From the NCBI GenBank assembly GCA_965203905.1, contig CBDBDQ010000005.1, positions 1,824,001 to 1,888,000 of the forward strand: a stretch of DNA of 64,000 nt, written 5' to 3'. Shown piece after piece: positions 1-64,000 of the stretch. The first letter of the stretch is position 1, and every line of letters begins with the position of its first letter. Position numbers and translations under genes: made by a program. Origin of the DNA: Spirochaetia bacterium (lineage in GTDB: Bacteria; Spirochaetota; Spirochaetia; SZUA-6; Bin103). The notes beneath the pieces were generated by a model. The model did no database searches and was not told the origin of the DNA. It saw nothing but the letters and a program-made list of their open reading frames with translations.

Positions 1-52
1 CGGATGCCCGCGCGCCGTCGCCGAGGCGGGCTCGCGGCAGGAAGCCCGGCGC

Positions 53-844
53 GTGAGCGGCTCCACCGAGGGCCGGCGCGAGGGCGCCGCGGGCAGCGCC
101 GAAGCCGCGGGAGGCGACCTGCAGGGGCGCGTGGCACTGGTGACGGGCGCCGGCCGCCGGATCGGCCGCGGGGTGGCGCTGGCGCTGGCGGCGCAGGGCG
201 CCCAGGTGGCGGTCCACCATCGCTCGCGGCCGGAGGAGGCGGCCGCGGTAGTGGGGGAGATCGCCGCCGCCGGCGGCAAGGCATTCGCGACGCAGGCGGA
301 GTTGCGCGATCCGGCGGCGGTGCAGGCGATGGTGGCCGGCGTCAGCGCACGGACCGGCAGCCTGGACATCCTGGTCAACAACGTCGGCACCTTCCTGGTG
401 AAGAGCATCGCCGAGGTCACCCCCGCGGAGTGGGAGCAGAGTCTGGCCACCACGGTGACCGTGACCTTCCTCACCTGCCGCGCGGCGCTGCCCGGCATGG
501 TCGAGCGCGGCTACGGGCGCATCGTCAACTTCGCCGACGCCGGCGCCGACCACCTGCGCGCGGCGCCCAACATCACCCCCTACCTGGTCGGCAAGACCGG
601 GGTCCTGATCCTCACCAAGAGCCTCGCCGCGGCCTACGCCCGCCACGGCGTTACCGTCAACGCGGTCTCGCCCGGCATCGTCGACAACTCGGTCACCAAG
701 CCTCCGGGTGCGGAGGAGGCGATTCCCGTCGGCCGCTTCGCCACCATCGACGACATAACCAACGCCGTTCTGTTCCTGCTGCGCGACGCCTCCTCCTACA
801 TCACGGGGGCCAACCTGAAGGTCGGAGGCGGCTGGCACGCCTGA
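53..844 (+). CDS. SDR-family oxidoreductase (FabG/pteridine reductase-like)
   Basis: TGAGRRIG Rossmann motif, LVNNVG, YxxxK (YLVGK), VNAVSPG, ITGANLKVGGG. Confidence 0.9.
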   Translation: MSGSTEGRREGAAGSAEAAGGDLQGRVALVTGAGRRIGRGVALALAAQGAQVAVHHRSRPEEAAAVVGEIAAAGGKAFATQAELRDPAAVQAMVAGVSARTGSLDILVNNVGTFLVKSIAEVTPAEWEQSLATTVTVTFLTCRAALPGMVERGYGRIVNFADAGADHLRAAPNITPYLVGKTGVLILTKSLAAAYARHGVTVNAVSPGIVDNSVTKPPGAEEAIPVGRFATIDDITNAVLFLLRDASSYITGANLKVGGGWHA

Positions 845-849
845 CGCTG

Positions 850-1515
850 ATGGCGGTGCTGTACGTGGTCGCTACCCCCATCGGCAATCTCGGCGACATC
901 ACCGTGCGCGCGCTGGAGATCCTGCGCGCGGTGGACGTGATTGCCTGCGAGGACACGCGCCGCACCCGCACCCTGCTGAATCACTACGGCATCGCCACCC
1001 GCACCGTTGCCTACGGTCATGACGAGACCCGCGCCGGCCGCGTGCTCGGACTGCTGCGCGCCGGGCACGACGTGGCGCTGGTCACCGACGCGGGGACCCC
1101 GGGCGTCTCCGATCCCGGTACCGGCGCCGTGCGGGCCGCCCGCGACGGCGGCTTTCCCGTAGTGCCGGTGCCCGGTGCGTCGGCGCTGACCGCGCTGCTG
1201 AGCGTTTCCGGCGAGAGCGCCCAGGGGGTACGGATGTACGGGTTCTGCTCTCCCAAGCCGGGCCGCCGGCGGGCACAGCTCGGGCGACTGCTGGAGGATG
1301 GCACGCCGTTCATTCTGTTCGAGGGGCCGCACCGGCTGCTGAAGACGCTGCAGGAGTTGCACGCGCAGGCGCCGGAGCGGCGTATCGTGCTCGGCCGCGA
1401 GCTGACCAAGCTGCACGAGGAGGTGGTGGCGGGCACGGCGCAGGTCCTGCTGCGCCAGATGAGCGCGCGGCCACGGGTGGTCGGGGAGCTGGTGCTGCTG
1501 GTCACCGCGGAGTAG
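850..1515 (+). CDS. rsmI: 16S rRNA (cytidine1402-2'-O)-methyltransferase
   Basis: LYVVATPIGNLGDIT, ACEDTR, DAGTPGVSDPG, RELTKLHEE; real start is ATG 850 inside ORF 4..1515. Confidence 0.95.
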   Translation: MAVLYVVATPIGNLGDITVRALEILRAVDVIACEDTRRTRTLLNHYGIATRTVAYGHDETRAGRVLGLLRAGHDVALVTDAGTPGVSDPGTGAVRAARDGGFPVVPVPGASALTALLSVSGESAQGVRMYGFCSPKPGRRRAQLGRLLEDGTPFILFEGPHRLLKTLQELHAQAPERRIVLGRELTKLHEEVVAGTAQVLLRQMSARPRVVGELVLLVTAE

Positions 1516-1659
1516 GCCGCGCGGGCACGGGCGCACGGGAGGCAGGGCTGGGCCGAAAGCTCGCCGGTAGGCGACGGTTTCGGGGCGCTGGCCGCAGCCG
1601 GAAAAGAGAGGGTAGGCGCGTTGTGCGTTTCGGAGTACACTGTGTATCGGAACTTGCGC

Positions 1660-1947
1660 ATGTCGATCGAGAGTGTCGGACCGGTCGATCCGGTCCTCCA
1701 TCACCAACCGGTAGATCGCGCCGCGCCGGCTGCCCGTGCCGAGCATACCGATTCGGTTGAGATTTCCACCGAGGCGAAGGCTGCCGGCGAAGCGTTGCGG
1801 GTCGCTACCGAGATCGCGCTGAGTAGTCCGGACGTGCGCACCGAGCTGATCGCCGAGGCCGCGCGCAAGCTGCAGGATCCCTCCTACGTCAATTCGGAAG
1901 TACTGGACTCTCTCACCGATCGACTCATGGAGTCGTTCGGGGTCTGA
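1660..1947 (+). CDS. flgM: Anti-sigma-28 factor FlgM
   Basis: DSVEISTEAK and PDVRTELIAEAARKLQDPSY FlgM-like C-terminus; size fits; follows rsmI. Confidence 0.75.
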   Translation: MSIESVGPVDPVLHHQPVDRAAPAARAEHTDSVEISTEAKAAGEALRVATEIALSSPDVRTELIAEAARKLQDPSYVNSEVLDSLTDRLMESFGV

Positions 1948-2269
1948 CGGGCGACGCGGCTTCGAAGCGGACACTGCGCCACGAGAGGAACGCCAGGTAG
2001 CGCTGGTCGCGATAGTCCCATAGCCGGACGTGTCGTCCTACCACCATGCGCTCCACGATGGCGCGAATCGTGTCCAGCAGCGCCGCGGGCGGATTGCCGT
2101 CCGCCGCCAGGATGGAGCGCGGCAGCAGGGTCGCCAATTCCCGGTCGGGGACCCGTGCCGAGTACCGTTCACCCTGCGCGTCGCGCACCACCGCACGTAC
2201 CAGCAGTCGCTGATCGACGAGTTGGGCGTCCACTGCCACTACCGACAGGGGTCTGGTTGCCTTTGCCAT
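1925..2269 (-). CDS. Hypothetical protein
   Basis: 114 aa ORF with ATG start and protein-like composition, filling the gap between flgM and the Nif3 gene. Confidence 0.6.
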   Translation of the reverse strand: MAKATRPLSVVAVDAQLVDQRLLVRAVVRDAQGERYSARVPDRELATLLPRSILAADGNPPAALLDTIRAIVERMVVGRHVRLWDYRDQRYLAFLSWRSVRFEAASPVRPRTTP

Positions 2270-2335
2270 ACCTGCTACTACGGGCCGCGGTCGGCTCCCG
2301 CATTTGCGATCTGCGCTATACTAGGTGCGACCAAC

Positions 2336-3118
2336 GTGAGGCTTGACGAATTCGAACAGGTTGTCCACACGCTCCTGCTGGCGGGCCCGGAGAATGCCGG
2401 CGGCGCCCGGGCGGCGCGTGTGGACCCGGCGCTGAACGGCCTGCAGGTGGCACGGGTGAGCACCGAGGTGACGCGCATCGCGTTCGCGGTGGACGCCTGC
2501 CTGGAGACCTTTCAGCGTGCCGGCGACTGGGGGGCGGATCTGCTGTTCGTCCATCACGGCCTGTTCTGGGGCCGCCCGCTCGCCCTCAAGGGCGCACACC
2601 TGGCGCGGGTTCGGCTGCTGCTGGAGCACGACCTGGCGCTGTACGCGATGCACCTGCCGCTGGACTGCCACCCGACGCTGGGCAACAACGCCGGGATGGC
2701 TCAGGCGCTGGATCTGCAGTCGTGCACTCCCTTCGGGGAGTATCGTGGAGCAACGATCGGGTTGCAGGGCAGCCTGCCCGAACCGCGCCCCCTGGCCGAT
2801 GTCGCCGAGACTCTGTTCGGTGGCGAGCGCAACTGTCTTGCGGTGCTGCCCTTCGGACGCGAGCTGATAGAACGGGTGGCGCTGGTATCCGGGGGCGGCA
2901 CCCGCGACCTGGATGCCGCCATCGCCGCGGGCGTGGATCTGTTCGTGACCGGCGACGCGGCCCATGAGAACTACCACGCCGCGCTGGAATCGGGCATCAA
3001 CGTGGTCAGCGGCGGCCACTACCTGTCGGAGGTGTATGGGGTGCGCGCGGTGGCGGAGCGGCTGGCCCGCGACACCGGGATTGCCACCACCCTCATCGAC
3101 GTGCCGACAGGATTGTGA
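2336..3118 (+). CDS. Nif3-like dinuclear metal centre protein
   Basis: NGLQV, DLLFVHHGLFW, HLPLDCHPTLGNN, GGHYLSE; GTG start at 2336. Confidence 0.92.
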   Translation: MRLDEFEQVVHTLLLAGPENAGGARAARVDPALNGLQVARVSTEVTRIAFAVDACLETFQRAGDWGADLLFVHHGLFWGRPLALKGAHLARVRLLLEHDLALYAMHLPLDCHPTLGNNAGMAQALDLQSCTPFGEYRGATIGLQGSLPEPRPLADVAETLFGGERNCLAVLPFGRELIERVALVSGGGTRDLDAAIAAGVDLFVTGDAAHENYHAALESGINVVSGGHYLSEVYGVRAVAERLARDTGIATTLIDVPTGL

Positions 3119-3642
3119 GCTCCCCCATGCGCGAACGGCGCCTGCTGCCGCTGATCATCGCCCCGATCATCGTGCTCGCCGACCAGGTTTCCAAGGCGGT
3201 CTTCGTCTCCATGCTGTCCTACGGGGTGCCGGTGGAGGTGATCGGGGATTTTTTCAGGCTGACCCTGGTGCAGAATCCTGCCATTGCCTTCTCGATCGGA
3301 CATGGGTTGCCGGCGGAGCTGCGGCGACCCCTGTTCCTGGTGCTGCCCCTTGCGGTGGTGGCGATTATTCTCCTCTACTATCTGCGCACCAGCGAGCTGA
3401 CCCAGCTCCAGCGCTGGCTGCTGGCCGTCGTGCTCGGCGGCGGCGTGGCCAATTTCGTGGATCGGGTGTTCCGTCCCGCGGGGGTGGTGGACTTCATCGA
3501 CGTGAAGTTCTACGGCCTGTTCGGGTTGGCGCGCTTCCCCACCTTCAACGTTGCCGACTCGTCGGTGGTGGTGGGCGGCATACTGCTGCTGCTTGCCTTC
3601 CTGCGCGATGAGCTGCGGACCAAGCGGAGGGAACTGCTGTGA
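3115..3642 (+). CDS. lspA: Lipoprotein signal peptidase II
   Basis: DQVSK, NPAIAFS, NFVDR, GVVDFID, FNVADS. Confidence 0.95.
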   Translation: MSSPMRERRLLPLIIAPIIVLADQVSKAVFVSMLSYGVPVEVIGDFFRLTLVQNPAIAFSIGHGLPAELRRPLFLVLPLAVVAIILLYYLRTSELTQLQRWLLAVVLGGGVANFVDRVFRPAGVVDFIDVKFYGLFGLARFPTFNVADSSVVVGGILLLLAFLRDELRTKRRELL

Positions 3643-3911
3643 ACAAGAAAGCCAATACCGCCGTGTTCATCATCGCCGCCACGGTGTTCAACCTGCTGCT
3701 GATGGGGGTGCTGCTGATCGCCTCCTTCGTGGTGGCGTCGAGGCTGTTCGGCGATTCGTCGAGCCCGGCCGCCGGCCTGATCGGCTTCCTGATCATCGGC
3801 GTGCCGATCGTCGTGACCTTCTTCCTCTACGGCGCCGTGATGCGCTGGGTGCAGAAGCGCTGGAACCTGGACCAGTACCTGCACCCCATCTTCCGCCGCC
3901 GCCGCCGCTGA
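3639..3911 (+). CDS. Small membrane protein (2 TM)
   Basis: Two hydrophobic helices; GTGA overlap with lspA. Confidence 0.75.
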   Translation: MNKKANTAVFIIAATVFNLLLMGVLLIASFVVASRLFGDSSSPAAGLIGFLIIGVPIVVTFFLYGAVMRWVQKRWNLDQYLHPIFRRRRR

Positions 3912-3936
3912 GCCTGACCCGCGCGAGGGTGAATCG

Positions 3937-6288
3937 TTGAAGGGCAACGACGCGCAGAGGCCCGGGAACGAGGCCCCGTCCGACCGCATCTCCAGGCTGT
4001 GCGGGGCGATCCTGCGCATCAGCGCGAGTCTCGACCTCAGCACCGTCCTGCACGAGGTCGTGGAAAGCGGCCGCGCGCTGACCGGAGCTCGCTACGGCGT
4101 CATCGTGACCGTTGACGAGGCGGGGGAGGTGCAGGACTTCGTCACCTCCGGGTTCACCGACGAGGAGCACCGGCAGTTCATGGACTGGCCCGACGGGCCG
4201 CGGCTGTTCGAGCACTTCCGCGACCTTGATAAACCGTTGCGGCTGAAAGATCTGCCCGCCTACGTGCGCGCGCTCGGCTATTCTGCGGATCTGATGCACT
4301 CGAACACCTTGCAGGGAACGCCGATGCGTCATCGCGGCGTGCAGGTCGGCAACTTCTTTCTCGCCGAGAAGGAGGGCGCAACGGAGTTCAGCAGCTCGGA
4401 CGAAGAGATCCTGGTGCTGTTCGCGTCACAGGCAGCGACGGCGATTGCCAACGCCCGCACCCACCGCGACGAGCAGCGAGCGCGGGCCGACCTGGAGGCG
4501 CTGGTCGACACCTCCCCGGTCGGCGTCGTGGTGCTGGACGCGAAGACCGGCAAACCGGTGACGCTCAATCGCGAGGCGAGGCGGATCGTAAAGGGGCTGC
4601 GCATGCCGGGCCGCTCCGTGGAGGACCTGCTGGAGGTGGTCACGTGTCGGTTCGCCGACGGACACGAAGTCGCGCTCGGCGAGTTGCCGCTGGCTCAGGC
4701 GCTCAGCAACGCCGAGCCGGCACGCGCGGAGGAGATCCAGCTCTCGGTGCCCGACGGACGGAGCGTCACGATGCTGATCAACGCAACGCCGATCCGTACC
4801 GAGGACGGAACGGTCGAGTCAGTGGTCGTCACCATGCAGGACCTGGCGCCGCTGGAGGAGCTGGAGCGGCAGCGGGCCGAGTTTCTGAGCATGGTAAGCC
4901 ATGAGCTGCGGGCGCCACTGACCTCCATCAAGGGCTCGGCCGCCACCGTGCTGGGCGCCGAGCCGGCGCTCGACCCCGCCGAGATGCGGCAGTTCTTCCG
5001 GATCATCGACCAGCAGGCCGACCACATGCGAGGCCTGATCAGCGACCTGCTGGATGCGGGACGCATCGACACCGGCACGCTTTCGGTGGTCACCGAGCCG
5101 ATGGAGGTCTCCGTTCTGGTTGACCAGGCCCGGAACACGTTTCTCAGCGGCGGCGGCAGGCATCTGCTGCGAATCGATCTTCCCCCTGACCTGCCGCGCG
5201 TAATGGCCGACCAGCGCCGCATCGTGCAGGTTCTGAACAACCTCTTCTCCAACGCGGCGCGGAACTCTGCCGAGTCGTCTCCCATCGAGGTCGGCGCGGA
5301 GCGAGACGGAGCGCACGTCGCGGTTTCGGTGTCCGACCAGGGTCGGGGCGTGGCGCCGCACCTGCTGCCGCAGCTGTTCCGAAAGCATGCCGGTGGCGCC
5401 AGTGGCGATGCGGGATTGAGGGATCGTGGGTACGGCCTGGGGCTTGCCATCTGCAAGGGGCTGGTGGAGGCGCACGGGGGCCGCATTCGGGCCGAGAGCG
5501 CGGGGGCGGGCCGAGGCACGCGCTTCACCTTCACGATTCCGATAGCCGAAGACCCCGCCGGCGCCGCGGCCGGGTCCGCGGGCCATTCCCGCGCGCCTTT
5601 GGACGGTGCGAAGCGGATCCTGGTGGTGGACGACGACCCGCAGACGCTGCGCTACGTTCGTGATGCTCTGGCGGCAGCGGGCTACGCGCCGACCGTGACC
5701 GGCGACCCGGGGGAGGCACGTCACCTGGTCAGGACGAAGCAGCCGCACCTGGTCCTGCTTGACCTGCTGCTGCCGGGCAGCGACGGGATCGAGTTGCTGG
5801 AGACCGTCCCCGAGCTGGCCGACTTGCCGGTCATATTCATCTCCGGCTATGGCAGGGACGAGACCATGGCGCGGGCGTTGGAGAGTGGCGCGGTGGACTA
5901 CATCGTCAAGCCCTTCTCGTCGACGGAGCTTACGGCGAGAGTGCGGGCGGCGCTGCGCCGGCAAGCCGAGCCCGCGCCGTTCCGGTTGAGAGACCTGGCC
6001 ATCGACTACACGCAACGCCGGGTGACCGTGGCCGGGCGTACCGTGTCGCTGACGGTCAAGGAGTACGAGGTGCTGCGCGTGTTGTCGGTCAACGCGGGAC
6101 GGGTCACGACGTTCGACGTGCTGCTGAGGCAGGTGTGGGGCCATGGCGACCTGGGCGGCGGCTCGGAACGGTTGCGTTCCTTCGTGAAGAAGCTGCGACG
6201 CAAGCTGGGCGACGACGCAGGCCGGCCCACCTACATCTTCAGCGAGCGCGGGGTCGGCTACCGCATGGAGAAACCGGGCGAGTCGTAA
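3937..6288 (+). CDS. Hybrid sensor kinase/regulator: GAF-PAS-HisKA-HATPase-REC-OmpR wHTH
   Basis: SHELRAPLTSIKG, NLFSNA, GLGLAICK, ILVVDDD...DLLLP...KPF, C-terminal LRRKL...RGVGYR. Confidence 0.9.
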   Translation: MKGNDAQRPGNEAPSDRISRLCGAILRISASLDLSTVLHEVVESGRALTGARYGVIVTVDEAGEVQDFVTSGFTDEEHRQFMDWPDGPRLFEHFRDLDKPLRLKDLPAYVRALGYSADLMHSNTLQGTPMRHRGVQVGNFFLAEKEGATEFSSSDEEILVLFASQAATAIANARTHRDEQRARADLEALVDTSPVGVVVLDAKTGKPVTLNREARRIVKGLRMPGRSVEDLLEVVTCRFADGHEVALGELPLAQALSNAEPARAEEIQLSVPDGRSVTMLINATPIRTEDGTVESVVVTMQDLAPLEELERQRAEFLSMVSHELRAPLTSIKGSAATVLGAEPALDPAEMRQFFRIIDQQADHMRGLISDLLDAGRIDTGTLSVVTEPMEVSVLVDQARNTFLSGGGRHLLRIDLPPDLPRVMADQRRIVQVLNNLFSNAARNSAESSPIEVGAERDGAHVAVSVSDQGRGVAPHLLPQLFRKHAGGASGDAGLRDRGYGLGLAICKGLVEAHGGRIRAESAGAGRGTRFTFTIPIAEDPAGAAAGSAGHSRAPLDGAKRILVVDDDPQTLRYVRDALAAAGYAPTVTGDPGEARHLVRTKQPHLVLLDLLLPGSDGIELLETVPELADLPVIFISGYGRDETMARALESGAVDYIVKPFSSTELTARVRAALRRQAEPAPFRLRDLAIDYTQRRVTVAGRTVSLTVKEYEVLRVLSVNAGRVTTFDVLLRQVWGHGDLGGGSERLRSFVKKLRRKLGDDAGRPTYIFSERGVGYRMEKPGES

Positions 6289-6289
6289 G

Positions 6290-7135
6290 GTAATCCAACC
6301 GACTCACGCGCGGACCTGCCTTTATCCGGATCGTGAACAAAGGATAAAAAAAGTGCCACATATTGTGTTTTTCTCATGAGTTTGCGCATGTGTCGGTACG
6401 AACTTCGGAACCTTCTGTCGAAACTGTAGTTACTGCAGGATCCATGTGATCCGAAGGCCAAATGGCAACTGTCGCCGGGTGTAGCGAGAGATCCAACGAG
6501 CCAACGGGAACTGTCCAGCCTGGCGTCATTTCAATGGGTTCAGTGGGTGCGGTGCAACACGCATTTGCGACACGGTCACGTTGCACCGCGCCCACTTTCT
6601 TGTGAAGCGTTGCCATACCCGCCTGAGGGCTCTGGGCATGAGATCATCTGTGCCTGGAACGTACCGCGGCTGCGGTTCACCAGCACAACCATCGCCGGAG
6701 CGTTGTACTGTTTATTCACAGTAAAGTCACTGTTAATGCCCGAACAGTCACGCCAATTCCATGGAAGTCCACTATGTTGCCCTGGTATGCTGGTTCCGAG
6801 AAGTAGCTCCGACGCCGAACTATGAAGGAGCAAATACGGGCCGCTGGGTGTACCCTTCTCTGCCATGCGCAGATCCACTGGTGTACTGTCCAACCCGGCG
6901 GCCCGTTTAATTTTGGGGCGGACGTGGTCTGTCGTACAAGTGCAGCGGGTTTCGAGCGTTCGTAGACTTGACTTCGGGTAGACAATATTTCGCAGAACCG
7001 CAAATACGAGATGTACCTACCCTGTCGCGATAAGCTCGCCCGGGTTCTTGTTGCTCCAACCTGAACCAAATGATTTGTGCTTCATTCAAAGCCTCCATCT
7101 CGGTGGTACGGTTCGTCTTCATTCTTGCACTCCAG
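6290..7135 (+). other. Lower-GC non-coding region with several long hairpins (candidate structured RNA)
   Basis: No ORF with recognisable product; 17-bp stem 6542-6558/6580-6596 and 14-bp stem 6836-6849/6893-6906, each with one G-U pair on the + strand. Confidence 0.4.
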
Positions 7136-7143
7136 GAGGAGGA

Positions 7144-7275
7144 ATGATTCACACCCTACCCAGAACCATCCTCGGGGGGCTGGTCGTCGCCCTGGTAGTA
7201 GGCGCGTGCACGCAGGGACCGGGGGAGCCGCAATCGCCGGCGGCGTTCCAGGCGCTCCTGGAGAAGCAGTCATGA
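7144..7275 (+). CDS. 43-aa putative lipoprotein
   Basis: Strong RBS AGGAGGAGG; MIHTLPRTILGGLVVALVVGAC signal peptide with lipobox-like VGAC. Confidence 0.6.
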   Translation: MIHTLPRTILGGLVVALVVGACTQGPGEPQSPAAFQALLEKQS

Positions 7276-7376
7276 CCGGGCGGCGGCGGATAGTACGCTC
7301 GATCCTGATAGGCCTTTTGGTGCTGGGGCTGGTGTTCGGCATCTACATGATGTTCTTTCATCCGCCGCCCGCATAA
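7272..7376 (+). CDS. 34-aa single-TM membrane peptide
   Basis: ATGA coupling to upstream ORF; MTGRRRIVRSILIGLLVLGLVFGIYMMFFHPPPA. Confidence 0.55.
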   Translation: MTGRRRIVRSILIGLLVLGLVFGIYMMFFHPPPA

Positions 7377-7468
7377 CCAGGGCCGCCGACAACGACGGAG
7401 TCGCTGTGGGGAGGCGATCACTGGCATCTTCCACCTTCCCGAGGCGACCCCGCTTCCTTTGCCACTCA

Positions 7469-7522
7469 GGGGGCGGCGGGCACTTCGATGGGTTCGAACG
7501 ACACCCCGCCGCCCCCGCTTTT
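7469..7522 (+). terminator. Intrinsic terminator-like hairpin
   Basis: GGGGGCGGCGGG...CCCGCCGCCCCC stem followed by GCTTTT. Confidence 0.55.
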
Positions 7523-7709
7523 GAGGCAGTGACCGGCTGGCAGGCAGGCGAGTGATCACTGCAGGCCTTCAGGTGGCGCGTGGCAGAAGACACCAGCGGC
7601 GTGCGCTTGCCCAGCAGCCGATGGGTCATATTGACCCTGCTGCCGGTTGTCGTCAACTCCTGAGCGGCGAACACCACTCCGAAACGCCCGTCGAGTGGGA
7701 GATTCGGAG

Positions 7710-8462
7710 ATGATGGCTGAGAGCGCCGACGGATTGGGCAACCCACGCTGGGTGAACGCGCTCTTCAGCAACACGAACTGGGCCTGGCTCTGGCTCATGG
7801 CGCGTGTTTGGCTTGGTGTCCATTGGCTGGAAGCGGGATGGCACAAGGCACGCGAAGTCGCCTGGGTAGGTGGTGGGATGGCAGTCAAGGGTTATTGGGA
7901 GCGAGTCGTGGTCATCCCAGAGCAGGGCCGTCCCCCTATCGCCTATGACTGGTATCGCGAGTTCCTCGAATTCCTGCTCCGTAACGAGCTACATGATGTC
8001 TTTGGAGTGTTGGTGGCCTACGGCGAAGTGCTGGTCGGTGTTGCGCTGATCGTGGGCGTGTTTACCGGCTTCGCGGCCTTCTTTGGCGCCGTGATGAACT
8101 GGAGCTTCATGCTGGCCGGAACCGCCAGCACCAACCCGGTCCTCGGGATTGTTGCCGTCGGTATCATCGTCGCCTGGAAGACCGCCGGATGGTGGGGTGC
8201 GGACCGGATCATCCTGCCCTTGGTGGGGGTGCCATGGAATCGCGGCACCCGGTTTGCGGGTAGTCGCGTAACGGTATTGGGCGAGACAGGAGCGGGAACG
8301 GGCTGGCAGGTAGAGCAGTGGGCGCGGATGCTCGTGGCAACTGGCGTCGCTGTCTTCGCCCTTGCGCGGCTCGACGGTGTGCTCCAGATCGGTGCGTTCG
8401 TGCTCGCGACACTGTTGGCAGCGCTCACCGGGACAGGCGTGCGCTTCTTCTCGAAGCGATAG
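7710..8462 (+). CDS. DoxX/DoxD-family (TQO small subunit-like) membrane protein
   Basis: RVWLGVHWLEAGWHK, GEVLVGVALIVG, MNWSFMLAGTASTNP, AGWWGADR. Confidence 0.85.
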   Translation: MMAESADGLGNPRWVNALFSNTNWAWLWLMARVWLGVHWLEAGWHKAREVAWVGGGMAVKGYWERVVVIPEQGRPPIAYDWYREFLEFLLRNELHDVFGVLVAYGEVLVGVALIVGVFTGFAAFFGAVMNWSFMLAGTASTNPVLGIVAVGIIVAWKTAGWWGADRIILPLVGVPWNRGTRFAGSRVTVLGETGAGTGWQVEQWARMLVATGVAVFALARLDGVLQIGAFVLATLLAALTGTGVRFFSKR

Positions 8463-8648
8463 ACGGTGTTCCTGTCGCCCCGCAAGCCGTGCGGCGCGGA
8501 GGCAACGGTGCAGGCCAACAATGACGGACTGCCCACAGTGGGCACACCAGCGCAGAGTGGATCCCGGCCGGGAACGCGCGCAAGGGTTAGGCCGGCCACG
8601 AGTTAGTCCGTACGGTCAGCCATCGGTCCCGCCGATGAACGCTGTTTG

Positions 8649-8722
8649 TGGAGGCGACGGGAATCGAACCCACGACCTCGTGAATGCCATTCACGCGCTC
8701 TAGCCAACTGAGCTACGCCCCC
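8649..8722 (-). tRNA. tRNA-Ala(GGC)
   Basis: Cloverleaf GGGGGCGTAGCTCAG...TGGCAT...GGTTCGATTCC...CGCCTCCA; G3:U70; CCA not encoded. Confidence 0.97.
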
Positions 8723-8787
8723 GGGAGGTCTGGTACGCCACAATATACTCCTGCGGCAGGGTTGCGTCGAGAGCGACCGGCAGTCCG

Positions 8788-10917
8788 CCAGGACCATCGG
8801 ACCATCCCTGCTGAACGACGTCTGAATCCCGTGTGCGGCCGAGCGGCCGTGATGGCCCCCGGCGCCTACCAGATCGCCGCACACCCGCAACGCCGGTTTC
8901 CGCCGCTGCATTGCTGCCACGCCGGCGCCGCGGTGCAGGATTCGCAGGATTCTGCGAAAAAGTGCCAAAAAAACGCGCTGAGCACTTGACGGGTTTGGCG
9001 CTGCTCGTGACGGCCTCCTGCCGCACGTTCCGGCCCCTCCGACCCTTCGAACATCCCGCCACGCCCTCCAGGACCGTCAGCACCCGCCAGCGCCGGCCTA
9101 AGCCCTTCCCGGTGCCCGTCCCGGGACTTGCAGAAACCGGGCATTTCTCAACCATGATTATATTTACGCCATGACTGCCGCGACCGCTACCGGCTTCTCC
9201 TCCTCGCTTTCCGGGCTCCCCGACCAGGTGCTGCTGGCGCATACCAGGTCCCTCGTCCTGCACGAGCAGGCGCTGCAGCTCGCCGTCCTCGACCACCTGC
9301 GCGAGATCCATGCGCGTCACCTCCACCTGCGCCTCGGGTTCTCCAGCCTGTTCGACTACGCCGTCCGCGAGCTGGGCTACAGCGAGGGTGCCGCTTGGCG
9401 TCGCATAAAGGCGATGCGCCTGTGCTCCGAGACCGCCGGGACACGCGAGCGGCTGCAGGACGGCTCACTCTCCCTGAGCGCGGCGGCGCAGTTGCAGAAC
9501 ACCTTCGATCTCCTGCAGCGCACGGCCACCGCCGCCGCGGACCCCGGCTCGGCACCCGCGGCAGCGGAGCTGCTGCCGGGCGCCACGGGGACGCCGCCCG
9601 AGGCGGGGGCTTCCGCGGCCGAGGTCGCGGCGCCACCGAGCCCGGTGCAGGCGCGACCGGTGCCGGCGCTGGACGCGGCGCAGCGGCAGGAGCTGGTGGC
9701 GCAGGCGAGCGGCAAGAGCACCCGCGAGGTGAAGCAGTTGTTGGCCGGGGTGGCTCCCGAGCTGGCGCGGCCGGCCGATCGCATGCGGGCGCTGGGCGAC
9801 GGCCGCTGGGAGCTGAAGGCAGTGATCGACTCTGCCTGCCAGCGCGGGATCGAGCAGCTACGGGCACTGCTGTCGCACGTGGACCCGCACCTGACGCTGG
9901 GGCAGCTCGTGGAGCGGCTGGTGCAGGACGGCCTGAAGCGCTACGACCCGGGGCGACCGCCGCGCGGGCGCAGAGGTGGGCGCCGGAAGGCAAGCTCGGG
10001 CCAGGCGCCGGAGCCGACGGCGCAGCAAGGGCCGGCAGGCGGGGCGGCTTCGCTGGCGAAGTGGGGCGTGCAAGAGCAACCCGGAGTGCCACCGACGCCG
10101 GCGGGCACGAGCGCCGGTGGCAGCACCCCGGCGCCGGCAGCGCTGTCCGCAGCGGAACCCGCGCGCGGGATTTGCGACGCCGGCACCTCCGTGGTGGCAG
10201 CGCTGTCCGCGCCGCCGTCGGGGCGCGAGACTTGCGGCGGCATCATCTCGGTGAGTGCCAAGCCAGCGGCGGCGGCGCCCGGCACCGCTGTTTCGGCAGC
10301 GAAGTCGGTGGCAGATAGTGGGTCCCACGCTACCGTACCGACGCCACGGCCGACGCCGCCGGCAGACCAGAGCATGCCGCCCGCGCGGGCAGCGGCGGAT
10401 CGCGGTCGCCACGCTCCTTCGCCAGCGAAGCGGACAGGGGCCGCGCAGCGGGCAGGGGCGGCGCAGCGGGCAGGAGCGGCGCCGCCGGCAGGAGCGCAGC
10501 TCGATGGCCGTTCGCGCACGCAGGCGGCGCCAGCCGGCCCGTCCGCAGGCAGCGCGCAGCCGGCCCACCGGCCGCGTCGATCCCGGTACATTCCGGCACC
10601 AGTGCGGCGCGAGGTGTGGCGCCGCGACGGCGGCTGCTGCAGTTACGTCGATCCGCGCAGCGGGCGGCGCTGTGGGTCCCGCTTTCTCCTGGAGTTCGAC
10701 CACATCGTTCCCTACGCGCTCGGCGGCGGCGCCGAGCCGGGGAACTTGAGGCTGCATTGTGCTGCTCACCACCGCTTCCGGCATCGGGAGCACGGATCGC
10801 CGCCAGACGGGGCCACGTGATCGGCGCGCGCCGGGGTGCGAGTTGCGCCGTTGGGCGTCGGTCCGAGGGCAGCGGGAGCAACGATTTGCAGCCGGCTTGT
10901 CGCGTAGCGGGGGATAG
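8788..10917 (+). mobile_element. HNH-gene repeat element, copy 1
   Basis: Homologous to 26902-29034 in inverted orientation across the non-coding left arm, ORF and ~95 nt right arm; right terminus appears clipped. Confidence 0.75.
9171..10820 (+). CDS. HNH endonuclease domain protein (helical N-domain, Ala/Pro-rich linker, C-terminal HNH)
   Basis: LGFSSLFDYAVRELGYSEGAAWRRIKAMRL; RYIPAPVRREVWRRDGGCC...C...EFDHIVPYALGG...NLRLHCAAHH. Confidence 0.9.
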   Translation: MTAATATGFSSSLSGLPDQVLLAHTRSLVLHEQALQLAVLDHLREIHARHLHLRLGFSSLFDYAVRELGYSEGAAWRRIKAMRLCSETAGTRERLQDGSLSLSAAAQLQNTFDLLQRTATAAADPGSAPAAAELLPGATGTPPEAGASAAEVAAPPSPVQARPVPALDAAQRQELVAQASGKSTREVKQLLAGVAPELARPADRMRALGDGRWELKAVIDSACQRGIEQLRALLSHVDPHLTLGQLVERLVQDGLKRYDPGRPPRGRRGGRRKASSGQAPEPTAQQGPAGGAASLAKWGVQEQPGVPPTPAGTSAGGSTPAPAALSAAEPARGICDAGTSVVAALSAPPSGRETCGGIISVSAKPAAAAPGTAVSAAKSVADSGSHATVPTPRPTPPADQSMPPARAAADRGRHAPSPAKRTGAAQRAGAAQRAGAAPPAGAQLDGRSRTQAAPAGPSAGSAQPAHRPRRSRYIPAPVRREVWRRDGGCCSYVDPRSGRRCGSRFLLEFDHIVPYALGGGAEPGNLRLHCAAHHRFRHREHGSPPDGAT

Positions 10918-11093
10918 TTGACACCGGCCGCGCGGTGCTCCCGGTCAAGCAGCGCCTCAAGCTCTACCCGTCGGCGATCCGCGACGGCTGGATCTTCGTG
11001 GATCTGCAGCGTCCGGAACCGTGGCCGGTGGTGTCGCTCCTGGCCCGACCGCGCCGTTCGTACGGCCGCCGGCGGGCCCACCGGTCGCCGTAG
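10917..11093 (+). pseudogene. C-terminal fragment of a Rieske (2Fe-2S) ferredoxin
   Basis: Frame reads VDTGRAVLPVKQRLKLYPSAIRDGWIFVDL, a typical Rieske C-terminus; CxH/CxxH ligands and start codon missing. Confidence 0.6.
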
Positions 11094-11237
11094 AGACGGG
11101 CGACGCCGTGGTGCGGCACTCGCCACGGGCGTCCGCCGCCGCGGCGGGGGCCGTGCTGCTGGTACACAGCGCCGGTTTCAGTGCAGGGTAACGGTCAGGA
11201 TACGCGCAGCCGTTACCATCTGCGAGGAGGCGAGAGC

Positions 11238-12350
11238 ATGAGCCAGACCGCGACCGCACCGGTGATCGAAGCAACGGCCGCCGCTCCGGTGGATTCGGAC
11301 GCACCGGTGCGCCCGGCGATCATCGACTGCGACCTGCACAACGAGATCGACACGCTCAAGGACCTGTATCCCTACCTGCCGCAACGCTGGCGCGAGCACG
11401 TCGAGACCTTCGGCGTGCGCACGCCCAATGGCGGCTACTACCCGCGCTTCATGGACCACCGCGAGGATGCGCGGCCGCCGTCGGGGCGCCCTCCCGGTAC
11501 CGACGTGGCGTTCACCGGCAGGGACCTCCTCGACCGCTACAACGTCGCCTACGCGATCCTCAATCCGGCGGTGCTGGCCAACGTGGCGCTGGACCTGGAT
11601 CTGGGCACCGCCCTGGCGCGCGCCACCAACGACTGGCAGGTGGCCGAGTGGCTCGACCGCGACCCGCGGCTGCGCGCCTCGATCATGCTGGCGCCGGAGG
11701 ACCCGGTGGCGGCCGCCGCCGAGGTGCGCCGCTGCGCGCGCGACCGGCGCTTCGTGCAGGTGCTGTTCAAGGGCCGCCACCAGGAGCCGATGGGCCGCCG
11801 CCGCTACTGGCCGATCTACGAGGCGTGCGCCGAGGAGGGCCTGCACGTGGCCACCCACGCGTTCGGCGCCTACGGCCAACCCATCACCGGCGCGGGGCAT
11901 GCCTCTTACTACATCGAGGACCACCTCAGTCCCTCCCAGTCGGTGCAGGCCAACATCACCAGCCTGGTGGTGGAGGGAGTCTTCGACCGCTTCGGCATCA
12001 AGCTGATCTCGATCGAGAACGCCTTCGCCTGGGCGCCCTCGCTGATGTGGCGCCTCGACGCCGCCTGGAAACTGCTGCGCGCCGAGGTGCCGCACCTGCG
12101 GCGGCTGCCCTCGGAGATCATCTGCGAGCATCTCTACCTGAGCACCCAGCCGGTCGAGGAGCCGCCGCGGGCGGCCGACTTCCAGCGTCTGCTGGAGCAT
12201 TTCGGGCCGCTGGCGGACCACCTGCTGCTGGCCAGCGACTACCCGCACTGGGACAGCGACAACCCCGACGTGGTGCTGCCGCACAGCCTCCCCGAACAGC
12301 TCAAGGCGCGCATCCGCTACCACAACGCCAGCGCCCTGTACGGGCTGTAG
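11238..12350 (+). CDS. Amidohydrolase_2 family metallo-hydrolase
   Basis: IIDCDLHN, TNDWQVAEWL, ASDYPHWD; RBS GAGGAGG. Confidence 0.9.
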   Translation: MSQTATAPVIEATAAAPVDSDAPVRPAIIDCDLHNEIDTLKDLYPYLPQRWREHVETFGVRTPNGGYYPRFMDHREDARPPSGRPPGTDVAFTGRDLLDRYNVAYAILNPAVLANVALDLDLGTALARATNDWQVAEWLDRDPRLRASIMLAPEDPVAAAAEVRRCARDRRFVQVLFKGRHQEPMGRRRYWPIYEACAEEGLHVATHAFGAYGQPITGAGHASYYIEDHLSPSQSVQANITSLVVEGVFDRFGIKLISIENAFAWAPSLMWRLDAAWKLLRAEVPHLRRLPSEIICEHLYLSTQPVEEPPRAADFQRLLEHFGPLADHLLLASDYPHWDSDNPDVVLPHSLPEQLKARIRYHNASALYGL

Positions 12351-12394
12351 TCGTCCTGCTGCCATGAGTCGCCGGCAATGATAGATTGATCTTG

Positions 12395-12607
12395 ATGACC
12401 CAGTTACGGGAGCAGGCGATCGCCGCAATCCGGACGCTTCCGAACCAGCGTCAGGACGAAGCAGCCGCATTGCTGCTGGACTTGGTTCAGGATGATCCCG
12501 GGAGCGTGAGCCTCAACCCCGAGCAGGCTGTCGAGGTCGAGCGCCGTCTCCGGGAACCAGGCTCCTCTGTTACCCATGAACAGGTTCGGGGCTTCTTCCG
12601 AGCCTGA
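12395..12607 (+). CDS. Putative addiction-module (antitoxin-like) small protein, no adjacent toxin
   Basis: AIRTLPNQRQDEAA...LNPEQAVEVERRL...VTHEQV resembles putative addiction module components. Confidence 0.55.
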   Translation: MTQLREQAIAAIRTLPNQRQDEAAALLLDLVQDDPGSVSLNPEQAVEVERRLREPGSSVTHEQVRGFFRA

Positions 12608-12617
12608 ACCCCTTGGT

Positions 12618-13460
12618 ATGGCGCGGACGCGGTTGACGAGGCAGCAGATGCGGGCGTTCGAGACTTTCGGGTTTCTGGCGTTTCCGGGGCTGCTGGCCGA
12701 TTGCAGCGACGAGATCATCGATGAGTTCGAGGCGGTGTGGCGGCGCCACGGCGGCGGCCACGACGGCCGGCCTCACGACGGCGAGCGGCGTTCCTGCCTG
12801 GTGCCGTTCATCGACCAGAGCGAGCGCCTGTCGGCGCTGATCGACGACCCGCGCATCCACGACATCGTCGCCAGCCTGCTGGGCGACGACTTCAACTACG
12901 CCGGCAGCGACGGCAACTACTACGCCGGCGACACCCGCTGGCACTCGGACGGCTGGAACCCGGTGCGACCGCTGTCGATCAAGCTCGCCCTCTACCTCGA
13001 CCCCCTGACCCGCGACACCGGGGCGTTGCGGGTGATTCCCGGCAGCCATCGGGCCGGCGAACCCTACGCCGATTTGCTCCAGGAGCGGGTTGGCGACAGC
13101 GCCGCGGAGTGGGGCCTGGACGGCCGCGACCTGCCGGCGCTGGCCCTGGAGACGCGTCCCGGCGACGTGCTGTGCTTCAACCACAACACCAAGCATGCCG
13201 CCTTCGGCGGCGGCGGGCGGCGGCGGATGTTCACCATCAACTGCCACCAGCGTTACCCGGAGGAGCGGCTGGACGAGTTGCGCCAGCACGTTTCCTCCTT
13301 TGCCCGCTTCTGGAACGAGCGCGTCTACGGCCCCGCCATGCTGCGCACTGCCGGACCCGAACGGATGGTGCACCTGGAGCAGATACTGGCCAACGACGGC
13401 CACCTGGCGGAGCTGTCGCGCCAGCAGCGCGCGCAGATGAACGAGCCGTCGCGCGGCTGA
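12618..13460 (+). CDS. Phytanoyl-CoA dioxygenase (PhyH) family Fe/2OG oxygenase
   Basis: FETFGFL, WHSD (HxD), GALRVIPGSH, PGDVLCFNHNTKH. Confidence 0.9.
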   Translation: MARTRLTRQQMRAFETFGFLAFPGLLADCSDEIIDEFEAVWRRHGGGHDGRPHDGERRSCLVPFIDQSERLSALIDDPRIHDIVASLLGDDFNYAGSDGNYYAGDTRWHSDGWNPVRPLSIKLALYLDPLTRDTGALRVIPGSHRAGEPYADLLQERVGDSAAEWGLDGRDLPALALETRPGDVLCFNHNTKHAAFGGGGRRRMFTINCHQRYPEERLDELRQHVSSFARFWNERVYGPAMLRTAGPERMVHLEQILANDGHLAELSRQQRAQMNEPSRG

Positions 13461-13538
13461 CCGATTGCCAGAAGCGCCGCCGCAGCACGATAATGGGGGC
13501 GAGCGGCCGCGACCGCGCGCTGCTGGAGGACGTAATCA

Positions 13539-14957
13539 ATGAAGATGCTGCTTGGCGGCAAGTGGGTAGACCGGGACGACAAGATCGAGGTGCGCAACCC
13601 GTTCGACGGCTCGGTGGTGGACACGGTGCCGCGCTCCGATCTGAGCGACGTGGAGGAGGCGCTGGCGACCGCCGAACGGGGCGCGGCCGTCATGCGCGGA
13701 CTGACCGGCTACGAGCGCTACGAGATCCTGCACAAGGTGGCCGACCTGATGCGCGAGCGGGCCGACGACCTGGCGCGCACCATCACCCTGGAAGAGGGCA
13801 AGATTCTCGCCGAGGCGACCATCGAGGCGACCCGCGCGCGTGAGATCATCGTGCTCTCCGCGGAGGAGGCGAAGCGGCTCGGCGGCGAGGTGATCCCGCT
13901 GGAGGGCGCCCCCGGGGTGAACGGCAAGCTCGGCTTCACGGTGCGGGTGCCGTGCGGCATCGTGGTGGGCATCAGTCCGTTCAACTTCCCGCTGCACCTG
14001 GTGTGCCACAAGGTGGGGCCGGCCTTCGCCGCGGGCAACGCCTGCATCATCAAGCCGGCCACCGACACGCCGCTGTCGGCGCTGAAGCTGATCGAGCTGT
14101 TCGTGGAAGCGGGGGCGCCGCCGGAGGCGGTGCAGTGCCTGACCGGTCCCGGCGGCGCCATCGGCAACGCCCTGTGCGGCGACCGCCGGGTGCGCAAGAT
14201 CACCTTCACCGGCAGCCGCGACATCGGCGAGCAGATCTGCAAGGTGGCGGGCCTGAAGCGGGTGACCATGGAGCTGGGCTCCAACTCGCCGCTGATCGTG
14301 ATGCCCGACGCCGATCCGGAGCGGGTGGCCGCGGCCGCCGCCATGAGCGGCTTTTCCAACGCCGGCCAGGTGTGCATCTCCACCCAGCGCGTCATCGCCC
14401 ACCATGACATCTACGGCGACCTGCTGGACGCCATGACCGAGGCCACCGCCGCCATCTCCACCGGCAACCCGCTGGAGGCGGGCACCGGCATGGGGCCGAT
14501 GATCCGCGAGGAGGACTCGGAGCGGGTCGCCGGCTGGGTCAGCGAGGCCGCCGGCGCCGGCGCCCGCGTGCTCGCCGGCGGCAGCCGCAACGGGCAGCTG
14601 TTCGAGCCCACCCTGGTGGCCGACGTCAGCCCGGAGATGCGCATCTCCTGCGACGAGATCTTCGGCCCGGTGGTCGGGGTCACCAATGCGCCGGACATCG
14701 ACGCCGCCATCGCCGCGGCCAACGACACCAACTACGGCCTGAGCGCCGCCATCTTCACCCAGAACGTGGACTGGGCGATGAAGTTCGTGCGCGAGTGCGA
14801 GTCGGGGAACCTGCACGTGAACTGGGGCACCCAGTGGCGCGCCGACCTGATGCCGTACGGCGGCGTCAAGGAGAGCGGCATGGGCAAGGAGGGTCCCAAG
14901 TACGCGGTGCAGGAGATGACCGAGACCAAGATGGCGGTGTTCCACCTGCCGGAGTAG
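13539..14957 (+). CDS. Aldehyde dehydrogenase
   Basis: PFNFP, KPA, FTGS, ELGSN, GQVCIS, EIFGP, PYGGVKESG. Confidence 0.95.
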   Translation: MKMLLGGKWVDRDDKIEVRNPFDGSVVDTVPRSDLSDVEEALATAERGAAVMRGLTGYERYEILHKVADLMRERADDLARTITLEEGKILAEATIEATRAREIIVLSAEEAKRLGGEVIPLEGAPGVNGKLGFTVRVPCGIVVGISPFNFPLHLVCHKVGPAFAAGNACIIKPATDTPLSALKLIELFVEAGAPPEAVQCLTGPGGAIGNALCGDRRVRKITFTGSRDIGEQICKVAGLKRVTMELGSNSPLIVMPDADPERVAAAAAMSGFSNAGQVCISTQRVIAHHDIYGDLLDAMTEATAAISTGNPLEAGTGMGPMIREEDSERVAGWVSEAAGAGARVLAGGSRNGQLFEPTLVADVSPEMRISCDEIFGPVVGVTNAPDIDAAIAAANDTNYGLSAAIFTQNVDWAMKFVRECESGNLHVNWGTQWRADLMPYGGVKESGMGKEGPKYAVQEMTETKMAVFHLPE

Positions 14958-14974
14958 CGTCTGGAGACCACGGC

Positions 14975-15406
14975 GTGGTCGATCAGCGCGAGCCGCCGGC
15001 GCGGCGTCTCTCCGCCGGCGTCGTGCCGGTGCGCGCTACCGCGGCCGGTGCGCGGTTCCTGGTACTGCGCGCCTACCGCTACTGGGACTTTCCCAAGGGG
15101 CTGGTCGCGCCCTGCGAAGAGCCGCTGGCGGCGGCGCTGCGCGAGTTGCGCGAGGAGACCGGCATCGAGGGGGTGGAGCTGGCATGGGGCGCGGAGTACT
15201 ACGAGACCGCGCCGTACGCCGGCGGCAAGGTGGCGCGCTACTACCTGGGACGCACCGACCGGGAGGCCGTGACCCTGCCGGTGAGCCCCGAGCTGGGGCG
15301 TCCGGAGCACCACGAGTACCGCTGGGTCAGCGCCGCGGAGGGCTTCGAACTGCTGGGTGAGCGGGTGGCCGCGGCGTTACGCTGGGCCGCCGCCCGCTGC
15401 GCCTGA
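14975..15406 (+). CDS. NUDIX hydrolase (Ap4A hydrolase-like)
   Basis: SAGVV, WDFPKG...AALRELREETG, EHHEYRW. Confidence 0.88.
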   Translation: MVDQREPPARRLSAGVVPVRATAAGARFLVLRAYRYWDFPKGLVAPCEEPLAAALRELREETGIEGVELAWGAEYYETAPYAGGKVARYYLGRTDREAVTLPVSPELGRPEHHEYRWVSAAEGFELLGERVAAALRWAAARCA

Positions 15407-16771
15407 GGCGCCCTCCGGCCCAGGTGTGCCTGCTCCCTCGGGGAGGGCGTCCAGTTCGGCCAGGACCTGCTCGGTATGCTCGCCCAGCGCCGGCGCCGGC
15501 GGCCGCGCCCGCTCCGCCGCCACCCCGGCGAACTTGAGCGGGGATCCGGGAACCAGCAGGCCGTCGCATCCCGTCACCGGCAGCAGCATGTTGCGGGCGG
15601 CGAGCTGCGGATCGTGGAACAGGTCGGCCACGGTGTTCACCGGCGCCGCCGGGACGCCGGCCGCCGCCAGCCGCTGCAGCCAGGCAGCACTGGACTCCCG
15701 CGCCAGCGCGCGCTCCAGCTCCCGCTTCAGCTCCGCCACGTGCTCGGTACGGGCCGCGTTGCCGGCGAAGCGCGGGTCACCGACCAGGTCGTCGCGGCCG
15801 AGCACCGTGCACAGCGTCGCGAACAGGCGCTCGTTGCCCGCCGCCACCACGATCTCGTCGTCGGCGGTGGCGAAGGTCTCGAACGGGGTGATGGAAGGGT
15901 GCCGGGTGCCCAGCGGCCCCGGCACCGCGCCGGTGACCTGGTAGCGCGCGATGGCGTTCTCCAGCACCGACACCGTGGCGTCGAGCATGCCCAGGTCCAG
16001 CACCGCGCCCTCCCCGGTGCGCGCGCGCCGCGCCAGCGCCGCGGCGATGCCGATGGCGGCGTACAGGCCGCTGACGATGTCGGCGATGGAGGTGCCGACG
16101 CGCACCCGCCGCCCGTGCCGCCCGGCGCCGTCCGGCGAACCCGGCCCGGGCACCGCGTCCGCCGGCACCTCCTCCGCGTCCGCCGCCGGCTCCGGCTCGA
16201 GTTCCGCGTCCGCCGGCGCCGCCTCCAGCGCCTGCCTCGCGTGCGCTGGTACCTCCTCCGGCGCCTCGGTTCCGGTGATCGACATCAGCCCCGAGAGCGC
16301 CTGGATGATCATGTCGTAGGCGGGCCGCTGCGCGTCCGGGCCGGTGGCGCCGAAGCCGCTCACCGCCGCGTACACCAGCCGCGGGTTGAGCTGCCGCAGC
16401 CGCTCCGGCGGGAACCCCAGCCTGGCCAGCGTGCCGGGACGGTAATTCTCCACCAGCACGTCGGCACGGCGGATCAGCCCGGCCAGGGCCGTGCGTCCGT
16501 CCTCCCGCTTGAGGTCGAGCACCACCGAGCGCTTGCCGCAGTTGAGGCTGGTGAAGTAGGAGGAGGAGGCCCCGCGTTCGCCCACCGCTCCCGCCGCGCC
16601 CCCCGCCTTCGGCAGGAACGGCCCGAAGCCGCGTGCCTCGTCGCCCTCCGGCGGCTCCACCTTGATCACCTCGGCACCCAGGTCGCGCAGCACCATGGTG
16701 CAGAACGGCCCGGCGAGGACCCGGGTCAGGTCCACCACGGTGATCCCGTCTAGGGGCTTCGCTTCAGACAT
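15377..16771 (-). CDS. CoA-transferase family III (CaiB/BaiF)
   Basis: PLDGITVVDLTRVLAGPFCT, DLGAEVIKVE, NCGKRS, ENYRPG, YDMIIQALSG. Confidence 0.93.
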   Translation of the reverse strand: MSEAKPLDGITVVDLTRVLAGPFCTMVLRDLGAEVIKVEPPEGDEARGFGPFLPKAGGAAGAVGERGASSSYFTSLNCGKRSVVLDLKREDGRTALAGLIRRADVLVENYRPGTLARLGFPPERLRQLNPRLVYAAVSGFGATGPDAQRPAYDMIIQALSGLMSITGTEAPEEVPAHARQALEAAPADAELEPEPAADAEEVPADAVPGPGSPDGAGRHGRRVRVGTSIADIVSGLYAAIGIAAALARRARTGEGAVLDLGMLDATVSVLENAIARYQVTGAVPGPLGTRHPSITPFETFATADDEIVVAAGNERLFATLCTVLGRDDLVGDPRFAGNAARTEHVAELKRELERALARESSAAWLQRLAAAGVPAAPVNTVADLFHDPQLAARNMLLPVTGCDGLLVPGSPLKFAGVAAERARPPAPALGEHTEQVLAELDALPEGAGTPGPEGASGAAGGGPA

Positions 16772-16831
16772 GCACGGCCACGGTACCGCCTTTGCGCGCG
16801 CGGCGTCGACGCCGTGTTAGAATCGCGCTCC

Positions 16832-17514
16832 GTGAGCCAGCGACTGCGCATTACCGACGTGGTGCGGGTGCCGTTGCGCGACCTGGGCGAGGTGGGGAGC
16901 ATCGAGCCGGCCTGGAACCCGGGCGGAGAGACGCGCGTGGTGCGCGGCGGCGGCGCCTACCTGGAGATCCGCACCGACGCCGGGGTGACCGGCATCGGTC
17001 CCGACGTGCCGCCCGACCTGGTGGCCGCCGCCGGGCCGCACCTGGTGGGGGCCGATCCGTTCGCCACCGAGCACCTGGCCGACCGGCTGCGCTACTACGC
17101 CCCCGGCGTTTCCTACCGCGGGCGCGCCGGATTCGACATCGCCCTTTGGGACCTGATCGGCAAGGTGTGCGGGCAGCCGCTGGCGCGGCTGTGGGGTGGC
17201 AACCGCAGCCGGAGGTGATGGTGGTGGGCGGACCGACCGAGATGCGCAAGATCGCGACCCTGGCCGCGGCCTTCGGGCGCCGCATCGTGCCGCATCACGG
17301 CGGCAGCGCGCTCGGCATCGTCACCCACCTGCACCTGGTGGCGGCGTGGTCGCACGCGCCCTGGCTGGAACTGCTGCACGACCCGCCGGTCGGCGACTAC
17401 CGGCACCTGTTCGCCGAGCTCGCGGAGCCGCCGCAGGTGGGGGCCGACGGCTGCTTCGCGGTACCGACCGCGCCCGGCCTTGGCGTACGCATCGACCCCG
17501 CGGCCGTGGCGTGA
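16832..17514 (+). pseudogene. Mandelate racemase/enolase-superfamily gene with internal deletion and frameshift
   Basis: N-domain (TDAGVTGIG, DIALWDLIGK...LWGG) joined out of frame at ~17205 to the C-terminal end (QPEVMVVGG...PHH...PTAPGLG); central barrel missing. Confidence 0.8.
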
Positions 17515-17700
17515 TGCCGGCGCCGCCGTGGCGCCCGTCCGGCCCGCCCGAGGCCCGCCCGGCAGGCGGTTGCCCGTAGTCCGACAACCTCCTATGCTGG
17601 CCGCGACAATGCCTGCACCAACCACTCACCAAGCGGCCGCGGTGATCCGACCGCGGCCGGCCCGGCATGCCGCGGGCACCCTGGACCGGGTGCTCTCCCC

Positions 17701-18165
17701 GTGACCTGGGCGCTCCTGGCCGGCGTCGTAATCGCCGTCTACGTTCTCTACCGCACCTTCCGCAAGAAGCCGGAACCACCGCCCGATGCCACCCCGGAGC
17801 CGGCGCCGGAGGCGGAGGCGACCGCGGAGGCTCCCCAACAGGAGGATGCGCCGATCGCCACCGCCGAAGTGGTTCCCGAGGCGCCGCGCGTCAGCAAGGA
17901 CGAGCTGGTGGAGATGATCGACTCGCTGATCGAGCAGTACGACGAAGAGATCCGCGAGATGACCCCCGCCCAGCAGAAGTCCAAGAAGGCGTCGTGGGAG
18001 CAGATCGAGGAGCTCCAGCAGATGACCCAGATCGACTTCTCCGAAGAGGTGATCGAGCGCTTCTGGGGCTACCGCAAGGGAACCACCCCGGAAATCCCCA
18101 ATACCAAAAAACTGTCCCTCGGGCGTGGCGTTTGGTATACTATGCGCCAGCCGGACAACGAGTAG
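17701..18165 (+). CDS. Membrane-anchored hypothetical protein
   Basis: N-terminal TM helix, acidic Pro-rich linker, helical C-terminal domain. Confidence 0.65.
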
Positions 18166-18173
18166 CTAAAGCC

Positions 18174-18425
18174 ATGCAGAATGAAATCCACCCCAAGTAC
18201 GGGTTTGTCGTGTTCAAGGACACTTCCTCCGATTTTTCCTTCCTGGGCCGTTCCACGCGCTCCTCGAAGGAGAGGATCACGTGGCAGGACGGCGCGGAGT
18301 ACCCGTTGATCAACATCGAGATATCGAGCGCCTCGCATCCCTTCTACACCGGCAAGCAGACCCTGGTGGACAGTGCCGGACGGATCGAGAAGTTCCGCCG
18401 CCGCTACAACCTCCGGCAGTCCTGA
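18174..18425 (+). CDS. rpmE2: 50S ribosomal protein L31 type B
   Basis: MQNEIHPKY...VVFKD...[14 protein letters not shown]...[10 protein letters not shown]; lacks Zn-ligand cysteines. Confidence 0.95.
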
Positions 18426-18564
18426 CGCCGGCGGCGCATTTCGCTCAGCCTGCCGCTCTCCCAAGCCGAGAATTAGAGAAACAGACTAGCCCTGCGCTGG
18501 GGGAACCGTGCGCCCACACCCTGAGTCCGATCCGAGCGAAACCACTATCATTGCGGCTGCCCCG

Positions 18565-19965
18565 ATGCGGCCCGAGCGGCGCCACGTCGCCATTGGCGGC
18601 GCTGGCCACGCTGCGCCGCCGGCGGCGAGAGGCGGGCGTTTCTACAGCGTCCGCGGCGGCCGCCCGCTGCGTGGCGAGATCCAGGTCGCCGGAGCGAAGA
18701 ACGCCGCCCCCAAGCTGATCATCGCCGCCTTGCTGGCGTCCGAGCCGAGCGTTCTGGACAACGTCCCCCGTATCGGCGAGGTGGAGCTGACGCTGCGCAT
18801 CTGCTCCGCCCTCGGCGTGCGCTGGCGTTGGCTGGGCGAGGCCAGCCTCGAAATCGATCCGTCCACGGTCACCGACTGGCGCATCCCGGCGGACGTGAGT
18901 CCGGAGCACCGCTGCTGCGTGATCTTCCTGGCGGTGCTGTTGCAGCGCGTGGGCCGCGCCCAGATCGCCTCGATCGGCGGCGATGCCATCGGCCGGCGGC
19001 CGATCGACTACCATCTCGCCGGGCTGTGCAGCCTGGGCGCGGAGGTGGAACGCAGCGACGGGCTGACCCGCCTGCGCTGCAGCGCGCTGCGTGGCAACTC
19101 CGTCCGCCTGGACTACCCCAGCGTCGGAGCCACCGAGCAGCTGCTGCTGGCGGCCGCGACCGCCACCGGGCGCACGCTGATCCGCAACGCGGCCACAGAG
19201 CCGGAGATCTGCAACCTGGTGGGGTTCCTGCGTGCGATGGGGGCCCGCATTCACCAGCGGGGACGTACCTGGGTGATCGATGGCGTGGCGGCACTGCACG
19301 GCGCCCGCCACCGCGTAATCGGCGACCGCCTGGAAGCCGCCTCCTACGCGGCGGCGGCGGTCGCTACCCGCGGCGACATCTTCGTGCGCGACGCCGAGCC
19401 GGCGCACCTGAGCAGCTTCCTCGCCATCCTGCGCGCGGCGGGCGGAGAGTGCGAGATCGACAGCGCGGGAATCCGCTTCCGCGGCCCGCGGGCGCCGCAA
19501 CCGGTCACGGTGGAGACCGCTCCGCATCCCGGATTCATGACCGACTGGCAGCCGCCGCTGGTGGTGCTGCTTACCCAGGCCGAAGGCGTCTCCACGGTGC
19601 ACGAGACCGTCTACGAACAGCGGCTCGGGTACGTCGGCGCGCTCGGCGAGATGAGCGCCGCAATCGATCTGCACACCACCTGCCTCGGCACCGGCGCGTG
19701 TCGGTTCCATAACCGTGGCTGCGTCCACAGCGCTCTCATCACCGGCCCGAGCTCGCTGGTGGGGTGCGATCTGGAAGTGCCCGATCTGCGTGCCGGCTTC
19801 GCCTACCTGATGGCCGCGCTGGTGGCGGAAGGGGAGAGCACGCTCACCGAGGTCGGCAACATAGAACGCGGCTACCAGTCGGTGCTCGCCAAGATCCAGG
19901 GCCTGGGCGGTCAGATCGAGGATGGCTTCCTGGAGTTGCCGGCTGCACAGCGCGCCACGGCCTGA
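18565..19965 (+). CDS. murA: UDP-N-acetylglucosamine 1-carboxyvinyltransferase (Asp active-site variant)
   Basis: GAKNA, GGDAIGRRPIDYH, SVGATE, NAATEPE, DRLEA, HPGFMTD, PDLRAG, ERGY; start uncertain. Confidence 0.9.
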   Translation: MRPERRHVAIGGAGHAAPPAARGGRFYSVRGGRPLRGEIQVAGAKNAAPKLIIAALLASEPSVLDNVPRIGEVELTLRICSALGVRWRWLGEASLEIDPSTVTDWRIPADVSPEHRCCVIFLAVLLQRVGRAQIASIGGDAIGRRPIDYHLAGLCSLGAEVERSDGLTRLRCSALRGNSVRLDYPSVGATEQLLLAAATATGRTLIRNAATEPEICNLVGFLRAMGARIHQRGRTWVIDGVAALHGARHRVIGDRLEAASYAAAAVATRGDIFVRDAEPAHLSSFLAILRAAGGECEIDSAGIRFRGPRAPQPVTVETAPHPGFMTDWQPPLVVLLTQAEGVSTVHETVYEQRLGYVGALGEMSAAIDLHTTCLGTGACRFHNRGCVHSALITGPSSLVGCDLEVPDLRAGFAYLMAALVAEGESTLTEVGNIERGYQSVLAKIQGLGGQIEDGFLELPAAQRATA

Positions 19966-20016
19966 CGCTCCGGCGGCGGCGGCGGCCGCACGATCTCGGC
20001 AGATGGGGGGCGCCGG

Positions 20017-20832
20017 ATGAGGCGCTCGTTCCCGATGTGGCGCGAGCGGCTGCGCAGCATCATCTTCCTGGCCGACACCCGCGCCGGCAGGCTGTTCGAC
20101 GTGGTCCTGATCGTGGCGATCATCGCCAGCGTCCTGGTGGTGCTGTTGGAGAGCTCGGTCACCACCGGGGAGGCCTGGTCCGTGCCGCTGCGGGCGGCGG
20201 AGTGGACGTTCACCTCGATCTTCCTGCTGGAGTACCTGGCGCGCCTGATAGCGGTTCGGCAGCCGCTGCGCTACATGGTCAGCTTCTTCGGGATCATCGA
20301 CCTGTTGGCGGTGCTGCCCGCGTTCCTCGGACTGATTCTGCCCGGCAGCCACTACCTGACGGTGCTGCGGCTGTTGCGCGTGTTGCGCGTCTTCCGCGTG
20401 CTGAAGCTGGTGCCCTACATGGCGGAGGCCGCGGTGATCATGGGTGCCCTGCGTGCCAGCCGGCGCAAGATCACCGTGTTCCTGTTCAGCGTGCTGATCA
20501 TCGCCGTGGTCCTGGGTTCGTTGATCTACGTGATCGAGGGAGAGGAGAACGGCTTCACCAGTATCCCCCAGAGCATGTACTGGACCATCGTGACCCTCAC
20601 CACCGTGGGCTATGGCGACCTCACCCCGCGCACCGGACTGGGCCAGGCGCTCGCCGCCGTGATCATGATCATGGGGTACGGCATCATCGCCGTGCCCACC
20701 GGCCTGGTCACTGCCCAGGTGGTCTCCGAGACCATGCACGCCCGTGACCGGCGGCGCTGTCGGGCATGCGGCAGAGCGGGCCATGAGCGCGATGCCGACT
20801 TCTGCCGGCACTGCGGGGAACAGCTGCGCTGA
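20017..20832 (+). CDS. Voltage-gated potassium channel / ion transporter
   Basis: S4 repeat RLLRVLRVFRVLK, TTVGYGD filter, C-terminal CxxC...CxxC. Confidence 0.93.
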   Translation: MRRSFPMWRERLRSIIFLADTRAGRLFDVVLIVAIIASVLVVLLESSVTTGEAWSVPLRAAEWTFTSIFLLEYLARLIAVRQPLRYMVSFFGIIDLLAVLPAFLGLILPGSHYLTVLRLLRVLRVFRVLKLVPYMAEAAVIMGALRASRRKITVFLFSVLIIAVVLGSLIYVIEGEENGFTSIPQSMYWTIVTLTTVGYGDLTPRTGLGQALAAVIMIMGYGIIAVPTGLVTAQVVSETMHARDRRRCRACGRAGHERDADFCRHCGEQLR

Positions 20833-20881
20833 GCATGGAAGGCGTGCCCGCGCACGGTCTCCCAACGGTCTCCCTACCCCC

Positions 20882-20910
20882 GTGACGCGGGCGCCGGCAT
20901 TCGGTATAGT
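20882..20910 (+). promoter_or_regulatory. Sigma70-type promoter of the histone gene
   Basis: GTGACG-17 nt-TATAGT; RBS AAGGAG at 20948-20953. Confidence 0.55.
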
Positions 20911-20962
20911 CGCTCCGTGTCGTTTCCGAGGGAACCATCTTTAAGATAAGGAGCGTAGCCAA

Positions 20963-21142
20963 ATGGCCGAGATCCTGATTGTAACTTCCAAGGTCAAGAA
21001 CTACATCAAAGAGGCGGGGATGAACACGGCGGCCTCGGTAGCCGAGGCACTCTCAGAGAAGGTGCGCCAGGTGTGCGACGAGGCGATGGAGAACGCCCGC
21101 AAGGCGAAGCGCAAGACGGTTCGCGACACCGACATAACCTGA
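20963..21142 (+). CDS. Bacterial histone-fold protein (59 aa)
   Basis: MAEILIVTSKVKNYIKEAGMNTAASVAEALSEKVRQVCDEAMENARKAKRKTVRDTDIT; RKTVxxxD histone L2 motif; own promoter and RBS; below ORF-track size cutoff. Confidence 0.88.
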   Translation: MAEILIVTSKVKNYIKEAGMNTAASVAEALSEKVRQVCDEAMENARKAKRKTVRDTDIT

Positions 21143-21173
21143 GCCGCCTTCAGGTTCCGGTGTAGCGCCCCGA

Positions 21174-21198
21174 GACCGCCGCCTCGCGGCGTCGCTTT
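21174..21198 (+). terminator. Possible terminator after the histone gene
   Basis: CGCCGC-CTC-GCGGCG stem followed by a short T run. Confidence 0.4.
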
Positions 21199-21263
21199 CG
21201 GCCCAGCCCTGCCTACCGTACGGAGTCCTGTCGATCTGCCGCTGGCGCCAATCCGGCAGACTC

Positions 21264-22622
21264 CTAACGGTCGGCCTCGATGGCGGGGTCGAGCGCCTCG
21301 CGTGCTTCCGCCGCTACCGCCAGCGAGCCGGTGGCGAGCACCAGGTCGGTGCCGTCGGCAGTGGCCAGCAGACGGTGCAGGGTGTCCGCCACCGGCAGCG
21401 AGCTGGCATGCGCGGCGATCCCCGCCGCCTGCAGCGCGGCGGCCAGGTCGGCGGCCGCCATGGCTCGCGGATGCCGCGAGCGAACTACGGTGAGCGAGTT
21501 CGCGAGTGGGCGCAGCAGGCGCAGCGTTGCCACGCCGTTGTGACCCTCGAGGCCTCCGACCAGTGCCTGCAGCCGAGGTCGTGGCCGCAGCCGCAGCAAC
21601 TCGGCAACCAGTTGCCCCATGGCACGCGGGCAGTGGGCACCGTCGGCCACTACCGTCACCGGCCGCCGCTGCAACACCTCGAAGCGGGCCGGCCAGGTGA
21701 CCCGTTCCAGCCCGCCGCGGATGGCAGCCGTGGTCAGCGGGACGCCCAGATCGATCAGCCGTTCCGCGGCGACCAGCGCCACGACCCCGTTCTCGCGCTG
21801 GGCGGCGCCGCGCAACGGCAACGCCACCCGGTAGGCGTCGTGGCGCCCGCGCCAGTGCAGTTGCTGGTGCGCTTGCGCCAGCGGGTCGCCGGCACGCGGG
21901 GACGGCTGGGGTGCCACCCGGTCGAGGAGGGCGCCCTGGCGTTGCGCGGCACGCGCCAGCACGGCGTGCACGGAGGGAATCTGCGGCGCCACCACGACCG
22001 GCACCCCCGGTTTAATGATCCCGGCCTTGGCGCGGGCGATGTCGAGCAGGGTGGTGCCGAGCGCCGGAATGTGATCGCGGCTGATATTTGTGATCACGGA
22101 CAGCAGCGGCTGCACTATATTGGTGATGTCGTCGCGGCCGCCGACGAACGCCTCGACCACCTGGTAGGCCGCCCCCGCCTCGCGGAAGTGATGCAGCGCC
22201 ATTGCCGTCAACAGCTCGAGCGTAGTGACCTGACCATCCGGGCCGGAGAATTCGGGGTGGTGCGCCACCGCCTGCGCTGCCGGCCACACCTGGGCGAACA
22301 GGGAGGCGAACTGCTGGCGGCCGATCGGCGTCAGGCCGAGTCGGATCCGTTCGACCATGGCGTGGAGGTGGGGCGAGGTGAACAGCCCGACGCGCAGCCC
22401 GGCACGGTCCAGAATCGAGGCGATCATGGCCGCGGTGGAGCCCTTGCCGTTGGTGCCGGCGACGTGGATGGTGGGAACCGCCAGGTGCGGGTTTCCCAGT
22501 TGCCGCAGCAGGACGCGCATGCGTGGCGCACGGCTGCGCCGGCCATGAGTCTTGCCGCGGCGCAGGTCGGTGAGGCCGATGAGGCGTTCGAGGGCCGCCT
22601 CGTAGGCAGCGTGCTCGCCCAC
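21264..22622 (-). CDS. folC: Folylpolyglutamate synthase/dihydrofolate synthase
   Basis: IHVAGTNGKGST, FTSPHL, ERIR, ITNISRDH, KAGIIK, WPARFE, DGAH; start approximate. Confidence 0.9.
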   Translation of the reverse strand: MGEHAAYEAALERLIGLTDLRRGKTHGRRSRAPRMRVLLRQLGNPHLAVPTIHVAGTNGKGSTAAMIASILDRAGLRVGLFTSPHLHAMVERIRLGLTPIGRQQFASLFAQVWPAAQAVAHHPEFSGPDGQVTTLELLTAMALHHFREAGAAYQVVEAFVGGRDDITNIVQPLLSVITNISRDHIPALGTTLLDIARAKAGIIKPGVPVVVAPQIPSVHAVLARAAQRQGALLDRVAPQPSPRAGDPLAQAHQQLHWRGRHDAYRVALPLRGAAQRENGVVALVAAERLIDLGVPLTTAAIRGGLERVTWPARFEVLQRRPVTVVADGAHCPRAMGQLVAELLRLRPRPRLQALVGGLEGHNGVATLRLLRPLANSLTVVRSRHPRAMAAADLAAALQAAGIAAHASSLPVADTLHRLLATADGTDLVLATGSLAVAAEAREALDPAIEADR

Positions 22623-22681
22623 GGCGCGACGGTAACCGGCGCCGAATACCGTGTAAAGGCGATGCCTTGCAGAGGGCCACG

Positions 22682-23482
22682 GTGAACGGCGCACGCAAGG
22701 ACCGGGACTGGTTGGCGGGCACCAGCTACCCCGGTCGCGGCCTCGCGGTCGGCTGCACGGCGGACGGCGGCGCCAGCGTGCAACTGTACTGGATCATGGG
22801 CCGCAGCAGCAGCAGCCGCAACCGGCGTTTCGTCGCCGCCGGGAGCGGTGCGGTGCAGGTGGTGGTGGCCGACCCCGGCGCCGGCACGCCGGGCGGCGAT
22901 CCCAGCCTCATCCTGTACCGGGCGCTGGCGGTCGCCCAGGCGGGGGCGAAGGACAGCGCGGCGTCAGGCCCGCAGCCCGCCCGCGCCGTGCACGTGGTGG
23001 CCAACGGCGACCAGACCGACACCATTGCCGCGGGGCTGGCCGCCGGGGACTCCTTTGCCGCCGCCTTCGCACGCCGTGACGTGGAGCCGGACCCGCCCCA
23101 CTACACGCCGCGCATCGCCGGCATGGCGGCAGCCGGCGGGGCGGGCGGCTATGAACTGGCGATCATCAAGACCGCCGCCGGCGACCCGCGCCAGGTGAGT
23201 TTCCAGCACTTCGTATACCGGAGCCCCTGTCGCGGGTGGGGGCACTGCATCACCACCTACGAGGGCGACGGCTCCCCGCTGCCGTCGTTCCAGGGCGAGC
23301 CGTTTCTCCTGCCGCTGGCCGCTACCCCGCGGGAGGCGGTGCGGGAGCTGTGGGGCCTGCTCGATCCCGACAACCGCGTCGCCGCGCTGGCCAAGTTCGT
23401 CGACCGCACCACGGGAGCGGTGAGCATGGAGATCGTCAACCGTCACGCGGGCGGCGGCCAGCGTTCGGGAGGCGCGTGCTGA
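22682..23482 (+). CDS. IMP cyclohydrolase-like protein (PurO-type)
   Basis: YPGRG, YWIMGRS...SRNR, DPSLILY, NGDQTDTI, EPDPPHYTPRI, PLPSFQGEP. Confidence 0.85.
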   Translation: MNGARKDRDWLAGTSYPGRGLAVGCTADGGASVQLYWIMGRSSSSRNRRFVAAGSGAVQVVVADPGAGTPGGDPSLILYRALAVAQAGAKDSAASGPQPARAVHVVANGDQTDTIAAGLAAGDSFAAAFARRDVEPDPPHYTPRIAGMAAAGGAGGYELAIIKTAAGDPRQVSFQHFVYRSPCRGWGHCITTYEGDGSPLPSFQGEPFLLPLAATPREAVRELWGLLDPDNRVAALAKFVDRTTGAVSMEIVNRHAGGGQRSGGAC

Positions 23483-24111
23483 TGGGGGGATGCCGCCGCT
23501 GCGACTGGTGCGCCGGGGACGAGCTGATGCTGGCATACCACGACACCGAGTGGGGCACGCCGATTTGGGACGACGACCGCCGGCAGTTCGAGTTCCTGGT
23601 GCTGGAAGGGGCGCAGGCGGGACTGAGTTGGCGTACCATCCTGCACAAGCGCACCGGCTATCGGCGCGCGTACCGCAACTTCGAGGTCGCGCGGGTGGCA
23701 CGCTACGGTGAGGCCGAGCGGGCGGCGCTGCTGGCGGACCCGGGCATCGTGCGCAACCGGCTGAAGGTGACGGCGTCGATCGGCAACGCCCGCGCCTTTC
23801 TCGCCGTGCAGGAGCAGTTCGGCAGCTTCTGCTCCTATCTGTGGAGCTTCGTCGACGGCCGCCCCGTGGTGGGCGGGTGGCGCACCGGCGGCGAGGTTCC
23901 GGCCGAGACCGAGTTGTCGCGGCGGGTGAGCCGAGACCTCAAGGCACGCGGCTTTCGTTTCGTGGGCCCCACCATCGTGTACTCCCATCTGCAGGCGGTG
24001 GGAGTCGTCAACGACCACGTGGTCGACTGCTTTCGCCATGCCGAGCTGACCGCTGCCGCCGGGGCCCGAACGCCTGCTACCAATACCAACACAGCAAGGA
24101 ATCAAATATGA
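23482..24111 (+). CDS. tag: DNA-3-methyladenine glycosylase I
   Basis: RCDW...YHDTEWG, LEGAQAGLSW, IVRNRLK, GFRFVGPT, NDHVVDC. Confidence 0.95.
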   Translation: MGGCRRCDWCAGDELMLAYHDTEWGTPIWDDDRRQFEFLVLEGAQAGLSWRTILHKRTGYRRAYRNFEVARVARYGEAERAALLADPGIVRNRLKVTASIGNARAFLAVQEQFGSFCSYLWSFVDGRPVVGGWRTGGEVPAETELSRRVSRDLKARGFRFVGPTIVYSHLQAVGVVNDHVVDCFRHAELTAAAGARTPATNTNTARNQI

Positions 24112-24962
24112 GTTCAAGCAACAGTGCCGAGCGCCGTCTGGCCGTCCTGATCGACGGCGACAACGCTCAGGCTACGCAGATCGAACACGTCATGAAGGAA
24201 GTCGTGAAGTTTGGAGTGGTCACGATTCGCCGCATCTACGGCGACTGGACCACGACCCAGCTCGACTCGTGGAAGAAGAAGCTGCCGGTGCACGCCATTC
24301 AGCCGGTCCAGCAGTTCCGCAACACGGTGGGCAAGAATGCCACCGACTCGGCCATGATCATCGATGCCATGGACATCCTCTACAGCGATCATGTGGGTGG
24401 TTTCGTCATCGTCTCCAGCGACAGCGACTACACCAAGCTCGCGATTCGTCTGCGGGAGGCGGGCATGGAGGTGATCGGCATCGGCAAGCACCACACCCCG
24501 AAACCGTTCGTGAACGCCTGCAACGAGTTCCGCTACGTCGAGAACATCATGAAGAGCTACGAGAGCGACGGTCGGCGGCGGCGCACCCGGCGCCGAGACG
24601 TACGGAGCGGTGATGGAGCCGGCACTGCCGAGGGAGCGGGGAGCGCCGATGGTTCCGGCTACGGAGCCGGGAGCGCCGACGGCGCCGGGACCGGCTATGG
24701 AACGGCGGCCACCGACGAGGACCCGGATCTGATCTCCATCGTCACCGAGGCGCACGAGATGGTGGACCAGGAATCGGCGTGGGTGGACCTGCGCAAGATC
24801 GCCAACAACCTCAAGAAGCTCGACCCGGCGTTCGACCCGCGCACCTACGGCTCCTCCAAGCTGGTCAAGATCATCGCCGCGCGCGGCGACGCGTTCGAGG
24901 TGAAGCGGGACCGGGTGCGGCAGCGCATCATGGTGCGGGTCAAGGAACCGGTCGATCGCTGA
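24108..24962 (+). CDS. NYN (LabA/DUF88) domain protein with C-terminal OST-HTH
   Basis: LAVLIDGDN, RRIYGDW, GKNATD, VSSDSDY, FDPRTYG. Confidence 0.92.
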   Translation: MSSSNSAERRLAVLIDGDNAQATQIEHVMKEVVKFGVVTIRRIYGDWTTTQLDSWKKKLPVHAIQPVQQFRNTVGKNATDSAMIIDAMDILYSDHVGGFVIVSSDSDYTKLAIRLREAGMEVIGIGKHHTPKPFVNACNEFRYVENIMKSYESDGRRRRTRRRDVRSGDGAGTAEGAGSADGSGYGAGSADGAGTGYGTAATDEDPDLISIVTEAHEMVDQESAWVDLRKIANNLKKLDPAFDPRTYGSSKLVKIIAARGDAFEVKRDRVRQRIMVRVKEPVDR

Positions 24963-24964
24963 CC

Positions 24965-26008
24965 GTGACGCTCAGCTACGCCGCGGCGGGGGTGGACATT
25001 GACGCCGCCGATGCCGCCAAGCGGGACATGGCACGCCTGCTCGCGCCGCACGACCGCCGCATCCTCAACGGGGTGGGACCGTTTGCCACCCTCATCGACG
25101 CCAGGTTCTCCGACTACCGCCATCCGGTCATCGTGTTCAAGACCGAGGAGCCCGGCAGCAAGCAGAAGCTGGCGGTCGCCCACGGCGCCTACCGCTCCAT
25201 CTGCTTCGATCTGGTCAATCACCTGATCGACGACATCGTGGTGATGGGCGCGCTGCCGGTGGCGGTCCAGGACGCCATCATCTGCGGCGTGCTGCAGCCG
25301 GAGGTGGTGACCGCCATGGTGGCGGCGCTGGCGGAGGCGTGCCGGGCGCAGGAGTGCAGCCTCACCGGCGGCGAGACCTCGGAGCAGCCGGGGGTCCTGG
25401 AGCCCGGCACCTACGTGCTGGCCGCCAGCGTGGTGGGGGTGGTGGAACGGGCGGCGGTGATCGACGGCAGCCGCATCGCCGCCGGCGACACGGTGCTGGC
25501 GCTGGCTTCCAACGGGGTGCACACCAACGGCTTCTCGCTGGTGCGGCGGCTGCTGCAGAGCGACCCCGCGCTCGCTGACCGGCCGGTGGGCGGATCGACC
25601 GTGATGGAGCAGCTCCTGCAGCCGCACCGCTGCTACCTGCCGGCGCTGCGTCCGTGCCTGGGAGGCGGCGACCTGCATGGACTGGCCCACGTCACGGGCG
25701 GCGGCATCGGCGACAACCTGCGCCGGGTGCTGCCCGCCGGAGTCGGCGCCGAGATCGACCTGTCGCGCATCGAGGTGCCGGAGATCTTCGGCGTGCTGCG
25801 CGGCGCCGGCGCGGTGGCCGACGCGGAGATGCTGCGCGTGTTCAACGTCGGCGTGGGCATGGCGGCGGTGGTGGCGCCGGGCGCCGAGGACGCGGTGCGG
25901 GCGGCGGCGGCGGCGGCCGGGGTGGCGTGCTACCCGGTGGGCCGCATCGTGGCGGCCGAGCGGGCCGACTCGGGAGCGGTGGCGTTCCACGGCGCCCTGC
26001 GCTGGTGA
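24965..26008 (+). CDS. purM: Phosphoribosylformylglycinamidine cyclo-ligase
   Basis: YAAAGVDID, GGETSE, SNGVHTNG, AHVTGGG, VFNVGVG. Confidence 0.93.
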   Translation: MTLSYAAAGVDIDAADAAKRDMARLLAPHDRRILNGVGPFATLIDARFSDYRHPVIVFKTEEPGSKQKLAVAHGAYRSICFDLVNHLIDDIVVMGALPVAVQDAIICGVLQPEVVTAMVAALAEACRAQECSLTGGETSEQPGVLEPGTYVLAASVVGVVERAAVIDGSRIAAGDTVLALASNGVHTNGFSLVRRLLQSDPALADRPVGGSTVMEQLLQPHRCYLPALRPCLGGGDLHGLAHVTGGGIGDNLRRVLPAGVGAEIDLSRIEVPEIFGVLRGAGAVADAEMLRVFNVGVGMAAVVAPGAEDAVRAAAAAAGVACYPVGRIVAAERADSGAVAFHGALRW

Positions 26009-26325
26009 GCACGCCGAGGCCGGCGGAAGGCTTGCTGCAGCGCATTGCCCACGTGGTGACGCAGATTCCGCGCGGACAGGTTGCGACCTACGGCCAGGTG
26101 GCGGCGCAGGCGGGCAACCCGCGCGCGGCGCGGCAGGTGGCCTGGGCCTTGCGGGCCTACGCCGGCCGCGGCCTGCCGTGGCATCGTGTGATCGGCGCCG
26201 GCGGGGTAATCCGCCTCCCGGAAGGCAACGGGCTGGAGCGCCAGCGCGCGCTGCTGCGGGCCGAAGGGGTGGCGGTGGACGGCGCCGGCCGCCTCGACCT
26301 GGCCGCATACCAATGGCGCCCGTGA
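26005..26325 (+). CDS. Alkyltransferase-like protein (MGMT family, Atl/YbaZ type)
   Basis: IPRGQVATYGQVA, ARQV, PWHRV (Trp in place of the catalytic Cys). Confidence 0.9.
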   Translation: MSTPRPAEGLLQRIAHVVTQIPRGQVATYGQVAAQAGNPRAARQVAWALRAYAGRGLPWHRVIGAGGVIRLPEGNGLERQRALLRAEGVAVDGAGRLDLAAYQWRP

Positions 26326-26876
26326 CCGGCACTGCGGGCGCCGCCGCGCCGGGTCCGGGGCCGCGCCGTCCCGCGCGCCGCTACCCGCGGCTGTGCTACG
26401 AGGAGAAGCGCTACCCGGACGGGCGCCGCAACCGCTTCCGCGCCCGCGTGCTGCTGCTGCGCCCGGGACACGGCGTGATGCACTTCGTCAGCGACCGCGC
26501 CTACGATCTCGGCGCCATCTTCCTGCCCCGCGGCACGGTCACCTTCGGCCTGTTCTGGGAGGACCGCCCCTACAACCTGTACGCCTGGATGGCCCCCGAC
26601 CTCACCGCCCCGCGCGCGCTCTACTTCAACATCTGCGACCAGACGGCGCTCAGCGCGCAGCGCTTCGACTGGCGCGACCTGTGGGTGGACATCCTGATCA
26701 CCCCGCACGCCGCCCCCCAAGTGCTGGACCGCCACGAGATACCCGCTACCGCCCCTCCGCCCCTGTGCGCCGCCATCGACGCCGCCGTAGGCCGGGTACT
26801 GACCGAACACCGCGAAGTAGCCCGCTACCTGCAAGCCCTGCTCCCCACCCTCCGCCACCGCGCCGCAATCCGGTAG
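26322..26876 (+). CDS. DUF402 domain protein
   Basis: FWEDRPYNLY, YFNICD, DLWVDI...VLDRHE. Confidence 0.8.
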   Translation: MTGTAGAAAPGPGPRRPARRYPRLCYEEKRYPDGRRNRFRARVLLLRPGHGVMHFVSDRAYDLGAIFLPRGTVTFGLFWEDRPYNLYAWMAPDLTAPRALYFNICDQTALSAQRFDWRDLWVDILITPHAAPQVLDRHEIPATAPPPLCAAIDAAVGRVLTEHREVARYLQALLPTLRHRAAIR

Positions 26877-26901
26877 AGCCGCCTCGCACCAAGGGTTGCT
26901 G

Positions 26902-29034
26902 CCAGGATTATCCCACGTTGCGCGACAAGCCGGCTGCAAGTCGTTGCTCCCGCTGCCATCGGACCGACACCCGAACGCCCAACTCGCCCCGCGGCGAGCG
27001 CCGATCACGTGGCCCCGTCTGGCGGCGGCGCGTACTCCCGATGCCGGAAGCGGTGGTGGGCTCGACAGCGCAGGCGCAAGTTGCCGGGCTCCGCACCGCC
27101 GCCGAGGGCGAAGGGAACGATGTGGTCGAGCTCCAGCAGGAAGCGGGAGCCGCAGCGCCGCCCGCTGTGCGGATCGACGTAACTGCAGCGGCCGCCGTCG
27201 CGGCGCCACACCTCGCGCCGCACTGCTGCCGGAATGTACCGGGATCGACGCGCCCGGTGGGCCGGCTGCGGGCTGCCACGGGACGGGCCGGCTGCCGCCG
27301 CCTGCGGCCGCGAATGGCCATCGAGCTGCACCGCTCCTGCCCGCTTCGCCGCTCCGGCCCGCTTCGCTGGCGAAGGAGCGCTGCGACCACGATCCGCCGC
27401 TGCCGTCGCGGTCGGCATGGTCTGGTCTACCGGCGGCGTCGGTACGGAGGCGCGGGACCCGCAACCAGCCACCAACTTCGCCGCCGAAGCAGCGGTGCCG
27501 GGCGCCGCCGCCGCTGGCTTGGCACTCACCGGGGTGATGCTGCCGCCAGTCTCGCGCCCCGACGGCGGCGCGGGCAGCGCTGCCACCGCCGAGGTGCCGG
27601 CGCCGCCAATCCCGCGCGCGGGCTCCTCTGCGGACAGCGCTGCCGGCGCCGGGGTGCCGGCGCTCGTGCCCTCCGGCGTCGGCGGCACTCCGGGTTGCTC
27701 TTGCGCGTCCCGCTTCGCCGGCGAAGTCGCCTCGCCCGCCGGCCCTTCCTGCGCCTTCGGCTCCGGCGCCTGGCCCGCGCTTGTCTCCCGGCGCCCACCT
27801 CTGCGCCCGCGCGGCGACCGCCCCGGGTCGTAGCGCTGCAGGCCATCCTGGACCAGCCGCTCCACGAGCTGCCCCAGCGTCAGGTGCGGGTCCACGTGCG
27901 ACAGCAGTGCCCGTAGCTGCTCGATCCCACCCTGACAGGCAGAGTCGATCGCCACCTTCAGCTCCCAGCGCTCGTCGCCCAGCGCCCGCATGCGATCGGC
28001 CGGGCGCGCCAGCTCGGGAGCCACCCCGGCCAACAACTGCTTCACCTCGCGGGTGCTCTTGCCGCTCGCCTGCGCCACCAGCTCCTGCCGCTGCGCCGCG
28101 TCCAGCGCCGGCACCGGTCGCGCGGGCGCCGCTGCCGCGGTCCCCGAAGCCCCCGCCTCCGGCGTCGTCCCCGTGCCGCCCGGCAGCAGCTCCGGTGCCG
28201 CGGGTGCCTCGCCGGGGTCCGCGGCGGCGGTCGCGGTGCGCTGCAGGAGATCGAAGGTGTTCTGCAACTGCGCTGCGGCGCTCAGGGTGAGCGAGCCGTC
28301 CTGCAGCCGCTCGCGTGTTCCGTCGGTATCGGAGCACAGGCGCATCGCCTTTATGCGGCGCCAGGCGGCACCCTCGCTGTAGCCCAACTCGCGCACCGCG
28401 TAGTCGAACAGGCTGGAGAACCCGAGGCGCAGGTGGAGGTGGCGGGCGTGGATCTCGCGCAGGTGGTCGAGGACGGCGAGCTGCAGCGCCTGCTCGTGCA
28501 GGACGAGGGACCTGGTATGCGCCAGCAGCACCTGGTCGGGGAGCCAGGAGAGAGAGGAGGAGAAGCCGGGAGCGGTCGCGGTAGCCACAGTAGCCATGGC
28601 GTAAATATAATCATGGTTGAGAAATGACCGGTTTCGGCAAGTCCCGGGACGGGCACCGGGAAGGGCTCAGGCCGGCGCTGGCGGGGTGCTGACGGTCCTG
28701 GAGGGCGTGGCGGGATGTTCGAAGGGTCGGAGGGGCCGGAAGGTGCGGCAGGAGGCCGTCATAAGCAGCGCCAAACCCGTCAAGTGCTCAGCGAACTTTT
28801 TTTGGCACTTTTTCGCAGAATCCGGCGAATCCTGCACTGCGGCGCTGGCGTGGCAGCAATGCATCGGCGGAGACCGGCGTTGCGCATGGGCGGCGACACG
28901 CCCATTCCTGGACAGATGGTACAGCGAACGATCCACGCACCTTGAAGGCGGCGGCGGCCTGGCAGGCGTGGGGCCATCACCGCAGCTCGGCCACGCACGG
29001 GATGCAGACGTCCGTCAGCATGGGATGGCCCTGG
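26902..29034 (-). mobile_element. HNH-gene repeat element, copy 2, with imperfect TIRs and 7-bp TSD
   Basis: GTTGCTG at 26895-26901 and 29035-29041; ends read inward CCAGGATTATCCCACGTTG and CCAGGGCCATCCCATGCTG (14/19 match). Confidence 0.75.
27005..28597 (-). CDS. HNH endonuclease domain protein (paralog of 9171-10820)
   Basis: Near-identical N-domain and HNH domain (ELDHIVPFALGG...NLRLRCRAHH). Confidence 0.9.
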   Translation of the reverse strand: MATVATATAPGFSSSLSWLPDQVLLAHTRSLVLHEQALQLAVLDHLREIHARHLHLRLGFSSLFDYAVRELGYSEGAAWRRIKAMRLCSDTDGTRERLQDGSLTLSAAAQLQNTFDLLQRTATAAADPGEAPAAPELLPGGTGTTPEAGASGTAAAAPARPVPALDAAQRQELVAQASGKSTREVKQLLAGVAPELARPADRMRALGDERWELKVAIDSACQGGIEQLRALLSHVDPHLTLGQLVERLVQDGLQRYDPGRSPRGRRGGRRETSAGQAPEPKAQEGPAGEATSPAKRDAQEQPGVPPTPEGTSAGTPAPAALSAEEPARGIGGAGTSAVAALPAPPSGRETGGSITPVSAKPAAAAPGTAASAAKLVAGCGSRASVPTPPVDQTMPTATAAADRGRSAPSPAKRAGAAKRAGAVQLDGHSRPQAAAAGPSRGSPQPAHRARRSRYIPAAVRREVWRRDGGRCSYVDPHSGRRCGSRFLLELDHIVPFALGGGAEPGNLRLRCRAHHRFRHREYAPPPDGAT

Positions 29035-29104
29035 GTTGCTGGCTGTGCTCGTTGTCCAAATGTGATGTTCTTGTACGATACTTGAGAAACTGGTGGTTGC
29101 GTTC

Positions 29105-29515
29105 ATGCAGGACACGCTCTCAGTTTCTGAGGTGCGCGAGAAGCTCGCCGAGGTCACCGGTCTGCTCGACGCTCTCGATGCGCTCGCAGACTATCGCGCG
29201 AACGGCGGCGTCGATCTGGAGGCCCTCAAGAAGAACTCGGTCTTTGATTCACCGAATCGTCGAGGTTGCCTTGTTCTCGGTGACGGCGACGTCGTACAGG
29301 TGGTCCACTGCTTGCTGTGCAGTGATCATGCGTGGCTCACGCCGTGGCAGGCAGGCCGTTGTGCGTGCCCACCTCGCCCGTGGACACTTGGGCCGTGCTC
29401 AGGAGACCGCCGCTCTCGCGGCGCAGGCGGTCGAGTCCGACTGCGAAGTACACGGGGTCGACCTCGATCCCGATGCTGTTTCTGCCGCAGGCGGCGGCAG
29501 CCACCTGGGAAGTAG
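29105..29515 (+). CDS. Hypothetical protein overlapping the methyltransferase 3' end
   Basis: Helical N-terminus MQDTLSVSEVREKLAEVTGLLDAL, CxxC; upstream TTGTCC...TACGAT promoter-like sequence. Confidence 0.35.
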   Translation: MQDTLSVSEVREKLAEVTGLLDALDALADYRANGGVDLEALKKNSVFDSPNRRGCLVLGDGDVVQVVHCLLCSDHAWLTPWQAGRCACPPRPWTLGPCSGDRRSRGAGGRVRLRSTRGRPRSRCCFCRRRRQPPGK

Positions 29516-30332
29516 CGGTGCCGTTGAACGGATCGAGCACCGTGTCCCCGACGAAGCTGAACATGCGGATCAGTCGGTCCGCCAGGGCGACCGGAAAGGG
29601 AGCCGGGTGGTCGCGGGTCGACTCACCCGGGATGTCGGCCCAGATCTGTCGAAAGAACCGCTTGAACGAGGACTCCGACAGCAGGCTGAGTATCCGTGCA
29701 GCAAGGTCGGGTTTGCGGTAGCCGCCTCCCTTCCGCTGCATCAGGATGAATTCGATGTCGTTCTTGATTACGGCGTTGGGCTCGTACGGCTTGCCCAGGA
29801 ATCCACCGGCGCCGCGCTTCATCTCGTAGGTCGCGTTGGCGATCTTGCTCCATATGATCGGCGCCAGGTTGTCGAAGCCGATCTCCCGGCAGTGCTCCTG
29901 GATCGAAGCGTGCAACGGCACCACCGTGTGCTTGCCGCGGTTCCTGCGCCGCGCCAGACAAACATCGCCGACAACGCAAATGAGCCGTCCCCCCGGCACC
30001 AGCGCCGCGTGGCACATGCGCCACACCTGGTCCAGCTGGCTGAAAAACTCCTCATAGTCCTCGATCCACCCCAACTGGCCGTCGGCCCGGCGGTACTCCT
30101 TGAGGATCCAGTACGGTGGGGACGTGACCACGAGGTGAACCGAGCCGGCGGGCAGCGCCGCCAGCCGCGCGTCTCCGAGCAGCAACCGATGTCGGGTGGG
30201 GACTTCGACCACGGCTGCCTCAATGGATGCTATCGCTGACCGGCTCTTCGCCAGCCGTGGCAGATCACGCGACGGGTCCGCAAGATCGCGGAGTGGCTCA
30301 GGGACGAGCGTACCGAGCACGGACTGCCTCAC
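29337..30332 (-). CDS. Site-specific DNA methyltransferase (N4/N6 family, beta motif order)
   Basis: VTSPPYW catalytic motif precedes HPAPFP and VLDPFNGTAT SAM-binding motif. Confidence 0.92.
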   Translation of the reverse strand: MRQSVLGTLVPEPLRDLADPSRDLPRLAKSRSAIASIEAAVVEVPTRHRLLLGDARLAALPAGSVHLVVTSPPYWILKEYRRADGQLGWIEDYEEFFSQLDQVWRMCHAALVPGGRLICVVGDVCLARRRNRGKHTVVPLHASIQEHCREIGFDNLAPIIWSKIANATYEMKRGAGGFLGKPYEPNAVIKNDIEFILMQRKGGGYRKPDLAARILSLLSESSFKRFFRQIWADIPGESTRDHPAPFPVALADRLIRMFSFVGDTVLDPFNGTATSQVAAAACGRNSIGIEVDPVYFAVGLDRLRRESGGLLSTAQVSTGEVGTHNGLPATA

Positions 30333-30430
30333 GTGCACAAGTATAGCCCGCGAGCACTGGTCGTGACACGATGAACTATAAGCGTTGAGTTAGAACGTCG
30401 GCCAACCGTGCCACTGAATTCACTGGTGCG

Positions 30431-30849
30431 TCATAGGTGCCGTTTCGAAGAGAGTGCTTTCAGTATTGGGGTATTGCGTTCCACCAGTACGGAGGCTGAG
30501 TGCAGTATGTCAGATTCATTCGTTGAGGAGTGTTTCTTATACGATTGCACCACGTTCACGGGCCACGTTACAAACCTGTCCGCTCGACGAACCGGCGAAG
30601 ACCGTGAACTCAGCTTGTCGCCAAGGAGCATCGGTTCGGAACGGTAGTTGCAAAGAAGTGAAACTCTCCGCATGGGTATGTGTTGCTTGTTGTTGTGTGA
30701 CTCATAGAGCAGTGATGCGGAGCACAGTTCGTGATACTTCTCGGCAACACGGCTGCGACGCTGTGCTGTGAAGTATTTCGTCAACTCGCCGAAGGGTCGG
30801 TGTCCACTCACTGGATCAGTCCCTCCTCCCGCAACTCGTCAAGATACTC
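30431..30849 (-). pseudogene. Degenerate toxin tail plus XRE antitoxin remnant
   Basis: EYLDELREEGLIQ* (30808-30849) coupled to MSGHRPFGELTKYFTAQRRSRV..., which then loses any HTH similarity. Confidence 0.5.
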
Positions 30850-31282
30850 ACCGAATAATGTCGTTTTCGTCGCAATCCTGGATTGCCTTAGGTATCACTC
30901 GTGCGAACAAACGAAGCGCACGCACGATTAGGAAGGAGGTTACTCCCTCTCCAAATGGAAGATAGTAGTCCACCATCAATATGTCTGGTGCTTCCAACGG
31001 CACTGAGAAACGACAAAAAATAACATCGTCATTCATCTTGTTGACGAACGCGTGCTTGGATTCCAGCGACGCGGTGTTCTCGAACCGATATACGGCTGTG
31101 TATCTCAGTAGTTTATTGTCCGCGTTGATGCTGACAAATACCGTTGGATCATCGGTCTCAACACGTACATCACCGTCGTCGTCCAGGGACGCGCTAAAGA
31201 ACGCGCGACGGAAAAGGTCTCGGATGGTATCCGGTGTAACTTCGTTCTCGGCGATGATCTCTAAAGTTTCTGTGGACTTCAT
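30848..31282 (-). CDS. YbjN-like (T3SS-chaperone-fold) protein
   Basis: LDDDGDVRVE...FVNKMNDDVIFCRF...DYYLPFGEGVT; RBS GAAGGA. Confidence 0.7.
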   Translation of the reverse strand: MKSTETLEIIAENEVTPDTIRDLFRRAFFSASLDDDGDVRVETDDPTVFVSINADNKLLRYTAVYRFENTASLESKHAFVNKMNDDVIFCRFSVPLEAPDILMVDYYLPFGEGVTSFLIVRALRLFARVIPKAIQDCDENDIIR

Positions 31283-31408
31283 GGATCCTTCGTCATGTTA
31301 CCCTAAGGAAGGTTGGTCGCGTTGTCAACCGTCGCGCTGGACGACTGTTGGTAGTGTATGCGGCAGCGCGCGAGTAGATTGGAACACAACGGAGGCTGAG
31401 CGTCATCT

Positions 31409-32623
31409 CTACAGCGTGAACTGCTGGCGGACTTTGCCGGTGCCGACGAATTGGGAGAGCAGGCGATAGTCCTGGCGTTCGAACCGGATCCGGCCCGCAA
31501 CCGTCGCGGGGTGGACCTGCAGGTGGTGGGCGAGACTCATGACGCCCAACGGTGTCGGATGGTTCCGCACCGGGCTGGTTTCCCATTCGGCGCTCGGGAT
31601 GAGCGCCTCGGCGGCCCATTCGTCGGCTTCTGCTTCGCGCTGGTCTTCCACTCCTGGTTGCGGCTTGCGGAGCGTCAGGTCATCCACGAACGCGGTGCCG
31701 GTGTCGTGGTCCAAGTGACGGCCCACGTGCGCCAGCTCGTGGAGCAGGCAGAACCAGAAGCTGTCGATTCGGTCGTTGCGCAGGGTGAGCGCGACTACCG
31801 GCCGGCCGTCGCCGAGGCGCAGCGCGGCTCCGTCGAGATAGGTCCGTGGCAGATGCCGCTCGATGATCAGCGGGATTCCGTGTTGTGCGAGAAACTCCTG
31901 GGCGCCGCGGGGGCCGTTCTCCGACCAGCTCAATCGCACGACCTGCCTCAGGAACTCCAACGTGACGGTACCGCGTTCGTATGCGGCGTTCGGTGGGGTG
32001 CCGTTGGCCGTCGCCAGCACCTGCCAGCACCATGCATGCAGGGCATATGGGTCGGTCTTGGCGTTGGTACGCAGGTGGTCATTCTTGCGGTACAGGGCGG
32101 CGCGCGCCACCTGCCAGCCGCCGGCGCGGTCGATCAGATCGCGTACCAGGCCCTCCGCCTGCTCCGCCAGGTCGGGGACAGACGGAATCCAGTGGCGCTT
32201 GGCCATCTCCTTGAGCGGGAAGCGGCGCCATTGAATGTCGTCGACGGGCTGGTCGGCCATGGTACTCGGCGCTCGGAGCAGCACCTCCGCCGGAATGCCG
32301 AGGTGCTGATGCAGCGCCCGCGCCATCGGCATGGTGATCGAGCGTTTGCCGGAGAGCACCTCGGAAACCTTGGCGCGGCTGCCGATGAAGCGGACCAGAT
32401 CGCGCGGCGCCAGACCCTGCTGCTCCATCCGGAACTTGATCGCCGCGATGGGGCTGGGATATCCCATCGGCTCATGCTTGCTCTCGTACAGCTCGACCAG
32501 GTCGACCAGGACGTCCAGCTCTTCCCCTTCCGGGCTTCCCACCTCGGCATCCATCAACTCGTCGACCCGGGCCAGCGCGGCTGCGTAGCCGGACTCCGTC
32601 CGGATTGGCTTGACCTCGGCCAT
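31409..32623 (-). CDS. higA: HigA-type HTH antitoxin fused to ImmA/IrrE (DUF955) metallopeptidase
   Basis: IRTESGYAAAL...SPIAAIKFRMEQQGL...SEVLSGKR; FWFCLLHELAH (HExxH), EAEADEWA. Confidence 0.88.
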   Translation of the reverse strand: MAEVKPIRTESGYAAALARVDELMDAEVGSPEGEELDVLVDLVELYESKHEPMGYPSPIAAIKFRMEQQGLAPRDLVRFIGSRAKVSEVLSGKRSITMPMARALHQHLGIPAEVLLRAPSTMADQPVDDIQWRRFPLKEMAKRHWIPSVPDLAEQAEGLVRDLIDRAGGWQVARAALYRKNDHLRTNAKTDPYALHAWCWQVLATANGTPPNAAYERGTVTLEFLRQVVRLSWSENGPRGAQEFLAQHGIPLIIERHLPRTYLDGAALRLGDGRPVVALTLRNDRIDSFWFCLLHELAHVGRHLDHDTGTAFVDDLTLRKPQPGVEDQREAEADEWAAEALIPSAEWETSPVRNHPTPLGVMSLAHHLQVHPATVAGRIRFERQDYRLLSQFVGTGKVRQQFTL

Positions 32624-32624
32624 T

Positions 32625-32945
32625 TCATACCTCCTCAGCGTACGGCGCGCGCTGTACGCGCGCCACGTTCACGCCGTCATACTCGGCATGGGTTCCGACG
32701 AAACGCACGTAGACGGTGCGGTATCCGTAGTTGATCTTCACCACCAACCGGTAGGCATTGCCCTTGATGTTGAACACCACGCGGTTGCCGGCGACGATGC
32801 TGGCGCTCGGGTAGCGCGCCTTGACCTTGGCCGGCATATCCCAATCTGCCTGTTGCGCTTCCCGGAACCAGGCGAGCAACGGTTCTTTTGCGTCCGGATG
32901 CCTTTCCCAGAACTCTCGTAGCGTCTTCTTCGCGATGACTCTCAA
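32625..32945 (-). CDS. higB: HigB mRNA interferase toxin
   Basis: RVIAKKTLREFWERHP, RVVFNIKGNAYRLV, FVGTHAEYD. Confidence 0.92.
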   Translation of the reverse strand: MRVIAKKTLREFWERHPDAKEPLLAWFREAQQADWDMPAKVKARYPSASIVAGNRVVFNIKGNAYRLVVKINYGYRTVYVRFVGTHAEYDGVNVARVQRAPYAEEV

Positions 32946-33061
32946 TCTACGTTGTTCCCAAAAAACTATCAAGTACCACGATCTCAGAATCACACAGTGA
33001 TTGTCAAATGGACGGGATGTTTGACGGGGGTGCGGTCGCGTCGTTACTCTGAGGGCGCGTC

Positions 33062-34141
33062 ATGAGCAGTTCCGCTACCGCTACCGTTGCTTCCGCACCA
33101 GCGCCGGAGGCCCGACCGGAACCGCTTCAGGTGGGCACCCGGCCGCGCATCCTCACCGGCGACCGGCCCACCGGGCCGCTGCACGTCGGCCACTACGTGG
33201 GCAGCGTCAAGAACCGTATCGAGTTGCAGGACCGGTACGAGTGCTTCTTCATCATCGCCGACGTGCATACCCTCACCACCCGGCCCGAGAAGGCGTTCGT
33301 GGGCGAGCTGGCGGACAACATCCGCGCGGTGGCGATCGACTACCTCGCCACCGGGATCGATCCCGAACGCTCCGTGATGTTCGTGCAGAGCGCGGTGCCG
33401 GAGACCTACGAGCTGAACACCCTGCTGGCGATGCTGACCACGGTGGCGCGGCTGGAGCGGGTGCCGAGCCTCAAGGAGATGGCGCAGGCGGCGCACCTGG
33501 AGGCGATGCCGTTCGGGCTGCTGGGCTACCCGGTGCTGCAGGCGGCCGACATCCTGCTGCCGCGCGCCAACCTGGTGCCGGTGGGCAAGGACAACGAGTC
33601 GCAGGTGGAGGTGAGCCGCGAGCTGGCGCGCCGCTTCAACCGCCTCTACGGGACCGTGTTCCCGGTGCCGGAGGTGCTGATCGGCGAGGTGCCCACCCTG
33701 GTCGGCACCGACGGCCAGGCGAAGATGAGCAAGAGCCTGGACAACACCATCTATCTCGGCGACGACGCCGCCACCGTGGAGCGCAAGGTGCGCGGCATGT
33801 ACACCGATCCGAACCGCGTGCGGGCGGACATCCCCGGCCGGGTGGAGGGCAACCCGGTGTTCATCTATCACGACGCGTTCAACCCCGACCGGGCCGAGGT
33901 GGAGGACCTGAAGAGCCGCTACCGCGCCGGCAAGGTGGGCGACGTGGAGGTGAAGCGCAAGCTGGCGCGCGCGCTCAACGGCTTCCTGGAGCCGATCCGG
34001 GAGCGGCGCGCGGCCCTGGAAGCCAGGCCGGAGACCGTCGCCGAGATCCTGCACGCCGGCAACCAGCGCATGCGGCGCGAGGCACGCGCCACCATGGAGC
34101 TGGTGCGCGAGGCCATGGGCTTCGGCTACCGGGAACGTTGA
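33062..34141 (+). CDS. trpS: Tryptophan--tRNA ligase
   Basis: [33 protein letters not shown]. Confidence 0.97.
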
Positions 34142-34206
34142 CCGCGCCCGGCCCGGCCGGGCCCGGCCGGCCGTTACTCTGAGCAAGGACGGAACGCAAG
34201 CAAGCG

Positions 34207-36081
34207 ATGGCAAAGCACCGTTTCAAGACCGAGGTCAGCCAGTTGCTGGACCTCATCATCCACTCGCTGTACTCGCACCAGGAGATATTCCTGCGCGAGC
34301 TGGTCTCCAACGCCTCCGACGCGCTGGACAAGCTGCGCTACCTGACCCTCACCGACGAGGACTTCAAGGGCGTGCCGTTCACGCCGCGCGTCGATATCTC
34401 CTTCGACTCCGAAAGCGAGCCGAAGACGTTGACGGTGGCCGACAGCGGCATCGGCATGAGCGCCGACGAGCTACGCGACAACCTGGGCACCATCGCGCGC
34501 TCGGGAACCAGGCGCTTCCTCGACGCGATGCAGAAAGACGCCAAGGAGGGCGCCCCCGGCGACGCCAACCTGATCGGCCAGTTCGGAGTGGGGTTCTACT
34601 CCAGCTTCATGGTGGCCGACCGGGTCGAGGTGCTCAGCCTGCGCGCCGGCGAGGACCAGGCGCAGCGCTGGGTGAGCGGCGGCCGCGGCTCCTACGAGAT
34701 CACCCCCGCGGAGCGCACCGGTGCCGGCACCACGGTCACCCTGCAGCTCAACGAGGCGGGCGCCGAGTTCGCCTCGCGCTGGCAGATCGAGTCGCTGGTC
34801 AAGAAGTACTCCAATCACATCCCCTACCCGATCCACCTCCATTACACGGAGACCAAGGACGACAAGACGGAGCCGCGCAGCGAGCAGATCAACGCCGCCT
34901 CGGCGCTGTGGAAGCGGCCCAAGTCGGAGCTGAGCGACAGCGACTACTTCGAGTTCTACCGCTCGCTTTCGCACGACGACGAGGACCCGCTGCACTACGT
35001 GCACACCCACGCCGAGGGCACCCAGGAGTACACCACCCTGTTCTTCGTGCCCAAGAAGGCACCGCCCGACCTGTACTACGCCGACTACCGGCCGGGGGTG
35101 AAGCTGTACGTCAAGCGGGTGTTCATCACCGACGACGACAAGGAGCTGCTGCCCACCTGGCTGCGCTTCGTGCGCGGGGTGATCGACTCCGAGGACCTGC
35201 CGCTCAACGTGAGTCGCGAGCTGCTGCAGAAGAACCGGCTGCTGACCAGCATCCGCAACGCCTCGGTCAAGAAACTGTTGAGCGAGTTTCAGGACCTGAC
35301 CAACAACCCCGAGCGCTATACCAGCTTCGTGACCGAGTTCGGACGGCCCCTCAAGGAGGGGCTGTACCAGGATTTCGCCAACCGCGAGGCGTTGCTGGAA
35401 CTGGTGCGGTTCCGCACCACCGCCCACGACGGCCTGACCAGCCTGAAGGAATACGTGGGCCGGATGCAGTCGGAGCAGAAGGCGATCTACTACATCACCG
35501 GCGAGCGCGGCGCCAACCTGCGCCACTCGCCGCTGCTGGAGATGTACCGCAAGCAGGAGCTCGAAGTGCTGCTGATGGACGACGAGATCGACGCCTTCGT
35601 GATTCCCACCATCGGCAAGTACCAGGAGCACGAGCTGAGGTCGGTCAACCGCAGCGATACCGCGGACGACCTCAAGACCGACGGCTCCCAGGAACGCGCC
35701 AAGCAGATCGAGCCGCTGCTCAAGCGCATCAAGGAGACGCTGGGGGACCAGGTGAAAGAGGTGAAGGCCAGCGCCCGGCTGAGCGACTCGCCAAGCTGCA
35801 TCGTCGCCGACGAGAATGATCCCACGGTATCGATGCAGCACGTGCTGCGGGCCCTGGGCCAGGAGGCGGACCAGTTTCGGCCGGTGCTGGAGATCAATCC
35901 GCAGCACCCCATCGTGGCCAAGCTGGAGGCCCTGGCGGAGGACGGCGCCGAGGACGGTCTGCTGGAGGATGCCAGCCGCCTGCTGCTGGAGCAGGCGTTG
36001 CTCATCGAGGGCGCCCAGCTCGCCGATCCGGTGGCGTTCGCCGCACGCCTCAACCGGTCACTGGAGCGCGCGCTGCCATGA
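34207..36081 (+). CDS. htpG: Chaperone HtpG (Hsp90)
   Basis: [44 protein letters not shown]. Confidence 0.97.
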
Positions 36082-37292
36082 CCCTGGCCGGCGCGCTGCA
36101 GTGGGCGGTGCTGGCGCTCTGCGCCTCGATGCTGCTCACCCACGGCGCGCTCGCGACGGGAGTGCTGCTCGCCCGCCGCCGCGACCGGCGCGCCCGCGCC
36201 GATTCCGCTGCCTCCTCCGGGCACCCGCCGGTGTCGGTGGTGGTGGCGGCGATGAACGAGCAGGAGGCGTTGCCGCGCCTGCTGGACTCCCTGGCCGCGC
36301 AGAGCACCACAGCCTTCGAGCTGGTGCTGGTCGACGACCGTTCCAGCGACGCCACGGCCGCGATCATGGAGCAGCACCGGGCGGCCGCACCCTACCCGGT
36401 GCGGGTGGTGCGCAACCGGCGCCCGCCGGTGGACTGCACCGGCAAGCAGCAGGCGCTGGACCTGGGGGTGGCGGCGGCCGGCGGCGAGCTGCTGTTCTTC
36501 ACCGATGCCGACTGCATCGTGCCGCGCACCTGGGTGGAACGGCTCGCGGCATACTTCGCCGCTGACCGGGAGCGCAGCGTGGGCGTGGTGTTCGGCCAGC
36601 TTGCGGTATGCTCCGCCGCCCCCGAGCGGGGTGGATTCCTGGAACGCTACCAGGCGTTCGAGCAGCCCCTGGTGCATCAGTATTCCACCGGCACCGCGGG
36701 ACTGGGCACGCCCACCGGATGTTTCGGCAACAACCTGGCGCTGCGCGCACCGGTGCTGGCCCGTATCGGAGGGTTCCGCTCGCTGGGCTACACCCTGACC
36801 GAGGATGCGGCCCTGATCGGGGCGGCGAGCCGCGGCGGCTGGGGCGTGCGCGTCGCCACCCTGCCCGCCACCCAGATCACCACCGAGCCGCAACCGAGCT
36901 GGCGCGCATTCATCAACCAGCACGTGCGCTGGAACGCCGGCGCCTTCTACAGCAGCGACCGCGCCGCGGCCTGGGGCTACCGCTACGTGACGCTGTTCCT
37001 GATCCTGAGCGTGGCGGCGGCGCCGTGGGCGCTGCTGGCGCCGTGGCTGGCGGTGCTGCCGTTCACCTCGCTGCTGAGCATCGGCACCCTGGCCACCCTG
37101 GCCGCATTGCTGTATCGCCGGCGCCGGCTGCGCGCGCTGGCGCAGGTGGTGCCCTATACCCTGTTCTTCATGGGGTTCTACGCCTATATCACGGTCCTGG
37201 CGATCGTCGGGGTGCGCACCGATTGGAAGGGGTCGCGGCTGGCGGCCACCCACGCGCCGGCGGCGCCGAACACGGATCCAGGCTCGGGGTAG
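36078..37292 (+). CDS. Glycosyltransferase family 2, membrane
   Basis: VDDRSSD, GKQQAL, FTDADC, TEDA, QHVRW. Confidence 0.9.
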   Translation: MTLAGALQWAVLALCASMLLTHGALATGVLLARRRDRRARADSAASSGHPPVSVVVAAMNEQEALPRLLDSLAAQSTTAFELVLVDDRSSDATAAIMEQHRAAAPYPVRVVRNRRPPVDCTGKQQALDLGVAAAGGELLFFTDADCIVPRTWVERLAAYFAADRERSVGVVFGQLAVCSAAPERGGFLERYQAFEQPLVHQYSTGTAGLGTPTGCFGNNLALRAPVLARIGGFRSLGYTLTEDAALIGAASRGGWGVRVATLPATQITTEPQPSWRAFINQHVRWNAGAFYSSDRAAAWGYRYVTLFLILSVAAAPWALLAPWLAVLPFTSLLSIGTLATLAALLYRRRRLRALAQVVPYTLFFMGFYAYITVLAIVGVRTDWKGSRLAATHAPAAPNTDPGSG

Positions 37293-37309
37293 TGCGCCGA
37301 AGCCACCCC

Positions 37310-38035
37310 GTGGCGCCGGAGACCGGACGGACGGCGGCACCCGCGAGCAACCGCATCCTCGTGGTCGAGGACGATGTCGACATCATGGAGCTGATCCGCT
37401 TCAACTGCGAGAAGGAGGGCTTCGTCACCCTGGCGGCCACTTCCGCCGAGGAAGCCCTGCGCTCGGTGGAGCAGGTCTCGCCGGCACTGATCATGGTGGA
37501 CATCATGCTGCCCGGCATCGACGGCCTGGCACTGTGCCGGGTGCTGAAGTCCAACGTCATGACCCGCGGCGTGCCGATCATCATGGTCTCCGCCAAGGGG
37601 GAGGAGGCGGACATCGTGGCCGGCCTGGAACAGGGCGCCGAGGACTACATCACCAAGCCGTTCAGCCCGCGTATCCTGATCGCCCGGCTCAAGGCGGTGT
37701 TGCGGCGCCACGGCGTGGAGGTGCATGACGAGCAGGCCCCGCTTACCGTGGGCGAGCTGACCATCCATCCCGGCAGGCGTGAAGTGAAGTTCGCCGGGCA
37801 GCCGGTGCGCCTCACCGCCACCGAGTTCGCGGTGCTGCACTTTCTCGCCAACCATCCCGGCTGGGTGTTCACCCGCAACCAGTTGGTGGCGGCGGTCCAC
37901 GGCCCCGACTACCCGGTCACCGACCGTTCCATCGACGTACTCATCGCCGGGGTGCGCAAGAAGCTGGGCGCCGGCAATCGGCTCATCGAGACCGTGCGCG
38001 GCGTCGGCTATCGCTTCTCCGACCCCACCCCGTAG
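37310..38035 (+). CDS. OmpR/PhoB-family response regulator
   Basis: ILVVEDD, DIMLPGIDG, DYITKPFS, RSIDV, ETVRGVGY. Confidence 0.92.
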   Translation: MAPETGRTAAPASNRILVVEDDVDIMELIRFNCEKEGFVTLAATSAEEALRSVEQVSPALIMVDIMLPGIDGLALCRVLKSNVMTRGVPIIMVSAKGEEADIVAGLEQGAEDYITKPFSPRILIARLKAVLRRHGVEVHDEQAPLTVGELTIHPGRREVKFAGQPVRLTATEFAVLHFLANHPGWVFTRNQLVAAVHGPDYPVTDRSIDVLIAGVRKKLGAGNRLIETVRGVGYRFSDPTP

Positions 38036-38070
38036 TGTGGCGCTCCGGGAGCGCGGGCGAGGGGCCGCGG

Positions 38071-39372
38071 ATGGCACTGGTCGCCGGCGCCGTGGCGGCG
38101 GTGGCCGCGCTGGGAGTGGTGACCGGAGTGGCCGCGGGGAGCGGCGGCGGCCTGCCGGTCATCGCGGCCGCCGCCGTGCTGCTGGCCGCCGCCGGCGCGG
38201 CGCTGCTGGCGGTCCGGCGTTGCTACGGCCGGCCGGCCGCGCGCAGCGCCCTGATCCTGGCCGAGGCGGCCGGGTCCGGCGGTCAGCCTGACCTGCCGCT
38301 GGAAACGGTGGCGGATGCCGCACAAGCACGGATCAGCCGTCTGGAGCTCGCCGGTCAGCGCCTGAGCGCGGTGATCGGCGCGCTGCCGCAGGGGGTGCTG
38401 GTGTTTGGCCCCGACGGCGCGCTGCTGGAGATCAACCACACGGGGGCGGAGATGATAGGAGCCGCCGCCGGTGCCAGGATGACCCTGAACAGCGGGCTCC
38501 TGCAGCAGCACGGCGTAGCCGCGGTGGCGGAGCCGGCGCTGCACCACGGCGAGCGCGCCGAGGCCGACTGCCGGATTCCCGGCCCCGAAACGCGCTGGCT
38601 GCAGGCCCAGAGTCAGCCGTTTACCAGCTCGGAGGGCGAGCGCGGCGCGCTGGTGGTGCTGCACGACGTGACGCGGCTGCGCCACCTGGAGCAGATGCGG
38701 AGCGATTTCGTGGCCAACGTGTCACACGAGCTGCGCACACCGATCACCTCGATCGCCGGCTTCGTGGAGACCCTGCTCGACAGCGAGATGTACAACGGCG
38801 CGCAGGCGCGGCACTTCCTGGAGATCATCGTCAAGCATTCGAGCCGCCTGGAAGCGATCATCGACGACCTGATGAGCCTGGCGACCATCGAGCTCGGCGA
38901 GGAGCGCCGCAGCATCACCTTCAGCGACACGGCGCTGGCTCCGGTGATCTCGGCCGCGGTGCTGTCGTGCGGCCAGCTCGCCGCGGCGGGCGGGGTCGGG
39001 TTGCAGGAGGAGTGCGATCCCGACCTTACCTGCCGCATGAACGCGCAGCTCGTGGAGCAGGCGGTCACCAACCTGCTCGACAACGCCATCAAGCACAGCG
39101 ACCGCCAGGCCCGGGTCATGGTACGAGCGCGGCGCAACGCGAGCGGCGTGCTGATCGAGGTGACCGACACCGGCATCGGCATCGCGCCGGAGCACCAGCA
39201 GCGCATCTTCGAGCGCTTCTACCGCGTGGACCGCGCCCGCAGCCGGGAGCACGGCGGCACCGGCCTCGGCCTGGCCATAGTCAAGCACATCGCCCAGGCG
39301 CACGCCGGCGACGTGAGCGTGCGCAGCACGGTGCGCCACGGCAGCACCTTTACCCTGCGCCTGCCCGGCTAG
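38071..39372 (+). CDS. PhoR-like PAS sensor histidine kinase
   Basis: Two TM segments, DFVANVSHELRTP, NLLDNAIK, FERFYRVD, GTGLGLAIVKH; start approximate. Confidence 0.9.
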   Translation: MALVAGAVAAVAALGVVTGVAAGSGGGLPVIAAAAVLLAAAGAALLAVRRCYGRPAARSALILAEAAGSGGQPDLPLETVADAAQARISRLELAGQRLSAVIGALPQGVLVFGPDGALLEINHTGAEMIGAAAGARMTLNSGLLQQHGVAAVAEPALHHGERAEADCRIPGPETRWLQAQSQPFTSSEGERGALVVLHDVTRLRHLEQMRSDFVANVSHELRTPITSIAGFVETLLDSEMYNGAQARHFLEIIVKHSSRLEAIIDDLMSLATIELGEERRSITFSDTALAPVISAAVLSCGQLAAAGGVGLQEECDPDLTCRMNAQLVEQAVTNLLDNAIKHSDRQARVMVRARRNASGVLIEVTDTGIGIAPEHQQRIFERFYRVDRARSREHGGTGLGLAIVKHIAQAHAGDVSVRSTVRHGSTFTLRLPG

Positions 39373-39437
39373 CCTAGGCCCAACCCGGTATTCCTTGCTC
39401 GGTGCGGAGCGGGGCTCTATACTTGAGAAATCTATTC

Positions 39438-40733
<1,296 letters not shown>

Positions 40734-40748
40734 CGCTCGGGCTCAGAC

Positions 40749-41300
40749 TCAGACGGTGGCCGGTGCCGGTTTCGGGCGGTCCAGGTGGATGAGGCTGCCG
40801 ACCGCTTCCGACTGGTGCTGGTACTTGCCGCGGTAGGGACGCTCGGTGCTGCGGTCCAGTTGCGCGAACACGATCTGACAGATGCGCCGCCCGGCGCGCA
40901 GCCGGATCGGCAGCCGGTTGGCGTTGAACAGCTCCAGCGTGAGGGTGCCGTCGAAGCCGGGGTCGACCCAGCCGGCGTTCTGAATGAACAGCCCGAGGCG
41001 CCCGATCGAGCTGCGACCCTCGACGAACGCGGTGATGTTGTCGGGCAGCCTGATCCGCTCGCGGGTGACGGCGAGCAGGAACGAGAGCGGGGGGATCACG
41101 ATCTCCTCGGTGCGCAACTCGACGTAGCGCAGCTCGGTATCCAGGGTGATGCGGTCGACGGCGTTCTCGTCCACCTTGAGGAAATGATCGCCTAACGTGA
41201 GGTCGATGGAGGCGGGCTGCGACTGATCCGGTTCCAGCGGCTCCACCACTACCGCGCCCTCGGCCATGAGCTGGCGCAGGGTCTCGTGGGAGACGATCAC
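40749..41300 (-). CDS. dcd: dCTP deaminase
   Basis: QPASIDL, EGRSSIGRLG, AGWVDPGF, TLEL, ICQI, YRGKY; RBS AAGGAGG. Confidence 0.95.
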   Translation of the reverse strand: MIVSHETLRQLMAEGAVVVEPLEPDQSQPASIDLTLGDHFLKVDENAVDRITLDTELRYVELRTEEIVIPPLSFLLAVTRERIRLPDNITAFVEGRSSIGRLGLFIQNAGWVDPGFDGTLTLELFNANRLPIRLRAGRRICQIVFAQLDRSTERPYRGKYQHQSEAVGSLIHLDRPKPAPATV

Positions 41301-41384
41301 GGCGGTGCGGACCTCCTTGCTGTGCCGGGATACGCGATGGAGGTTAGGTCCAAAACTCTGACGTGTCAAACCGACTCTCCACCG

Positions 41385-41530
41385 GGTAGTGCGTTAGTTT
41401 GCTTTCAGTTTTCTACGGAGGCCCGTTTCTGGTAGGTCCGGGCGTACTGGACCGCTGGCGCCCGCTCGTCGATCAGCTCGACCAGCTGCTCCAGGCTCGC
41501 TGGCCGATCCGCCAGGTCGGCCGCATGCCC
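41385..41530 (-). mobile_element. Probable IS1-family transposase C-terminal remnant with one terminal repeat
   Basis: AADLADRPASLEQLVELIDERAP...YQKR then CAAACTAACGCACTACC (GGTAGTG terminus on + strand). Confidence 0.45.
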
Positions 41531-41639
41531 ACTTGTACCATCGCAGACGTATGTCTGGCAAGTGGCAGCGTGAGATATTTCTATTGGGGGTAATGGGTTG
41601 AGTGCAACCGAGAAATAAGGAACGTCTTCGACTCTGCTC

Positions 41640-41921
41640 TTAACCGGCCTTCTGCTCCAGGTCGGCAACGCGGCGCTCCAGCGCCGTCAAGCGCTCATCC
41701 GTCGTCACCCGCGCCGCCGCTTGCCCTTGTACTACCTCGAAGATTCGATCAACCTTCTCTGGTAGGTCGGCCAGCGCATCTACTTTCTCGGTCAGGACCT
41801 TCTGGCCGGCCTCCAAGCTGCCAACCTTCTCAATCAGAACCTTCTGGCCAGTCTCCAAGCTGCCGAGCCTATCCTCCATACCGCCGAGACGGCGGAGCAC
41901 CTCAGCCTCGAATTCGCTCAT
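41640..41921 (-). CDS. Small coiled-coil protein with a 14-aa tandem repeat
   Basis: GSLETGQKVLIEKV / GSLEAGQKVLTEKV; heptad pattern throughout. Confidence 0.7.
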   Translation of the reverse strand: MSEFEAEVLRRLGGMEDRLGSLETGQKVLIEKVGSLEAGQKVLTEKVDALADLPEKVDRIFEVVQGQAAARVTTDERLTALERRVADLEQKAG

Positions 41922-42111
41922 CTCAAACCCCCGATTATCATGTCTTCACCTTGACACATTTGGCCGTTGTTGTCGACACCAATCGGCTGGGGGTGCATTC
42001 CGGTATTGTGGCGCCAGCCGCCAGAGAGCACGCGCGGGATTGGATCGCGGCGAATGCACCCCTCGATGATGGCGCGCGCGGCGGGTAGGGCGGCAGGCGG
42101 CTCCTGGCCGG

Positions 42112-43107
42112 CTACCGGCGGTGCAGCCGCTTCCGGAAGTCGGCCTCGCTGACGCAGGCGGTGGCGGCCGCGACGATGGCGTGGCGGGGCAGTTCGGCGA
42201 AGCCGGGCACGCCGGGGAATCCGGGCGCGAGCACGATGCCGCGCGCCGCCAACAGCGCTCGTGCAAACTCGATGCGTTCTTCCGCGCGGCCTTCCGCGCG
42301 GCTGCGGCGGCGCTGCGCGCCCAGCAGGGGGTCGTCGTCCGGGCCGGTGCCCTCCCGCTCCCCGAGCGCCGCGCCCACCCGCTCCAGTACCGCGCTGGTC
42401 GCCACCGAAAGCGTCTCCTCGTTCAGCGCCGCGTGGATCTCCGCCGCCGTCCAGCCGGGAAACGCCCGGCTCTCCGCCACCTGCCGATACGCCCCATCCT
42501 CCAGCAGGTGGATGGTCAGTCCCGAGCGCCGGCTGCGCGGCCGGCTCGGCGCACCCACATCGGGCACCTCGATCCACACTTCCGGGAACCCCCACGCCTC
42601 GTACTGCGGCAGCTTGCGCCGGCGCGCGTCGGTGCTGTGGTCCACTTCCAGCACCACGTCCGGGAAGTCGTGCTCGCCAACCGTCAGCACCGGACGCGGC
42701 AACCGGGCGCGCGCCGGGTGCAGGTACACCGACTGGTCCGCCTGCATGATGAGGCGCGGCTCGCCGTGCGCGTCGCGCTCGGTGAGGTCGGTGCTGCCGA
42801 AGCACTCCACCGCCCCACCCCGCACCTGGGCGATGCGCTCGGCCAACGCGGTCAAGCCATGCGCGGGGCCTTCGTGCCAGGAGCTGACCGGATCGCAGAT
42901 CCAGGCGGTCTCGGAGACGCTGTCCCAGTATTCCAGCCGGATCTCGCAGTCGTCCAGTTCCTCGCGCGGCAGGCGCACCGGCTTGCAGCCGGGGAAGTCC
43001 GCCGCCGTGGGCGGCTGGACGCCGGGCGCCGGGTCCGCGGGCTGAGCCGTTCCCGGCGCCTCGACCGGCGCCTCGACCTGCGGACCGAGCGGGCGTACCG
43101 AAGCCAT
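42112..43107 (-). CDS. Uma2-family (PD-D/ExK) endonuclease-like protein
   Basis: MQADQSVY, PDVVLEVDHS, YEAWGFPEVW, SRAFPG. Confidence 0.85.
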   Translation of the reverse strand: MASVRPLGPQVEAPVEAPGTAQPADPAPGVQPPTAADFPGCKPVRLPREELDDCEIRLEYWDSVSETAWICDPVSSWHEGPAHGLTALAERIAQVRGGAVECFGSTDLTERDAHGEPRLIMQADQSVYLHPARARLPRPVLTVGEHDFPDVVLEVDHSTDARRRKLPQYEAWGFPEVWIEVPDVGAPSRPRSRRSGLTIHLLEDGAYRQVAESRAFPGWTAAEIHAALNEETLSVATSAVLERVGAALGEREGTGPDDDPLLGAQRRRSRAEGRAEERIEFARALLAARGIVLAPGFPGVPGFAELPRHAIVAAATACVSEADFRKRLHRR

Positions 43108-43252
43108 GCCGGCACGGTACGGCATTCCACCGGCCCGCTGCAACCGCGCGCTCGATGATGGGTGCATTCAAGTGAGTCACTACCTCCACCACGTCGGGTG
43201 GTCGAAGAGGATGGCCCGGCCGTGGCCGGCGGCGCACCCGGCTATGGAAAGG

Positions 43253-43382
43253 TGTTCGCAAGTGCGACAGTGGTGCCGCGTTCTGCGCCGACGCCGGTCG
43301 GCGATCGTTACCGTCTTTCCATGCAAGGAGATCCGGCGTTGCACGGGGAGCGCGGCGGGGCCGACTGTTGCGGAGTGCGACA
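43253..43382 (+). promoter_or_regulatory. Candidate enhancer sites for a sigma54 activator
   Basis: TGTTCGCAAGTGCGACA (43253-43269) and TGTTGCGGAGTGCGACA (43366-43382), imperfect palindromes upstream of a -24/-12 box. Confidence 0.45.
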
Positions 43383-43463
43383 GTTGGCCGATGCCGTTGC
43401 GAACCACTGCATCGTGCGTGAAGTGATGCCCCCGAAATGACTTGCGCTGCGGTTGCGGGTGCT

Positions 43464-43479
43464 TGGCATGGTTCCTGCT
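43464..43479 (+). promoter_or_regulatory. Sigma54 (-24/-12) promoter
   Basis: TGGCATGGTTCCTGCT = GG-N10-GC, directly upstream of the adhesin ORF. Confidence 0.7.
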
Positions 43480-43491
43480 TTACAAGTGGCC

Positions 43492-46400
43492 ATGCGAACT
43501 CTCACGGTCACTGGCGAAAGAACGGAACGATTGCGACTTGCGGTGCCGGCCGCCATCCTGCTTGCGCTGGCGGCGCTGCTCGGTGCGCCGCAGGGCGTGG
43601 CGGCCGAGTCACTGGACCCGGGAACGGTGGTGGCGGCGCAGGTCGAGGAGTCCGAGCCCGCGCCGGTGTTCGACGAGGGCGCCGCGGCAACTCGCCAGGT
43701 GGCCGAGAGCGCGAACGCCGGGGTCCACGTCGGTGGCCCGGTCACCGCTACCGCCGCCGATGACAACGACGCCGCGCTGACCTACTCGCTCAGCGGCGCC
43801 GCCGAGTTCACCATCGACGCGGCCAGCGGACAGATCAGGGTCGCCGGCGGTGCGGCGCTCGACTTCGAGACCAAATCCTCCTACCTGGTGACGGTGGGGG
43901 TCAGCGACGGCAAGGACGCCTCCGGCGACCCCGACGCCGCCATCGACGCCACCATCAGCGTCACCATCGCCGTGACCGACGTGGACGAGCCGCCGCCGGC
44001 GCCGGTCGCGCCTGCCGTGACCCGGCCGGCCAGCGCTCCCGAGACCTCGCTGGATGTGACCTGGACGGCGCCGGACACGACCGGCAGGCCGCCGCTCACC
44101 GACTACGACGTGCGCTATCGGGTGCCGGGCGAGGGCTGGAGCAGCGCGGTGCACGACGGCACCGCCACCACCACGACGCTCACCGGCCTGATCGCGAACA
44201 CCACCTACGAGGTGCAGGTGTCGGCTTCCAACGCCGAGGGCGGCGGCCCGTGGTCGGAGTCCGGATCGGGGACGACCGCGTTGGAGATACTGGAGCCGTC
44301 CCCGGTGTTCGACGAGGGGGACGTCGGTTCACTCCGCCAAGTGGCCGAGAACTCCGCCGCCGGGACCGCGGTGGGTCACCGCGTCACCGCTACCGATACC
44401 AACGACGCCATCCTGACCTACGCGCTCAGCGGGGCCGACGAGTTCACCATCGATGCGTCCAGCGGCCAGGTCAGGGTCGCCAGCGGCGCGGTGCTGGACT
44501 ACGAAGAAAAGGATTCCTACGTGGTGACGGTGAGCGTCAGCGACGGCAAGGACCAACACGGCTACCCCGACCCCGCCACGGACGACACCATCAGCTTCAC
44601 CATAGAGTTGATCGACGAGCTGGAGCCGCCGCCGGCGCTTGCGCTCCTCGTCGTGAGCGCGTCAGCCGCCAATCCCCAGACCTCGCTGGGGGTGGACTGG
44701 TCCGCTCCGGACATGACCGGTCGGCCGCCGCTCAGCGGATACGACGTGCGCTATCGGGTGCAGGGCAGCACCGGCTGGAGCCGCGCCGCGCACGACGGCA
44801 CCGCTACCACCGCGATGCTGGACGGCCTGACCGCGGGCACCACCTACGACGTGCAGGTAAAGGCGATCAACGACGAGGGCAGCAGCCCGTGGACGTCCGT
44901 CACCGCGACGACCGCGGCGGAGGTCACGGAACCGCAGTCGGCTCCGGTGTTCGACGAGGGGGCCGCGACGACGCGCCGGGTGGCCGAGAACACCCCCTGG
45001 GGGCACAGGGTAGGTGACCGCGTAACCGCCACAGACGCCGACGGCGACGCGCTCACCTACGCGCTCAGCGGAGCCGACCAGTTCACTATCGACGCGGCCA
45101 GCGGCCGGATCTACGTGGCGCGGGAGGTGGTGCTGGACTACGAGACGACCACCTCCTACACGGTGACGGTGAGCGTCAGCGACGGGAAGGACCTCGACGG
45201 CAACGCCGACGCCGCCACCGACGCCACCATCAGCGTCACCATCTACGTCACGGACCAAACGGAGAAGCCGCCCCAGCTTGACGGCCCAACGGTAAGTCCG
45301 CGGGCCGACGATGCGGAGACCTCTCTGGACGTGGCCTGGTCCGCTCCGGACATGACCGGCAAGCCGGCCATCACGCGCTACGACCTGCGTTATCGGCCGA
45401 AGACGCCCGACAACGGCTGGAGCACCGCCACGTACGACGACACCCGCACCAGCACCACCCTCACCGGCCTGATTCCGGGCACCACCTATCTGGTGCAGGT
45501 GCGGGCCACCAACGCCGACGGCAGCAGCGAATGGTCGGACCACGGCGAGGGGACGACCGCGGAGGCGAGCACGAACTCCGGGCCCACCAACGTGGAGCCG
45601 AAGTTTCTCGCTAACAATGCGCTACGCACGGTTGCCGAGAACTCCGGCGTGGGGACGGCGGTCGGTGAACCGATTGCCGCCACCGACGCCGACGCCGACA
45701 CGCTGACCTATTCGCTCTCCACGCCGCCCGACTCGAGGGACCCCATGTTTACCATCGACGCGGCCAGTGGCCAGATCAGAGTCGCCAGCGGCGCGGTGCT
45801 GAACTACGAAGACGCAGTCGCTCGCCGCCACAGCATGACGGTCTGGGTGACTGACGGCAAGAGCTCCACCGGCGGCGTCGATGCCAGCGGTGACGTCTCC
45901 ATCGCCGTCATGATCGACGTGTCCGACGAGTTGGAGCCACCGCCCACCCTTGCCGCGCCCTCCGTGACCCCCACCGCCAGCGCCCCCCAGACCTCACTGG
46001 ACGTAACCTGGGTCGCTCCGGACATGACCGGCAAGCCGTCGATCGACACCTTCGACGTGCGCTACCGGGTGCAGGGCCACGCCGCCTGGAGCACCATTTA
46101 CGCCAGCTTCCGGCTCATCGTCGGTGGCGCCGAAGGACAGTTGCGGACAGCAACGCTCGAAGACCTAATCGCGGGCACCACCTACGAAGTGGAGGTTCGG
46201 GCGACCAACGACGAGGGCACCAGCCCGTGGTCGGACGCCGGCACGGGGACCACGGCGGCGGAGGTCAGGGAGTCCAATCCGCCTCCGGTGTTCGACGAGG
46301 GCACCGCGGCATTCCGCCAGGTGGCGGAGGACTCCGGCTCCGGGAGCGCGGTCGGCGAGCCCGTCATCGCGACCGACTCCAACGACGACACGCTGGCCTA

Positions 46401-49400
46401 CTCCCTCGGCGGGGCCGACGAGTTCACGGTGGACGCGGACAGCGGCCAGATCCGGGTTGCCAGCGGCGTGGTGCTGGACTTCGAAGCGCAACCCTCCTAC
46501 ACGGTGACGTTGAGCGTCAGCGACGGGAAAGACCTCGACGGCGACTCCGACGCCACCGCGGACGCGACCATCAGCGTCACCATCGACCTGACCGACGTGA
46601 ACGAGCCGCCGCCGACACCGGCCGCGCCTTTCGTGACCACGCCGAGCAGCGGCGCGCAGACGTCGCTGGACGTGTTCTGGACCGCCCCGGACATGACCGG
46701 CAGGCCGCCGATCACCGACTACGAGGTGCGCTACCGGGTGCAGGGCTCCACCGGCTGGAGCGGCGGGGCGTACCGCGGCATCAGCACCAGCACCACGCTC
46801 ATCGGCCTGTTCGCGGGCGCCACCTACGAGGTGCAGGTACTGGCGAGCAACGCCGAGGGCAGCAGCCCGTGGTCGGCTTCCGGTACGCGGACGACGGTCG
46901 CGGCGCAACAGAAGTCGGGACCCAACGAGGCTCCGAGGTTCGATCAGGGCGCCTCGGTAGTCCGCAAGGTGGCCGAGAACGCCGCGGCCGGGACCGCGCT
47001 CGGTGCCGCCGTGACCGCCTTCGATCCCGACGGCGATACGCTGATCTACTCGCTCAGCGGTTCCGACCAGTTCACCATCTCGGCGGCCGGCGGCCAGATC
47101 AGCGTGGCGCCGGGCGCGGGGCTGGACTTCGAAGCCAACCCCTCCTACACGGTGACGGTGAGCGCCAGCGACGGCAGGGACGACGACGGCGGCGCCGACG
47201 CCACCGCGGACGCCCACGTCAGCGTCAGCATCGAGCTGATCGACGTGGCCGAGTTGCCCACCGCGCCCGCCGCCCCCGTCGTACGCAGGTCGGGCAGCGA
47301 TCCGGAGACCGCGCTGGACGTGAGCTGGGTGGCACCGGACATGAGCGGCAAGCCACCGATCACCGACTACGACGTGCGCTACCGGGCGCAGGGCAGCATC
47401 GGCTGGAGCAACGCCAACCACGACGGCCCCAACCGCAACATTACGCTCAAGGACCTGGCCGCGGGCACGCCCTACGAGGTGCAGGTGCTGGCCAGGAACG
47501 AAGACGGCAGCAGTCCGTGGTCGGCTTCCGGCAGGACGGCGCTCAAGGACTACGAGCCGGCTCCGGCGTTCGACGAGGGGGCCGCGGCAACCCGCCGGGT
47601 GACCGAGAACTCCCGCGCCGGGACCGCGGTCGGCGCGCCGGTCACCGCCACCGACGCCAACGACTCCGCGCTGACCTACTCGCTCAGCGGCGCCTTGGAC
47701 TTCGCCATCGACGCGACCGGCCAGATCAGGGTCGCCAGCGGCGCCGTGATGGACTACGAAGCGCAGCCCTCCTACACGGTGACGGTGAGCGTCAGCGACG
47801 GCAAGGACCGCACCGGCAAGGCCGAAGACGACCCCGCCACCGACGCCAGCATCAGCGTCACCATCGAGGTGCGCGACGTGGACGAGCCGCCGCCGGCGGT
47901 TGGCACGCCGGTCGTGACCAGGCCGGCCGGCTCCGAGACCTCGCTGGACGTAACCTGGACTGCACCGAACATGAGCGGCAAGCCGGAGATCACCGGCTAC
48001 GACGTGCAGTACCGGGAGTCCGACACGACGGCCTGGATGCCGCACGCGTTCAGCGGTACCGGTGTGGAAACCACGATCACGCGGCTCCAGGAGAGCACCC
48101 GCTACGAGGTGCAGGTGCGGGCCAGGAACGACGAGGGCATCGGCCGCTGGTCGCCCATCAAAGCGACGCGGCCGATGGTGCAGATCAGCGGCCCGAGCGA
48201 GACCCAGACGGGGCGCTTCGCGGTCCACTTCACGGTGATGCCGGAAGACGTGGCAGACTTCGATGGCGCAGACGTCGAAGTGACCAACGGCAGCGTGGAG
48301 TCGTTCGAGCACCTCGGAAGGGGGACCTACGTTGCCCGGATCAAGCCGGAGGCAACCGGCACCGTGAGCGTGCGGGTGCCCGCGGGCAGCTTCCACGGCG
48401 ACGGCAAGGCCAACCGGGAGTCGAGTCTGTACCAGGTGGAGGTGGAGGATTCCGTCCCTTCGGTCCCCGCCGAGGTGTCGTTCGCGCTCGAGGAGAACCG
48501 CGCCGGACCGGTAGTCCTGGGTGCGATCACGGACGGCACCCCGCAGGGTGTCGGTGGCTGGACTTACACGATCGCGAGCGGCGCGGCGGGCAAGTTCGAG
48601 ATCGAGGAGGCGACCGGGCGCTTGAGCTACGTAGGGGAGGGCGAGGACTACGAGACACCGCCGTCCAGCTACACCCTGACCGTAACCACGACCAGCGTCA
48701 GCGGCCGCACCGCGTCGACCGTGGTCATGGTCCACGTCGTGAACGTCAACGAACCTCCGCAACCGGTGGGAAAGATCGCGAACTGGGTGATGCACTCCGG
48801 CGCGTCGATCACGTTCAACTCGGAGCCGTACTTCGTGGATCCGGATGGGGATTCCCTCCAATATAAGGCGGACTCGTCCGACCCCGTGGTTGCCACGGTC
48901 CAGACCTCGAGCCCGCCGGTGACGATTACCGCCCAGGCAGAGGGCAGGACGATGGTTACCGTGACGACCTGCGATCCGGCCAACGAGTGCGCAACGCAGG
49001 AGATGGAGGTTCGGGTCCTGGAGGAGAACATCGATTTCATTCCGGACGAGTTGGAGGTAAAGGAGGGCGCGCAGGAGACCTACACCGTCAATCTGCTCGA
49101 CGTGCCGCCGGGCCGGGTGACGATCACCCTGACGAGCGCCGATCCCGGCGCGGCAACGGTCTCACCCGGGCAGTTGACCTTCAACCCGGACAACTGGGAC
49201 ACGGGGCAACCGGTTACCGTTGCGGGCGTGCCGGACGCCGACCATGTCGACGAGACGGTCACCGTCATCCACTCCGCGAGCGGCATGGGTTACCGGGGCA
49301 GCGCCGAGTTCACGGTCACGGTCATGGACGACGACGTAGCGGGCGTAAGGCTCGACCCGACCGCCGTCCGCATGGACGAAGGTGCGCAGCAGTCCTATGA

Positions 49401-52400
49401 GGTCAGCCTGCTCTCGGAGCCGCGGGACGAGGTGACGGTCACCCTGACGAGCCCCGATCCCAAGGCGGTGACGGTCTCACCGGAGCGGTTGATCTTCTAC
49501 TCCGGCAACTGGGACAGGCCGCAACGGGTGACCGTCACGGCCGTGCCGGACGCCGACCATGCCGACGAGACGGTCATCGTCACTCACACCGCACGCGAAA
49601 AAGATTACCAAGAAGAAGAAGAATACAAGGACGCCAAGCTCACGGTCACCGTGGAGGACGACGAGGTGGCAGGCGTGGTGCTGAGCAAGACCGAGGTGCG
49701 CATGCCGGAGGGTGCGCAGGCGTCCTACACCGTCAGTTTGCGCTCGGAGCCGCGGGCCGAGGTGACGGTCACCCTGACGAGTGCCGATACCAATGTGGTG
49801 ACGTTCTCGCCTGCGCAGTTGATCTTCAACCCCGACAACTGGGACACGCCGCAACGGGTGACTGTCACCGGCGTCCATGACGACGACATCGAGCCCGGGG
49901 AGGACCACATCACCCACACCGGACGCGAAAAGGATTACCAAGAAGATTACCAGGGCGCCGAGTTCACGGTCACGGTCGAAGACGACGACGAAGCGGGCGT
50001 AACGCTCAACCCGAGCGCCGTACGCACGGACGAAGGTGGGCAGGAGACGAGCGCCGTACGCACGGACGAAGGCGCGCAGGTGACCTACGCGGTCAGCCTG
50101 CTCTCGGAGCCGCGGGCCGAGGTGACGATCACCCTGACGAGCGCCGATCCCAAGGCAGCGACGGTTTCACCCCTGCAGTTGATCTTCAACCCGGACAACT
50201 GGAACACGCCGCAACTGGTTACCGTCGCGGGCGTGCCTGACGACGACCACGCCGACGAGACGGTCACCGTCATCCACTCCGCGAGCGGCCCGGGTTACCA
50301 GGCCAGCGCCGAGTTCACGGTCACGGTCGAAGACGACGACGTAGCGGGCGTAACGCTCGACCCGAGCGCGGTACGCACGGACGAAGGTGGGCAGGAGTCC
50401 TACACGGTCAGCCTGCTCACCGAGCCGCGGGCCGAGGTGACGGTCACCCTGACGAGCGCCGATCCCAAGGCGGCGACGGTTTCACCCATGCAGTTGAACT
50501 TCAACCGGGACAACTGGAACGCGCCGCAACTGGTTACCGTCACGGGCGTGCCTGACGACGACCATGCCGACGAGACGGTCATCGTCAGCCACACCGCACG
50601 CGGACCGGATTACCAGGGCAGCGCCGAGCTCACGGTCACCGTGGAGGACGACGAGGTGGCAGGCGCGGCGCTGAGCAGGACGGAGGTGCGCCTGGTGGAG
50701 GGCGCGCAGGCGTCCTACACCGTCAGTTTGCTCTCCCAGCCGCCGGGCGAGGTGACGGTTACCGTGACGAGTGCCGATATCAATGTAGTGACGGTCACAC
50801 CTGCGCAGTTGACCTTCTACCCCGGCAACTGGGATCTGCCGCAACGGGTGACTGCCGCCGGCGTCCCTGACGACGACGCCGAGGACGGGGAGGTCGACAT
50901 TACCCACACCGCAAGCGGCCCCGGTTACGACGGCGGCGCCGCGGCAACGGTCACCGCCAGCGTCGAGGACGACGACGAGAAAGGCGTCACCTTCACTCCA
51001 ACCGCGATACGTATCGGCGACGGCACGACGATGCGCGGCTATGGCGTGGTGCTGGACACGGTGCCCAGCGACCGGGTGACGATCGTGCCGGAGAGCGAGG
51101 ACCCCGGCACGCTGCGCGTGACGCCGGAGCGCCTTACCTTCACGCCGGACAACTGGAACCAGCGGCAGTACGTGACCATCACCAGCTCCGAGATCTTCGA
51201 GGACCAGACCGTCCGCGTGCTCCACCAGGTGAGCGGAGCGAACTACGAGGAGATCGCAGCCGCTGCCGTAACGGTCGCCGTGGTCGACGACGAGCGCGCG
51301 CAGCGCAGTCTCCTGGCCGAGCACTGGCTGGCGCGGTTCGGCCGCACCGTAGGCAGCCACGCGGTGGACAACGTGCGCGGGCGCGTCGCAGCGACGTCGG
51401 GCGAGGCGTACGTCACCCTGAACGGGCTCCGCCTGGGCGACCTGCCGAGCGCCGCGTCCGACGCCGCGCCGGCGCCGGTGAGCGTGGCCGGGCCCGCTCC
51501 GTCGCTGCAGCAACTGGCAGGCGCCAGCGCGTTTCAGGCCGAGGGGTTTCGGCCCGGCCTGGTGCTGTGGGGCCGCGGCGCATTCACCGACTTCGAGGAC
51601 CAGCCGACAGACGACCTGGCCCTCAACGGGGACGTGCTCTCGGGCCACCTGGGAGCGGACTACCGGTTCAACCGGCAGTGGCAGGCGGGCGTGGCCGTGT
51701 CCTACACCGGCGGCGCCGGCGACGTCGCCGACCGCGAAGCGTCTGCCGACGCCGACGTGACGTCGTGGCTGGTGAGCGGCTACCCTTACGTGCGCTTCTC
51801 ACCCCTGGACGAGCTGGCGGTCTGGCTTGCGTTGGGCCTGGGCTACGGCGAGATGGAGTTGGACGACGCTCCGAGGCCGGTGCGGCCGGAGATCGCGATG
51901 TACCTGGCAGCCGCGGGCATCGACAGCACGTTGTTGACGGTGCAGCACTTCCGGCTGGCGCTGAGCGCCGACGCCTTTGCCGTGCGCATGGAGTCGTCGG
52001 ACAGTGCGCCGGCGCTGCCGGCACTGAGCGTGGACGTGCAGAGCGTGCGGCTGCTGCTGGAGGGCCATGCCAAATTGGGACTTACGTCGGTCTCGCGGCT
52101 TGAGCCGAGCCTGGAGCTGGGCGCACGTTTCGACGGCAGTGATTCCGAGAACGGCATCGGCGGCGAAGTGGGAGGCGGTCTGGCCTACGTCAACACCGCA
52201 CTCGGCTTGAACGTGGAGGCCCGCGGCCGCTACCTGCTCATGCACCAGGAAAGCGCGCTTCACCAGTGGGGAGCCAGCCTGATGGTGAGCCTGGCACCCG
52301 GCGGGGGTGAGGGGTTGTCGCTGTCGCTGGCACCGGCCTGGGGCGTTGCGGCGAGCGGCGGGGACGCGGCGTTGCACGACGCCGGTCAGGTGGCCGCGTC

Positions 52401-52677
52401 AGACGCCGAAGAGCAGCTCCGTGGCCTGCAGCCGGACCAGATGGACTTGGCCGTGGGCTACGGCGTGAAGGTGGGCGACCGCGGCCTGCTGACGCCGTTC
52501 GGAGAGCTGGGCGTGGCGCGTGAGGCCACGCGGATGCGGGTGGGCCTGCGCCTGGGTGGTGCGGAGTCGCCGGCGGCCGAGGCACCGCTGGAGGTATACG
52601 TCGGACGGGACGCCACCACCCAGGACGCAGCCAACCCGGAGTACCACTTCGGGCTCAACGCATCGATCCGGGCCTGA
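43492..52677 (+). CDS. Giant surface adhesin: 7x(cadherin+FN3), Ig-like/cadherin modules, 7 'LTF..DNW' repeats, C-terminal autotransporter-like beta-barrel
   Basis: Signal peptide; PVFDEG...VAEN...LDYE cadherin and W..P...Y.VRYR...YEVQV.A.N FN3 motifs; WLARFGRTV followed by amphipathic beta strands; start may be TTG 43531. Confidence 0.9.
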   Translation: MRTLTVTGERTERLRLAVPAAILLALAALLGAPQGVAAESLDPGTVVAAQVEESEPAPVFDEGAAATRQVAESANAGVHVGGPVTATAADDNDAALTYSLSGAAEFTIDAASGQIRVAGGAALDFETKSSYLVTVGVSDGKDASGDPDAAIDATISVTIAVTDVDEPPPAPVAPAVTRPASAPETSLDVTWTAPDTTGRPPLTDYDVRYRVPGEGWSSAVHDGTATTTTLTGLIANTTYEVQVSASNAEGGGPWSESGSGTTALEILEPSPVFDEGDVGSLRQVAENSAAGTAVGHRVTATDTNDAILTYALSGADEFTIDASSGQVRVASGAVLDYEEKDSYVVTVSVSDGKDQHGYPDPATDDTISFTIELIDELEPPPALALLVVSASAANPQTSLGVDWSAPDMTGRPPLSGYDVRYRVQGSTGWSRAAHDGTATTAMLDGLTAGTTYDVQVKAINDEGSSPWTSVTATTAAEVTEPQSAPVFDEGAATTRRVAENTPWGHRVGDRVTATDADGDALTYALSGADQFTIDAASGRIYVAREVVLDYETTTSYTVTVSVSDGKDLDGNADAATDATISVTIYVTDQTEKPPQLDGPTVSPRADDAETSLDVAWSAPDMTGKPAITRYDLRYRPKTPDNGWSTATYDDTRTSTTLTGLIPGTTYLVQVRATNADGSSEWSDHGEGTTAEASTNSGPTNVEPKFLANNALRTVAENSGVGTAVGEPIAATDADADTLTYSLSTPPDSRDPMFTIDAASGQIRVASGAVLNYEDAVARRHSMTVWVTDGKSSTGGVDASGDVSIAVMIDVSDELEPPPTLAAPSVTPTASAPQTSLDVTWVAPDMTGKPSIDTFDVRYRVQGHAAWSTIYASFRLIVGGAEGQLRTATLEDLIAGTTYEVEVRATNDEGTSPWSDAGTGTTAAEVRESNPPPVFDEGTAAFRQVAEDSGSGSAVGEPVIATDSNDDTLAYSLGGADEFTVDADSGQIRVASGVVLDFEAQPSYTVTLSVSDGKDLDGDSDATADATISVTIDLTDVNEPPPTPAAPFVTTPSSGAQTSLDVFWTAPDMTGRPPITDYEVRYRVQGSTGWSGGAYRGISTSTTLIGLFAGATYEVQVLASNAEGSSPWSASGTRTTVAAQQKSGPNEAPRFDQGASVVRKVAENAAAGTALGAAVTAFDPDGDTLIYSLSGSDQFTISAAGGQISVAPGAGLDFEANPSYTVTVSASDGRDDDGGADATADAHVSVSIELIDVAELPTAPAAPVVRRSGSDPETALDVSWVAPDMSGKPPITDYDVRYRAQGSIGWSNANHDGPNRNITLKDLAAGTPYEVQVLARNEDGSSPWSASGRTALKDYEPAPAFDEGAAATRRVTENSRAGTAVGAPVTATDANDSALTYSLSGALDFAIDATGQIRVASGAVMDYEAQPSYTVTVSVSDGKDRTGKAEDDPATDASISVTIEVRDVDEPPPAVGTPVVTRPAGSETSLDVTWTAPNMSGKPEITGYDVQYRESDTTAWMPHAFSGTGVETTITRLQESTRYEVQVRARNDEGIGRWSPIKATRPMVQISGPSETQTGRFAVHFTVMPEDVADFDGADVEVTNGSVESFEHLGRGTYVARIKPEATGTVSVRVPAGSFHGDGKANRESSLYQVEVEDSVPSVPAEVSFALEENRAGPVVLGAITDGTPQGVGGWTYTIASGAAGKFEIEEATGRLSYVGEGEDYETPPSSYTLTVTTTSVSGRTASTVVMVHVVNVNEPPQPVGKIANWVMHSGASITFNSEPYFVDPDGDSLQYKADSSDPVVATVQTSSPPVTITAQAEGRTMVTVTTCDPANECATQEMEVRVLEENIDFIPDELEVKEGAQETYTVNLLDVPPGRVTITLTSADPGAATVSPGQLTFNPDNWDTGQPVTVAGVPDADHVDETVTVIHSASGMGYRGSAEFTVTVMDDDVAGVRLDPTAVRMDEGAQQSYEVSLLSEPRDEVTVTLTSPDPKAVTVSPERLIFYSGNWDRPQRVTVTAVPDADHADETVIVTHTAREKDYQEEEEYKDAKLTVTVEDDEVAGVVLSKTEVRMPEGAQASYTVSLRSEPRAEVTVTLTSADTNVVTFSPAQLIFNPDNWDTPQRVTVTGVHDDDIEPGEDHITHTGREKDYQEDYQGAEFTVTVEDDDEAGVTLNPSAVRTDEGGQETSAVRTDEGAQVTYAVSLLSEPRAEVTITLTSADPKAATVSPLQLIFNPDNWNTPQLVTVAGVPDDDHADETVTVIHSASGPGYQASAEFTVTVEDDDVAGVTLDPSAVRTDEGGQESYTVSLLTEPRAEVTVTLTSADPKAATVSPMQLNFNRDNWNAPQLVTVTGVPDDDHADETVIVSHTARGPDYQGSAELTVTVEDDEVAGAALSRTEVRLVEGAQASYTVSLLSQPPGEVTVTVTSADINVVTVTPAQLTFYPGNWDLPQRVTAAGVPDDDAEDGEVDITHTASGPGYDGGAAATVTASVEDDDEKGVTFTPTAIRIGDGTTMRGYGVVLDTVPSDRVTIVPESEDPGTLRVTPERLTFTPDNWNQRQYVTITSSEIFEDQTVRVLHQVSGANYEEIAAAAVTVAVVDDERAQRSLLAEHWLARFGRTVGSHAVDNVRGRVAATSGEAYVTLNGLRLGDLPSAASDAAPAPVSVAGPAPSLQQLAGASAFQAEGFRPGLVLWGRGAFTDFEDQPTDDLALNGDVLSGHLGADYRFNRQWQAGVAVSYTGGAGDVADREASADADVTSWLVSGYPYVRFSPLDELAVWLALGLGYGEMELDDAPRPVRPEIAMYLAAAGIDSTLLTVQHFRLALSADAFAVRMESSDSAPALPALSVDVQSVRLLLEGHAKLGLTSVSRLEPSLELGARFDGSDSENGIGGEVGGGLAYVNTALGLNVEARGRYLLMHQESALHQWGASLMVSLAPGGGEGLSLSLAPAWGVAASGGDAALHDAGQVAASDAEEQLRGLQPDQMDLAVGYGVKVGDRGLLTPFGELGVAREATRMRVGLRLGGAESPAAEAPLEVYVGRDATTQDAANPEYHFGLNASIRA

Positions 52678-52685
52678 CGGTTGCC

Positions 52686-55160
52686 ATGAGGTCCCCAGCC
52701 GCACGCGGCACCCGCATCCTGATCGTACAGGATGAGCCCGCTGCAGCCGCCCGCCTGGCTGCGGACCTGGAAGGGCTGGGGCACACGGTGTGCGGCACCG
52801 TGGCGACCGGCTGGCAGGCGGTGGCGCAGGCCGCGGAGCTGTTGCCGGAGCTGGCGCTGGTCGATCTCGGCTGCGACGGCGCCACCGGCGAAGCGGCGGT
52901 GGAGCTGGCGGGTGAGTGCGACGTGCCGGTGCTCTACCTGGTGGGAGACACGCCCGACAGCGTATTGGAGCGGGCCGCGATGAGCGACCCGGCCGGCTAC
53001 CTGGTGCAGCCGTTCACCGCGGATCAGCTTGGATTGCAGATCGCCGCCGCGCGCACGATGCGCGGGCGCGATCGCCGGCTGCAGCGCCGCATCGCCCGGC
53101 TGCAACGGCGCTACGACCTGATGACCGCCGCGTTCGACAGCATCGAAGACGGGGTAGTGGCGGCCGATACCGCCGGCAGCATTCTGCTGACCAACACGAG
53201 CGCGGAACGCCTGTTCGGCACGACACCCGCGCCGCAGCCGCAGTGGCCCGAGGCATACGGCATGTTCCACGCCGATGGCGCAACCCGGCTGCAACCGGAC
53301 GAGGTGCCACTGGTGCGCGCCATGCGCGGCGTACAGGCGGAGGGCTTCGAGATGGTGGTGCGCAATCGGCACCACCCCGATGGGATCGTCACCACCGTCA
53401 GAATGTGCCCGTTGGGAAGCAAGGCGGGCATCGGCGGCGGCGTGGTCGTGATCCGTGACGTCACCAGGGACAGCGCCTCGGAGGCCAGTCTGCGGCGGAC
53501 GGTCGCGGACCTGGGCCGCTCGACGCGCCTCATGGACGCGGTCTTCGCCAACATCGACGACGGCGTGATCGCCTGCGACCCCGATGGCAACTACCTGATC
53601 TTCAATCGCAGCGCGGAGCGCATCATCGGCACCTATATGCCGGACGTGTCGATTGAGCACCGCTCCGAACGCTACGGGCTGTACTTTCCGGACGGCGTCA
53701 CGCTGGTGCCGTCCGAACAACTGCCGCTTACGCGCGCGCTGCGCAACGGCGAGGCAACGGACAACGTGGATATCGTGGTGCACAACGAGCATCGGCCGAA
53801 CGGCGTTCGCATCCGGATCAGCGGGCGACCGGTGGTCGACCGCGCGGGCCACAACCTCGGCGGAGTGATCGTCTTCCGCGACGTGACCTCCCTGCTCCGG
53901 AACGAGGACGAGCTGCGGCGGACGACCAACGAGCTGCAAGCTCAGCGGCGCACCATGCAGACGATCTTCGACAGCATCAGCGACGGAGTGATCGTGGCCA
54001 ACGGGGCCGGCAGGATCACCATGCGCAATCCCAACGCTGAGCGCTTCTTCGGCCCGATGCCGAGCACGCCGCCGATGGCGCAGTGGTCTCTCGTGTATGG
54101 CTGCTACCTCGAGGACGGCACCACCCCAATGCCGGTGGATCAACTGCCGCTGGTGCGAGCCATCCGCGGAGAGTCGATGGACGACGTGGCAATGTTCGTG
54201 CGCAACGAGGGCTTCCCGGACGGCCTGCACCTCAGAGCCAGCGGGCGGCCGCTGGAACACGGCCGGTCGGGCGGGGTGGTGGTGTACCGCGACGTAAGCG
54301 AACGGGTGCGCACGGAGGAAGCGCTGCTGCAGGCGTTCTCGCAGGGCCGGATGGAGGTGCTGGACACGATTCTCCACAACATCGGCAACGCCGTCAGCAG
54401 CGTCGCCGTGGGCACCGGGACCATCCGCGAGGAGCTGCAGGACGACCAGGCGCTGCGCGGGCTGCGCGCCCTGGCGCAGGCGGTGGCCGCGCAGGGCGAC
54501 GACTGGATCGGCTACCTGCAGCACGATCCGCAGGGGCGCCAGGTGCGGCCGTTCATCACCGCGCTCGCCGAGCAGTTCGGCACCCAGCACGATCGCATGC
54601 GGCGCGCCGTGGAGCGGGTCAGCGGGCGGGTGGCGCACATCGTGGACATCATCCGCACGCAGCGCTCGCTCGGCGGGCCGGCGCCGGTGTTCAAGGACCT
54701 CGACCTGCGGCAGACCGTGATCGATGCGGTCAAGGTGCTGCAGGAGTCGCTGAGGCGGCGCGCAATCAAGCTGCAGATCGACTGCGACAGCAGGCCGGTA
54801 ACGGTACGGATCCAGGAGAGCAGGTTCCACCAGATGCTGGTGAACCTGGTGAAGAACGCGATCGAGGCGATCGACGAGCAGGGACCGGGGCAAGGGGGCG
54901 TGGTGCGGATCGCGGCGCAGGTGCAGGGGGAGACGCTGCAGCTGGAGGTCACGGACAATGGCATCGGGCTGGAGCCGGAGCGCTTGCGGACGATCTTCTC
55001 GCCGGGCTACACCACCAAGCCGGAAGGCAGTGGGCTGGGCTTGCACTCGGCCGCGAACTACGTCATCGGATCGGGAGGCAGCATCGAGGCGCTGAGCGAC
55101 GGCATCGGCCACGGCACCACCATGCGCGTCAGGCTGCGCTTGCCGCCGAGCCCAGCGTGA
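52686..55160 (+). CDS. Pseudo-REC/3xPAS histidine kinase
   Basis: PAS repeats (SIEDGVV, NIDDGVI, SISDGVI), LHNIGN, NLVKNA, GSGLGL. Confidence 0.88.
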   Translation: MRSPAARGTRILIVQDEPAAAARLAADLEGLGHTVCGTVATGWQAVAQAAELLPELALVDLGCDGATGEAAVELAGECDVPVLYLVGDTPDSVLERAAMSDPAGYLVQPFTADQLGLQIAAARTMRGRDRRLQRRIARLQRRYDLMTAAFDSIEDGVVAADTAGSILLTNTSAERLFGTTPAPQPQWPEAYGMFHADGATRLQPDEVPLVRAMRGVQAEGFEMVVRNRHHPDGIVTTVRMCPLGSKAGIGGGVVVIRDVTRDSASEASLRRTVADLGRSTRLMDAVFANIDDGVIACDPDGNYLIFNRSAERIIGTYMPDVSIEHRSERYGLYFPDGVTLVPSEQLPLTRALRNGEATDNVDIVVHNEHRPNGVRIRISGRPVVDRAGHNLGGVIVFRDVTSLLRNEDELRRTTNELQAQRRTMQTIFDSISDGVIVANGAGRITMRNPNAERFFGPMPSTPPMAQWSLVYGCYLEDGTTPMPVDQLPLVRAIRGESMDDVAMFVRNEGFPDGLHLRASGRPLEHGRSGGVVVYRDVSERVRTEEALLQAFSQGRMEVLDTILHNIGNAVSSVAVGTGTIREELQDDQALRGLRALAQAVAAQGDDWIGYLQHDPQGRQVRPFITALAEQFGTQHDRMRRAVERVSGRVAHIVDIIRTQRSLGGPAPVFKDLDLRQTVIDAVKVLQESLRRRAIKLQIDCDSRPVTVRIQESRFHQMLVNLVKNAIEAIDEQGPGQGGVVRIAAQVQGETLQLEVTDNGIGLEPERLRTIFSPGYTTKPEGSGLGLHSAANYVIGSGGSIEALSDGIGHGTTMRVRLRLPPSPA

Positions 55161-57579
55161 GCCCCCGGCTTCTGATCGTTACCGCCGGCGCGGTCGCGGC
55201 GACCACCTTGCAGGAGCAGCTCCAGTATCTCGGTTATCAGGTGTGCGGAACGGTGCACGACCGCCGGGTGGTCTGCGCCCGTGCGGCGGAGCTGCGGCCC
55301 GACCTGGTCCTGATCGACCTGGCGCCCGGCCGTGAGGACGACGCCGGCGCGCTCGCGGCGGAGCTCGGCAGCGGGTTCGACGTTCCCGTGGTGTATCTGC
55401 TCACCGCGGCCGACCACGGCTCCGGCGCGGAGCTCCGGCTGCCCAACCTGTTCGGCCTGCTGCGGTATCCGTGCGGGACCCGCCAACTGCGCCTCACGAT
55501 CGGCGTCGCCCTGGCCCGCCATGGGCGCGAGCGCGGGCTGCACCGGACCATCGCCGAGCTTGAACGACGGCGCCATCTGGCCGCCTACTGCTTCGATTGC
55601 CTGCCGGACGCCTTGCTGCTGACCGGCACCGATGGCCGCCTGCTGCTGGTCAATCAGGTCGCGGCACGGATCGTCAGGGAGGCGTACGGCATATTCCGCG
55701 CCGATCGGGAGACCCCGATTGCGCTGAAGGAGCTGCTGGCCGCGCCGGCGGCCGCCGGCGGCACGATCTTCGTGCGCAGCCAGGACCAGCCGAGCGGCGC
55801 ACTCCTGAGCATCACGGTGAGCCAGCTTACGGACGGCAAGGGTGCCACGCTCGGGCGTGCCGTCATGCTCCGCGACGTGACCCGGCTCGACGAAGTGGAG
55901 GGCGGCGTGCGGCGGGCTGCCAGGGATCTGCAGCGCCAGAGCCGCCTCATGGAAGCCGTGCTGGAGAGCATCAGCGACGGCGTGATCGTGGCGGACCCGG
56001 ACGGCCGCTACGTGATCTACAATCGCAGCGCCAGGCGCATTCAGGGGCCACCCCTGTCCAGTCACGAGTCCGGCACCGCCTCTGGCGCGTACGGGTTCTA
56101 CACCCACGACCAGAGCACGCACGTTCCCGCTGACGAGCTGGCGCTGCCACGGGCGCTGCGCAACGAGGCGACCGCCAACATGGACCTCTACATACGCAAC
56201 CGGCATCGCCCGGAAGGAGCCTGGGTGCAGGTCAGTGGGAACCCGCTGCGAGACCAGTCGGGCGCCGTCCGCGGCGGCGTGATCGTCATCCACGACGTCA
56301 CTGCCGAACGCAGGACCGAGGGCGCACTGCAGCGCATGACCGACGCGCTGCGGTCGCAGACGCGGGCCATGGAGGTCGTGTTCGACAGCATCAGCGACGG
56401 CGTGGTGGCAGCCGATGGAGAGGGGCGCTTCACCCTGTTCAATTCGGCCGCCAGGCGCATGGTCGGCATGGGCATGACGAGTGCGGGCACGGACCGATGG
56501 TCGGAGCAGTACGGCATCTTCTTCGCCGACGGTGAAACCCAGGTGCCGACCGCCGAGTTGCCGCTGGTGAGAGCCATCCGCGGGGAGTCGACGGACGACA
56601 TGGCGCTGTTCGTGCGCAACGAGAGCATCCCGGACGGCGTGTACATCAGTGTCAACGGCCGCCCGCTGCGGGGAGCGCCGCGGGAGGGAGGATCCGAGGA
56701 AGCGAGAGGAGGAGTCATCACGTTTCGCGACGTAACCGAACGGGTGCGCACGGAGGAAGCGCTGTTGCAGGCGTTCTCGCAGGGCCGGATGGAGGTGCTC
56801 GACACGATTCTCCACAGCATCGGGAACGCCATCAACAGCGTCGCCGTGGGCACCGGGACCATCCGCGAGGAGCTGCAGGACGACCAGGCGCTACGCGGGC
56901 TGCGCGCCCTGGCGCAGGCGGTGGCGGCGCAGGGCGACGACTGGATCGGCTACCTGCAGAATGATCCGCAGGGGCGCCAGGTGCGGCCCTTCATCACCGC
57001 GCTCGCCGAGCAGTTCGGCAGCCAGCACGATCGCATGCAGCGCGCCGTGGAGCGGGTCAGCGGGCGGGTGGCGCACATCGTGGACATCATCCGCACGCAA
57101 CGCTCGGCCGGCGGGCCGGCGCCGGTGTTCAAGGACCTCGACCTGCGGCAGACCGTGATCGATGCGGTCAAGGTGCTGCAGGCGTCGCTGAGGCGGCGCG
57201 CAATCGAGCTGCAGATCGACTGCGGCAGCAGGCCGGTGACGGTACGGATCCAGGAGAGCAGGTTCCACCAGATGCTGGTGAACCTGGTGAAGAACGCGAT
57301 CGAGGCGATCGACGAGCAGGGACCGGGGCAAGGGGGCGTGGTGCGGATCGCGGCGCAGGTGCAGGAGGAGACGCTGCAGCTGGAGGTCACGGACAATGGC
57401 ATCGGGCTGGAGCCGGAGCGCTTGCGGACGATCTTCTCGCCGGGCTACACCACCCGCGCGGAGGGCAGTGGGCTGGGGCTGCACTCGGCCGCGAACTACG
57501 TCATCGCATCGGGAGGCAGCATCGAGGCGCTGAGCGACGGCATCGGCCGCGGCACCACCATGCGCGTCAAGCTGCGCTT
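54288..57579 (+). repeat. Near-identical direct repeat (~850 bp) of the kinase domain: 54288-55141 and 56726-57579
   Basis: Nucleotide-level near identity seen directly, offset 2438 bp. Confidence 0.9.
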
Positions 57580-57622
57580 TCCCGCTGTGCCCCGCTCCCA
57601 GCCGGCGCCAGGATCGGCCGTC

Positions 57623-57628
<6 letters not shown>
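55157..57628 (+). CDS. Second pseudo-REC/PAS histidine kinase (tandem paralog)
   Basis: GTG start overlapping the upstream stop; same architecture; LHSIGN. Confidence 0.88.
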
Positions 57629-59584
<1,956 letters not shown>

Positions 59585-59764
59585 TCCCCGTCCCCGTTAA
59601 ACACCCCTGTATCATATAAAACGGACCATTAACTTTACGTGTGTTTTCCAAGGAATAGAGTAGTATTATCGTAAACAACCGGGGTGGTTCTGCGCCGACC
59701 GTGATGCGCCTGAAAGGACCACAGGCCCGCGTGCTACCAGCGCGCCATGGCGTGAAGAAGTACT

Positions 59765-59837
59765 TGGAGGATAGGGGACTCGAACCCCTGACCTATTGAT
59801 TGCGAACCAATCGCTCTACCACCTGAGCTAATCCCCC
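59765..59837 (-). tRNA. tRNA-Ala(CGC)
   Basis: GGGGGATTAGCTCAG...TTCGCAA...GGTTCGAGTCC...ATCCTCCA; G3:U70; CCA not encoded. Confidence 0.96.
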
Positions 59838-59889
59838 GTGGACGCGGCGCAGTATGCCATAGATCGCGCCTTACCGCCATACTGTAGCC

Positions 59890-61854
59890 ATGGGTGTTGA
59901 AGAGACGGTGACGCCCGATCTGCCGCGCCTGGTGCGGGAGCTGCCGCGGGCTCCCGGCGTCTACCTGCTCAAGGACCGTCGCGGCCGGGTGCTGTACGTG
60001 GGCAAGTCGAAGAACCTGCGCGCCCGGGTAGGCACCTACTTCAACGCCGCCGGCCCCGGTGGGGCGCGCGACATCAAGACCCACGTGCTGATGAGCAAGG
60101 TGGCGGACTTCGAGGTGATCGTGACCCAGAGCGAGTTCGAGGCGCTGCTGCTGGAGAACTCCCTCATCAAGGACCGCGCCCCGCGCTACAACATCAATCT
60201 CAAGGACGGCAAGTCCTACCCCGTCATCCGCCTGACCAACGAGGAGTACCCCAAGGTATTCCGCACCCGCACCATCGTCCTCGACGGCTCCGAGTACTTC
60301 GGGCCGTTTCCCAAGGTCAACCAGATCGACGTCTATCTCACCCTGATCGACAAGCTGTTTCCCCTGCGCAAGCGCGGCGAAGTGTTCAAGCGCCGCGAGC
60401 AGCCGTGCCTCAATTTTCACATCGGCCGCTGTGCGGCGCCCTGTGTCGGCAACATCGCGGCGCCCGACTACCGGCGGCGGGTGGCCGCGGTGCGCAAGCT
60501 GCTCACCGGGAACAGCGCCGCGCTGATCCGCGAGCTGCGTGCCCTCATGGAGCAGGAGGCCGGCGCGTTGCGCTTCGAGCGGGCGGCGGAGTACCGCGAC
60601 CAGATCCGCGCCATCGGCGAGGTGGTGGAGAGCGAGCAGGACGTGGTCGACTTCTCACGCGAGGCGCGCGACTACGTGGGCTGCCACCGGGACGGCGCGC
60701 ACTACACCGTCACCCTGCTGCCGATCCGCCACGGGGAGCTGCTCGGCAAGGAGCGCTTCCGGCTGACCGACCCGGCGCCGCCGGAGGAGGTGCTGCCGAG
60801 CTTTCTGCTGCAGTACTACGCCGGCATCCAGACCCGGCCGCGCACCGTGTTCCTGCGCCTGCCGGCCGCGGCGGCGGAGCTGCTGCAGCGGGCCCTCGAC
60901 CGTACCCTGCTGGGCGCCGGGGCCGAGGCAGCCGAGGCGGCCGCGGCGGCGGACCCCGCAGCGGCGGTTGCGCAAGCGGCACCAGGCGGCCGGCGGCCGG
61001 CCCGGCTCGCCGTGAAGGTGCCGCAGCGTGGCAAGCACGCGCGCTTCCTGCGCCTGGCGGAGCACAACGCGCGCGTGGACTGGGAGACCGGCGAGCAGCA
61101 GCGCGCCGACCGCGACGCCAGGCTCGGCGCCCTGGAGGCGCTGCGCGATGCCCTGGGCCTGGATGCCGCCCCGCGCCGCATCGAGGCGTTCGACATCTCC
61201 ACCTTGCAGGGCAGCGACACGGTGGCCTCGCTGGTGGTGTTCGTCGACGGGCACCCGGAAAAACAGTCCTACCGCCACTTCAAGCTGCGCACGCTGGGGG
61301 GCCAGGTGGACGACTTCGCGGCCATGCGCGAGGTGATCGCGCGGCGCTACACGCGCGCGGTCAACGACAACCGCCCGCTCCCCGACCTGGTGCTGGTGGA
61401 CGGCGGCAAGGGCCAGGTAAGCGCCGCGGTACGCATCCTGCGGGCGCTGGAGCTGGGCCACGTGCCGGTCGCCGGACTGGCCAAGCGCAACGAGGAGGTG
61501 TTTCTGCCGGGACGTTCCAGCCCGGTGCTCCTGCCCGACGCGTCGCCGGCCCTGCGCGTGCTGCAGAGCGCCCGCGACGAGTCCCACCGCTTCGCCAACG
61601 GCTTCAACCGCCGCCTGCGCAGCAAGCGCATCTCGCTGTCGCTGCTGGAGTCGGTGCACGGCATCGGCCGTGCCCGCAGCCGCCGCCTGCTGGAGGTGTT
61701 CGGCTCGGTGGAGGCGATGCTGGCCGAGTCGCCCCAGACGATCGCCTCGCGGGCCGGGATTACACGCGAAACTGCCGCCACACTCCTCGTCCACCTCGCG
61801 CAACAACGTGATACAGAAGAAGCTGCAGCAGCGGCTCGGTCAGCTCCTGGCTGA
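59890..61854 (+). CDS. uvrC: Excinuclease ABC subunit C
   Basis: PGVY...YVGKSKNLR GIY-YIG, PRYNI, IEAFDIS, DGGKGQ, RDESHRFA, HhH. Confidence 0.97.
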   Translation: MGVEETVTPDLPRLVRELPRAPGVYLLKDRRGRVLYVGKSKNLRARVGTYFNAAGPGGARDIKTHVLMSKVADFEVIVTQSEFEALLLENSLIKDRAPRYNINLKDGKSYPVIRLTNEEYPKVFRTRTIVLDGSEYFGPFPKVNQIDVYLTLIDKLFPLRKRGEVFKRREQPCLNFHIGRCAAPCVGNIAAPDYRRRVAAVRKLLTGNSAALIRELRALMEQEAGALRFERAAEYRDQIRAIGEVVESEQDVVDFSREARDYVGCHRDGAHYTVTLLPIRHGELLGKERFRLTDPAPPEEVLPSFLLQYYAGIQTRPRTVFLRLPAAAAELLQRALDRTLLGAGAEAAEAAAAADPAAAVAQAAPGGRRPARLAVKVPQRGKHARFLRLAEHNARVDWETGEQQRADRDARLGALEALRDALGLDAAPRRIEAFDISTLQGSDTVASLVVFVDGHPEKQSYRHFKLRTLGGQVDDFAAMREVIARRYTRAVNDNRPLPDLVLVDGGKGQVSAAVRILRALELGHVPVAGLAKRNEEVFLPGRSSPVLLPDASPALRVLQSARDESHRFANGFNRRLRSKRISLSLLESVHGIGRARSRRLLEVFGSVEAMLAESPQTIASRAGITRETAATLLVHLAQQRDTEEAAAAARSAPG

Positions 61855-62872
61855 GGAGGCGGGCGCGGGCGTCGAACTCCGTCAGCAGGCGGTAGATCGG
61901 CTCCATCTCGGCATCGGAGTAACGGCGGTGCGCCTCCTGGTAGGTGCGCTGCAGGCGTTTGCCGGTAATGCGCAGCTTCTGCAGCGCGGCCGCCTGGGAG
62001 CTGCGTGCGGCCAGCAGCTCCTTGAGCTGCGTCAGGCGCTGAAACTGACTCAGCAGCACGCCGATGATCTGCACCGCATCGCCACGGCGTGACAGCAGCA
62101 GCGTGGTGAGCGTCTCCAGGCTGCCCTGCAGGTCGCGTTCCGCCACCCGGTCGAACAGGGAGAACACGGTCTCTTCCTTGCTGTGGTAGAGGTACTGCTC
62201 GATATCGGGCGCCGCGATGGCGGCGCCCGCCCCGAAGAAGCTGGCCAGGTTGCCGCACAGCGCCTCCAGCGCCGCGACGTCGGCCGGGACCAGCTCCAGA
62301 ATCAGGGCGCAAGCCTCCGCATCGATACGTATCTCCCGGCTGCGGAAATAGTGCACCAGCCAGCCCTGCTTCTCGTTGTCGAACATCTCCCAGAAGATCC
62401 GGGTGCGTTGCTTGGGCACGGCACGGCTGAGGGCGGCCGGCAGGTCACGGGCCATGCCGCCGGTGGCGATGATCAGCGTGCTGGCGGGCGCCGGATCCTC
62501 GCAGTAGGCGACCAGCGCCGCAAGCTGGTTCCCCGCGCGCAGGTCCTGCGCCTCCTGCAGCAGCACGACCCGGTGGGCGACGAACAGCCCCGGCGTGCGC
62601 AGGGTCGCGACCAGGTCGATCAGGTCGGCGTCGTAGGGGAAGGCGCGCAGCATCTCGACCTCGCCGTGGCTGCCTTCCGCGGCGGCCACGATCTGCTCCA
62701 CGAAGGCGCGCTTGCGGCCCGCCTCCGGACCGAGCAGCAGGTGTACGCCGCCGACCAGGCTGCCGCCGGACCCCGCCTGGCCGCGCGCCGAGCCCCGCGC
62801 CCGCGACCGGCCCGCCGCGCGCGGCGCACGCGCCGTACGCGCCGTACCCCGGCGTTCCGGCTCAGCCGCCAC
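61760..62872 (-). CDS. holA: DNA polymerase III delta subunit
   Basis: HLLLGPEAGRK, LRTPGLF, FWEMFDNEK, HSKEETVFSLF; position after lexA; start uncertain. Confidence 0.8.
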   Translation of the reverse strand: MAAEPERRGTARTARAPRAAGRSRARGSARGQAGSGGSLVGGVHLLLGPEAGRKRAFVEQIVAAAEGSHGEVEMLRAFPYDADLIDLVATLRTPGLFVAHRVVLLQEAQDLRAGNQLAALVAYCEDPAPASTLIIATGGMARDLPAALSRAVPKQRTRIFWEMFDNEKQGWLVHYFRSREIRIDAEACALILELVPADVAALEALCGNLASFFGAGAAIAAPDIEQYLYHSKEETVFSLFDRVAERDLQGSLETLTTLLLSRRGDAVQIIGVLLSQFQRLTQLKELLAARSSQAAALQKLRITGKRLQRTYQEAHRRYSDAEMEPIYRLLTEFDARARLLSQELTEPLLQLLLYHVVARGGRGVWRQFRV

Positions 62873-62892
62873 CGCAGCGCGGTGCCGGAGCG

Positions 62893-63498
62893 TCAATAGG
62901 CACGCTGCACCGCCCGCAGCCGGCCGAGGATCCTGAGGTTGCGGGTGAACATGACCGGGTAGGCGGGATTCTCGGCTTGCAGGCGGACCCGGTTGGCTTC
63001 CAGGAAGAACCGTTTGAGAGTCGCCTCCTCGCCGATCATCACCACCACGATGTCGCCGCTGGCGGCGTGCTGCTGGCGCCGGACGATGGCGATGTCGCCG
63101 TCGAGGATGCCGGCGTTCTGCATGCTGTCGCCCTTGACCCGCAGCGCGAAGTGCTCCCCGGACCCGAGCAGCTCTCCGGACATTGCCACCGTGCCCTCGG
63201 GACTGTCCTCCGCAAACACCGGCGTACCGGCCGCAACACTGCCCAGCAGTGGCACCCGCACCAGCTCCTGGAGCCGCTCCGGCGTGCCGTCGTCGAGCAC
63301 CTCCATGGCCCGCGAACGGCCCTCGCTCCAACGCACGAAGCCCTTCTTGCGCAGTGCCTTGAGATGATCGTACGCGCCCCTCAGGGAGATCGCGAAGTGG
63401 CCGGCAAGCTCACGCACCGAGGGCGGGTACTTGTGCTGTTCAACGAACTGATTGATGAACTTCAGCACCTCGCGCTGGCGCATCGTCAAGCCTTTCAT
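62893..63498 (-). CDS. lexA: SOS repressor LexA
   Basis: LTMRQREVL, YPPSVRE, VAAG, GDSM, ATLKRF. Confidence 0.96.
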   Translation of the reverse strand: MKGLTMRQREVLKFINQFVEQHKYPPSVRELAGHFAISLRGAYDHLKALRKKGFVRWSEGRSRAMEVLDDGTPERLQELVRVPLLGSVAAGTPVFAEDSPEGTVAMSGELLGSGEHFALRVKGDSMQNAGILDGDIAIVRRQQHAASGDIVVVMIGEEATLKRFFLEANRVRLQAENPAYPVMFTRNLRILGRLRAVQRAY

Positions 63499-63558
63499 GG
63501 CTGCCCGCTCCGTCGCACGTCGGCCATTATGGTGATTGCGCCGGGATCCGCCAAGGGG

Positions 63559-63825
63559 TCACGTATCTTCGAAGCGGCGTGCGAACAACTCTTCCAGGGC
63601 GCCCACGGCGGCGCGTTCATCGCTGCCGTCGGCAATGATCTTGACCGTGGTCTGGTAGGTGGCACCCAACGTAATGATGCCCATGATGGACTTGCCGTTG
63701 ACCCGTTCGTCTCCGCTCTCCAGGAATATGTCGCAGGAGAACGCGCTTGCAGTCTGTACCAGCTTGGCGGCAGGACGGGCATGGATACCCGCCCGATTGA
63801 TAATGAGAACCTCGCGTTCGATCAA
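63559..63825 (-). CDS. ptsH: Phosphocarrier protein HPr
   Basis: GIHARPAA, NGKSIMG. Confidence 0.96.
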   Translation of the reverse strand: MIEREVLIINRAGIHARPAAKLVQTASAFSCDIFLESGDERVNGKSIMGIITLGATYQTTVKIIADGSDERAAVGALEELFARRFEDT

Positions 63826-63828
63826 ACG

Positions 63829-64000
63829 TTACCACTCCTCTATCGTTACCGCCCGCGGACGCCTGCTGTCCATCCAGCGAGTGACGTTGCGGTTGAACTC
63901 TGCGGCCGAATAGTAGCCCATGTGCTTGAGCCGTTCGTTCATCGCGGCGGTCTCGATGAGAATCCAGATGGGACGCCCGGGGCGTACCGGAATCAGCACC
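63829..64000 (-). CDS. hprK: HPr kinase/phosphorylase, C-terminal part (runs off window)
   Basis: VLIPVRPGRPIWILIETAAMNERLKHMGYYSAAEF. Confidence 0.9.
   Translation of the reverse strand, partial: VLIPVRPGRPIWILIETAAMNERLKHMGYYSAAEFNRNVTRWMDSRRPRAVTIEEW

Follow-up and report, generated by a model that had tools for sequence, protein, structure and literature searches.

Does a 59-codon open reading frame in the genome of an uncultured Spirochaetia bacterium encode a histone, and if so, of which kind? Bacterial histones were recognised only in 2023–2025 and, to our knowledge, HBb, which is a dimer, and HLp, which is a tetramer, are the two characterised so far. The frame was singled out in an initial annotation of a 64,000-nucleotide stretch of DNA (GCA_965203905.1, CBDBDQ010000005.1:1824001–1888000; hereafter the window), which proposed a bacterial histone and left its class, dimer or face-to-face (FtF) tetramer, undecided. 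Based on homology searches, structure prediction and comparative genomics, we find that the gene very probably encodes a single-fold, alpha3-truncated histone of the HBb (Bd0055) bacterial dimer class, which would form a handshake homodimer and bind DNA beside HU.

The gene and its surroundings

The gene occupies 20963–21142 on the plus strand (ATG start, 59 amino acids and a stop), and its translation agrees exactly with the protein first read from this DNA. The product has a mass of 6.5 kDa, a pI of 8.9 and a net charge of +2 (11 K+R versus 9 D+E). Long ORFs occur in every frame of the window (minimum length of 40 aa; DNA of 66–69% GC), so a 59-codon open frame is not on its own evidence for a gene. 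The alternative that the frame arose by chance, or is a dead gene, would fit the common spurious ORFs of such GC-rich DNA, the shortness of the frame and its GC content, which at 58.9% is below that of the window (68.6%). However, GC3 is 83%, matching the neighbouring genes; the frame is intact, with no internal stops, in all 29 of the 41 genomes searched in which the histone was found (G000 included); and pairwise dN/dS against the query is 0.04–0.16 in 10 comparisons within the genus. The protein also matches a Pfam family above its gathering cut-off, a PDB chain at E 6e-11 and 484 representative clusters at E ≤ 0.001, which leaves a chance or dead frame with next to no probability. In five sister-genus comparisons dN/dS is 0.25–0.48, and a sixth is saturated. 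The ORF is thus a real, maintained gene, under strong purifying selection in the genus, and on this point homology, conservation and dN/dS all agree with the initial annotation.

The same annotation described the gene as missed by the ORF track. This is correct for that track, likely because 59 aa falls one below the 60-aa default of the ORF lister, but public gene callers had called it: the identical protein is on record, with a precomputed PF00808 match, on 19 contigs, and four relatives are named "histone H3/H4" (JGI).

Start signals that had been proposed upstream were recovered by our scans. A sigma-70-like promoter candidate (GTGACG-17 nt-TATAGT, plus strand) lies at 20882–20910, with a predicted start at ~20917–20919, and is the sole such site within 20500–21600, where shuffled sequences give a mean of 0.1 (sd 0.4). 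Among the eight genus genomes aligned, TGACGC is invariant while its flanks diverge, and a −10 box of the form TAnnGT stands at the same spacing in all eight (TATAGT in six, TATGGT and TACAGT in one each). The Shine-Dalgarno sequence AAGGAG is found at 20948–20953 on the plus strand, 9 nt before the ATG, and an AGGAG/GGAGG core precedes the start in all eight aligned members.

RNA libraries offered a view of the locus through assembled contigs, which may contain DNA and give neither strand nor level. Eleven runs from four studies match part of a 901-nt stretch around the gene, and one run per study was mapped (X1, X2, X6 and X10). Contigs from three studies (X1, X2 and X10) cover the histone ORF at 90–99% likeness, with records spanning 20919–21068, 20934–21146 and 20945–21147; X6 covers only a downstream repeat and not the histone gene. 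The contig of X1 record 2 begins at 20919, a weak hint at most for the transcription start, and that of X2 record 17 extends into the convergent gene. The interval 20861–20911 is uncovered in all four runs, although missing cover proves nothing about a separate transcript. Depths are 3.8–12.3 over the histone and 3–7.3 over the upstream channel gene, as per-contig means that cannot rank genes. Together, these contigs are compatible with transcription of the histone gene without demonstrating it.

Upstream, an ion-channel gene (Ion_trans; 20017–20832, plus strand) ends 130 nt before the histone gene and, downstream, a Mur-ligase/FolC-like gene (21264–22694, minus strand) is convergent with it; further neighbours encode EPSP-synthase-fold (MurA-like), IMP-cyclohydrolase-like and methyladenine glycosylase proteins. 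The order MurA-like, ion channel, histone and convergent FolC-like gene is conserved in the genus loci examined. Beyond the genus, none of the five neighbour proteins was matched in loci L011–L018, and because synteny is confined to the genus, gene context offers no functional clue. An Rfam scan of the window returned two tRNAs only, neither at the histone locus. As a separate observation, the IMP-cyclohydrolase-like ORF (22667–23482) and the methyladenine-glycosylase ORF (23236–24111) overlap by ~250 nt when both are drawn from their first possible starts. The glycosylase gene probably starts further downstream, as its Pfam match begins at residue 91.

A hairpin had also been reported downstream of the gene. 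Hairpins do occur there, but they belong to a dispersed, hairpin-forming intergenic repeat of ~108 nt (21163–21269, unstranded; blastn and nhmmer) that is not part of the histone gene and reaches a few bases into the FolC-like gene, over its stop codon. A scan for intrinsic terminators found zero terminator-like sites near the gene, and the predicted folding of the 131-nt 3' region is not better than that of its shuffles (z −1.29), 23 of 200 of which fold at least as well. The repeat has 34 blastn matches in the genome, itself included. With nhmmer the count is 30 at first and 51 after a second round; 18 of the 51 reach 104 nt or more, and matches fall on both strands. Compared with Rfam, it gave no match at gathering scores. 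RNA-library contigs of related strains without the repeat at 21163–21269 have joints that skip 66 and 102 nt, while many short contigs match the repeat alone with loose ends on both sides. Its depth in these contigs is very high (143 in X10).

Histone fold and distribution

Sequence searches placed the protein in the histone superfamily. Pfam PF00808 (CBFD_NFYB_HMF) matches with 28.3 bits against a gathering cut-off of 21.4 (E 2.2e-6), and a genome-wide search with the same model found the histone locus only (28.2 bits). The NCBIfam archaeal-histone superfamily model gave an E-value of 9e-7, yet scored below its cut-off (29.2 versus 50 bits). Using phmmer against the PDB, the best match was HBb (8fvx/8cmp; 44.9 bits, E 6.4e-11, residues 1–58), followed by HLp of Leptospira perolatii (9qt0; 38.0 bits, E 1.1e-8), the archaeal FtF histone HTkC (9f2c; E 0.029) and then HMfB and NF-YB.

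An AlphaFold2 model built from a 47-row alignment reached a pLDDT of 92.5, with alpha1 at residues 8–17, alpha2 at 25–47 and a one-turn alpha3 at 55–57. The ten best Foldseek matches of this model are prokaryotic histones throughout (TMq 0.76–0.93): HBb at 0.89–0.93 (9ezz_B 0.93, 8fvx 0.91), HLp at 0.87–0.88 (9qt0_A 0.87), HTkC at 0.84–0.86 and HMfB at 0.76. By E-value, HLp 9qt0_A comes first (E 2.9e-4). The likeness to Bd0055/HBb and to the Leptospira histone, proposed in the initial annotation, is thereby computed with both phmmer and Foldseek, and the predicted structure is a histone fold, at TM 0.87–0.93 on HBb and HLp.

According to Schwab et al. 2024 (PMC11390915), alpha3-truncated histones have an alpha3 of 3–4 residues and an alpha2 that is 4–5 residues shorter than in nucleosomal histones. 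In the model of our query, DSSP assigns the last helix to 55–57 and the chain ends at 59. Its alpha2 is 23 residues long (25–47) and shortened, the archaeal side of this comparison being judged from the aligned span and not from helices: 9qv5 aligns profile positions 14–64 with chain positions 9–63 (51 versus 55 residues), and 1ku5 aligns 19–63 with 16–64 (45 versus 49). The RD clamp (R50...D57), the RKT loop, the S9-K10 motif and the one-turn alpha3 are all present, as the initial annotation had read for the RKTV L2/R-D clamp and the truncated alpha3. Across the 47 rows there is no change at R50, K51 or D57, and hardly any at K10 or K12. By sequence and model alike, the 59-aa protein is a histone.

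The gene is single-copy in a host genome of 7,986,778 bases (5 contigs; 66.3% GC on the main contig). The GC-rich, spirochaete-like lineage inferred for it in the initial annotation holds: the GC content is 66%, relatives are labelled Spirochaetaceae, Sediminispirochaeta, Spirochaetales and Spirochaetota, and Leptospira-type histones occur in the same phylum sample. We found the histone in all 23 genomes of the same family and in 5 of 17 genomes from seven other families of the order. In two low-GC relatives, L024 (G159) and L031 (G072) of family f43, TAA codons fall within the profile-matched region; these stops are upstream of a shorter ORF started by MAEIL, so they reflect an N-terminal overhang of the profile and the genes are not broken.

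Some matching proteins have other architectures. The best-scoring representatives for the query (P0049, P0050 and P0052) are tandem doublets of the HBb-type fold in one chain (126–149 aa), and in one protein of 274 aa a Cys-rich N-terminal domain precedes such a doublet. These may well be pseudodimeric versions of the bacterial dimer histone. Another, the 202-aa P0088, is 97% identical to the query over its first 36 residues and then runs in another frame through the 3' region, which suggests a frameshift or a sequencing mistake in the assembly of a close relative rather than a fusion.

In a wider sample of the phylum, 95 of 401 genomes had a histone match, and never more than one per genome. 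Most of these belong to family f27 (72 of 75 genomes matching), one protein of which matches HLp 9qt0 at 104.7 bits, so that we regard f27 as the Leptospira type. Its members score 54–62 bits, compared with 108.9 bits for the host genome, a score that is biased because relatives of the query went into the search profile. The 22 other matching genomes mostly score 71–109 bits, with two weaker ones (47 and 29). The HBb type occurs within this sample in f21 (8/8), f35 (4/6) and several other families, and there was no match in f9 (0/50), f32 (0/38) or f26 (0/17).

Dimer class versus tetramer class

In PMC11390915, "bacterial dimers" are the HBb-like histones by CLANS clustering; they lack the R48/N52 FtF pair, carry an RKT...D motif together with three conserved alpha1 lysines, and have hosts already listed that include Spirochaetota (class Spirochaetia). 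In the HLp tetramer the contact between chains is made by R49, S52 and N53 on one side and by R55, T61 and F63 on the opposite side (PMC12701072). Based on the phmmer alignment, corrected for two extra N-terminal residues in the 9qt0 chain, these correspond to N44, K47, A48, R50, T56 and I58 in the query. The equivalents of R49 and N53 are therefore absent, and of these two and R55 only the last is kept, as R50, which is also the RD-clamp arginine. All 11 genus rows of the alignment have N44/A48 and hence no FtF pair. The query does carry R50-K51-T52 and D57 and the alpha1 lysines K10, K12 and K16, which is the motif of the bacterial dimers.

Profile scores and phylogeny point the same way, and it is by these two that we judged clustering with the HBb class, which itself is defined by CLANS. 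With a family profile built from 47 relatives, the score is 93.7 bits for HBb (6e-26) and 57.5 bits for HLp (1.2e-14). In a maximum-likelihood tree of 61 rows and 60 columns, in which 26 of 56 inner branches are open and the root was set by choice, so that it gives a split and not a direction, the two HLp-type rows are split off by a branch of length 0.88 with 100/100 support. The query genus is a clade (99/93) on the opposite side of that branch, where the HBb-type row P0157 (63.3 bits against HBb) also falls, so the suggested phylogeny separates the histone from the Leptospira-type rows. The tree omits one locus, L017 (from a MAG labelled Brocadiaceae), in which no ORF passed the motif filter. 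Given the missing R49/N53 equivalents, the profile preference and the tree split, the sequence evidence leans towards the HBb-type bacterial dimer class rather than the tetramer class.

We also predicted a complex of four copies of the protein. Its ipSAE was 0.87, compared with 0.01 for the best control, with contact agreement of at least 86% over three runs and a partner pLDDT of at least 88; of proteins solved as one-chain pairs, 20 of 30 reach that ipSAE, compared with 1 of 23 single-chain proteins. The confident contacts describe an antiparallel handshake dimer, with alpha2 helices crossing at 34:34 and L1–L2 pairs such as 21:53. In this four-copy prediction they join copies 3 and 4 only, with no confident dimer–dimer interface among them; residues not named are uncertain, so the result counts neither for nor against a tetramer. 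Homologous dimers have already been solved and may have been known to the predictor, and the result is a sign of likeness, not of binding.

Is the protein nevertheless a functional FtF histone like that of Leptospira, in which two dimers close into a torus-shaped tetramer with ~60 bp of DNA wrapped? FtF histones do occur in Spirochaetota (PMC12701072, PMC11390915). Taken by itself, the query sequence scores little better against HBb (44.9 bits) than against HLp (38.0 bits), HLp 9qt0_A tops the Foldseek search (E 2.9e-4, TMq 0.87), and three of the six HLp interface residues are identical or similar (R55 = R50, T61 = T56, F63 = I58). The genus-specific tail TVRDTD, too, resembles TVRPTD of HLp. 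However, R49 and N53 have no equivalents (N44, A48), S52 is replaced by K47, the family profile prefers HBb by 36 bits, f27 scores 54–62 bits against 108.9 for the host genome (with the profile biased by the query's relatives), and the tree sets the query on the non-HLp side of a 100/100 branch. We consider an FtF tetramer quite unlikely. The tail could also mark a form between the two classes. All 11 genus sequences end in RKTVR(D/G)TD(I/V), while the sister genus and nearly all other family members end in RKTV(K/M)D(R/K)D(I/F), so that RKTVRDTD replaces the family-typical RKTVxDRD; the L2/alpha3 end reads RKAKRKTVRDTD in the query genus and RKDRRKTVKDRD, which is kept, in the sister genus. 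In this way the genus might have rewired its L2/alpha3 end, placing an HLp-like tail on a dimer-class body and giving a dimer/FtF intermediate with a changed DNA path or a weak or DNA-dependent dimer–dimer contact. The HLp-like tail and the near-equal HLp score are the only feature keeping this reading alive, and it appears improbable. If true, such a form would work next to HU in a spirochaete genome that is GC-rich and, at 8 Mb, unusually large. Our preferred reading is still the HBb-type dimer.

Proposed DNA binding, HU and known histones

HBb/Bd0055 of Bdellovibrio bacteriovorus (8cmp, 8fvx, 8fw7, 9ezz and 9f0e) is the type member of the bacterial dimers (Schwab et al. 2024, PMC11390915; Hu et al. 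2024, PMC11317129; Hocher et al. 2023, PMC10627809). In molecular dynamics its important DNA contacts rank as N22, R57, S9, T53, T8, S24, K10, K12, K52 and K16 (PMC11317129). Eight of these ten residues are identical in the query (N21, S9, T52, T8, K10, K12, K51 and K16), while S24 is changed to A23 and the second-ranked R57 to T56, changes that R54, K47 or K49 might offset; in addition, HBb D49, a brace of the RD clamp, is A48.

By analogy with HBb, two chains would form a classical antiparallel handshake homodimer of 13 kDa. This dimer would contact the DNA backbone at minor grooves, whatever the sequence, by means of the beginning of alpha1 (T8-S9-K10, K12 and K16), loop L1 (N21-T22) and the RD-clamped L2 (R50-K51-T52 ... 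D57). It would then serve as a small nucleoid-associated protein, bending or coating DNA in company with the genome's single HU and not in its place. For HBb itself, PMC11390915 gives two published modes of DNA binding, end-on filaments and bending as a dimer, and the borrowed mechanism shares that uncertainty.

HU is encoded by one PF00216 gene in the host genome (95.8 bits; a 105-aa ORF) and was found in 40 of 41 relatives, the single miss being a genome that is only 76% complete. Across the order, HU copy number and histone presence followed no clear pattern, among kin that are not independent. The co-occurrence resembles the arrangement in Bdellovibrio, which has both histone and HU, and is unlike Leptospira, which has no HU. 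Since HU is also encoded, and abundance and DNA binding are only inferred, the "histone-based chromatin" of the initial annotation goes beyond the evidence. One could go further and regard HU as the main nucleoid protein and the histone-fold protein as low in abundance or condition-specific, a local regulator or a partner of another protein. The presence of HU in the host and in 40 of 41 relatives would suit this, as would the modest RNA-library contig depths over the gene and a net charge of only +2 (11 K+R versus 9 D+E), and the authors of PMC11390915 caution that prokaryotic histone-fold proteins need not all organise genomes. However, HBb, the closest characterised relative, is highly expressed and nucleoid-localised in a bacterium that has HU as well, and eight of its ten DNA-contact residues are kept. 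Presence in 23 of 23 family genomes, strong purifying selection, a conserved promoter-like motif and a canonical RBS also argue against a minor factor, and the locus has no partner gene or operon context, its synteny being without a functional link. Such a lesser role is, in our view, unlikely, and we retain the HBb-type dimer acting on the nucleoid beside HU.

By its sequence, the protein is a further HBb-type dimer histone, of a class whose presence in Spirochaetia is already in print (PMC11390915). A full-text literature search combining histone, Spirochaetia and "bacterial dimer" returned only Schwab et al. 2024 and its preprint, whose supplements, like those of Hocher et al. 2023, may list the genus; no experimental work on a bacterial-dimer histone of Spirochaetia was found in the full-text literature search. 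What the locus adds is an HBb-type histone as a fixed, selected gene of a whole uncultured Spirochaetia family (23/23) that retains HU too. With the HBb type alongside HU and the Leptospira type without it, Spirochaetota holds both classes in different lineages, so that the phylum lends itself to comparing how the nucleoid is divided between histones and HU. With its own substitution at the main DNA contact of alpha3, the genus also allows the HBb bending model to be tested by simple mutagenesis. The finding otherwise brings no new principle, Spirochaetia being already on the host list of the class in PMC11390915.

Compared with the archaeal histones HMfB/HMfA (1a7w, 1b67; PF00808), the query shares the histone fold, the RKT loop and the RD clamp. 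The match to HMfB is local (residues 22–58, E 0.037; TMq 0.76), and the query has no full-length alpha3, ending at HMfB residue 60 of 69. Archaeal chains are 4–5 residues longer over alpha1–L2 in the profile alignments, and, unlike archaeal nucleosomal histones, the query appears to have no hypernucleosome-type tetramer interface.

HLp of Leptospira perolatii (9qt0–9qt2) and the L. interrogans histone are bacterial FtF tetrameric histones (Hu et al. 2025, PMC12701072). HLp comes from the same phylum as the query and has the same alpha3-truncated fold (TMq 0.87, 44% identity), and the two have in common an IV(T/A)SKVK.YIK alpha1, the RD clamp and a TVR.TD(I/F) tail. In contrast, its tetramer residues R49, S52 and N53 are N44, K47 and A48 in the query, and the two fall into separate clusters by profile score and tree. 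Leptospira has no HU (PMC12701072), whereas the genome studied here does; and hlp adjoins smc (PMC12701072), whereas the query gene sits between the ion-channel and Mur-ligase/FolC-like genes.

By sequence and model, the closest likeness is to HBb. The two proteins are similar in length and 47–50% identical in the Foldseek alignments, both have a shortened alpha2 and a one-turn alpha3, and HU is encoded in the same genome in either case. They have in common the MAE(I/V)L(I/V)VTSKVK start, S9-K10, the alpha1 lysines, the NT of L1, the RKT loop and the RD clamp. They differ in L1, which is one residue shorter in the query, and at HBb R57, M55, D49 and G50, which are T56, R54, A48 and K49 in the query and make its alpha2 end and L2 more basic; the tail RKTVRDTD is closer to TVRPTD of HLp than to TVMARD of HBb. 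Their hosts differ as well: HBb belongs to a small predatory bacterium, and the query to an uncultured, GC-rich genus of Spirochaetia with a genome of ~8 Mb.

What the first reader, a model, noticed from the sequence alone, without database searches (positions are those of the whole stretch)
26895..29041. Transposon-like element with TIRs and TSD whose only gene is an HNH nuclease (two copies in 20 kb)
Seen: 8788-10917 (+) and 26902-29034 (-) are homologous across a long non-coding left arm, a 530-549 aa ORF and a ~95 nt right arm, in unrelated gene contexts. Copy 2 is flanked by GTTGCTG on both sides. Its ends form a 14/19 inverted repeat (CCAGGATTATCCCACGTTG vs CCAGGGCCATCCCATGCTG) in which all mismatches are transitions. 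The protein has a conserved helical N-domain (LGFSSLFDYAVRELGYSEGAAWRRI), a disordered linker and a Cys-containing HNH domain, and I see no DDE, HUH, Tyr/Ser recombinase or RT motif. Known: TIR plus TSD is normally the signature of DDE transposases, whereas HNH domains serve homing endonucleases and RNA-guided IscB/HEARO systems. Inference: an uncharacterised mobile element family, either mobilised by this protein or non-autonomous and carrying it as cargo.
Basis: partly seen in the sequence, partly recalled or inferred. Interest (0 to 1): 0.85.

Follow-up and report, generated by a model that had tools for sequence, protein, structure and literature searches.

The report
HNH nuclease riding an ISAs1-type shell
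This is a real, highly repeated mobile element, but its inverted ends and target duplications belong to an ordinary ISAs1-family insertion sequence whose transposase gene has been replaced by an HNH nuclease gene that looks oddly well preserved.

Summary
The 2.13-kb unit is one of 69 related loci in this 8.0-Mb genome, 38 of them near-full. It has sharp boundaries, conserved imperfect TIRs (core CAGGRCNATCCCAYGCT) and mostly 9-bp TSDs. The orthologous site is empty in a congeneric genome.

The HNH protein is very probably not the transposase. The same TIR core and the same 9-bp TSD bound several other elements in sister genomes:
- 2.1-2.2-kb autonomous insertion sequences encoding a 605-606-aa ISAs1-family DDE transposase
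- 141-bp MITEs
- elements carrying a classical DUF222-HNH gene
- elements carrying Rpn/Transposase_31 nuclease genes

This genome keeps only decayed remnants of the transposase. In another congener the same HNH family sits inside ISKra4-type ends. The element is therefore a non-autonomous, MIC-like ISAs1 derivative that carries a DNA-binding HNH nuclease as cargo.

One point is unexplained. The cargo is under clear purifying selection (dN/dS 0.11-0.24), and 34 of 38 near-full copies keep the frame open. That is not expected of a passive passenger.

I rate it a new variant of a known kind, of moderate interest.

The parts
26894..26902 (.). Target-site duplication, copy next to the right end (GGTTGCTGC on the + strand)
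   Evidence: Matches 29034-29042 at 8 of 9. The 9-bp length was set from all genomic copies.
26903..26919 (-). Right terminal inverted repeat (IRR type; read inward CAGGATTATCCCACGTT; family consensus CAGGACTATCCCACGCT)
   Evidence: Ends aligned across copies. The same core is found in ISAs1-type IS, MITEs and other cargo elements.
26903..27004 (-). Right arm, non-coding, about 102 nt between the stop codon and the end
   Evidence: Nucleotide diversity 0.194 with no codon periodicity. Beyond the TIR it is unrelated to the autonomous IS or the MITE.
27005..28597 (-). Cargo ORF, 530 aa: helical DNA-binding N-domain, ribbon-helix-helix-like module, about 190-aa disordered linker, C-terminal HNH nuclease
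   Evidence: dN/dS 0.11-0.24 in the folded parts and 1.16 in the linker.
28220..28540 (-). N-domain (aa 20-126), all-helical, pLDDT about 97. Best structural matches are ParB/KorB/SopB-type HTH DNA-binding domains.
   Evidence: KorB 8qa8_A, Z 6.7, rmsd 3.2 over 99 residues. This is below the tool's caution level of Z 8, so it is a lead only.
27830..28105 (-). Middle domain (aa 165-256): helices followed by a strand-helix-helix resembling ribbon-helix-helix modules
   Evidence: TraM, NikR and MazE-type RHH, Z 4.7-5.4 over 42-52 residues.
27023..27235 (-). HNH nuclease domain (aa 455-525). D491-H492, N506, H514/H515 and the Cys ligands C471, C482, C511 are invariant or nearly invariant among homologues.
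   Evidence: GVE2 HNH Z 7.1, McrA Z 7.0, IscB HNH Z 6.9.
28598..28791 (-). Constrained non-coding part of the left arm, also conserved in the TIR-less B subfamily. It includes a TTGACG-type box and, at 28604-28609, a TATATT box 6 nt before the ATG (a possible leaderless promoter).
   Evidence: Diversity 0.100 against 0.186 in the outer arm, with no 3-nt periodicity. Shared with the B subfamily. The promoter reading is inference from the sequence.
28792..29033 (-). Outer left arm, evolving about neutrally apart from the TIR
   Evidence: Diversity 0.186. Copy-private indels in the whole left arm (q30-444, which includes this stretch) run at 2.54 per kb per copy.
29017..29033 (-). Left terminal inverted repeat (IRL type; CAGGGCCATCCCATGCT)
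   Evidence: Compare the IRL of the autonomous IS of G001/G020 (CAGGGCGATCCCATGCT), which differs at one position of the 17-nt core.
29034..29042 (.). Target-site duplication, copy next to the left end (GGTTGCTGG)
   Evidence: The empty orthologous site is in G003.
8789..10917 (+). Second copy in the window, with an intact 549-aa ORF at 9171-10820, decayed termini and no visible TSD. It lies 66 nt from a tRNA gene at 8649-8722 (-).

Best explanation
The element is a non-autonomous derivative of an ISAs1-family insertion sequence. In ISfinder terms it is a mobile insertion cassette (MIC): the ends of the IS are kept and the transposase gene is replaced by another gene.

Proposed mechanism:
1. 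(Inferred from shared ends.) An ISAs1-type DDE transposase supplied in trans by autonomous copies binds the 17-nt TIR core CAGGRCNATCCCAYGCT. It moves the unit and makes 9-bp staggered target cuts, which leave the 9-bp TSD.
2. (Shown.) This genome now holds only decayed pieces of that transposase, and no two copies are more than 96.8% identical. The roughly 40 copies are therefore products of past activity.
3. (Predicted from structure and conservation.) The cargo gene encodes helical and ribbon-helix-helix-like DNA-binding modules tethered by a roughly 190-aa disordered linker to an HNH nuclease with intact catalytic residues. It is probably transcribed from its own promoter as a leaderless mRNA.
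4. (Shown, but unexplained.) The cargo has evolved under purifying selection, so it is probably not a passive passenger. My best guess is a selfish, cis-acting nuclease function that favours its carrier.
For: Mobility:
- 69 loci, 38 near-full, with sharp boundaries.
- 9-bp TSDs well above the shuffled control.
- An empty orthologous site in congener G003. The flanks are also adjacent without the element in G001, G005 and G006.

The ends belong to an ISAs1-family IS:
- The pattern CAGGRCNATCCCAYGCT occurs in 14 of 92 genomes of the order. Twelve of these are in the window's own family (G000 plus 11 of 23). The reversed control pattern gave 1 hit in all.
- It bounds 2114-bp (G020) and 2164-bp (G001) elements encoding a 605-606-aa protein that scores NF033564 ISAs1 transposase 144.9 bits (cut-off 70) and PF13808 48.6 bits.
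- Perfect 9-bp TSDs were found in 2 of 3 G001 copies and 3 of 3 G010 copies.
- A described ISAs1 member, ISArsp11, has ends CAGGGC... and a 10-bp DR (PMC6305408, Table 3 passage).

The same ends bound other contents:
- 141-bp MITEs in G008 and G014. Of 7 examined, 3 have 9/9 TSDs, 1 has 8/9, 1 has an 8-bp TSD, 1 has 7/9 and 1 is ambiguous.
- Elements carrying a classical DUF222-HNH gene, PF02720 76.4 bits (G004, G006).
- Elements carrying Rpn/Transposase_31 genes (G000 C5:5515052-5516341, G018).

Transposase in G000:
- No intact cognate transposase was found. There are only fragments at C5:4758225-4758634 and a 36-aa C-terminal piece (75% identity) at C5:4213316-4213423. That piece lies beside a solo end of the IRR type seen in G001's IS.

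The HNH gene is separable from these ends:
- The 72-78% identical B subfamily in G000 lacks them.
- In G010 the same protein family lies within ends shared with a 1.52-kb ISKra4-family IS, NF033572 214.6 bits against a cut-off of 205.
- The predicted structure shows no RNase-H-like fold.
Against: - Trans-mobilisation was not observed; it rests on shared ends.
- G000, with the most copies (37 exact TIR-core matches), has no intact partner transposase. G008, with 59 matches, shows none either, though that assembly is 88% complete and fragmented.
- The cargo behaves as if it matters to the element. dN/dS is 0.11 (N-domain), 0.24 (middle) and 0.23 (HNH) against 1.16 in the linker.
- 34 of 38 near-full copies keep one open frame from the N-terminal motif to the HNH motif.
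- Copy-private indels run at 0.50 per kb per copy in the ORF (20 of 30 in-frame) against 2.54 in the left arm (7 of 40 multiples of three). A passenger moved purely in trans should decay.
- Outside the roughly 20-35 terminal nucleotides, the arms share no similarity with the autonomous IS or the MITEs, so the origin of the arms is unknown.
- In G010 only 2 of 20 HNH loci show both ISKra4-type ends by a strict pattern. Fifteen of 20 show at least one end and 5 show none.
Confidence: 0.8

Rival explanations
1. The HNH protein is itself the transposase: a new, non-DDE class of TIR/TSD transposon in which the DNA-binding domains recognise the ends and the HNH domain cuts donor and target.
For: - It is the only conserved ORF in the element.
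- It is under purifying selection, with the frame intact in 34 of 38 copies.
- No intact DDE partner exists in this genome.
- The DNA-binding plus tethered-nuclease architecture would suit end recognition.
Against: - The same ends and TSD length belong to autonomous ISAs1-family IS, to MITEs, and to elements with unrelated PD-(D/E)XK cargo.
- Close paralogues of the HNH gene lack these ends (the B subfamily) or sit in ISKra4-type ends (G010).
- Remnants of the ISAs1 transposase are present in G000.
- From established knowledge, no HNH enzyme is known to perform strand transfer.
Confidence: 0.05
2. The HNH gene is a free-standing homing-endonuclease-like gene. It multiplies mainly by cutting related IS shells and being copied into them by repair (gene conversion). 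On this reading the TSDs were made earlier by the DDE enzyme and the HNH cassette spread afterwards.
For: - The centre of the element is more uniform than its arms: third-codon-position diversity is 0.09-0.12 in the N and middle domains against 0.19 in the arms.
- HNH- and PD-(D/E)XK-type nuclease genes have repeatedly ended up inside IS shells of two IS families.
- Selection on the nuclease would be explained.
- Only one cassette-less shell (a 249-bp derivative) remains in G000.
Against: - The arms outside the TIR are homologous in all 38 copies and unlike any IS or MITE seen in relatives. The whole unit therefore most simply multiplied as one piece.
- No recognisable target sequence or conversion tract was demonstrated.
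- HNH-domain third positions are as diverse as the arms (0.189).
Confidence: 0.1
3. It is an ordinary dispersed paralogue family or a product of segmental duplication, not a mobile element.
For: The copies are old (median 89.6% identity, none above 96.8%), and some share flanks. For example C5:1233033 and C5:1240584 have the same right flank.
Against: - Conservation falls to background within a few bases of conserved TIRs.
- 9-bp TSDs of different sequence occur at different sites.
- The orthologous site is empty in a congener.
- MITEs and autonomous IS have the same ends.
Confidence: 0.01

Closest known systems
Mobile insertion cassettes (MICs, e.g. MIC231 of Bacillus cereus) and other non-autonomous IS derivatives
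   Same: IS-type inverted repeats and TSD, no transposase gene, and one passenger gene in between. Mobility depends on a transposase supplied by the cognate IS. [quoted passage not shown] The MIC231 details are recalled, not read.
   Different: - The parent IS is of the ISAs1 family.
- The passenger is a DNA-binding HNH nuclease.
- The cassette reached about 40 copies while the parent IS decayed.
- The passenger is under purifying selection in most copies.
- Sister cassettes with the same ends carry other nucleases.
ISAs1-family insertion sequences
   Same: Ends beginning CAGGG(C), TSD of 8-10 bp and imperfect TIRs of about 17-25 bp. ISArsp11 has IRs CAGGGCTGATGC... and a 10-bp DR (PMC6305408, Table 3 passage). 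Autonomous relatives with the same TIR core were found in G001, G004, G019 and G020; G010's IS has variant ends, CAAGGCGATCCCATGCTA and CAGGAAAATCCCATGCTA.
   Different: The window element has no ISAs1 transposase. The autonomous relatives here also carry an N-terminal DruA-like domain, PF14236 69.7 bits.
DUF222-HNH proteins (REP13E12-type repeats of mycobacteria and other Actinobacteria)
   Same: A helical N-terminal region plus a C-terminal HNH domain, present in many copies per genome. They are listed among repeat/MGE-like sequences in the DIVE paper (PMC10589994, passage). Some homologues of the window protein touch PF02720: 1 of 10 tested is over the cut-off at 27.2 bits and 2 are below. 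The nearest named Atlas cluster is 'DUF222 domain-containing protein', score 0.94.
   Different: - The window protein itself gives no PF02720 hit.
- Profile comparison with a classical DUF222-HNH protein (G004) aligns only the HNH domain.
- I saw no description of TIR/TSD shells for REP13E12 in the passages read. The original 1999 paper was not available to me.
IscB / HEARO (OMEGA) nucleases of IS200/IS605
   Same: An accessory, non-transposase nuclease with an HNH domain, carried by a transposon. There is weak HNH-level similarity: NF040563 17.1 bits and structural Z 6.9 to OrufIscB.
   Different: - No RuvC domain. The score is far below the cut-off of 175.
- No HEARO or other Rfam hit at the gathering threshold or at E<=10.
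- The carrier is a DDE-type TIR/TSD element, not a Y1/HUH element.
HNH homing endonucleases with tethered DNA-binding modules (I-HmuI-like; recalled)
   Same: A sequence-reading DNA-binding part joined to an HNH nuclease.
   Different: There is no intron, intein or fixed homing site. Insertion sites differ and carry TSDs.

Membership tests
Mobile insertion cassette / non-autonomous IS derivative | Terminal inverted repeats identical or near-identical to those of an autonomous IS | tested here: met
   The 17-nt core CAGGRCNATCCCAYGCT is shared with ISAs1-type IS of G001 and G020.
Mobile insertion cassette / non-autonomous IS derivative | No transposase gene inside; one or more passenger genes instead | tested here: met
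   The only conserved ORF is the HNH protein, with no DDE, ISAs1 or other transposase family hit.
Mobile insertion cassette / non-autonomous IS derivative | Target-site duplication of the length made by the parent IS | tested here: met
   9 bp in the cassette and 9 bp in the autonomous IS and MITEs.
Mobile insertion cassette / non-autonomous IS derivative | Mobilised in trans by the parent transposase | not testable with these tools
   Inferred only. It needs a transposition assay.
ISAs1-family insertion sequence (autonomous) | Encodes an ISAs1-type DDE transposase (NF033564 / PF13808 + PF01609) | tested here: not met
   No such hit in the element. In the whole genome there are only fragments, at most 28.3 bits.
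ISAs1-family insertion sequence (autonomous) | Ends CAGGG... and TSD of 8-10 bp | tested here: met
   The reference example ISArsp11 is in PMC6305408.
HNH endonuclease (PF01844) | Pfam score over the gathering cut-off, and a beta-beta-alpha-metal core with conserved His/Asn/His and Cys ligands | tested here: met
   Copy 1 scores 21.6 bits (cut-off 21.4) and copy 2 scores 20.4, just under. Homologues score 25-37 bits. H492, N506, C471, C482, C511 and H514 are at least 90% conserved in 80 sequences. Structural matches reach Z 6.2-7.1.
DUF222 (PF02720) | Pfam score over the cut-off of 24.4 bits in the N-terminal region | tested here: inconclusive
   The window proteins give no hit at E<=1. Of 10 homologues, 1 is over the cut-off (27.2) and 2 are below (17.9, 18.7). 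hhalign to a classical member aligns only the HNH domain. The Atlas neighbour cluster is named DUF222.
IscB / OMEGA RNA-guided nuclease | Split RuvC domain with inserted HNH, plus an adjacent omega/HEARO RNA | tested here: not met
   NF040563 scores 17.1 bits against 175, over the HNH only. There is no RuvC-like fold in the model and no Rfam match.
ParB/KorB-type HTH DNA-binding domain | Fold match of the N-domain to solved ParB/KorB/SopB DNA-binding domains | tested here: inconclusive
   Z 6.7 (KorB, 99 residues aligned, rmsd 3.2), Z 6.2 (1r71) and Z 5.3 (Spo0J). All are below the tool's caution level for helical folds.

The most novel reading that the evidence does not exclude
The nuclease is not a passenger but an IS hyperparasite or helper. 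On this reading, DNA-binding HNH nucleases, and in sister elements Rpn-type PD-(D/E)XK nucleases, repeatedly replace the transposase inside IS shells of at least two unrelated IS families (ISAs1, ISKra4). They then act in cis on their own carrier, for example as a TnsA-like second-strand nuclease or by break-induced copying. That would explain why 34 of 38 near-full cassettes stay intact under purifying selection and outnumber, and outlive, the autonomous IS. It could also explain the long-unexplained multi-copy DUF222-HNH (REP13E12-type) repeats.
Probability: 0.2. Interest if true: 0.8.

Novelty: new variant of a known kind. Interest (0 to 1): 0.5.

Why it matters
The finding resolves an apparent paradox, a TIR/TSD transposon without a DDE enzyme, in an ordinary way: the ends are borrowed from an ISAs1-family IS.

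It also exposes a pattern I did not find described. In high-GC Spirochaetia genomes, nuclease genes (two HNH types and Rpn-like PD-(D/E)XK types) repeatedly occupy the shells of resident insertion sequences. They reach dozens of copies and stay under purifying selection.

If the nuclease helps its carrier, this would be a protein-guided counterpart of the accessory nucleases (TnpB/IscB) of IS200/IS605. It would also offer a testable origin for multi-copy DUF222-HNH genes.

For annotation, such loci should be labelled as non-autonomous ISAs1 derivatives, not as a new transposon class.

Tried and rejected
- **RNA hypotheses for the long left arm.** Rfam at the gathering threshold found only two tRNAs in the window. 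At E<=10 on the element it gave only two chance-level hits. The outer arm evolves about neutrally. I did not build a covariance model.
- **A hidden coding region in the arms.** Diversity shows no 3-nt periodicity there.
- **A DDE element with the same ends inside G000.** blastn-short with both ends, a mismatch-tolerant scan and an exact 10-mer scan found only the following outside the HNH family: the Rpn element, its two truncated copies and a few solo ends. About 20 of the 28 outside hits to the 10-mer are at the level I estimated for chance.
- **Other Rpn-like genes in G000.** There are 17 Transposase_31 matches. The 7 I inspected show no convincing flanking inverted repeats.
- **The roughly 2.6-kb IS that interrupts two HNH copies.** It has different ends, so it is not the helper.
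- **Structure search.** Foldseek against PDB returned only HNH-level matches, with E at least 0.098.
- **Sequence search of PDB.** Only HNH matches.
- **Literature.** Searches for 'DUF222'+'HNH' (5 papers), 'REP13E12' (22 papers) and HNH + 'terminal inverted repeats' + 'target site duplication' + 'insertion sequence' (14 papers) listed no description of an HNH-only TIR/TSD cassette of an IS. I read listings and abstracts, and passages of PMC10589994, PMC6305408, PMC6542083 and 10.1101/2021.08.16.456562. Supplementary files were not consulted. Subscription-only papers, for example Gordon et al. 1999 and Siguier et al. 2015, were not available.
- **Sequencing runs.** Only assembled contigs were available.
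  - They confirm both insertion junctions in X1 and X2 with no differences.
  - Low-depth contigs of related organisms join the flanks without the element: 26868, 26875 and 26882 joined to 29161 or 29097.
  - No precise excision product was seen, so nothing can be said about current activity.
  - RNA-library contigs (X24) overlap parts of the ORF, mostly at 90-95% identity. This shows neither transcription of this copy nor its absence.
- **Boundaries of the B subfamily and of the G011 and G022 copies.** These were not resolved.
- **Complex prediction.** Not used, because no protein-protein claim is made.


Full report
**1. What is there**

The window lies in a 7.99-Mb, roughly 70% G+C genome of 5 contigs.

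Copy 2 (window 26902-29034, minus strand) and copy 1 (about 8789-10917, plus strand) align over their whole length. Homology stops abruptly on both sides. Each copy holds one long ORF, of 530 and 549 aa.

BLAST of copy 2 against the whole genome gives 96 HSPs that merge into 69 loci:
- 38 near-full copies of an 'A' family
- 11 longer copies of a 'B' subfamily at about 72-78% identity
- fragments

In an alignment of the 38 copies, agreement with the majority base is 0.73-0.99 inside the element and 0.24 in the flanks.

**2. Ends and target duplications**

Projecting all copies onto copy 2 shows two conserved ends:
- the left end, CAGGGCCATCCCATGCTGAACGACG...
- the right end, ...GCGTGGGATAGTCCTG

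The first and last bases outside CAGG...CCTG vary between copies.

With these termini the flanking direct repeat is 9 bp.
- Nine of 23 copies with both termini recognisable match at 8 or 9 of 9 positions. Eleven match at 7 or more. For shuffled left/right pairings the mean is 2.96 matches, with 0.4% reaching 8 and 1.4% reaching 7.
- Allowing 8-10 bp and one mismatch, 12 of 23 qualify.
- For copy 2 the repeats are GGTTGCTGC and GGTTGCTGG.
- The duplicated sequences differ from site to site.

A congeneric genome (G003) has the two flanks of copy 2 only 7 nt apart, with a single diverged copy of the target region. G001, G005 and G006 also have the flanking genes adjacent without the element.

The unit is therefore a transposon insertion, not a paralogue in a fixed position.

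**3. The protein**

Family searches give little:
- Pfam sees only a marginal HNH domain.
- NCBIfam gives only a 17-bit match to the HNH part of IscB.
- PDB sequence searches hit only HNH domains.

An exhaustive HMMER search finds 16,083 representative proteins at E<=0.001 and 794 at E<=1e-30. Many of these are 290-350 aa versions without the long linkers. One of ten such homologues passes the DUF222 cut-off and two are just below it.

An AlphaFold2 model built from 80 sequences has pLDDT above 90 for three folded parts and below 50 for a linker of about 190 residues. VIA-align gives these matches:

| Model residues | Best matches | Score |
|---|---|---|
| 443-525 | HNH nucleases | Z 6-7 |
| 34-194 | ParB/KorB/SopB DNA-binding domains | Z up to 6.7 |
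| 208-260 | ribbon-helix-helix modules | Z about 5 |

The last two are below the tool's own caution level, so they are leads only. No RNase-H-like fold is present.

The HNH His/Asn/His and Cys ligands are at least 90% conserved.

**4. Whose ends are these?**

Inside G000, the only other complete element with the same 17-nt core is a 1290-bp unit at C5:5515052-5516341. It encodes a Transposase_31 (Rpn/YhgA-like, PD-(D/E)XK) protein.

I then searched the pattern CAGGRCNATCCCAYGCT in 92 genomes of the same order.
- It matched 14 genomes, 12 of them in the window's own family.
- The reversed control pattern gave one hit in all.

Paired hits define four kinds of element, all with 9-bp TSDs:

| Kind | Size | Genomes | Content |
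|---|---|---|---|
| MITEs | 141 bp | G008, G014 | none |
| HNH cassette | about 2.2 kb | G004, G006 | 655-aa classical DUF222-HNH protein (PF02720 76.4 bits) |
| Rpn cassette | about 1.4 kb | G004, G018 | Rpn-like proteins |
| Autonomous IS | 2114 bp | G020 | 605-aa protein with a DruA-like N-domain and an ISAs1-family transposase (NF033564 144.9 bits, cut-off 70; PF13808 48.6 bits) |

Open frames of 604-606 aa for this transposase occur in G020 (2), G019 (1), G001 (4), G004 (1) and G010 (3, plus one of 600 aa).

The G001 copies are 2164 bp, with the ends CAGGGCGATCCCATGCTGAGG... and ...GAAGCATGGGATCGCCTTG. Two of the three examined have perfect 9-bp TSDs. The G010 copies have slightly different ends, and 3 of 3 have perfect 9-bp TSDs.

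A published ISAs1 member, ISArsp11, likewise has ends CAGGGC... and a 10-bp duplication (PMC6305408, passage).

Similarity between the HNH element, the IS, the MITE and the other cassettes is confined to the terminal 20-35 nt.

**5. The partner in this genome**

G000 has no ISAs1-type transposase above the family cut-off. Protein searches find only three things:
- fragments at C5:4758225-4758634
- a 36-residue C-terminal piece (75% identity) at C5:4213316-4213423, next to a solo end matching the IRR type of G001's IS
- a second such solo end at C5:6024971

No two HNH copies exceed 96.8% identity, and the median is 89.6%.

The simplest history is amplification in trans by a now-decayed ISAs1-family IS.

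**6. The HNH gene is separable from these ends**

The B subfamily shares the constrained promoter-proximal segment and the ORF, but not the TIRs. It sits within another, larger repeat.

All 80 best related loci in the species collection come from records titled as Spirochaetia or Spirochaetales MAGs, often with many loci per genome.

In G010 the copies end in GGGCGCAYTTCCAAWWTGT-type inverted repeats. These ends are shared with a 1.52-kb IS encoding an ISKra4-family transposase (NF033572 214.6 bits, cut-off 205). Three of three copies of that IS have flanking direct repeats of about 8-10 bp; one (L233) is an exact 9-bp pair. By a strict pattern, however, only 2 of 20 HNH loci there show both ends. 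Fifteen of 20 show at least one and 5 show none.

The same nuclease family thus rides in the shells of two unrelated IS families.

**7. What remains odd**

A passenger moved in trans should decay, but this one has not.
- Codon-position diversity is 0.046/0.023/0.117 in the N-domain and flat in the linker.
- dN/dS is 0.11, 0.24 and 0.23 in the three folded parts and 1.16 in the linker.
- 34 of 38 copies keep the frame from the N-terminal motif to the HNH motif.
- Copy-private indels are five times rarer in the ORF than in the left arm and are mostly in-frame: 20 of 30, against 7 of 40.

Alignment error in the arms may inflate this contrast, but the dN/dS result does not depend on it.

This suggests that the nuclease contributes to the persistence or spread of its own carrier. 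How it does so is not shown.

**8. Verdict**

The idea of an HNH transposase is unlikely (about 0.05).

In kind this is a known phenomenon. Three things are new, as far as my searches reach:
- the cargo type
- its recurrence across IS families
- its conservation

Noticed in passing
G000:C5:5515052-5516341 (outside the window; locus L031 553-1842): A 1290-bp element with the same TIR core at both ends (16 of 16 defined positions each). It encodes a 342-aa Transposase_31/Rpn-like protein (PF04754 58.4 bits), and its flanks match at 6 of 9. Two truncated copies lie at C5:3261700 and C5:6957503. The genome has 17 Transposase_31 matches in all.
   Followed up: partly
G000:C5:4213316-4213730, C5:6024971, C5:4758225-4758634: Decayed remnants of the autonomous ISAs1-type IS: a 36-aa transposase C-terminus (75% identity) beside a solo IRR-type end, a second solo end, and two short DDE fragments.
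   Followed up: partly
G000:C5:5072022-5075161: A full HNH copy, then about 775 bp of other DNA, then a 249-bp internally deleted derivative (about q8-142 joined to q2002-2140). The outer ends carry a perfect 9-bp repeat, TCACATCAA, as if the three had moved together as a composite.
   Followed up: partly
G000:C5:4668268-4670862 and C5:7577416-7580009: Two HNH copies are interrupted near q405-455 by a roughly 2.6-kb IS with different ends (GTAAGTATTCGGTCTAC...). At the first site, the one checked, it is flanked by an 8-bp TSD. It encodes a 337-aa ORF 43% identical to the DruA-like N-domain of the ISAs1-type transposase. Six such ORFs, and five 858-aa-class ones with one in-frame TGA, are in the genome.
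   Followed up: partly
G000: C3:99793-100416, C5:1893433-1894038, C5:4817213-4817857 (left parts); C3:28090-29559, C5:1960757-1962267, C5:4748138-4749553 (right parts): Three left fragments end at q642-644 and three right fragments start at q628. This is a recurrent breakpoint with about 15 nt of overlap inside the N-domain coding region. The cause is unknown (an insertion hot spot or rearrangements).
   Followed up: no
G000, 11 loci, e.g. C5:4836072-4837595: The B subfamily of the HNH gene (72-78% identity) lacks the CAGG-type TIRs. Six copies share identical flanks on both sides, so they sit inside a larger, undefined repeat.
   Followed up: partly
G010 (loci L231-L234, L154-L220): A 1.52-kb ISKra4-family IS (at least 8 copies by paired pattern hits), a 527-bp MITE-like pair, and about 1.79-kb HNH elements all share the ends GGGCGCAYTTCCAAWWTGT.
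   Followed up: partly
G020:C4:1716698-1720935 (locus L119): Two identical 2114-bp ISAs1-type IS copies lie in tandem, 10 bp apart, with a perfect 9-bp repeat (GAGGCGCTC) only at the outer ends.
   Followed up: no
window 8649-8722 (-): A tRNA gene (Rfam 63.5 bits) lies 66 nt from the left end of copy 1. No other copy was checked for tRNA proximity.
   Followed up: no
window 28582-28611 (+): The only sigma-70-like match in the element (TAGCCA-18-TATAAT, 10 of 12) lies antisense over the ORF start and points out through the left arm. The same AT-rich patch gives a sense-strand TATATT 6 nt before the ATG.
   Followed up: no
window 29100-32000: Copy 2 is inserted about 60 nt upstream of a short ORF whose start (MQDTLSVSEVREKLAEV...) resembles the Phd/YefM-type antitoxin-like ORF seen intact at the empty site of G001. 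Next comes a 333-aa ORF with an SPPY-type DNA methyltransferase motif (29337-30338, -). G+C drops to 57-63% here. These names come from reading the translations; no family search was run.
   Followed up: no
window 28820-28845 (-), and the same place in copy 1: A tandem short repeat (GGATTC twice, 9 nt apart; CAGGATTC twice in copy 1) lies at the edge of the constrained part of the left arm. It is a candidate protein-binding site.
   Followed up: no
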